This document shows positions 1 to 30,206 of a stretch of DNA of 30,206 nucleotides, in pieces. The stretch lies in NCBI GenBank assembly GCA_947085185.1, contig CAMTVK010000028.1:1-30206 (forward strand), given 5' to 3'. Every line of letters starts with the position of its first letter. The first letter of the stretch is position 1. The stretch comes from Candidatus Fraserbacteria bacterium (GTDB lineage: Bacteria > Bipolaricaulota > Bipolaricaulia > RBG-16-55-9 > DRXL01). The translations under genes and the position numbers were made by a program. Below the pieces are notes generated by a model that made no database searches, was not told where the DNA came from, and saw only the letters and a program-made list of their open reading frames with translations.

Positions 1-124
1 ACACTGAATCCTCTGGAGCTTCGCCGGCGGATTGAGAGGAATCTGGAGGAACTAAGGAGGCTACATGGGTAACAAGAATTATGAGGCAAAGTTGCGGGCT
101 TCGGTAACAGCTACTTATGAGGCA
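1..124 (+). mobile_element. Probable right end of an IS: C-terminus of a DDE/integrase-core transposase (1..72) plus subterminal repeats
   Basis: Frame 1 reads TLNPLELRRRIERNLEELRRLHG* (stop 70-72), resembling the 'LNPxxLxRxI' tail I associate with rve-type/ISNCY-like transposases. It is followed by two copies of GGTAACA-N4/5-TTATGAGGCA (68-88, 103-124). Only the end is visible. Confidence 0.5.
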
Positions 125-134
125 TCACGTGGGC

Positions 135-163
135 TTGTCTGCCCGCTCGCTGCTCGCTACAGT
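135..163 (+). promoter_or_regulatory. Sigma70-type promoter for 181..663
   Basis: TTGTCT(135-140)-17 nt-TACAGT(158-163); SD GAGGTGA before ATG 181. Confidence 0.55.
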
Positions 164-180
164 GTAGGCGAGGTGATCCT

Positions 181-663
181 ATGGAGCTCAAGACTGTTAC
201 CATCGAGAAGCCCGCAGACGTCAACTTTATCTTAGGGCAGTCGCATTTTATAAAGACTGTCGAAGACATTCACGAAGCGTTAGTGACTGCCGTGCCCAAG
301 ATTAAATTCGGGCTAGCGTTCTGTGAGTCTTCTGGGCCGGCGCTGGTGCGCTGGAGCGGCACCGACCCGGAGATGATCGAGCTTGCCAAGAGGAACGCTT
401 TGGCTCTGTCGGCCGGCCATAGCTTTGTGATCTTTCTCAAAGACTGCTATCCTATCAACGTTCTGAATGTTATCAAAAACGTTCCCGAAGTCTGTAATAT
501 CTATTGCGCGACGGCTAACCCCGTCGAGGTGGTCATCGCCGAGACGGCACACGGGCGCGGCATTTTAGGTGTGATCGACGGGGTGAAGTCCAAGGGCATC
601 GAGAGCGCCAAAGAGATTCACGAGCGCAAGGAGTTCTTGCGTAAGATCGGCTATAAGCTTTAG
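181..663 (+). CDS. Adenosine-specific kinase family protein (PAE2307-like)
   Basis: NFILGQSHFIKTVEDIHEAL, FGLAFCESSG, GHSF, CATANPVEV, GRGILGVIDG, RKIGYK motifs; 160 aa; SD present. Confidence 0.9.
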   Translation: MELKTVTIEKPADVNFILGQSHFIKTVEDIHEALVTAVPKIKFGLAFCESSGPALVRWSGTDPEMIELAKRNALALSAGHSFVIFLKDCYPINVLNVIKNVPEVCNIYCATANPVEVVIAETAHGRGILGVIDGVKSKGIESAKEIHERKEFLRKIGYKL

Positions 664-1712
664 AACGTCTGCCAAAGAATAGGCTCAGTGAAATCGGGCA
701 AGCCCTCTGCGGTCAAAGGGACTTCAGCTCGTTCGATAGGGATGACGGGAAAGCCTGAACCGAAACGATAGATATACGTATACGGCTTCTCGTCTCGGTA
801 GTGCAGGAAGACCTGAGCGATGAGCTTGGCTTTCTCGAGCAGAATAGGTTTTCCGAGGTTGTCGCGCCGCGCGATCCCCAGATCAAAGAGCGCTTTGGTG
901 TTGAGCACATACGCTGAAAAAGTCACAGCAAAATCTTCGAATTCGTTGGTCATAGCATAGGTGGGCGGGCCGCCGAAGGGCTCCCGAACATAATTGACCA
1001 TATCGGATCCGGATTGTCTGTGCAGCGAGGCCCACTCGCGCTTGAGGGACGCACCAAGTTTAATAAAATGAATGAAGTGCGCCAGCTCATGATAGAAGAT
1101 GCCCGTGAAGCGCCGCCCCGGCGTCATGCGATACATCTCTAAGATGCGCTCTCTGGGGAGAAATCGCCCCTCGAATTTGTCAGAAGGGGGCAGAAAGAGA
1201 ATCTTTCGAAGCCCCTGGACGAGATTGGTCCCTAAGGAGCGCAGCGCTCGCCACATCTGATCGCAGTGAAAATCTTCGAGCTCGCCGGCTTCTTCTTCGT
1301 AAAAGATGCGAATCCCAAGTTCTGTGGCGATCTCGACGCAGAAGAGCTTGGGGAAGGTGATATAGAGCTCAGCAGTTATGGCGACGCTGTTAGAGTGTAG
1401 GAGGACGACGCGCCAGGGCTGGTTGAGGCTCTCTTGGTCGGCTTCAGCGAGCAGATCGAACGAGCTTGCGCCCATGGTCGCGGCGACGGGCTCGTTCTGA
1501 TTGGGCCGATAGAGCTGGGCCGAGGCCCACAGCTCCAAGGGGCGCAGCTCAAAGTGCACCCGAACGGTGCCGGGCGCAGTAGGGGTGAAGGTCCACTCAT
1601 ACAGTTCGTTTGGAGCGACGGTCGCTCTGTACGAGCCGGTGACGGTCGCCTGAGCGCTGACGGCCAACACCAGAGAGACTGCGAGAGCTATGCGAAAGAC
1701 TTGTGAGATCAT
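660..1712 (-). CDS. Secreted putative zinc metallopeptidase (HExxH) with N-terminal beta-rich domain
   Basis: Start moved to ATG 1712 (SD AAGGAGG); signal peptide MISQVFRIALAVSLVLAVSAQA; YHELAH plus downstream YAMTNEFEDFA, as in lethal-factor-like zincins. Confidence 0.7.
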   Translation of the reverse strand: MISQVFRIALAVSLVLAVSAQATVTGSYRATVAPNELYEWTFTPTAPGTVRVHFELRPLELWASAQLYRPNQNEPVAATMGASSFDLLAEADQESLNQPWRVVLLHSNSVAITAELYITFPKLFCVEIATELGIRIFYEEEAGELEDFHCDQMWRALRSLGTNLVQGLRKILFLPPSDKFEGRFLPRERILEMYRMTPGRRFTGIFYHELAHFIHFIKLGASLKREWASLHRQSGSDMVNYVREPFGGPPTYAMTNEFEDFAVTFSAYVLNTKALFDLGIARRDNLGKPILLEKAKLIAQVFLHYRDEKPYTYIYRFGSGFPVIPIERAEVPLTAEGLPDFTEPILWQTF

Positions 1713-1814
1713 GGCCGATGCCCTCCTTGAGAGAGCTTGGAGCGCGAGCGCGGAGAGCCCTTCCCCCCAAGACGATCTGAACTGAAGGGCGGACGCCCTC
1801 TCAAGTAGTGTCCT

Positions 1815-1860
1815 CACCCCAGCCCCTCTCCCGCCTTTGCGGACGGGAGAGGGTGGGGTG
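1815..1860. repeat. REP-like GC-rich hairpin after hup
   Basis: CACCCCA/TGGGGTG and CCCTCTCCCG/CGGGAGAGGG stems; CCTCACCCCAGCCCCTCTCCC-type element; may act as terminator or stabiliser. Confidence 0.65.
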
Positions 1861-1866
1861 GAAATC

Positions 1867-2190
1867 TTATGCTCTCTTGACGGAGAGCTTGCCGCCGGCC
1901 TCGACGACCTTGAGGCGCTTGCGCACCAGCTCTTTGAGTTCGCGGCCGGCGCGGAAGGCTGGGACGGCCTTGCTGGGGACCATGAGGCGTTGGCCGGTCT
2001 GCGGGTTGATGCGGCTGCTGCTGCGGCGCGGCCGAGCAGCGAAGCTGCCAAACCCGGTGATGCGCACGGTCTGGCCGTCCGCGACCGATTTGGAGATCGC
2101 GGTGAAGATCGTGTTGACGGCCTCGCGCGCGGTGCGCTTGGGCATGCCCGTCTTCTGGGCGATCGTCTCGATGAGCTCTGCCTTGTTCAT
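1867..2190 (-). CDS. hup: HU family DNA-binding protein with basic C-terminal extension
   Basis: MNKAELIETIA, VRITGFGSF, RINPQTG, VPAFRAGRELKE; start moved to ATG 2190 (SD AGGGGG); upstream TTGACT-18 nt-TACAAT. Confidence 0.95.
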   Translation of the reverse strand: MNKAELIETIAQKTGMPKRTAREAVNTIFTAISKSVADGQTVRITGFGSFAARPRRSSSRINPQTGQRLMVPSKAVPAFRAGRELKELVRKRLKVVEAGGKLSVKRA

Positions 2191-2516
2191 GTCGAACCCC
2201 CTTTGTGTGGTTGCTGTTATGGTAGCTGTATTGTAGAGCAGAAGTAGTCCAAAAGTCAAGTCGAGGGGGAGGGGGGATGAGTGAATGCTAGCGGGGGAAC
2301 GGGAGGGTGATCGTGATTTTTCTATTCTGATCTGAATTTTCGTCATCCCCATCTCTTAAGCGCTCTGGCGCGGGTCGGGGTGTTCTAAGATCGCCTTGGC
2401 CTGCGCCTCACGATATTGTTTTCGCGATACTGGGGATACTATGCGCTTCGCGATCCCATGATGACGCTCACCAGCGGCTGCGTGGCGCACCTCCCTGTGC
2501 TACAATACAGCTATCT

Positions 2517-3053
2517 ATGAAGATTCTAGGGATATCGGGGAGCTTGCGCAAGGGCTCTTATAATACAGCGGCCCTGCGCGCCGCACAAGAAGTACTCCCT
2601 GAGGGCTGCCAGATGGAGATCTTCGATCTTTCACCTATCCCTCTGTACTGCGAAGATCTTGAGGCTCCACCATCGGTGCAGATCTTAGGGGATCGTATAG
2701 CGGCCGCCGATGCGGTGCTCATCGCGACTCCAGAGTATAATCACTCGATCTCCGGGGTGCTCAAGAACGCGCTCGATTGGGTCTCGTCTCTGCCGAACGA
2801 GCCGTGCGCGGGCAAGCCCGCGGCCCTCTTTGGCGTGAGCACGGGGTACTTTGGGGCGCTGCGGGCTCAGCTCCATCTGCGCGAAGTCTGCGCAGCGCTG
2901 GGGATGCTCGTGCTGCCTAAGCCCGAGCTCTTTATCTCTCACGCCACAGAGAAATTCGACGCTCACGGGACACTCATTGACCCCCAGACGCGTCAGCGCT
3001 TGCGCGCCCTGCTGGAGGCGCTCATCGCGTGGGCCCAAAGAATCGCTCAGTGA
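2517..3053 (+). CDS. NAD(P)H-dependent FMN reductase (ChrR/SsuE-like flavodoxin fold)
   Basis: GISGSLRKGSYN, ATPEYN, LKNALDW motifs. Confidence 0.92.
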   Translation: MKILGISGSLRKGSYNTAALRAAQEVLPEGCQMEIFDLSPIPLYCEDLEAPPSVQILGDRIAAADAVLIATPEYNHSISGVLKNALDWVSSLPNEPCAGKPAALFGVSTGYFGALRAQLHLREVCAALGMLVLPKPELFISHATEKFDAHGTLIDPQTRQRLRALLEALIAWAQRIAQ

Positions 3054-3057
3054 GGGT

Positions 3058-3086
3058 TTGACACCGGAGGGCGAGGGCTATACAAT
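3058..3086 (+). promoter_or_regulatory. Near-consensus sigma70 promoter of the prp operon (leaderless arrangement)
   Basis: TTGACA(3058-3063)-17 nt-TACAAT(3081-3086); ATG 8 nt later with no SD. Confidence 0.75.
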
Positions 3087-3094
3087 TAGCAGTT

Positions 3095-4201
3095 ATGGAA
3101 GAGAAATCCTACAGTCCTGGCCTTGAAGGCATCATCGCCACGGAGACGCGCATCTCGTTTCTTGACGTCGAGCGCGAAGCGATCATCGTCCGGGGATATA
3201 ATCTTCTGGAGCTCATCCGCACTGCGACATATATAGATGTGCTGGGGATTTTGGTGGACGAAAAGCTTCCCGATGCCCAGCGCAAAGCCGCGTTCGAGCA
3301 TCAGCTCACGACGGCGTCCGTGCCCGGGGCAGTGTACGAGATCCTCGCCAAGCTCCCCTCTTCTATGCACGCCATGGATCGGCTGCGCACGGCCCTGTCG
3401 GCGTTGGCCGGCTTTGACCCTGAGGCCAATACGGCCGATCCGGAGCGGGAGCGCGCCAAAGCTCCGCGCTTGGTCGGCCAGATCGCTCAGATCGTCGCCA
3501 ATCTCACGCGGGTCGCTTCGGGGGATGCCCCCAAAACGTTTACCCCTGAGCACAGCTTCGCCGAGAACTTCTTGCGCACTATCGTCGGACGGGATCTCTC
3601 TGCGGCCGAGGTGCGCGCCTTCGAGCAGACGCTCATCGCCTACAGCGAGCATGAGCTGCCGAACTCGACGTTTGCTGCGCGCGTGGTCGCCTCGACCCTC
3701 TCGGACGCGTATGGGGCGCTGATAGCAGCTGTGGCCTCGCTTAAGGGGCCGCTGCATGGAGGGGCGAACGAAGCCGTCATGGCCATGCTCCAGCAGGCTC
3801 AGACGCCCGATGGGCTGGAGCGGCTTATCCGAGAGAAGCTCGCCAAGAAAGAGCGCATCATGGGGTTTGGGCATCGCGTCTATATGCGTCGGATCGATCC
3901 GCGCGCTCAGCTGCTCAAAGAGACCTTGCGAGAGCTCAGTGCCGTCAGGGGAAAGGGCGCAGAACTCTTGGCGATGTGCGAGCGCGGCGAAGAAGTCATG
4001 CGCGCGGAGAAGGGGATCTATCCGAACTTGGATTACTATGCCGCGCCGGTGTACGCCCTGCTGGATATCCCCGTGGAGCTCTATACGCCTCTCTTCTTTG
4101 CGGCGCGCTCCGCCGGGCTGCTGGCGCACATTATCGAGCAGCATCGGGAGAATCGGCTCTATCGGCCTCGCGCTCGCTACATCGGCCCCATGACGGTATG
4201 A
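3095..4201 (+). CDS. prpC: 2-methylcitrate/citrate synthase
   Basis: YSPGLEG, NSTFAARV, GPLHGGANE, GFGHRVY, PNLDYY; followed by prpD and prpB (mmgDEF-like order). Confidence 0.88.
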   Translation: MEEKSYSPGLEGIIATETRISFLDVEREAIIVRGYNLLELIRTATYIDVLGILVDEKLPDAQRKAAFEHQLTTASVPGAVYEILAKLPSSMHAMDRLRTALSALAGFDPEANTADPERERAKAPRLVGQIAQIVANLTRVASGDAPKTFTPEHSFAENFLRTIVGRDLSAAEVRAFEQTLIAYSEHELPNSTFAARVVASTLSDAYGALIAAVASLKGPLHGGANEAVMAMLQQAQTPDGLERLIREKLAKKERIMGFGHRVYMRRIDPRAQLLKETLRELSAVRGKGAELLAMCERGEEVMRAEKGIYPNLDYYAAPVYALLDIPVELYTPLFFAARSAGLLAHIIEQHRENRLYRPRARYIGPMTV

Positions 4202-4205
4202 CTCT

Positions 4206-5624
4206 ATGGCCGACCCTGTGCTGGAGCAGATCGCCGACTATGTGATCGAAGGCTCTATCACGAGCGCGGGGGCGTACCAGACGGCGCGCCTGGCGCTCAT
4301 GGACGCGCTCTCCTGTGCCCTGAGCGCGCTCGCCTCCCCAGAGTGCATCGCGCTTATTGGTCCGAGCGCTCCGGGCATGATCGTCCCCGATGGGGTGCGC
4401 GTGCCGGGAACTTCTTTGGTGGTGGATGTCGAGCACGGCGCGTTTGCCATCACGGCGCTCATTCGCTGGCTCGATTATAACGACACGTGGCTGGCGCGGG
4501 AGTGGGGGCATCCGTCGGATAACTTTGGGGCAATCTTGGCCGTGGCTGACTGGCACAGTCAGAAGCTGCGGCGCTGGGGCGAGCGCCCCTATCGGGTGCA
4601 GGACGTGCTCACGGCGGCTATTAAAGCCTATGAGATCCAAGGCGTGCTGTCGCTGGAGAACAGTCTGAATCGGCGCGGCTTTGATCATGTGCACTTTGTG
4701 AAGGTCGCGTCAGCGGCTGTGGCCGCGTGGCTGCTTGGCGGCACCAAGGAAGAGGTGCTCAGCGCCGTGAGCAACGCGTTCCTTGACGGGGCGGCGCTGC
4801 GCACTTATAGACACTTTCCCAACACCGGGCCGCGCAAGTCCTGGGCCGCTGCCGATGCGGCCCTCCGTGCGGTGCGCCTGGCCCTGTTTGCCCTGCGCGG
4901 GGAGCCGGGCTATCCTACAGCGCTGAGCGCTCCCCAGTGGGGCTTTGAGGCGGTAGTCATGGGGGGCGAGCCCCTGAGATTGGCCCGCCCCTTGGATAGC
5001 TACGTCATGGAAAATATTCTCTTCAAAGTCTCATACCCGGCAGAATTTCACGGGCAGACTGCTGTTGAGGCCGCCTTGGCTCTCCACCCCCAGGTGCGCG
5101 AGCGCCTCTCGGAGATCAAGCGCATCGTGATCGAGACCCAAGAGCCCGCCATGCGCATCATTGACAAGCCCGGCCCGTTCCGCAATCCCGCCGATCGCGA
5201 TCATTCGTTGCAGTATATGACAGCCGTGGCGCTGCTCTATGGGGAGCTGCGCTACGAGCACTATCTTGACCCCATTGCTTCAGATCCTAAGATTGCAGAG
5301 CTCATCGCCGCGATGGAGGTGCGCGAGAACCCCCAATTCAGTCGGGATTATCTTGATCCGCAGAAGCGCTCCATCGCCAATGCGGTGCAGGTCTTCTTCC
5401 GGGACGGCAGCGCGACCGAGCGCGTCGTGATCGAGTATCCTGTGGGGCATCGGCGGCGGCGTGCCGAGGCCGTGCCGCTGCTCCAAGAGAAGTTCTCTCG
5501 GGCGCTGCGGGCGGTCTACCCCGAGCGCAAAGCCGCATGGCTCTATGGGCTGATCGCGGAGAGCTCTGACTTGCCAGAGATGGCCGTCGATCAGTTCTTG
5601 GCCGAGCTGGCTCGGCCCGGGTGA
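4206..5624 (+). CDS. prpD: 2-methylcitrate dehydratase
   Basis: RWLDYNDTWLAREWGHPSDN, RKSWAA, FKVSYPAEFHGQTA, ADRDHSLQY, EYPVGHRRRR. Confidence 0.96.
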   Translation: MADPVLEQIADYVIEGSITSAGAYQTARLALMDALSCALSALASPECIALIGPSAPGMIVPDGVRVPGTSLVVDVEHGAFAITALIRWLDYNDTWLAREWGHPSDNFGAILAVADWHSQKLRRWGERPYRVQDVLTAAIKAYEIQGVLSLENSLNRRGFDHVHFVKVASAAVAAWLLGGTKEEVLSAVSNAFLDGAALRTYRHFPNTGPRKSWAAADAALRAVRLALFALRGEPGYPTALSAPQWGFEAVVMGGEPLRLARPLDSYVMENILFKVSYPAEFHGQTAVEAALALHPQVRERLSEIKRIVIETQEPAMRIIDKPGPFRNPADRDHSLQYMTAVALLYGELRYEHYLDPIASDPKIAELIAAMEVRENPQFSRDYLDPQKRSIANAVQVFFRDGSATERVVIEYPVGHRRRRAEAVPLLQEKFSRALRAVYPERKAAWLYGLIAESSDLPEMAVDQFLAELARPG

Positions 5625-5629
5625 GGGTA

Positions 5630-6526
5630 ATGGCGTGGCTCTTTGAGAGGGTAAGGGAACAAGCGCAGCTGGCGGAGCGCTTTGCGGAGCTGGTGCGGCG
5701 CGGGCGCCTGATCATCCCTGGGGCGCACGATCCCTTGGCGGCGCTGCTGGCCAAGCGCGCGGGATTCCCCGCGCTGTATCTGTCTGGAGCGGCGCTCTCG
5801 GCCAGTTATGGGCTGCCCGACTTGGGAGTGCTCACTCTTGAAGAAGTGGCGCGTCGTGCCGGGCGCATCGTGAGCGCGACCGATCTGCCCCTGCTGGTGG
5901 ACATAGACACGGGCTTCGGCGAGGCGCTCAACGTCGTGCGGACGGCGCGGGAGCTCTGCCACGTTGGGGTCGCTGCGGTGCAGATCGAAGACCAAGAGAT
6001 GCCCAAGCGCTGCGGGCATCTTGGGGGGAAGCGCTTGATCTCTTCAGAAGCGATGGTGCAGAAGATCCGAGCGCTCAAGAGAGCCTGCCCGACTCTGTTT
6101 GTGGTGGCGCGCACCGACGCGCGGGCCCTCGAAGGGATAGAGGGAGTGATCGAGCGCGCGCGGCTCTATCGGGAAGCCGGGGCCGATGCGATCTTCCCAG
6201 AAGCTCTGGAGAGCTTAGAGGAGTTCCAGCGCGTGCGCGCAGCGCTCTGCGGGCCTGCCCTGGCGAACTTGACCGAGTTTGGCAAGACCCCCGCTCTGAC
6301 AGCCCGCGAGCTTTTTGAGCTCGGCTATGAGATGGTGCTCTTTCCCGTGTCGGCACTGCGCGTGGCCGCGAAAGCTCTCGATGAGTTCTACACCCATCTG
6401 GCGCAGCATGGCTCCACCCGAGAATTCCTCGATCGGATGCAGACCCGAGCCGAGCTCTATGAGCTCATCGGGTACGCAGACTACGAGGAGTTCGATCGCG
6501 CGATCTCATCTGAGGGGAACCCCTGA
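5630..6526 (+). CDS. prpB: 2-methylisocitrate lyase
   Basis: YLSGA, LPDLG, DIDTGFG, IEDQ, KRCGH, ARTDA, NLTEFGKTP. ATG 5630 preferred over GTG 5621. Confidence 0.95.
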   Translation: MAWLFERVREQAQLAERFAELVRRGRLIIPGAHDPLAALLAKRAGFPALYLSGAALSASYGLPDLGVLTLEEVARRAGRIVSATDLPLLVDIDTGFGEALNVVRTARELCHVGVAAVQIEDQEMPKRCGHLGGKRLISSEAMVQKIRALKRACPTLFVVARTDARALEGIEGVIERARLYREAGADAIFPEALESLEEFQRVRAALCGPALANLTEFGKTPALTARELFELGYEMVLFPVSALRVAAKALDEFYTHLAQHGSTREFLDRMQTRAELYELIGYADYEEFDRAISSEGNP

Positions 6527-6988
6527 TAGAAGGTGTTCGGGCATCTGGACGGCCACGACCGATCCGTGCGCGCAGACTTCCCCGTTGGCGATCAGTCTCG
6601 ATTCGACGAGCACTTTGCGCCCACTGATCTCTTTGACGCGCGCGCGCACTTCGAGGGGCACTCCCAAGGGTGTCGGACGGAGATAGTCGACTTTCAGCGA
6701 CGCCGTGACGAACCGTAACGGGGGTTCAGTGCCGATCTCGCGCCCCTGCGCACGATACGCCGCGGCTGAAGCCGTCCCCGTCGAGTGACAGTCAATGAGC
6801 GACGCGATGAGCCCGCCGTAGACATACCCAGGGATCGCTATGTGATAGGGCTTCGGTGTGAAGACGCACACAGTTTCGTCGCCGTCCCAGTAGCTCTTGA
6901 TGTGCAGCCCGTGCTCGTTGAGCCGGCCGCAGCCGTAACAGAAACTGAGGTTGTCCGGATAGTACTCTTGAAAGGCTTTCTGGGGCAT
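6506..6988 (-). CDS. PaaI/hotdog-fold thioesterase
   Basis: CYGCGRLNEHGL, YGGLIASLIDCH, VTASLKVDYLRPTP; convergent overlap with the prpB end. Confidence 0.88.
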   Translation of the reverse strand: MPQKAFQEYYPDNLSFCYGCGRLNEHGLHIKSYWDGDETVCVFTPKPYHIAIPGYVYGGLIASLIDCHSTGTASAAAYRAQGREIGTEPPLRFVTASLKVDYLRPTPLGVPLEVRARVKEISGRKVLVESRLIANGEVCAHGSVVAVQMPEHLLSGVPLR

Positions 6989-7182
6989 TCGGATCACGCT
7001 CTGCTTGGTGTCTTGGCGCTTCGCTCGCTATTGTACCCCGTCGGGAGTGCGACGTGCAATGCCAGGGTCTCAAAACGTTGAGGTAATGCCAATTACATAC
7101 TTCCCCAGCGTCCGTATTCTATAATGGGGCCGACCGATCATCACGGAGGTTGGTCTGATCTTAAAAGCGAGGTGACGTTCGT

Positions 7183-9507
7183 ATGCGCAATCCCGTTCGT
7201 ATGGTATGGCTTTTGGTGCTGCTCGTGGGCGCGGGGGCATCCGCTCACGCGAGTTCCACCGTGATCTTCGTGGACTGTACCCTGCCCGTCGAAACACCTG
7301 GGAACTTTAAGACCCTCACAGCTGCCCTCCAGTGGGCTCGTGACAGCCGCCAGAAACCCCGTTCAGAGTTTGGCGTCGTCATCGTCGCCCCATGCACCTA
7401 CCAAGAGAGCCTGACGGGGGAGAACGCCATCGACGTCAAAGGGCTCCAATGGATCTCCCGCGCCGGTCGCGATAAGACCAAGATCATCGGCCCCATCGAG
7501 ATCGTCGCCAAGAACGTGCTCTTTGTGGGGTTCGACGTGGATGCCAATCAAGCCGAACACGCCCTGACGATCAAAGAGAGCTTTGTGGCTATCTCCAATA
7601 GCAAATTTCATAATGCTGCCGGAGCGGGCGTCCTCATTGAGGGGGCCAAGGGCGTGATTCTGCTGCGCAACGAGATTTTCAATAATGGCGGCGAGGGCGT
7701 CAAAGCCCAAGAGTCGAGCGCCAACTTGAGACTCGAAGAGAACAAGATCCGCAGCAACGGCAGCATTGGGGTCTTCGTGGGGACCGACAGTGACCGCGCC
7801 GTCATCAGTCGCAATGAGATTCTCTTAAATAAAGGGGAAGGGATCTTCGTCACCGACAACGACGGCGTCGAGATCTCTACGAACGAGATCACGAATAACG
7901 CCATGGACGGCATCAAATTGGATAGAGCCAACGGCGCCGTGATTCTCAAAAACAAGATACTCTCCAGCGGCGTCTACGGCATCACCATCCAAGCTTCGGA
8001 TAACAACGAAGTCCGCGAGAACGAGCTTATGAATAACGGTGCCGGAGGGCTCTCTATCAAAGAGGGGGAGCGCTCCGCCAAGCGCAACACCATCCAAGGG
8101 AATACAATTGCAAACAACGCCCGCGCCGGAGCCGAGGGCGTCTTACTCTCCGGGGATGTTAGCGGCAACGTCTTTCTCAAAAACTCTCTTATGAGTAACA
8201 GCTTCGGGGTCAAGCTCGTCGCTCAAGAGTCGGGCCGCGCCCCAAGCAATAATACCTTCCAAGAGAACTCTATCAAAGACAGCCATGAAGATGGGCTCCT
8301 CCTCCAAGAGAGCGATGGCCGCAATACGTTCCGGTCAAACGAGCTCTCCGGCAACAACGGCTACGGCATCCGCGTAGCCGAACGGGCACGCAACGACACC
8401 TTCGCCAATAACGTGATCAAAGACAACGGCAAGGCCGGGATCTTCTTAGAGAAGACCTCTCGACACGTGCTGCGCGAGAATCAGATCTTGCTCAATGGGG
8501 AAGCTGGCGTGGTGCTCGATGGCGTCAGCAGCACCCTCCTCCAGCTCAATCAGATCCGCGAGAACGAGCGCGAGGGAATTCAGATCATCAATGGCGCCAA
8601 GCGCAATGATCTCATTGCCAATACAATCGAGATGAACCGCGGGCAGGGGATCGCCGTTCAAGGGGCCACAGAACTCGATATCCGTCAAAATACGATCTCC
8701 GGCAACTATGGGGTCGGGGTCTTGCTCGCTGAGGCGACCACCATCAACTTTGATCACAACAAAGTCCTCCAGAACAATCAAGGGGGAATAGACCTCGGAG
8801 CTGGCTCCAGCAAGCTTGACCTTGAGTTCAACGATATTGTGGGCAATACGCAATTTGGGCTGCGTCTTGCGGGAGGGCTTGATGAGACGACCATCAGGGC
8901 CGATCGCAACTGGTGGGGCGATCCCAAGGGGCCGTCGGGGGTCTTTGAGGGCCAAGGCAACAGCGTCCTAGGGATCCGAGTGAACCGCGATTGTACCATC
9001 GAGGGCATTCCGAACTATCAGTGTCCCATCGTCATGCCGTGGCTGCTCGCTCCGACCGCTGAGCTGGTCGAGAACTCTGTGACGGGCTGGATCTTCAGAA
9101 AATTCGGCAATGGCCGCGCCGAGTTCGACGCGACCCCCACCGCGAGCGTCCAGCTGCGCTTCTACAACGTGGACGTCAACTCCGATGGTGCGATCATTGT
9201 GGCCAGATATCGCAACGGGTTCCCGCAGCAACGCAATCTCTTAGAGAACCCAGTGAAGATCGTGAGCGTCCTGGTGAGCGGCATGCGGTCGGGCGTCGCG
9301 CAAATCGAGATCGAGTACACCGACGCCGAGATCAAGGGCTTGGACGAAACCAAGCTCTGCGTGCTCTACTTCGACCGCGAGACCAGCAGTTGGAAGCGTC
9401 TCGACTGCTTTGTCAAGACGCAAGCGAACATCGTCATAGCTGAGATCCCCGTGGCGGTGCTCAATGCAGCTCCGCCGATCGCTCTTGCGACGGGGGCGGT
9501 CAGATAA
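7183..9507 (+). CDS. Secreted right-handed parallel beta-helix (NosD/pectin-lyase-like) repeat protein
   Basis: Signal peptide ending AHA; many approx. 22-23 aa repeats of type NxIxxNxxxGIxL; NWWG motif; C-terminal beta domain; SD GAGGTGA; TATAAT at 7120-7125. Confidence 0.85.
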   Translation: MRNPVRMVWLLVLLVGAGASAHASSTVIFVDCTLPVETPGNFKTLTAALQWARDSRQKPRSEFGVVIVAPCTYQESLTGENAIDVKGLQWISRAGRDKTKIIGPIEIVAKNVLFVGFDVDANQAEHALTIKESFVAISNSKFHNAAGAGVLIEGAKGVILLRNEIFNNGGEGVKAQESSANLRLEENKIRSNGSIGVFVGTDSDRAVISRNEILLNKGEGIFVTDNDGVEISTNEITNNAMDGIKLDRANGAVILKNKILSSGVYGITIQASDNNEVRENELMNNGAGGLSIKEGERSAKRNTIQGNTIANNARAGAEGVLLSGDVSGNVFLKNSLMSNSFGVKLVAQESGRAPSNNTFQENSIKDSHEDGLLLQESDGRNTFRSNELSGNNGYGIRVAERARNDTFANNVIKDNGKAGIFLEKTSRHVLRENQILLNGEAGVVLDGVSSTLLQLNQIRENEREGIQIINGAKRNDLIANTIEMNRGQGIAVQGATELDIRQNTISGNYGVGVLLAEATTINFDHNKVLQNNQGGIDLGAGSSKLDLEFNDIVGNTQFGLRLAGGLDETTIRADRNWWGDPKGPSGVFEGQGNSVLGIRVNRDCTIEGIPNYQCPIVMPWLLAPTAELVENSVTGWIFRKFGNGRAEFDATPTASVQLRFYNVDVNSDGAIIVARYRNGFPQQRNLLENPVKIVSVLVSGMRSGVAQIEIEYTDAEIKGLDETKLCVLYFDRETSSWKRLDCFVKTQANIVIAEIPVAVLNAAPPIALATGAVR

Positions 9508-9526
9508 GCAAGTGAGGAGCATGACC

Positions 9527-9847
9527 ATGAACCCGTGCACTGATCAGCTGCACTCACTGACCCGCACAGCGCCGGAGGTGCCCGCAGCCGCACTGCGATT
9601 TCTCGAGGTAATGCTCGGAGGGTTTGAAGCCGAGGAGATGGAGTTCACCGTCACGATTCCGGAAGATTGGCGCGATCAAGAGATTCAAGCGTTCATCTTT
9701 CGCAGGGACGGCGGGCGGTGGGTGGAGCTGCCGGGGAGGATTGAGCGCAACGGAGAACGACTCAGGCTGACGCTGCCAGGAGGGCGCCTCGTGCACCTTG
9801 CTGTGGCGCTCGTGCCGCAGCTGCACCCAGCACCACTGTACAGATAA
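9527..9847 (+). CDS. Hypothetical protein resembling the C-terminal domain of the upstream beta-helix protein
   Basis: SD GAGGAG (9514-9519), ATG at 9521 or 9527; pattern F-x-R-x4-W-x2-L shared with the upstream C-terminus. Confidence 0.65.
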   Translation: MNPCTDQLHSLTRTAPEVPAAALRFLEVMLGGFEAEEMEFTVTIPEDWRDQEIQAFIFRRDGGRWVELPGRIERNGERLRLTLPGGRLVHLAVALVPQLHPAPLYR

Positions 9848-9870
9848 AGACAAAAAAATTTCTAGAGTGC

Positions 9871-9907
9871 GCGCATCGGTCCCGCTCGTGCGGGGCCGGT
9901 GCGTTTC
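9871..9907 (+). terminator. Probable intrinsic terminator
   Basis: 15-bp stem GCGCATCGGTCCCGC/GCGGGGCCGGTGCGT (with GU pairs), 4-nt loop, short T run. Confidence 0.65.
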
Positions 9908-9921
9908 TGTATAATATCTGT

Positions 9922-10224
9922 ATGTTCGCCCTGAAGAATCTGATTCTTGCTGTCGCATCTGTGTTGGACTGGGCGATCACGATCTATATTTGGATCGTGA
10001 TCGTTCGGGCTGTGCTCAGCTTGGTCCAGCCGAACCCCTATAATCCGATCGTGCAGTTTTTACATGCGGTCACGGAGCCGTTGCTCGCCCCTATTCGCTA
10101 TTATCTGTTGCGCAACATGCCTGTGGGGATTGATCTGTCGCCGATGGTGCTGATTTTATTGCTCGTGCTCATTCAGAGATTTTCCATTCCCACGCTCATG
10201 GAATTAGCCATGCGACTGCAATGA
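9922..10224 (+). CDS. yggT: YggT family membrane protein
   Basis: IYIWIVIVRAVLS, NPIVQFL, TEPLLAPIR, GIDLSPMV; TATAAT 6 nt before ATG. Confidence 0.93.
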   Translation: MFALKNLILAVASVLDWAITIYIWIVIVRAVLSLVQPNPYNPIVQFLHAVTEPLLAPIRYYLLRNMPVGIDLSPMVLILLLVLIQRFSIPTLMELAMRLQ

Positions 10225-10262
10225 GGCCCAGTGAAGAAAATTAAAGGCTTGGGTGGAGAACC

Positions 10263-10291
10263 TTGCACGAAAACCAAGCTTCGGTTACCAT
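10263..10291 (+). promoter_or_regulatory. Sigma70-type promoter
   Basis: TTGCAC(10263-10268)-17 nt-TACCAT(10286-10291). Confidence 0.6.
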
Positions 10292-10297
10292 GCGTTA

Positions 10298-10453
10298 TGG
10301 ATCGAGTCCACTCGGTGAGCAGATGTGCTCTATTTGAGCTTTGAACATCCGCAAGATGCCACCAACAGCCGCATGCGTGATGACGGAGTGTTAATGCATT
10401 ACCGGGGACGAAAGCTCGTGGGAGTAACAATCTTTGAGGCCTCCAAGCGACGC
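10298..10453 (+). ncRNA. Candidate structured RNA or ribD leader (family unassigned)
   Basis: Nested complementarity: CTCGG/TTGAG, AGAT/ATCT, GCTC/GAGT, GAGCTTT/AAAGCTC, TCCG/CGGG, ATGC/GCAT, AACA/TGTT, CCG/CGG, CAT/ATG; lies directly after a promoter; no credible ORF. Confidence 0.45.
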
Positions 10454-10482
10454 TAGAGCCGCACACTCAAGCTGTCATCAAT

Positions 10483-11613
10483 ATGCGTCGTCCTGAAGAG
10501 TTCATGCGTCGTGCATTGGAGCTGGCCGAGCGTGGTGCTGGCTGGACCAGCCCTAATCCGATGGTCGGCGCTGTCATTGTCAGAAAGAATATTATTGTAG
10601 GAGAAGGGTGGCACGAAGAATTTGGCGGCCCTCATGCGGAGTTTCTCGCGCTGCAGCGCGCGGGGGCGCTTGCCCGCAACGCGGATCTGTATGTCAATGT
10701 AGAGCCGTGCGTGGCAGCCCCCGGCAAGCACAACCCCCCGTGCGTGGATGAGATCATTCGTGCGGGCATTCGCAGAGTCTTTGTGGCGCTGCGCGATCCC
10801 GACCCCAGAGTGAACGGCCAAGGCGTGAAAACATTGCGCCAGGCGGGCATTGAAGTCATCGAAGGTGTCTTAGAAAATCAAGCCCGCAAGCTCAACGAGA
10901 TCTATCTCAAGTTCAAGACGACGGGCATGCCCTTTGTGACTCTGAAGATGGCCATGACGGCCGATGGGAAGATCGCTACTCACACCGGCGACTCCCACTG
11001 GATCTCTTCGGAGAGATCTTTGAGATTGGCGCATGAGCTGCGCCATCGCTATCGGGCTATTATTGTGGGCATTGGCACGGTGCTCGTGGACAATCCCCAC
11101 CTGACCGCGCGCTTGGAGAAGGCGGCGCGCAATCCCATCCGGATCGTGCTCGACTCGCGCGGGCGCATCCCCCTTGACTCCGAGGTGGTGCGCTCCGCCG
11201 CGCAGATCCGAACGGTCCTCGCGACGACGGACGCTCTCGCGCCCGAAAGGGCGCAGGCCCTCCAGCGTGCTCACGTGGAAGTATGGCGGCTGCCCGCCCG
11301 GGAGGGCCATGTAGATCCATACGCTCTTGTCCAAAAACTCGCGCACGAGCAGATCGACAGCGCCCTCATCGAAGGGGGCTCGGAGATCGCGTGGAGCTTT
11401 CTCAGCGCCAAACTGATTGATAAAGTGCTCTTCGTCATCGCTCCCAAGATCGTGGGAGGGCGAGCAGCCCCCAGCCCCGTCGGCGGGATCGGCTTTGAAC
11501 GCCTCAGCCAAGCGCTCCCGCTCAAAAACGTCACGGTCTCTCAAATCAACGGCGATGTCTTGTATGAGGCATATTTGGACAGAGATTGCAAGGGCCTTGG
11601 AGGTCCTCTATAA
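10483..11613 (+). CDS. ribD: Bifunctional riboflavin biosynthesis deaminase/reductase
   Basis: PNPMVGAVIV, HAE, EPC...PPC Zn ligands, LKMAMTADGKIA, IEGG, APKIVGG. Confidence 0.96.
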   Translation: MRRPEEFMRRALELAERGAGWTSPNPMVGAVIVRKNIIVGEGWHEEFGGPHAEFLALQRAGALARNADLYVNVEPCVAAPGKHNPPCVDEIIRAGIRRVFVALRDPDPRVNGQGVKTLRQAGIEVIEGVLENQARKLNEIYLKFKTTGMPFVTLKMAMTADGKIATHTGDSHWISSERSLRLAHELRHRYRAIIVGIGTVLVDNPHLTARLEKAARNPIRIVLDSRGRIPLDSEVVRSAAQIRTVLATTDALAPERAQALQRAHVEVWRLPAREGHVDPYALVQKLAHEQIDSALIEGGSEIAWSFLSAKLIDKVLFVIAPKIVGGRAAPSPVGGIGFERLSQALPLKNVTVSQINGDVLYEAYLDRDCKGLGGPL

Positions 11614-11614
11614 T
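11586..11614 (+). promoter_or_regulatory. Promoter for htrA embedded in the ribD 3' end
   Basis: TTGCAA(11586-11591)-17 nt-TATAAT(11609-11614). Confidence 0.7.
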
Positions 11615-11647
11615 CGCAGAAAGGAATCTTATGGGAGGTTGAACCCT

Positions 11648-13222
11648 ATGAGAAAAGCGATACTCATCGTCAGCGTCTTAGTGCTCGCGTTCTTAGCGGG
11701 CGTAGCGGTCGATTGGACGGTGCAGCGGACTCCGTCGGTGACCGAGCGTCCGCTGCCCCAAAGCCCAGCAGACAAGCCCGCACCAGTCATGCTGGCGCAG
11801 GCTCCAACGTCGGCCACCGATCTCTTCGCTCAGCTGACCAAAGAGCAAATCGAGCAGCTTATCACGGCTGCAGGGCAGAATGCTATCAAGACGGCTATTA
11901 AGAGGGCCGGCCCAGCGGTCGTCCAGCTCGAGGTGATCAAACAGAGTTCAGGGCGCAGTCCGTTCGAAGACTTCTTCGATGACCCGTTCTGGCGACGCTT
12001 CTTCGGTGAGCCCTTCGACCGCAATCGGCGCATCGAACGGTCACTCGGCAGCGGATTCATCACGGAATTCCAAGGACAAAAAATTATCATCACGAACAAC
12101 CACGTCGTCGAGGGCGCTACAAGCATTCGGATCACATTGCCTGATGGGCGCACGCTCGACGGCGAGCTCGTCGGCGGCGATGCGTTCTTAGACATCGCGG
12201 TCGTGCGCCCTAAGGCTCCACACGCTTCTTATGAACTGCCCACCGTCGAGCTTGGCGACTCCGACAAGATTGAGATCGGCGATTGGGCTATTGCTATTGG
12301 GAATCCTCTGGGCTTCCAACATACGGTGACCGCGGGGATCATCAGTGCACTCCACCGGGACTTTCCTAAGCCCGACGGCTCCGGTCAGTTCCAAGATATG
12401 ATCCAGACAGACGCTGCGATCAATCCTGGCAATTCCGGTGGCCCCTTGCTCGACGCGCTTGGGCGGGTCATCGGCATCAATACGGCGATCGCTGTGAACG
12501 CCGAGGGGATTAACTTTGCGATCCCCATCAATGCTGCGCTGCGAGTGCTGCCCAGTCTGTTAGCTTCGGGCAAGGTCACCCGTGCTTGGCTCGGTGTGGT
12601 CATTCAAGAGCTGACAGAAGAGATCGCACAGCCCTTGGGGGTCGAGCCCTACTCGGGCGTCTTGATCGCCGATGTGCGCCCCGATGGGCCGTCTTATGGG
12701 ATCTTACAGCGGGGCGATATCGTGCTCAGCGTGGACGGCAAGGCCGTCAAGAGAATCTTCGAGCTCCAGCAAGAGATCATGTACCGTCCGGTGGGCTCGA
12801 AAGTCCAAGTAGAGATTCTCCGCGGTGGGGCTCGTCAGACGGTCGAGGTGACGCTTGGGGAGCGCCCCAGCGAGCAAACCCTGATGGGCTCTGCTCCGAG
12901 CGTTCCTAGTCAGCCCATCCCGCAAGGCCAGGGCATAGAGAAGTTCGGGCTCAAGGTCCAAGCGCTCACGCCCCAGATCGCGCGGCAGCTCAATCTGCCC
13001 AGCACAGCTGAGGGCGTCGTTATCGCTGAAGTGCAGCCGGGGAGCCGAGCATTTTGGGCCAGACTCCAAGTGGGCGATCTGATCATCGAGATCAACCGTC
13101 AGCCCGTCAAGACCCTCGACGATTGGAACAAGCTCGTGGGCGAGCTTCCCGATGACGCTCGCGTGCTGTTGACGATCATCCCGCGGGGTGGGGGCAGCGC
13201 GCGGTTTGTGCCGTTGCGGTAA
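11648..13222 (+). CDS. htrA: Do/DegP-type HtrA serine protease with two PDZ domains
   Basis: Start moved to ATG 11648 (SD GGGAGG); N-terminal hydrophobic anchor; GSGF, TNNHV, DIAV, IQTDAAINPGNSGGPL. Confidence 0.95.
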   Translation: MRKAILIVSVLVLAFLAGVAVDWTVQRTPSVTERPLPQSPADKPAPVMLAQAPTSATDLFAQLTKEQIEQLITAAGQNAIKTAIKRAGPAVVQLEVIKQSSGRSPFEDFFDDPFWRRFFGEPFDRNRRIERSLGSGFITEFQGQKIIITNNHVVEGATSIRITLPDGRTLDGELVGGDAFLDIAVVRPKAPHASYELPTVELGDSDKIEIGDWAIAIGNPLGFQHTVTAGIISALHRDFPKPDGSGQFQDMIQTDAAINPGNSGGPLLDALGRVIGINTAIAVNAEGINFAIPINAALRVLPSLLASGKVTRAWLGVVIQELTEEIAQPLGVEPYSGVLIADVRPDGPSYGILQRGDIVLSVDGKAVKRIFELQQEIMYRPVGSKVQVEILRGGARQTVEVTLGERPSEQTLMGSAPSVPSQPIPQGQGIEKFGLKVQALTPQIARQLNLPSTAEGVVIAEVQPGSRAFWARLQVGDLIIEINRQPVKTLDDWNKLVGELPDDARVLLTIIPRGGGSARFVPLR

Positions 13223-13229
13223 GCGGGCG

Positions 13230-13257
13230 TTGCAAACTCCATCGATCTCGATATAAT
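13230..13257 (+). promoter_or_regulatory. tRNA promoter
   Basis: TTGCAA(13230-13235)-16 nt-TATAAT(13252-13257). Confidence 0.7.
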
Positions 13258-13306
13258 TCTGTATTGGGGCGCACGACCGTGAGATGTGAACTTGGCATGA
13301 AATGCC

Positions 13307-13382
13307 CGGAGAGTGGCGCAGCCTGGTTGAGCGCGCACGGTTCGGGACCGTGAGGTCGCGGGTTCAAATCCCGCCTCTCCGA
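13307..13382 (+). tRNA. tRNA-Pro (anticodon CGG); CCA not encoded
   Basis: Acceptor CGGAGAG/CTCTCCG, D stem GCGC/GCGC, anticodon arm CACGG-TTCGGGA-CCGTG, T arm GCGGG-TTCAAAT-CCCGC, discriminator A followed by CTG. Confidence 0.96.
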
Positions 13383-13446
13383 CTGTAAGAATCTAAGAGC
13401 CCCCATTGATTTGCTCCTCATCCCCAAATCCGGTATTATAAGCGCC

Positions 13447-14520
13447 ATGAGCAAGTTCTCTCTAACTTTCGCCATTCACGGGCAGAGCTCGCCCGTTTTG
13501 ACCGAGCTCACGGATGGACTGAAGAAAGTCCTGGAGGCCAGGGGCTATCGGTATGCACCGGAGGAGCCCGCTCCCCGGCTCATTTTGAACCTGACCTCTT
13601 TGGCTCATCCCAGGTCCTATCGGCGCCGGGCCCAGGCCACCTTCGTCCTTTCCATCTTTGAGGCCGAAGAAATCCCGCCGGAGCCGGTCCAGGCCATGTA
13701 CCCCTATCTTGTGCGCACCCTCTCCAACATGCTTTTGGTCTACGTTCCCAAAGAGGAGGCCCACTTCTTCACCCTGGATTTGGGGCACTACGCTGAGCCT
13801 CAGGGCGAGAGATTCTTTGAGCGCTTGGTGAAGAGGATCCATCCCATGGCCTCGGCCACTCTGGTCGTCAAAAACCGGTTCGAGCCGGACCTAGAGCCGG
13901 AACTTTGGGAAGGGGACGAGCTCACGCGCGAGCTGAGCGCGGCTGGGAAGATTCTGGATTCCTGGGACCTCCTCCCCGCTCCGTTTCCTATCGAAAAGAT
14001 TCTTCCGCCCGAAGACTTTCGCCACGTGCAGCGCCTCTACGGCATCGGCGGTCTTTCCTACGGGAACCTCTCCGTGCGCAAGGACGAAAAACGCTTTTGG
14101 ATGTCCGCTTCCGGCGTGGACAAAGGAAATCTTAGGGTGATTGGCCGGGATATTCTTCTGGTCAAGGACTACAACCCCGTGGAAAACGCCATCGTTCTTT
14201 CTGTTCCCCCAGGGATCGAGCCTCGCCGCGTCTCCGTGGACGCCATTGAGCACTGGATGATCTACCGGGAGCACCCGGAGGTGGGAGCGATCATTCACGT
14301 TCACGCCTGGATGGACGGGGTGCCCTCCACCGAGGTCCATTATCCTTGTGGAACATACGAGCTAGCCAAGTCCGTCGCTGACCTGGTGAGAGCGGCGCCG
14401 GAGCCGGCGCGGGCCGTGGTCGGGCTCAAAAACCACGGTCTCACCATTATCGGACGCAACCTCTCTAACATCCTCGGAAGAATCGAGGGCAAGCTCATCC
14501 GCCAAGTCCCCATGACATGA
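13447..14520 (+). CDS. Class II aldolase/adducin family protein with uncharacterised N-terminal region
   Basis: YGNLS, SASGVDK, SVDAIEHWMIY, AIIHVH, LKNHG; promoter TTGCTC-17 nt-TATTAT ends 7 nt before ATG 13447. Confidence 0.85.
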   Translation: MSKFSLTFAIHGQSSPVLTELTDGLKKVLEARGYRYAPEEPAPRLILNLTSLAHPRSYRRRAQATFVLSIFEAEEIPPEPVQAMYPYLVRTLSNMLLVYVPKEEAHFFTLDLGHYAEPQGERFFERLVKRIHPMASATLVVKNRFEPDLEPELWEGDELTRELSAAGKILDSWDLLPAPFPIEKILPPEDFRHVQRLYGIGGLSYGNLSVRKDEKRFWMSASGVDKGNLRVIGRDILLVKDYNPVENAIVLSVPPGIEPRRVSVDAIEHWMIYREHPEVGAIIHVHAWMDGVPSTEVHYPCGTYELAKSVADLVRAAPEPARAVVGLKNHGLTIIGRNLSNILGRIEGKLIRQVPMT

Positions 14521-14550
14521 CTATCCCACGAGCATCGAGAGCCCAGGGAG

Positions 14551-14579
14551 TTGCGCGTGTACCGAGAATCTGCTAGTGT
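14551..14579 (+). promoter_or_regulatory. Promoter of Zn-ribbon gene
   Basis: TTGCGC-17 nt-TAGTGT with upstream TG (extended -10). Confidence 0.5.
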
Positions 14580-14691
14580 TATTGCTGAGGGATGGAATGA
14601 ACCCCAGGCTCAGCTCGTATCAGACTCTCCTCCTGAGACCAAGCCAGAGAGCTCATTTCGCCCTCCATCATTCTGTGAGGGGGTGAGCTCG

Positions 14692-14874
14692 ATGGCCTTT
14701 GGGCAACGCAAGATGTACGATGTTTCCCACTTGGGTCTCAAGTGTGCCAGCTGTGGCGTGGCGATCACGGAACTACCGTTCCAGCCTAGCTCGGACCGGC
14801 CGGTCTACTGCCGTGAATGCGCGCGCAAGCGCAACCCGCGCAGCAGCGGACGCGGACCGTCTCGTCGCTACTAA
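14692..14874 (+). CDS. Small Zn-ribbon protein (CxxC-x17-CxxC-like) with Arg/Gly-rich tail
   Basis: CASC-x18-CREC with PFQP..RPVY; SD GAGGGGGTGA; 60 aa from ATG 14692. Confidence 0.85.
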
Positions 14875-14887
14875 TACGCTCGGACGA

Positions 14888-14911
14888 GGGGCAGGGGATC
14901 TCCCCTGCCCC
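14888..14911 (+). terminator. GC-rich hairpin after Zn-ribbon gene
   Basis: GGGGCAGGGG-ATCT-CCCCTGCCCC; weak U tract. Confidence 0.55.
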
Positions 14912-14936
14912 GCTTGTCCATAGGAGCAGTGAGAGG

Positions 14937-16988
14937 ATGACGAAGCCCTCAAATCGCCTGGCGCAGGAGACCAGCCCCTATCTCCTTGAGCATGCCCACA
15001 ACCCCGTCGATTGGTACCCCTGGGGCGAAGAGGCCATCCAGAAGGCTCAGCGCGAAGACAAGCCCATTCTGCTCTCCATCGGATATTCGGCGTGCCATTG
15101 GTGCCATGTCATGGAGCGTGAAAGTTTCGAGAACGAAGAGATCGCGCAGTATCTCAATGAGCACTTTGTCAGCATCAAAGTGGATCGCGAGGAGCGCCCA
15201 GATATTGATGAGCTGTATATGACGGCTGTGCAGCTCATGACGGGCCAGGGCGGGTGGCCCTTGACGGTCTTCCTCACCCCAGACTTAAAGCCGTTCTTTG
15301 GCGGCACGTACTTCCCCCCGGAAGATCGCTGGGGCCGGCCAGGGTTTCTGACGGTGCTCAAAGCTATCGCTGAGCTGTACAAGAAGGAGCGAGCGAAGAT
15401 CGTTGAGCAAGCGGAGCGCGTCACTCAGTATCTGAGCGCGATGCACCAGCTTCAGACGGGCGTAGGGCTGCTCACTCCGGAGCTGCTGCAACGCGCGTAT
15501 CTGGATGCTCTGCAGAATGTTGATCGCGAGCATGGCGGCTTTGGCGGTGCGCCCAAATTCCCCCAGAGCTTAGCGCTGAGCTTCTTGCTGCGATATTGGC
15601 ATCGCACCAAAGACCCTGATGCCTTGCAGATCGTTGAGCTCTCGCTCGAGAAGATGGCTCGCGGAGGGATCTACGATCAGCTCGGCGGAGGGTTTCATCG
15701 CTATTGTGTAGACGCGCTCTGGCGCATCCCGCACTTCGAGAAGATGCTCTACGATAACGCTCTGGTAGTGTGGACGTATCTGGAAGCCTATCAAGCGACG
15801 AAGAGCTTGCTCTATCGTCGGGTCGTTGAGGAGACGCTCGACTATGTGCTGCGGGAGATGACGAGTCCAGAGGGGGGCTTTTACTCCAGTCAAGACGCCG
15901 ATAGTCCCGAGGGCGAGGGGGCGTTTTACGTCTGGACACCCCAGCAGATCACCGCTGTGCTTGGCGAAGAAGACGGCGCAAAAGCATGCGAATATTTTGG
16001 GGTTTCGGGGAATATCGCAGGCGGCGCAAGTGTCCTGCATCTGCCCTACACCCCCGAAGAGTTTTCTGCCAAAATGGGGATGGCGCAGCCGGAGCTTGAG
16101 CGGTGGCTTGCGCAGGTCAAGCACAAGCTCTTAGCTGCGCGGCAACAGCGAGCAAGACCCGCCCGCGACGAGAAGATTTTGACGGCATGGAACGGCTTGA
16201 TGATCTCGGCGTTTGCGCGGGCCTATCAAGTCCTGGGACACAAAAAATATCTTCATGCGGCGCAGGGCGCAGCGCACTTCTGTCTGACCCATCTGCGCCA
16301 AGGCCGGAGACTGTTGCGCAGCTACAAAGACGGGCAGGCGAGATTCAATGCCTATCTTGAAGACTACGCGTGTCTGATCACGGGGCTGCTCGATCTCTAT
16401 GAGTCCGACTTCGATCTACGCTGGGTCAGAGAAGCTCAGTCTTTGAGCGCGTCTGTCATAGAAGGGTTTTGGGACGAGGATGGTGGGGGATTCTTCTTCA
16501 CCAGCAGAGATCACGAGAGGCTGCCGGTGCGCACGAAGAGCTTCTCTGACGGCGCGACGCCGTCGGGGAATGCGGCAGCGGTCTTTGCGCTCTTGCGTCT
16601 GGCTGAGCTGACTGACGACTCTCAGCTGCGGGCCAAGGCCGAGCACACCCTGCGCCTCTGTCGCGATCTCATGGAGCAAGCCCCTCAGACGCTCTCGTAT
16701 ATGCTGAGCGCGCTCGATTTCTATCTAGGCCCCACGGCTCAGATTGCCATCGTTGGGCCCCAGAGCGATTTGCGAGTGCAGCAGTTTCTCAAAAAGATTC
16801 GAGAGCGCTTTCTCCCAAACAGGGTGATCGCATGGGGAGAGCCGGCTGGCGTCGAGCATGCGGCGCTCCTCCCGCTCTTGCGGGGAAAGAGCTTGGTGAA
16901 CGACGCTCCGGCGGTCTATCTCTGCCGGGAGTATTCATGTCAAGCGCCGATCACCGAGCCGAGCGCCTTAGAAGAAGCTGAGATCTAA
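14937..16988 (+). CDS. yyaL: Thioredoxin-domain/six-hairpin glycosidase-like protein (YyaL/SSP411 family)
   Basis: [55 protein letters not shown]; start moved to ATG 14937. Confidence 0.94.
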
Positions 16989-17051
16989 CGATCTCGTGGC
17001 GCAGGGACCTACAACCCTTGAGTTTTTGCTCCCATCTGTTAGACTAACTCT

Positions 17052-20000
17052 ATGCTGAGGTTGGTAGATCGCTACGTGATCCGCGAAATGATCTTTCCGT
17101 TTCTACTTGCTGTTGCCGGCTTCGTCTTGTTTATCATACTCAATCTCATCCCTCAACTCTCCGACTTCATGATTGATCGCAATATCTCCATGCAAACGCT
17201 CTTTCAGATGCTCTTTTGGCGGTTACCAGAGCTCTTAGTCTATGGGCTTCCTGTGGGCGTGCTCTTCGCGATCTTCTGGGCCTTGGGACGACTCAGCCAT
17301 GACCGCGAATTGATCGCCCTGCAAGCCGCCGGCTTCTCTTTGCGAAGGCTGATGCTCCCCGTCGTCCTGATGGGCTTGATCACCACCGTCACGGCGTTCG
17401 CCGTAGGAGAACTCTGGACGCCCTGGGCCAATCATCAATATTATAATCTGTTGCGCGAGATCTTCTTCATGCGCTCCGTGCCCCAGATCCGCGAGTCCAC
17501 GTTTATGAAGATCAGCGACACCGCCTATGCGTATATTGAGCGCTACGACCCTACTACAAAAAAACTCTCTCACGTGATGGTCTTCGACAAGGGCGGTGGG
17601 GAGTACCTTCCTGAGCTGGAAGCACGCTTCCCAAAGGTCATTGTTGCTGCCGAAGGCCTCTGGGACGGGGAGTACTGGCGCCTCACCGATGGGAAGCTCC
17701 ATAAACTCCGGGACGATGGCCAGTTCGAGTACACCGTGACTTTTGCGAAGCTGTCTTTACGGGCTGGACCGTCTCTGCAACGGCTGCTCGTGGAGCAACG
17801 CACTCCCCATGAGATGAGCATCGCCGAGCTCTCCGAGCAGATCGAGGTGCTCCAGCGCAGCGGCTTAGGCGCTGAAAGCTTGCTCGTTGAGCTGCATGCG
17901 AAGATCGCTGTGCCCTTCTCTGCTCTGATCTTTGCGCTCTTTGGGGCGCCGCTCAGTTTGATCTTTGCTCAGGGGGGAGCGCCGCGTGGGCGGGCCGCCG
18001 GGGTCATCATCAGCGTGCTGTTGGTCGCGAGCTATCAGGGGCTTCTGCTCTGGATGTCCACGCTGGGAAAACGCGGCCTGATCGCACCTCCTCTTGCGCC
18101 ATGGGTGCCGAATATGCTCTTTGGGGTGCTCGGCGTGGTGCTCGTGATCTGGCTGGATCGGCTCAGCCAACTCGATCTCTTTGCACGGCTGCGTCGGCTT
18201 GTGCCGTTCGTGCTCATCATAGCAGGGGGGGGCACGGTGGGATGGGCACAGGAGCCGCCTCCCATCTCGCTCGATCTTCGTGCCGACCGACTGACCGTCG
18301 CTCGCGATTGGCAGAAGCTCTCTGCTGAGGGCCACGTCAGGCTTGTCTATGAGAAGGGCTCGCTTCACGCGGACCGACTGAATGCTCAGCGCGTCGGGGA
18401 GAGCCAACACTGGCGCATCACTGCGGAGGGGGGCGTCGTGTGGGAAGGGGAGGGCCTCAAGGGAGAAGCAAAGAAGATCGAGCTGCAGATCGCGTGGGAC
18501 GGCTCTCGCTGGGCGCTCAGCGAAGCACACTTATTCACAGCTCGCATAGAGTATGAGCGCGGGAGCTTGCAAGCTCATGAGATGTTCTTAAAACCCGAGC
18601 GCTCGGTGTGGGTGGCCCATGCGCAGAGATTTCTCGGTCAGGCAAGCTTTGAGAGCGCTGCGAAAAAGCGAGAGACCCTGCGCTTCCAAGGGGAGGAGGC
18701 GCGTGCCACCCTCTCCGCCGAGGGCCAGCTCAAGCTCCTCGAGATCACCAAGGGCGAGATCACCACGTGCACCTGCGCAGAACCTATCAGCCGGGCTGCA
18801 TATTCCATCGCGGCAGGCAGCGTGCTCCTGGAGCCAGACGAGTCCGTCTGGGCCACAAATATTACGCTCAAAACCTACGGGATCCCAATCTTTTGGGCCC
18901 CGGTCTACTTTGCTTCGCTCAAAGAAGAGACGAAAAACCCGCTGCTGCCGGATTTCGGACAGCTTCCCGATCGCGGATGGTATTTCCGCTGGCGCTTGCC
19001 GTTCGTCGTAGACCGAGAGAACACGGGGACAGTCTCGATTGATTTCTACACGAAGCTTCCCGAAGTGGGGATGGGGATCGAGTACAGATATAAATTCTGG
19101 GAGCAGCAAGGGCAGATCTCGGTCTATCGTTTGGTGGGGCGCGGCGAGTCCTGGGCGACAGACTGGGCGCATCAAGCCCAGCTTCCCTTCAACACGCGGC
19201 TCTCTGTGGGGATTGCGTGGCGCACTGGGCTGTTAGAGCAAGAAGCTCAGCGGCTCTTCTCGCGGGTGCTGCTCTCAGGAAGCTTTGAATCTGTGCGTTG
19301 GAGCGCCCTGTGGAGCCGCGATCAGTATCTTGTGCTGCCCGAAAGCGAAGAGGCCGTGCTCTATCGCTTTTTAGAGAAAGCCCCAGAGCTGATGCTCTCG
19401 CTTGTGCCGTGGCGATTGGGGCCATTGTCTGTCACGTTCAGTGCGAGCTGGGGCACCTATCGTGAGAAAAAGCTCGATCGAGAGAGCTTGGACGAGAGCA
19501 CACGCTGGGATGCCGTCATCGGCCTGCAATCGCTTGCTTTGGGAAATGACCTCTTGCGCATCCAAGCCAGCACACACTATCGGCTCTCGCTCTACGCACC
19601 CCAGCGCTTCCGTCGCGAGGCGTATGATCTCACAGTCGGGGTGAGCACGCACCCCGTGCCCGGCCTGAGCGCCGACACCACATATGCGTACCGGCGCGTT
19701 GTGGGGCAAAGCCCGTTCAGCTTCGATACGCTCGACCTGATGCACCATGTCCGCTTCCGCGCAGGCTGGCCTACTGCGCCCTTCAAACCGAACCTGACTT
19801 GGGGATACGACCTCCGACAGCAGACGTTTGAGCTTCTGCGCCTTGGGCTGCGCCATCAATTTCTGGGGTTTGCCACTACGATCGATCTCGAATACGATCT
19901 CAACCGTTCGCTCTGGCACAGGGCGGCGCTCACTCTGCAGGGGTCTGTTGTGCAGCTCAGCACGGCGTATCTCTTCCCGACACGAAATTTCGAGGATTTG

Positions 20001-20321
20001 ATAGTCAAGATCAGCTGGGGCGTGCAGCGTTTGGGGATGAGCATAGATCTCAAGCGCTTCTCTCTTCAGCGACTCAATCTTGAAACGAGCTGGCAATGGT
20101 GGTCTGAGTGGGAGTTTTCGCTCAAGGGCGAGTACGATGTAGCAAGACAGAGATGGACGGCGTTACAAGTGGGGATTATCAAAAAATTCTGCAATGCGTG
20201 CTGGCAACTGGGGGTCTACAGCGACAGCTCCAGGGTATGGCTTCAGGCGCAGATCAATGCGTTCCCCACAGCGCGCGTGCGTTACTCTCCCACGGATCAG
20301 AGGCTGTCATTTGGCTCCTAG
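17052..20321 (+). CDS. LptF/LptG-family permease fused to OstA-like and LptD-like domains
   Basis: aa 1-370: DRYVIRE, LSHDRELIALQAAGFS, ELHAKIAVPFS, APWVPN. After aa 400: ADRL..AEGHVRL..LHADRL, then ITTC..YSIAA..PIFWAP, then aromatic-rich beta-strand sequence. Confidence 0.82.
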   Translation: MLRLVDRYVIREMIFPFLLAVAGFVLFIILNLIPQLSDFMIDRNISMQTLFQMLFWRLPELLVYGLPVGVLFAIFWALGRLSHDRELIALQAAGFSLRRLMLPVVLMGLITTVTAFAVGELWTPWANHQYYNLLREIFFMRSVPQIRESTFMKISDTAYAYIERYDPTTKKLSHVMVFDKGGGEYLPELEARFPKVIVAAEGLWDGEYWRLTDGKLHKLRDDGQFEYTVTFAKLSLRAGPSLQRLLVEQRTPHEMSIAELSEQIEVLQRSGLGAESLLVELHAKIAVPFSALIFALFGAPLSLIFAQGGAPRGRAAGVIISVLLVASYQGLLLWMSTLGKRGLIAPPLAPWVPNMLFGVLGVVLVIWLDRLSQLDLFARLRRLVPFVLIIAGGGTVGWAQEPPPISLDLRADRLTVARDWQKLSAEGHVRLVYEKGSLHADRLNAQRVGESQHWRITAEGGVVWEGEGLKGEAKKIELQIAWDGSRWALSEAHLFTARIEYERGSLQAHEMFLKPERSVWVAHAQRFLGQASFESAAKKRETLRFQGEEARATLSAEGQLKLLEITKGEITTCTCAEPISRAAYSIAAGSVLLEPDESVWATNITLKTYGIPIFWAPVYFASLKEETKNPLLPDFGQLPDRGWYFRWRLPFVVDRENTGTVSIDFYTKLPEVGMGIEYRYKFWEQQGQISVYRLVGRGESWATDWAHQAQLPFNTRLSVGIAWRTGLLEQEAQRLFSRVLLSGSFESVRWSALWSRDQYLVLPESEEAVLYRFLEKAPELMLSLVPWRLGPLSVTFSASWGTYREKKLDRESLDESTRWDAVIGLQSLALGNDLLRIQASTHYRLSLYAPQRFRREAYDLTVGVSTHPVPGLSADTTYAYRRVVGQSPFSFDTLDLMHHVRFRAGWPTAPFKPNLTWGYDLRQQTFELLRLGLRHQFLGFATTIDLEYDLNRSLWHRAALTLQGSVVQLSTAYLFPTRNFEDLIVKISWGVQRLGMSIDLKRFSLQRLNLETSWQWWSEWEFSLKGEYDVARQRWTALQVGIIKKFCNACWQLGVYSDSSRVWLQAQINAFPTARVRYSPTDQRLSFGS

Positions 20322-20379
20322 CATTGCCGAGGAGCACACGGTATACTAGAGCGATTCTCGCGATGGGGTGATTGCTCAT

Positions 20380-22386
20380 ATGGAGGTACGGACTGTATGT
20401 TTTGTAGGGCACGCGGGGTCCGGCAAGACGGCCCTGGCGGAGGCGCTCTTGAAAAGAGGAGGCCACGACGCGAAATTCGACTTCACACCAGAAGCTAAAA
20501 GCCGAGGGCACTCCGTAGACTTAGGAGTGGGCAGCCTCCTGCAGGGGGAGCGACTCTTGCAGGTTCTCGATACGCCCGGCTTCAGCGAGTTCGTCGAGGA
20601 GGTCTACAAAGCTCTGTGGGCCGCGGAGACAGCCGTGCTCGTGGTCAACGCCGAAAAGGGCGTAGAAGTCCACACCGAGAAGGCGTGGGAGTTGGTGCAA
20701 AAGTTCAAGAAGCCGTCTCTTGTGGTCATAAACAAGATGGACCTGCCCAATGCGGACCTCCCCAAAGCCCTCGAATCGCTGCGCTCGACGCTGCCGGGGA
20801 GATTCGTCTGTTTGGAACTGCCCATCCGCGAGGGAGGGAACTTCGTGGGCTATGTGGACTTGATCGAGAACAAAGCGATCTATACAGACAAGCGCAAGGG
20901 CGAGATCCCAGAACACTTGAAAGCCACCGTCGCGGCGGAGCGCGAACAGCTCTTAGAAGTGCTCGCTGAAGCCAACGACGAACTGATGGTCCATTTTCTT
21001 GAGGGCCACGAGATCCCCACAGACGAAATCCGCCGGGCGCTCAAGGACGCGCTGCGCCAGCGTATCTTCAGCCCGGTGCTCTGTACTTCCGTCACGTCCG
21101 GAGCCAGCATAGATGCCCTCTTAGAGATATTGCAGACCGAAACCCCTCAATTTACTGATGTGAATCACCCTGCAGGGAGCTTCATCGCTCAGGCGTTCTA
21201 TCTCTTCTCGGATCAGTATTTGGGCAAACTGGCATTTGTGAAGGTCCTGGGCGGGACCCTCTCTGAGGGGGATACGATCACGAACATCAACACCGGAGCA
21301 CAAGAGCGCGTCAAGGAGATCTTGCGGTTTCACGGCGACAAATCCGAAAAGATCCCACAAGCCCAGGCGGGGGAGATCGTCGCGCTCGCCAAGTTGAGCG
21401 ATTGTCAATTGGGCGAGACGTTTGCAGCAACCGGCTCGGCCCAGAAGCTGCCTTGGATAGAGTTCCCCAAGCCGGTCTTTGCCCGCGCAGTGACCCCGGA
21501 AACCCAAGCCGATGACGAAAAGATGAGCAGCGTGCTCAAAGAGATCGCCAGCGTCAAAGCCACGCTCAGTTTCTATCGAGACGCCGTGACCCACGAGGCG
21601 ATCCTCGCGGGCTTGGGGGACACCCATTTGAGCGTCTTCACTGAGCGCTTGAAGAACCGCTATGGCGTCTCAGTCAAGCTGCACAAACCGCATATCCCCT
21701 ATAAAGAGACGATTCTCAAAGTTGCGCAAGGGCAGTATAAACACAAGAAGCAGAGCGGGGGGCGCGGACAATACGGCGAGGCCCACCTGCGCGTCGAGCC
21801 CATCCCCGGCAAGACTTATGAGTTTGTGGACGAGGTCAAAGGCGGGGTCATCCCACGCGAGTATATCCCTGCGGTGGAGAAGGGTGTGCTGGAAGCCATG
21901 CAGCAGGGGATTTTGGCGGGCTACCCCATGACCGACGTGCGCGTAGCTGTGTATTACGGCAGCTACCATGAAGTGGACTCGAACGAGATTTCGTTCAAGA
22001 TCGCTGGGGCCCATGCGTTTCGGTTGGCCGCCCAAGCGGCCCAGCCCGCGTTGCTGGAACCCATCTATAAAGTGACGATCTGGACGCCCTCAGATTACAC
22101 AGGCGACATCATCAGCAGTCTCAACGGCAAGCGGGGACGCATCTTAGGGATGGGCATGGAAGAAGAGACTTTCGATGGGAGCCTCAAGCGCGACAAGATC
22201 GAAGCTGAGGTCCCCCTTGCTGAGATGTTAGACTATGCGTTGGAGCTCAAGTCTATCACGCAAGGGCGGGCGACGTTCCAGATGGAGTTTGTGCGCTATC
22301 AAGTCGTGGCCAGTGAAAAGCTTGCGGAAGAGCTCTTGAAGCGCGAGGGCAAGACGATCAGCAAACCAACTGCAGAAGCGAAGTGA
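20380..22386 (+). CDS. fusA2: Elongation factor G paralog (EF-G2 type)
   Basis: GHAGSGKT, RGHSV, DTPGF, NKMD, KKQSGGRGQYG, SYHEVDS, LLEPI; not in a str operon; SD GGGGTGA before ATG 20380. Confidence 0.9.
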   Translation: MEVRTVCFVGHAGSGKTALAEALLKRGGHDAKFDFTPEAKSRGHSVDLGVGSLLQGERLLQVLDTPGFSEFVEEVYKALWAAETAVLVVNAEKGVEVHTEKAWELVQKFKKPSLVVINKMDLPNADLPKALESLRSTLPGRFVCLELPIREGGNFVGYVDLIENKAIYTDKRKGEIPEHLKATVAAEREQLLEVLAEANDELMVHFLEGHEIPTDEIRRALKDALRQRIFSPVLCTSVTSGASIDALLEILQTETPQFTDVNHPAGSFIAQAFYLFSDQYLGKLAFVKVLGGTLSEGDTITNINTGAQERVKEILRFHGDKSEKIPQAQAGEIVALAKLSDCQLGETFAATGSAQKLPWIEFPKPVFARAVTPETQADDEKMSSVLKEIASVKATLSFYRDAVTHEAILAGLGDTHLSVFTERLKNRYGVSVKLHKPHIPYKETILKVAQGQYKHKKQSGGRGQYGEAHLRVEPIPGKTYEFVDEVKGGVIPREYIPAVEKGVLEAMQQGILAGYPMTDVRVAVYYGSYHEVDSNEISFKIAGAHAFRLAAQAAQPALLEPIYKVTIWTPSDYTGDIISSLNGKRGRILGMGMEEETFDGSLKRDKIEAEVPLAEMLDYALELKSITQGRATFQMEFVRYQVVASEKLAEELLKREGKTISKPTAEAK

Positions 22387-22401
22387 AAACACACGCGGGG
22401 C

Positions 22402-22806
22402 ATGGCGCTCAAGCGACTCCAGATTAAGACCCAAGCCAAGCAAGAGATCGTAGATATTACGGAGCGCGTAGCGCGGGTTGTGCGTGAAGGCGCTCCCCAA
22501 GACGGCTCGTGCACGATCTTCGTCCCACACACCACAGCAGCGATCACTATCAACGAGAACACCGACCCAGCGGTGAAAGAAGATATTCTGAATGCTTTGG
22601 GGAGGCTAGTCCCCGTGGGGACACAGTACAAACATGCTGAGGGCAACGCGCATGCCCATATCCGCGCCAGTCTTGTGGGCCATTCGGTCACAGTGCCCAT
22701 CGAAGCTGGGAGATTAGTCTTGGGCACATGGCAGGGGATCTTGTTCTGCGAATTTGACGGGCCGCGCCAGCGCGAGGTATGGATCATCGTGTCCTCTGCC
22801 CTCTGA
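22402..22806 (+). CDS. yjbQ: YjbQ/UPF0047 family protein
   Basis: HTTAAITINE, GNAHAHI, LGTWQGI, EFDGPR. Confidence 0.94.
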   Translation: MALKRLQIKTQAKQEIVDITERVARVVREGAPQDGSCTIFVPHTTAAITINENTDPAVKEDILNALGRLVPVGTQYKHAEGNAHAHIRASLVGHSVTVPIEAGRLVLGTWQGILFCEFDGPRQREVWIIVSSAL

Positions 22807-23769
<963 letters not shown>

Positions 23770-23773
23770 GAAG

Positions 23774-24235
23774 ATGGAAGAGGATCTGAAGGTCTCTAGG
23801 ATCAAGAACGGCACCGTGATCGATCACATTACGGCGGGGATGGCCCCAGCGGTGCTCAAGATTCTGGGGATCGAGCGCGGTTGCCCTGACACGGTCATCG
23901 TGGCCATGAACGTGCGGAGCAATCGCCTGGGGTTGAAAGACATGGTCAAGGTGGAAAACCGCGCGCTTGAAGCAGAAACGGTGAAGAAGATTGCCATCGT
24001 CGCCCCGCAAGCTACAGTCAATATTATCAGAGATATGAAGGTCGCGGAGAAGATCCAAGTCGAGCTCCCTCAGGAACTGATCGGCATCATTCGATGTCCT
24101 AATCGCAATTGCATCACGAACAGCAGTGAGCGGGTCGTCCCATATCTTACTGTGGAAAGCCGCGACCCTCTCTCCATGCGCTGTCATTACTGTGAGAGCC
24201 TTGTCGAGGGGCCTGCGGCCGAGCTGTTGCTCTAA
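23774..24235 (+). CDS. pyrI: Aspartate carbamoyltransferase regulatory subunit
   Basis: IKNGTVIDHI, CPNRNCIT, CHYCE. Confidence 0.96.
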   Translation: MEEDLKVSRIKNGTVIDHITAGMAPAVLKILGIERGCPDTVIVAMNVRSNRLGLKDMVKVENRALEAETVKKIAIVAPQATVNIIRDMKVAEKIQVELPQELIGIIRCPNRNCITNSSERVVPYLTVESRDPLSMRCHYCESLVEGPAAELLL

Positions 24236-24240
24236 CGCTC

Positions 24241-24807
24241 ATGCGTCTCTTTTACTGTTTTGAGCTCCCCCATGCTGTGCGTGCGCAGCTTTATGAGATT
24301 GCGCAGCTGTTGCGCGCTCCAGAAGCGCGCGTGAGCTGGGTGCGCCCGGAAAATTTTCACATCACCGTCAAGTTTCTCGGCGAAGTCGAGCCTTCTGTCG
24401 TAGAGCCCCTGAAAGCACTTGGGGCCCAGATCGCTGAGAGATTCCAAAAATCTGAGATCGTCTTCGACACCGTCGGGGCGTTCCCCACCGCGAACCGACC
24501 AAGAGTCCTATGGATCGGCTCTCGTCATCCCCCCAACGTGATCTTCGATATTCAAGAAGACTTGGAGCAAGCATTGACAAAGATGGGATTCGAGGCAGAA
24601 CAGCACTTTATGCCGCATGTGACCGTCGGCCGGATCAAGGACGAGCGCACCGTCCACGAAGGGTGGTTTGCTCAAATGCTCTCCCAGATCAAGCCCTTTG
24701 AGAGTCGAGCGCTCCTCACACACTTGACGCTTATGGAAAGCCAGCTATCGCCGGGTGGGGCGATCTACATTCCCGTGGCAAGCTGGGAGTTCCAAGATGC
24801 CCTTTGA
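24241..24807 (+). CDS. thpR: RNA 2',3'-cyclic phosphodiesterase (2H phosphoesterase)
   Basis: MRLF start, two HxT motifs (HITVKFLG, PHVTVGR), PRVLW, S.L...G.IY. Confidence 0.92.
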   Translation: MRLFYCFELPHAVRAQLYEIAQLLRAPEARVSWVRPENFHITVKFLGEVEPSVVEPLKALGAQIAERFQKSEIVFDTVGAFPTANRPRVLWIGSRHPPNVIFDIQEDLEQALTKMGFEAEQHFMPHVTVGRIKDERTVHEGWFAQMLSQIKPFESRALLTHLTLMESQLSPGGAIYIPVASWEFQDAL

Positions 24808-25219
24808 GTATTTTGATGTCACAGCCGAAGTAGGAATTCGCGCGTGGGGCAAGACGCTCCCTGAGGCGTTTGCGGAAGCAGCCCGCGCCCTCTTCGAGCT
24901 GATGGTCGATACAAAATCTGTGCGCCCACAGCGACCTATCTCGGTCGCGCTGAGCGCAGAGTCACTTGAGCTGCTGTTGGCCGACTGGCTCAACAGACTG
25001 ATCTTAGAGCGCGACCGCACGGGCTGTGTCTTCTCACAATTTCGTGTGGCTATCGCTCCTCAAGCGCAAGGCTTCTCACTGACGGGAGAAGCCCAAGGTG
25101 AACCCTTGGATCGCGCGCGCCATGACCCGCGCATAGACGTCAAAGCCGTTACTTATAATAATCTGAGCGTTCTCCAGCAAGCCCAGAGAGTCCAGGTCGA
25201 ATGCGTGTTGGATATCTAA
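24797..25219 (+). CDS. Archease
   Basis: MPFEYFDVTAEVGI, LLADWLN, VKAVTY, C-terminal LDI; SD GGGAG before ATG 24797. Confidence 0.92.
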   Translation: MPFEYFDVTAEVGIRAWGKTLPEAFAEAARALFELMVDTKSVRPQRPISVALSAESLELLLADWLNRLILERDRTGCVFSQFRVAIAPQAQGFSLTGEAQGEPLDRARHDPRIDVKAVTYNNLSVLQQAQRVQVECVLDI

Positions 25220-25418
25220 TGCGCCAGCTCGGCGGGCTTCGTTGGTCGCGTCTATCTCTTCCGGAAGATGACGGCGAGAAACTCTTGCACCCCGTAGGCA
25301 TTGGCCGTAAAGATGGCAATGTGCTAGCTCTCTGCCCTGCCGACTACCCCTGGCCGCCGGGGTTCAGAAAGTAGACGACTTAGCAGTGAGGCTGCCGTGG
25401 CTAGCCACAATATCGCGC

Positions 25419-26867
25419 TCAGATGATGCCTAAACTTTGCAGGAACTCTCTATCGTTGAACGCGATCTCGTGATCAGAAAAAATTTGCGTGCGCTCGTGG
25501 CCCTTGCCCGCAATCAAAACACAATCCCCCGGACGCGCCAGCTCCAACGCACGCAAGATCGCCCTGGCACGATCAACAATCGTCTCATAGCAAACCCCCA
25601 AGGGACGAATCCCAGACTCGATCTGTCGTATGATCTCTTCCGGGTCTTCGCTCTTGGGGTTGTCGCTGGTGATAATCGTAAAATCCGCCAAGCGCCCGCT
25701 GATCTCCCCCATAATCGGGCGCTTATAGGGATCAGACTCGCCCCCGCAGCCAAAGACGCTGATCACCCTGGGATAGAAGCTTTTCAGTGTGCGTAATATC
25801 TTTTCGAGCGAGTCCGGCGAGTGCGCAAAATCAATCCAAAGAGACACACCCTCACGCGTGCGATAGCGTTCGCATCGGCCCTCAATCTGGTGCACCGACT
25901 CGATTCGCTCTTTGATGAGCTCACGATCAAGCCCGCGCTCTATCCCTACTCCGATCGCCGCGAGAATATTATAGACATAGAACTCCCCCGGAAGGCTCGT
26001 CTCGATGGGCAGATTCCCTGCAGGAGTGTGCGCGATAAATTTCGACCCTGCGGGGCTGAGCGCGATCTCATCTGCCCATAAGTCATACGTCGGGCTAAGC
26101 CCGTAGGTCCAGACCCGTGCGCGCGTCGCTTCGCGGAAAGCCCCCTGATACGGGTCGTCACCATTGATGATCGCGCGCGCGTCGGGACGAAGACCTTCAA
26201 AGAGCCGCAGCTTCGCGCGAAGATATTCGGCCATCGAACGATAATAGTCGAGATGGTCATGAGTAAGATTGGTGAAGATCGCGACGTCGAAGTCTATCCC
26301 ATAGACGCGCTCTTGGGAGAGCGCATGGGCTGAGACTTCCAGCACAAGGTGCTTCTGTCCAGATTGGAGGGCTTCCCAGGCGCGCCGCTGAATCTCTACG
26401 GCGCCTGGGGTCGTGTAGGGGAGATTATGCTCTAACGCGTTGTGCACGGTCGTGCTGAGGGCCGACTCGCCCAAGACAGCCGCAGCTAATACAGCTACAG
26501 ATGTCTTGCCGTTTGTGCCGGTGACGCCCACTGTGAAGAGCTTTTCAGTTGGGAAGTCATAGAAGGCGCAAGCGAGCTGAGCGAGCGCCCGCCGGGAATT
26601 CCAGACGACCACATAGGGAATATGAGCGGGGAGTTTCAGATCGGCTCGCTGGCCCACGATAGCTACGGCTCCCTTGGCGATGGCCGTCCCAATATAGTGA
26701 TGGCCATCGTGCTGAGAACCGGGGATAGCGACGAAGAGCGCGCCAGGCTGCACTTCCCGAGAGTCATCGGTGACCTGAGAGATACGCACCGCACGATCCC
26801 CATAGACAGCGCGATGGGGAAGAGATGCTAAGAGCTCTTGCAAGAGCTTTGAGGGTGATAGAGTCAT
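25419..26867 (-). CDS. murE: MurE-type UDP-MurNAc-dipeptide:amino acid ligase
   Basis: DSR, GVTGTNGKTS, TTP, EVSAH, FTNLTHDHLDY, DFAHSPD, FGCGG, SDNPK, AGKGHE. Start 26867 preferred because of TTGCTA-17 nt-TAGAGT (26902..26874). Confidence 0.92.
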   Translation of the reverse strand: MTLSPSKLLQELLASLPHRAVYGDRAVRISQVTDDSREVQPGALFVAIPGSQHDGHHYIGTAIAKGAVAIVGQRADLKLPAHIPYVVVWNSRRALAQLACAFYDFPTEKLFTVGVTGTNGKTSVAVLAAAVLGESALSTTVHNALEHNLPYTTPGAVEIQRRAWEALQSGQKHLVLEVSAHALSQERVYGIDFDVAIFTNLTHDHLDYYRSMAEYLRAKLRLFEGLRPDARAIINGDDPYQGAFREATRARVWTYGLSPTYDLWADEIALSPAGSKFIAHTPAGNLPIETSLPGEFYVYNILAAIGVGIERGLDRELIKERIESVHQIEGRCERYRTREGVSLWIDFAHSPDSLEKILRTLKSFYPRVISVFGCGGESDPYKRPIMGEISGRLADFTIITSDNPKSEDPEEIIRQIESGIRPLGVCYETIVDRARAILRALELARPGDCVLIAGKGHERTQIFSDHEIAFNDREFLQSLGII

Positions 26868-26999
26868 AGCCATACTCTAGTAGAGAGTTTTAGGTATAGC
26901 AAGGGCGGCTGTCCATTGCCGGTGCTTCAGCCCGCACCTGCTTTGTGTGAATCCTGGGACGTGCAGTGCTTCGCACGAAGTATGGCTCCACCCATTAGA

Positions 27000-27050
27000 C
27001 CTCTCCCCTCGTCCCTCCCCTAAAGGGGGAGGGGAACTCCCCTTCCCTTT
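27000..27050. repeat. REP-like C-run/G-run hairpin
   Basis: CCCTCCCC-TAAAG-GGGGAGGG stem preceded by CCTCTCCCCTC; same style as 1815-1860. Confidence 0.5.
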
Positions 27051-27088
27051 TGCTGGCTCTCTGTTGCCACGATATACTTCACGGCAGA

Positions 27089-27287
27089 ATGAAGCAGCGT
27101 GCGGTGCTTCGCACTCTGGGCGAAAAGCTCTTTGATCTGGGGCAATCTAGCGGCAGCGGCTCTGCTCTTCGGCAAGGCGCTGGCCCTGCAAGAGGTGCCG
27201 ACCCTGGCGTTGGTGATTGGCGGAATGGCCTTTGTGGGGTTGTACGCGTTCGGGATAATTCTGGTATACTTGGGCGAGGAGGAGTGA
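27089..27287 (+). pseudogene. Small two-TM membrane protein with +1 frameshift (or sequencing error)
   Basis: MKQRAVLRTLGEKLFDL continues as GNLAAAALLFG...YLGEEE* if one G is removed from GGGG 27139-27142; promoter TTGCTG-17 nt-TATACT at 27050-27078. Confidence 0.65.
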
Positions 27288-27291
27288 TGAC

Positions 27292-27390
27292 ATGACGGAA
27301 CTGACTTGGTTCTTAATTGCGATTGCGTCTGCGGCGCTGGTGATGGGGTTAGTAACCCTCTTTTGGGTGCGATACCGCGAGACGCATTAG
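27292..27390 (+). CDS. 32-aa single-TM small protein
   Basis: MTELTWFLIAIASAALVMGLVTLFWVRYRETH; strong SD GAGGAGGAG; below the ORF-track cut-off. Confidence 0.65.
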   Translation: MTELTWFLIAIASAALVMGLVTLFWVRYRETH

Positions 27391-27423
27391 GTGCGGGTGT
27401 TGGAGATACTGCTTAACAGTCGT

Positions 27424-28464
27424 TCACGGTGCGCCCGCGGCCTGCTCCAGCGTCCGCAGCACCTCATGCAGGTCCATATTCTGCAGCTTCTGCCAAATGT
27501 CCTCACCCGTCAGCTCGCTCAAGATACGCGCGGCCTCTTTGGCATTGGGGAAGCCGCGCTGGCTGATACGCTGCCAGAACGTCTTGATCACCCCCTCCCC
27601 GTGCTTCTGCGCGATCTGCAGCCAGAAAGCGAGCGATACACCATAGCCTGCTGCAATCTTCACTGCCGCGGCGCCCTGTGGTAAGAGCCTTCGGCTATCT
27701 TCTCTACCAAAAAAGTATACTTCTCTATGCCCAAGAAACTCCTGTGTCAGATTGTAAGTGGGAGGCTCACGCCCTTGTAGCGCTTCTTGTACATTCTTTC
27801 GCCTTCCCTCCAAGAAATGTCTATGAACCTCTAGATCGAATTCTTTGCTGACTATGTATCCAACGTATTCGGCTAGGCCGTCCTCAAACCCTCGAGTCCG
27901 AAGATCGGAGCGCCATCCCTTATCTAGTCCGCTCTCTAAAGCTTCGTTCACAGCCCTATGCAGCATCTCATGGGGCATAGTCAAGTAAATAGACAGTCGA
28001 GTCTTTAAGTCTGCCTCTTGTAGGCTTTGCAAGCCTGGGGGAACCTTTACTGGAAAAGGGGGATTTGGAGACCTCGGGCGCTGTTGTAGCGCACTCAGCA
28101 GAGATTGCTTCACCTGTTGTTTGAGATAAATCCCTCCGATCTCTGCCCGCTCGCTTTCCGACAATGCCACCAGGACAACACCAAAAGCCCCTAAGGCAAT
28201 CCCAAGTCTCCCGGCTACAAGCTGCCAGCCTTGTCGAAGAGCGTGGATAACGTCGCCAGCTAGCCTGCGCTGCTGCGGCTCAAAGTAGACGGTGATCTCC
28301 CCCTGTGTAAGGTGCTGCATGGAGGAGAGATCAATCTCCTTGAGGGGTTTGCTCCGATCCCAAACTGAGGAGGTTGTGACCGTAAGTGTAACAGTTGGGC
28401 CTCCCAAGACCATCAAGAGGGCTAACAACAATATGCCCAGCAGAATTAAGAGTTCGTTCCTCAA
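27424..28464 (-). CDS. Exported or membrane-anchored gluzincin-like (peptidase MA-like) protein
   Basis: TTG start with SD GGGGAGGTGA; hydrophobic N-terminus; HEMLH plus downstream GFEDGLAEY and YGVSLAF. Confidence 0.75.
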   Translation of the reverse strand: MRNELLILLGILLLALLMVLGGPTVTLTVTTSSVWDRSKPLKEIDLSSMQHLTQGEITVYFEPQQRRLAGDVIHALRQGWQLVAGRLGIALGAFGVVLVALSESERAEIGGIYLKQQVKQSLLSALQQRPRSPNPPFPVKVPPGLQSLQEADLKTRLSIYLTMPHEMLHRAVNEALESGLDKGWRSDLRTRGFEDGLAEYVGYIVSKEFDLEVHRHFLEGRRKNVQEALQGREPPTYNLTQEFLGHREVYFFGREDSRRLLPQGAAAVKIAAGYGVSLAFWLQIAQKHGEGVIKTFWQRISQRGFPNAKEAARILSELTGEDIWQKLQNMDLHEVLRTLEQAAGAP

Positions 28465-28500
28465 GGAAGGTCACCTCCCCTTAAGATAGCTCTGCTCTAT

Positions 28501-28542
28501 AGTTTATTTGAGGGCAGCCTCAATGTCAAGGCTGCCCTCGAA
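28501..28542 (-). promoter_or_regulatory. Promoter embedded in an inverted repeat
   Basis: Minus strand TTGACA(28529-28524)-17 nt-TAAACT(28506-28501); arms 28507-28520 and 28529-28542 (GAGGGCAGCCT/AGGCTGCCCTC core). Confidence 0.72.
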
Positions 28543-28543
28543 C

Positions 28544-28632
28544 TCATTCGCTCTTGTTCAAAAAGTAAAAAATTGATCCTACAGCCCAACCGCCGTTGCG
28601 ATGAGCTTGAATTTCTTGTTGCACATCTGCAT
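28544..28632 (-). pseudogene. Collapsed cassette: truncated signal-peptide-like ORF plus hydrophobic C-terminal remnant
   Basis: SD AGAAGGAGG then MQMCNKKFKLIATAVGL* (28632-28579); an overlapping frame ends GWAVGSIFYFLNKSE* at 28544. Confidence 0.5.
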
Positions 28633-28644
28633 CTCCTCCTTCTG
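28623..28644. repeat. 22-bp direct repeat, copy 1 (RBS + start on minus strand)
   Basis: ACATCTGCATCTCCTCCTTCTG, identical to 30185-30206. Confidence 0.92.
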
Positions 28645-28730
28645 TGAGATAGATTTGGTCTGACTTTCGGGCGAACACAAGAGCACTGGTTTTCTCAGCC
28701 CGCACGTGGTAATATAAAGACGGCGAACCT

Positions 28731-28931
28731 ATGAGCCTCCAAGAAGCCGTGCAAGAGTTCGAGAGCATGTTGGAGCAAATCGCCAGATACCAGACCTCTG
28801 GCAATGGCTCCGTCGAGGCCTTCCTCAGGGAGTACAAGATCGATTTTGAACCCTCCCCAGCAGTCCGACCCAAAGCGCAGGGGCTCTCCAGCTCAGCTGT
28901 TATCCGGGAGATTCGCGAAGGCCGATGGTGA
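28731..28931 (+). CDS. Putative VapB-like antitoxin
   Basis: 66 aa, overlaps the PIN gene start; C-terminal SSAVIREIRE motif. Confidence 0.65.
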   Translation: MSLQEAVQEFESMLEQIARYQTSGNGSVEAFLREYKIDFEPSPAVRPKAQGLSSSAVIREIREGRW

Positions 28932-29413
28932 AGGTCTACCTTGACACCAGTGCCCTCATCAAGCGATACATCGAAGAGGAGGGCACAGAGATCATAGACG
29001 TTCTCTTCGACAGGGCCTCGCCGCAGCTCACCTTGGTCATCTCGTTGTGGAACCTAAGTGAGAGCATGGTCGTTGTGGACAAATATCGTCGGCGTGGAGC
29101 CCTCTCTGATGAGGAGTTGCGGGGACTGGTGCGACAGTTGATCACGGAGATTCGAGAGTATTGGGGGAAGGGGGTATTGAGGATCGTGCCGCTGCCGCCG
29201 GACCTTCTGGTAGAGACGTGGCGGTACATTCTGGATCAGCATGTCTATGCCGGCGATGCTGTACAGATAGTGACCTGTGTTCGGGAGCGATGTGACTTTT
29301 TAGTGGCAGCGGACCAGCGCCTGGTGGAGGTATGTCGGCAGCTGGGGATCGAGTGTGTTAATCCGGAGTTGGCTGAGGACCGGCAGAAGATAAGAGATCA
29401 GCTCCTCCGTTAG
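28925..29413 (+). CDS. vapC: PIN-domain (VapC-type) toxin
   Basis: VYLDTSALIKRY.EE.GT, SE, DAVQI, AADQRL acidic catalytic positions. Confidence 0.9.
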   Translation: MVKVYLDTSALIKRYIEEEGTEIIDVLFDRASPQLTLVISLWNLSESMVVVDKYRRRGALSDEELRGLVRQLITEIREYWGKGVLRIVPLPPDLLVETWRYILDQHVYAGDAVQIVTCVRERCDFLVAADQRLVEVCRQLGIECVNPELAEDRQKIRDQLLR

Positions 29414-29458
29414 GCCTGCAGTTTGCTCTAAGGTGCGCAGCACCTCGCGAAGATCCAT
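29414..29458 (-). pseudogene. C-terminal remnant of a paralog of the 27424..28464 peptidase
   Basis: MDLREVLRTLEQTAG versus MDLHEVLRTLEQAAG: 13/15 identical with many synonymous differences. Confidence 0.8.
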
Positions 29459-29879
29459 CTACGGGGAAATCCCCCCAATGAACCCTAGCCATAGACAAAA
29501 GTTATACAACGTATGGGCCACAATCGCTGCTATCAAATTCTTTCTCCAAATGTAGAGCAGCCCATAGAAATAGCCGAAGACAGTAATTATCGCAATTCCC
29601 TTTAATCCTTGGTTGAAGTGTCCGATTCAGACGCAAGATCCCTTTGAGAATAAGCAAGGCAAGAGCAAAGAACAAGAGGAGCTGAACAATATAGATAGAA
29701 GGCCAGGGCGGTAAAGGTGCCCATATATATGCAGCAACTATTAGTATGGATGTGATAATGAAGAAGGGCCAGCTCACAGGCAGCGAGAACGTGGCATCTG
29801 GGCCGTGCTGGTAGAGCCAGTTAGCAGGGCTCCAGAGTGCCCAACGGGTGATTCGGCGTAGCCACGTGCGATGTAGCAT
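29459..29879 (-). pseudogene. CPBP (Abi/CAAX) intramembrane protease, internally deleted and frameshifted
   Basis: TM-rich N-terminus from ATG 29879. A second frame (29626-29459) reads IGHFNQGLKGIAIITVFGYFYGLLYIWRKNLIAAIVAHTLYNF...*, matching CPBP His motifs (H.xQG and HxxxN); EExxxR is absent. Promoter TTGCTT-17 nt-TATACT at 29923-29895. Confidence 0.75.
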
Positions 29880-29913
29880 CAGGGATCTTTCAAGAGTATA
29901 AACGCGCACTTTG

Positions 29914-30194
29914 CTAAAAGCAAGGAGGATTGTTGTTATTTTGCTGTCCACATACTGCGCCCGCCGCACATTGTTATACGTTCATTGTGCAACCGCCTGC
30001 TGTAAGTAGCACAACACCGAGCATAATAGCGAACCATACAGGATTCCGTTTGTTGACAGTGAAAGCTGACCTCGTACGGGCCCTGGCCCAGCCTGCTGGC
30101 TAATAACTGGCATTATCTGTAGCCACAGCAGCAAGGCTGACATCGTCATGATACCGAGCAGTTTTACCGTGCGTCTGAGCCTGAACATCTGCAT
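29914..30194 (-). pseudogene. Secreted small peptide gene, possibly a frameshifted Cys-rich peptide (or intact 70-aa ORF 29982..30194)
   Basis: SD AGAAGGAGG, signal-like MQMFRLRRTVKLLGIMTMSALLLWLQIMPVIS; shifted frames give GPYEVSFHCQQTESCMVRYYARCCATY and QCAAGAVCGQQNNNNPPCF*. Confidence 0.45.
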
Positions 30195-30206
30195 CTCCTC
30201 CTTCTG
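30185..30206. repeat. 22-bp direct repeat, copy 2 (may extend past the window edge)
   Basis: Identical to 28623-28644. Confidence 0.92.

Follow-up and report, generated by a model that had tools for sequence, protein, structure and literature searches.

In the canonical Lpt pathway of E. coli and its kin (LptB2FGC-LptA-LptDE), two genes encode the LptF/G permeases and LptD is encoded separately. The locus described here shares with this system the LptF/G fold, a jellyroll bridge, an LptD barrel with its cysteine pair, LptB and LptC, but it has a single LptF/G gene with LptD in the same frame, and neither LptA and LptE (five genomes) nor lpxC, lpxB and waaA were found. The Lpt system of diderm Firmicutes has a single or homodimeric LptF/G, no LptE, and a divergent LptD of the same family as the one found here, although the Negativicutes, unlike our locus, encode LptD separately (PMC5007114, PMC5491611, PMC13018214). 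In Thermotoga maritima, the "fusion pABC permease" G4FGC1 is a single ORF of about 122 kDa with LptF/G, LptA-like and LptD domains, reported to be conserved across Thermotogae and enriched in the toga (PMC10160955, PNAS 2023). As described there, this diderm lacks LPS genes and its protein has the same domain order in one ORF as ours. The fused layout is thus already in print for Thermotoga, as the initial annotation had guessed (PMC10160955), and the Halanaerobiales fusion is newly added here. That paper treats G4FGC1 as one envelope-spanning protein, and its main text contains no occurrence of "signal pept", whereas our analysis favours cleavage.

The fused frame and its domains

The window, that is, the whole stretch of 30,206 nucleotides analysed, comes from an uncultured member of the Bipolaricaulota and carries an uninterrupted, stop-free frame of 1089 aa (124 kDa; 17052..20321, plus strand, as are all features below) in which an LptF/G permease is followed by a predicted internal signal peptide, a jellyroll and an LptD-type barrel. 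This fusion had been proposed from the letters alone, and Pfam, profile and fold comparisons bear it out; residues 379-399 and Q400 read exactly as first quoted. Neither a stop nor a frameshift is present near 18150-18250, where a contig from another study (run X5) spans 18016-18308 with 0 differences and 0 gaps. The 1089-codon frame is thus real and not an assembly artefact: this independent contig bridges the junction without difference, and the frame is likewise fused in orthologs. The few-base overlap of adjacent lptF/G and lptD in family f10 (see below) might suggest that two neighbouring genes were joined by misassembly or read-through, but we give this practically no credence, the frame being fused in 115 genomes, two of them closed (G038 and G041), and in cultured Halanaerobiales records. 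Promoter and terminator scans of the locus gave matches at chance level only, no RNA data set was among the listed carriers of the sequence, and a homolog search restricted to proteins of 1926-5000 aa gave no match.

The permease (aa 1-372, 17052..18167) comprises six hydrophobic helices, seen as hydropathy peaks, and a periplasmic jellyroll. Pfam LptF_LptG (PF03739) spans aa 7-365 (E 1.8e-79, 267.8 bits against a cut-off of 27.9), and in the AlphaFold2 model (mean pLDDT 84.5, pTM 0.55) aa 1-369 align with LptG 6mjp_G (VIA-align Z 27.6, rmsd 6.7, 345 aligned). The permease is not assignable to LptF or LptG, since it scores below both equivalog cut-offs (172 of 230 for TIGR04407, 164 of 240 for TIGR04408). 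It is also the single LptF/G match in the whole genome. The earlier suggestion that cleavage would yield inner- and outer-membrane parts at 1:1 consequently holds per polypeptide but not per transporter, as with one LptF/G gene a homodimeric transporter would come with two LptD.

The C-terminal half divides into an LptA/OstA-like beta-jellyroll (aa 400-632, 18249..18947), which would be the N-terminal domain of the mature LptD, and an LptD-type beta-barrel (aa 633-1089, 18948..20318). The jellyroll is all-beta in the model, and its residues 404-533 align with LptA 2r1a (VIA-align Z 12.8, rmsd 2.2, 119 aligned); across loci its length varies from about 190 to 430 aa. In the barrel, DSSP assigns 30 strand elements between aa 634 and 1087 of the AlphaFold2 model, compared with the 26 strands of a closed LptD barrel, and aa 633-1088 align with LptD (VIA-align Z 16.6, rmsd 6.5, 367 aligned). 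The best 15 Foldseek rows for the model are all LptD (E 4e-24 to 6e-19), and a 48-sequence profile containing the C-terminal half matches P. aeruginosa LptD 8h1r at E 7.8e-27 and LptA chains at E 1e-9. A match of LptD_N/OstA at aa 410-479 lies below its cut-off (E 0.006), and the barrel is matched by none of the LptD models of Pfam and NCBIfam, PF04453 and PF19838 included; a single-sequence AlphaFold2 model of this half (pLDDT 32) was left out. By profile and by modelled fold, the C-terminal half is an LptD, and the expectation that it would model as an LptD-like barrel was correct. In addition, two cysteines are invariant in 60/60 aligned fusions and are also kept in the Halanaerobiales fusions: C573 in the TTC motif of the jellyroll (18768..18770), which shares its profile column with the jellyroll cysteine of LptD chains of known structure, and C1050 near the barrel end (20199..20201), which aligns with the C-terminal CC-W motif of 8h1r. 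The two are presumably joined by a disulfide, as in E. coli LptD.

The internal signal-peptide-like linker

Between the two halves lie a basic segment following TM6 (aa 369-382, 18156..18197), predicted from LptF/G topology to be cytoplasmic and to serve as the n-region, and a predicted h- and c-region (aa 383-399, 18198..18248) with a candidate signal peptidase I site between A399 and Q400 (18248/18249). The model places a helix at aa 376-391. In an alignment of 60 fusions, taken from the first 74 homolog matches, R379, R381 and R382 are kept in 52/60, 51/60 and 51/60; position -1 is Ala in 52/60 and A, G or S in 58/60, -3 is small in 58/60, -2 is variable and +1 is Q or E in 45/60, although such counts overstate independence because the genomes are kin. 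Of the hydrophobic stretches, by contrast, the h-region is the most variable (top-residue frequency 0.31 vs 0.50-0.81 for TM1-6). Scored without alignment, a small-x-Ala-[QEA] motif behind the hydrophobic core, a pattern picked after the alignment had been inspected, occurs in 44/60 fusions against 14.2 +/- 3.0 in shuffles (maximum 22 in 500 runs), and at the exits of TM1, TM3 and TM5 in only 2/60, 9/60 and 1/60. Among 75 Halanaerobiales-type fusions it occurs in 56 against 12.2 +/- 3.2 shuffled, with D also allowed at +1. The N-terminal signals of exported proteins in the same genome end alike (BamA ..ALAMA|Q; a binding protein ..GASA|QPP). The initial reading of aa 379-399 as resembling a Sec signal peptide is thus supported by a basic n-region, a hydrophobic h-region and small residues at -3 and -1, in a register shared with the N-terminal signals of the split genes described below.

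Hydropathy cannot tell a linker signal from a permanent helix, the best 19-residue mean being 1.85 in both the linker and TM6. This equality is compatible with the linker being a permanent seventh transmembrane helix and the whole protein a covalent inner-to-outer membrane bridge, as are the long and variable jellyroll, which could span the periplasm, and the failure to find a separate LptA in 5/5 genomes searched. We nevertheless regard such a bridge as unlikely. If the helix were permanent, nothing would require two distant groups to retain Ala at -1 and a small residue at -3 in a stretch whose core drifts. Moreover, the tether between the -1 residue and the first jellyroll strand measures 3-28 residues (median 8), which, given the geometry of the LptF/G-LptC stack in the E. 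coli bridge, appears too short to raise that strand to the top of the stack.

Re-split genes and the Thermotoga counterpart

Within the phylum Bipolaricaulota, LptF/G lies in a long frame in 115 of the 139 genomes that carry it, G038 and G041, both closed, among them. In the other 24 the LptF/G frame is short: seven are true splits at the junction (six from family f10, and G035), one is broken within the jellyroll (G112), and in the remaining 16 the frame meets a contig end, a contig break or a run of N (10 by inspection, 6 judging by their coordinates). At the other extreme, frames of 1290-1531 aa had suggested a triple fusion, but in the three cases L090-L092 the extra length is unrelated upstream sequence in frame, matching neither LptB nor LptC. 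In f10 the gene order is lptC-like, lptB, lptF/G, a stop and then lptD with its own start, the last two genes overlapping by a few bases, and this lptD begins with an ordinary N-terminal signal peptide whose register matches that of the internal signal in the fusions. The f10 genes nest inside the fused lineages with support of 1.0, and a tree in which the fused Bipolaricaulota are monophyletic to the exclusion of f10 is rejected (AU p 4e-70), which implies that f10 lost the covalent link secondarily and can do without it; the existence of such re-split genes is a further argument against a covalent bridge.

The same genes bear on two other readings. That split relatives start at the same place, and that 26/57 fused junctions have an in-frame ATG, GTG or TTG before the hydrophobic core, could mean that the LptD half is translated alone from an internal start before the linker, so that no polyprotein matters. 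We consider this very improbable, as in 31/57 junctions, that of this window included, such a codon is missing between TM6 and the core, ATG occurs in only 8/57, the start positions are scattered, and translation of the permease would, for want of a stop, still run on into the barrel. A Shine-Dalgarno-like motif is absent from 57/57 junction starts, but we do not use this as evidence because the start of the ORF itself shows none either. Alternatively, cleavage might be slow or partial, or performed by another protease, leaving a tethered precursor that persists until new LptD has been positioned above its own transporter. Retention of the fusion in 115/139 genomes suggests some benefit, and one of the three S26 paralogs in this genome is perhaps specialised; however, the site looks like the ordinary signal peptides of the genome, a single S26 peptidase accompanies the fusion in each of the closed genomes G038 and G041, and re-splitting is tolerated in f10, so that we find this reading improbable.

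The Thermotoga protein provides evidence of another kind; the Atlas lists a Thermotogota LptF/G cluster with a feature score of 0.97. A figure in PMC10160955 draws it as envelope-spanning, which would agree with an uncut bridge. However, all G4FGC1 peptides listed for toga samples in Dataset S4 of that study (41 rows, 27 distinct) map to aa 411-1020 and none to the first 410 residues, in a listing that is incomplete (25 and 37 unique peptides reported against 16 and 25 rows, and 79 of 115 spectra) and was searched as fully tryptic. The permease half is reported in no fraction, with 0 spectra in both inner-membrane samples, while the toga fraction also held YidC and SecY is absent from the list (PMC10160955). 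Proxy digests of nine homologs, with the G4FGC1 junction position assumed, suggest that the permease half should give 15-37% of detectable peptides, and on that estimate the chance of seeing none among 23 is 0.023 or less. Of the two possibilities raised by the initial annotation, a polyprotein cut by signal peptidase or a covalent bridge, we thus favour the former, based on the (-3,-1) pattern, the re-split genes, the short tether and the positions of the Thermotoga peptides.

Proposed maturation, partners and cargo

The product is likely a polyprotein precursor that would be cut by signal peptidase I after Ala399 into a predicted 45 kDa permease in the inner membrane and a 79 kDa LptD in the outer membrane. 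We propose that Sec inserts the six permease helices, so that the C-terminus stays on the cytoplasmic side, and that the seventh hydrophobic stretch then acts as an N-terminal signal would and sets translocation going again. Once cut free, the LptD half would cross the periplasm to BamA and close the C573-C1050 disulfide, and the permease would keep the spent signal as a C-terminal tail. The permease, encoded by a single gene, would pair with itself, two LptD being made per transporter, and work with LptB and LptC; since no separate LptA was found, LptC may dock directly on the long LptD jellyroll. In Bradyrhizobium japonicum, the FbcH precursor of cytochrome b and c1 is split at an internal signal peptide. 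There too an internal Sec signal lies behind a polytopic membrane protein and frees another subunit of the same machine, but both products stay in the inner membrane, whereas here the second would be an outer-membrane barrel that needs BamA. If the cut occurs, one Sec-inserted precursor would serve two membranes at a genetically fixed ratio, a rare arrangement in bacteria, and the uncut Thermotoga picture would be corrected.

The genome encodes lptB, lptC, bamA (Omp85), ompH and three signal peptidases I (S26). The initial annotation had named lptB, lptA, lptC and lpx genes as companions to look for; lptB and lptC are present, as an lptC-lptB pair on contig C6, while no separate lptA, lpxC or lpxB match was obtained and no lipid A genes were found. 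LptB scores above cut-off in 50/61 genomes and the LptC model missed LptC in 3/5. In five genomes the LptA model PF03968 matches only the fusion itself and the LptE model PF04390 matches nothing, both models being insensitive for this phylum; TamB was likewise not found in 5/5. LpxC occurs in 1/61 genomes only (G035), and LpxB and WaaA have 0 matches in this genome, which is 96.8% complete. This absence of lipid A and Kdo genes agrees with PMC6092417. As neither lipid A nor Kdo-transfer genes turned up, LPS is an unlikely cargo; judging by gene content, the system likely carries a non-LPS glycolipid or phospholipid, a lipoprotein being another candidate.

We also consider it reasonably probable that splitting of a permease/translocon precursor by signal peptidase I is a recurrent strategy, used by several deep-branching diderms (Bipolaricaulota, Halanaerobiales and other Bacillota, Thermotogota) and, independently, in a lineage with a canonical LptD. 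If so, it would overturn the envelope-spanning Thermotoga model, supply the missing LptD of Halanaerobiales and define a minimal lipid bridge of four chains, LptB, LptC, LptF/G and LptD, that moves something other than LPS. Annotation pipelines name the fusion proteins only "LptF/LptG permease", so LptD may have been overlooked where surveys count it as absent from atypical diderms, a point that matters for the age of the complete Lpt bridge. A search of titles and abstracts outside the subscription literature found none on cleavage of the fusion or its presence in Bipolaricaulota or Halanaerobiales; the 2020 Firmicutes survey by Taib et al. may already note the fusion.

The fusion is present in the cultured Halanaerobiales Halothermothrix orenii (WP_015923480.1) and Halanaerobium hydrogeniformans (WP_013405042.1), which, together with T. 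maritima, make cleavage directly testable. The Halanaerobiales keep lpx genes and LptA, unlike this genome. Their fusion is not the LptF/G of the 2016 survey, which gives other accessions, but an additional LptF/G paralog that exists alongside it. That survey could not find the LptD of Halanaerobiales, which the fusion, on sequence grounds, likely supplies. A single clade of Bipolaricaulota and Firmicutes fusions is not the best tree, but it is not rejected (AU p 0.26).

One reading frame for an LptF/G permease and LptD

The initial annotation described one uninterrupted frame joining an LptF/G permease to a jellyroll and an LptD-like barrel, and the ORF at 17052-20321 (+) is indeed stop-free over 1089 aa. 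A contig from a separate study crosses the junction without differences, which makes it scarcely credible that the fusion is an artefact; the source genome, G000, whose contig C28 is the window, is 96.8% complete. A Pfam scan confirmed the N-terminal permease (LptF_LptG, aa 7-365, E 1.8e-79) and returned an OstA match at aa 410-479 below the cut-off, and profile and fold methods more sensitive than Pfam identify the remainder behind the LptF/G domain as LptD. For example, a C-half profile built from its own sequence and 47 relatives matches Pseudomonas aeruginosa LptD (E 7.8e-27), Neisseria gonorrhoeae LptD (E 4e-21) and LptA chains (E about 1e-9). A 60-sequence alignment gave an AlphaFold2 model (pLDDT 84.5, pTM 0.55) that consists of a six-helix permease, a linker of low confidence (residues 385-405 below 50) and an all-beta remainder; its best 15 Foldseek rows are LptD, followed by LptF/G. 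In addition, VIA-align placed LptG onto aa 1-369 (Z 27.6), LptA onto aa 404-533 (Z 12.8) and LptD onto aa 633-1088 (Z 16.6, rmsd 6.5). C573 and C1050 are invariant (60/60 sequences) and their columns align with LptD cysteines in the profile alignment.

A candidate internal signal peptide in the linker

The linker behind TM6 starts with a conserved basic segment, continues as a hydrophobic core and finishes in polar residues. Among 60 aligned fusions (60 of the first 74 homolog matches), conservation of this core is 0.31, compared with 0.50-0.81 for TM1-6, whereas the predicted cleavage site between A399 and Q400 is constrained: -1 is Ala in 52/60, -3 a small residue in 58/60, and Q or E occupies +1 in 45/60, while -2 varies freely. 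An alignment-independent count found the cleavage motif after the core in 44/60 fusions, where 500 shuffles gave 14.2 +/- 3.0 (at most 22) and the TM1, TM3 and TM5 exits gave 2/60, 9/60 and 1/60. These counts come from related, hence not independent, proteins and from a pattern picked after inspecting the sequences. Moreover, signals of exported G000 proteins, including BamA, end Ala|Gln like the linker. The likeness to a Sec signal peptide noted earlier is therefore upheld by the -3/-1 conservation, the drifting core and the match to the genome's own signals.

We believe that the product is probably a precursor cut by signal peptidase I. Cleavage after A399 would yield chains of 44.9 and 79.4 kDa, of which the first may act as a homodimer with LptB and LptC, and the second would be folded by BamA, its long jellyroll serving in place of LptA; we infer each element of this scheme, from the insertion route and the cleavage to the dimer, its docking partners, the disulfide and the cargo. 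Homodimeric LptF/G has been described in Acetonema (PMC13018214). Slow cleavage, or cleavage by a protease other than signal peptidase, has a slender chance of being correct. Bradyrhizobium fbcH provides a precedent for a precursor split at an internal signal peptide. An internal start for the LptD half is very unlikely, because an in-frame start codon ahead of the core is missing from 31/57 fused junctions, including that of the ORF studied here.

A permanent covalent bridge from inner to outer membrane, the second reading offered initially, is physically possible, since the best 19-residue hydropathy of the linker (1.85) equals that of TM6. In addition, the fusion architecture is already published for Thermotoga maritima, whose G4FGC1 (LptF/G, LptA and LptD domains) is drawn as envelope-spanning (PMC10160955). 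However, the 41 G4FGC1 peptide rows listed in Dataset S4 of that paper, all from samples of the toga (the outer envelope), map to aa 411-1020, beyond the presumed permease half, and comprise 27 distinct peptides; these rows cover 16/25 and 25/37 of the reported unique peptides and 79/115 spectra (hand sum). In proxy digests of nine homologs the permease half contributes 15-37% of detectable peptides, and the chance of no permease peptide among 23 from a whole G4FGC1 would be 0.023 or less, with the T. maritima junction position assumed and the digest taken by proxy from homologs. The datasets of the paper, whose search was tryptic, contain the permease half in no fraction, and the toga fraction also held YidC. 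These positions are in line with a cut protein, which we regard as suggestive only.

A further argument against a permanent bridge comes from family f10, where the gene order is lptC-like, lptB, lptF/G, lptD. Here, lptF/G ends a few residues past TM6; lptD, whose start lies at or beside that stop, encodes a signal peptide at its N-terminus that is in register with the internal linker signal. In a FastTree phylogeny of LptF/G (48 domains, 360 columns, midpoint root, all rows kept), the sister group of f10 consists of two fused proteins (support 1.0), and a clade of fused Bipolaricaulota excluding f10 was rejected (AU p 4e-70; 2000 replicates, below the program's advice). Given this nesting, the f10 split is secondary, and these genomes can dispense with the covalent link. 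Together with the cleavage pattern kept by the linker, this re-split makes the permanent bridge unlikely and favours the polyprotein cut by signal peptidase. We found no report of fusion cleavage, nor of Halanaerobiales or Bipolaricaulota cases, in a literature represented mostly by titles and abstracts, and we view our proposal as a sound and testable correction of the model in print, not as the description of a new system.

Distribution of the fusion

The fused protein was matched in 58/61 relatives, and its named homologs in the homolog search are Candidatus Bipolaricaulota/Acetothermia. A survey of 149 phylum genomes (completeness at least 80%; tallied by hand) found PF03739 in 139, nearly always in one copy, and in 115 of these within a frame of at least 948 aa. 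The remaining 24 comprise 7 true splits at the junction, 1 break within the jellyroll and 16 frames that meet a contig end, a contig break or an N-run (10 of them inspected, 6 assigned from coordinates). Across loci L001-L051, jellyroll length is stepwise, from about 190 aa (family f9) through 230 and 300 to about 430 aa (f10), and may follow periplasm width.

Beyond the phylum, a C-half search against 1.8 billion representatives recovered the fusion in Halanaerobiales and other Bacillota among the best 150 of 327 matches. A Halanaerobiales query returned 79 close relatives, of which 75 reach 1000 aa or more, including Halothermothrix orenii WP_015923480.1 and Halanaerobium hydrogeniformans WP_013405042.1. 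A C-half profile made only from Bipolaricaulota matches 79/79 of these, and H. orenii aa 388-1036 is matched by hhalign with probability 100. The cleavage motif occurs in 56/75 of these fusions (12.2 +/- 3.2 in shuffles), with acidic +1 residues. A tree that unites the Bipolaricaulota and Firmicutes fusions in a single clade was not the best one, nor was it rejected (AU p 0.26), so the two may or may not share an origin. The Atlas also holds a Thermotogota cluster with the LptF/G fusion and, at rank 6, 77 proteins of about 1077 aa in which LptF_LptG is followed by the canonical LptD domain PF04453; this fusion of like kind probably arose independently. Four standalone Halanaerobiales-type LptD proteins (P0356-P0359) begin with a signal peptide, which means that this group, too, contains the fused as well as the split form. 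Further types of LptF/G fusion occur among the homologs P0075-P0086: in some, LptF and LptG stand in tandem (one of these is named Acidobacteriota), and in others LptF/G is fused with methionyl-tRNA formyltransferase (one is named Bacteroidales).

In Halanaerobiales, PMC5007114 lists lpx genes, lptA, lptC, lptB and one lptF/G (H. orenii WP_015923468), with no clear LptD/E. The fused protein has a different accession, whose number falls between those of lpxC and skp in the cluster. It therefore likely represents a second LptF/G paralog, with the missing LptD as its C-half; the listed paralog would then be a standalone gene, forming a heterodimer with one LptD. This setting, with lpx genes and lptA, differs from that of G000, in which lpxB and waaA were not found.

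Lpt partners, cargo and neighbouring genes

The initial annotation had suggested searching the genome for lptB/A/C and lpx genes, of which lptB and lptC were recovered. G000 has a single LptF/G, a reduced pyrG-lptC-lptB cluster without kds genes or lptA (C6:73178-76097) and a reduced bamA-ompH-fabZ cluster without lpxD/lpxA (C2:63809-67088), gene names in both being partly read by eye; LpxB and WaaA were not found in G000, and separate LptA and LptE were each found in 0/5 genomes with models that are weak for these genomes. G000 encodes three S26 signal peptidase I paralogs (C17:60837-61358, C1:131288-131782 and C16:42383-42907), and closed genomes G038 and G041 one S26 peptidase each, in frames of about 400 aa. 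LpxC was detected in 1/61 genomes, G035 (5% contaminated), and the account of the first closed genome of the phylum reports no LPS genes (PMC6092417); as LpxB and WaaA were not found in G000 either, the cargo is likely not LPS.

G035 is the sole genome with both LpxC and LpxB. Its standalone LptF/G adjoins lptB and falls outside the phylum clade, and its standalone LptD begins with a segment like the fused junction (L038:3483-5343 and L039:3530-5956), reflecting either LPS-pathway transfer or bin contamination. In genus g18 of family f8 (G037, G046, G133 and G134; 87-93% complete), no LptF/G was found in 4/4 genomes and LptB was not over the cut-off in 2/2 tested, with Omp85/BamA retained in 4/4; possibly, the Lpt bridge was lost and the outer-membrane foldase kept.

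Directly downstream of the fused ORF, an EF-G-like paralog (NF009381; 20368-22386, +) recurs as the neighbour at 13 further family-f1 loci, with no functional link evident. Elsewhere in the window, Pfam identified a methylcitrate-type cluster (citrate synthase, PrpD, lyase; 3095-6526, +), an exported beta-helix protein (7183-9507, +), an HtrA/DegP protease (11417-13222, +), a 2'-5' RNA ligase-archease pair (24241-25219, +) and a PIN-domain gene (28925-29413, +). Two ORFs with no Pfam match (660-2051 and 27424-28464, both -) have hydrophobic N-terminal stretches and HExxH motifs and are possible exported zinc peptidases.
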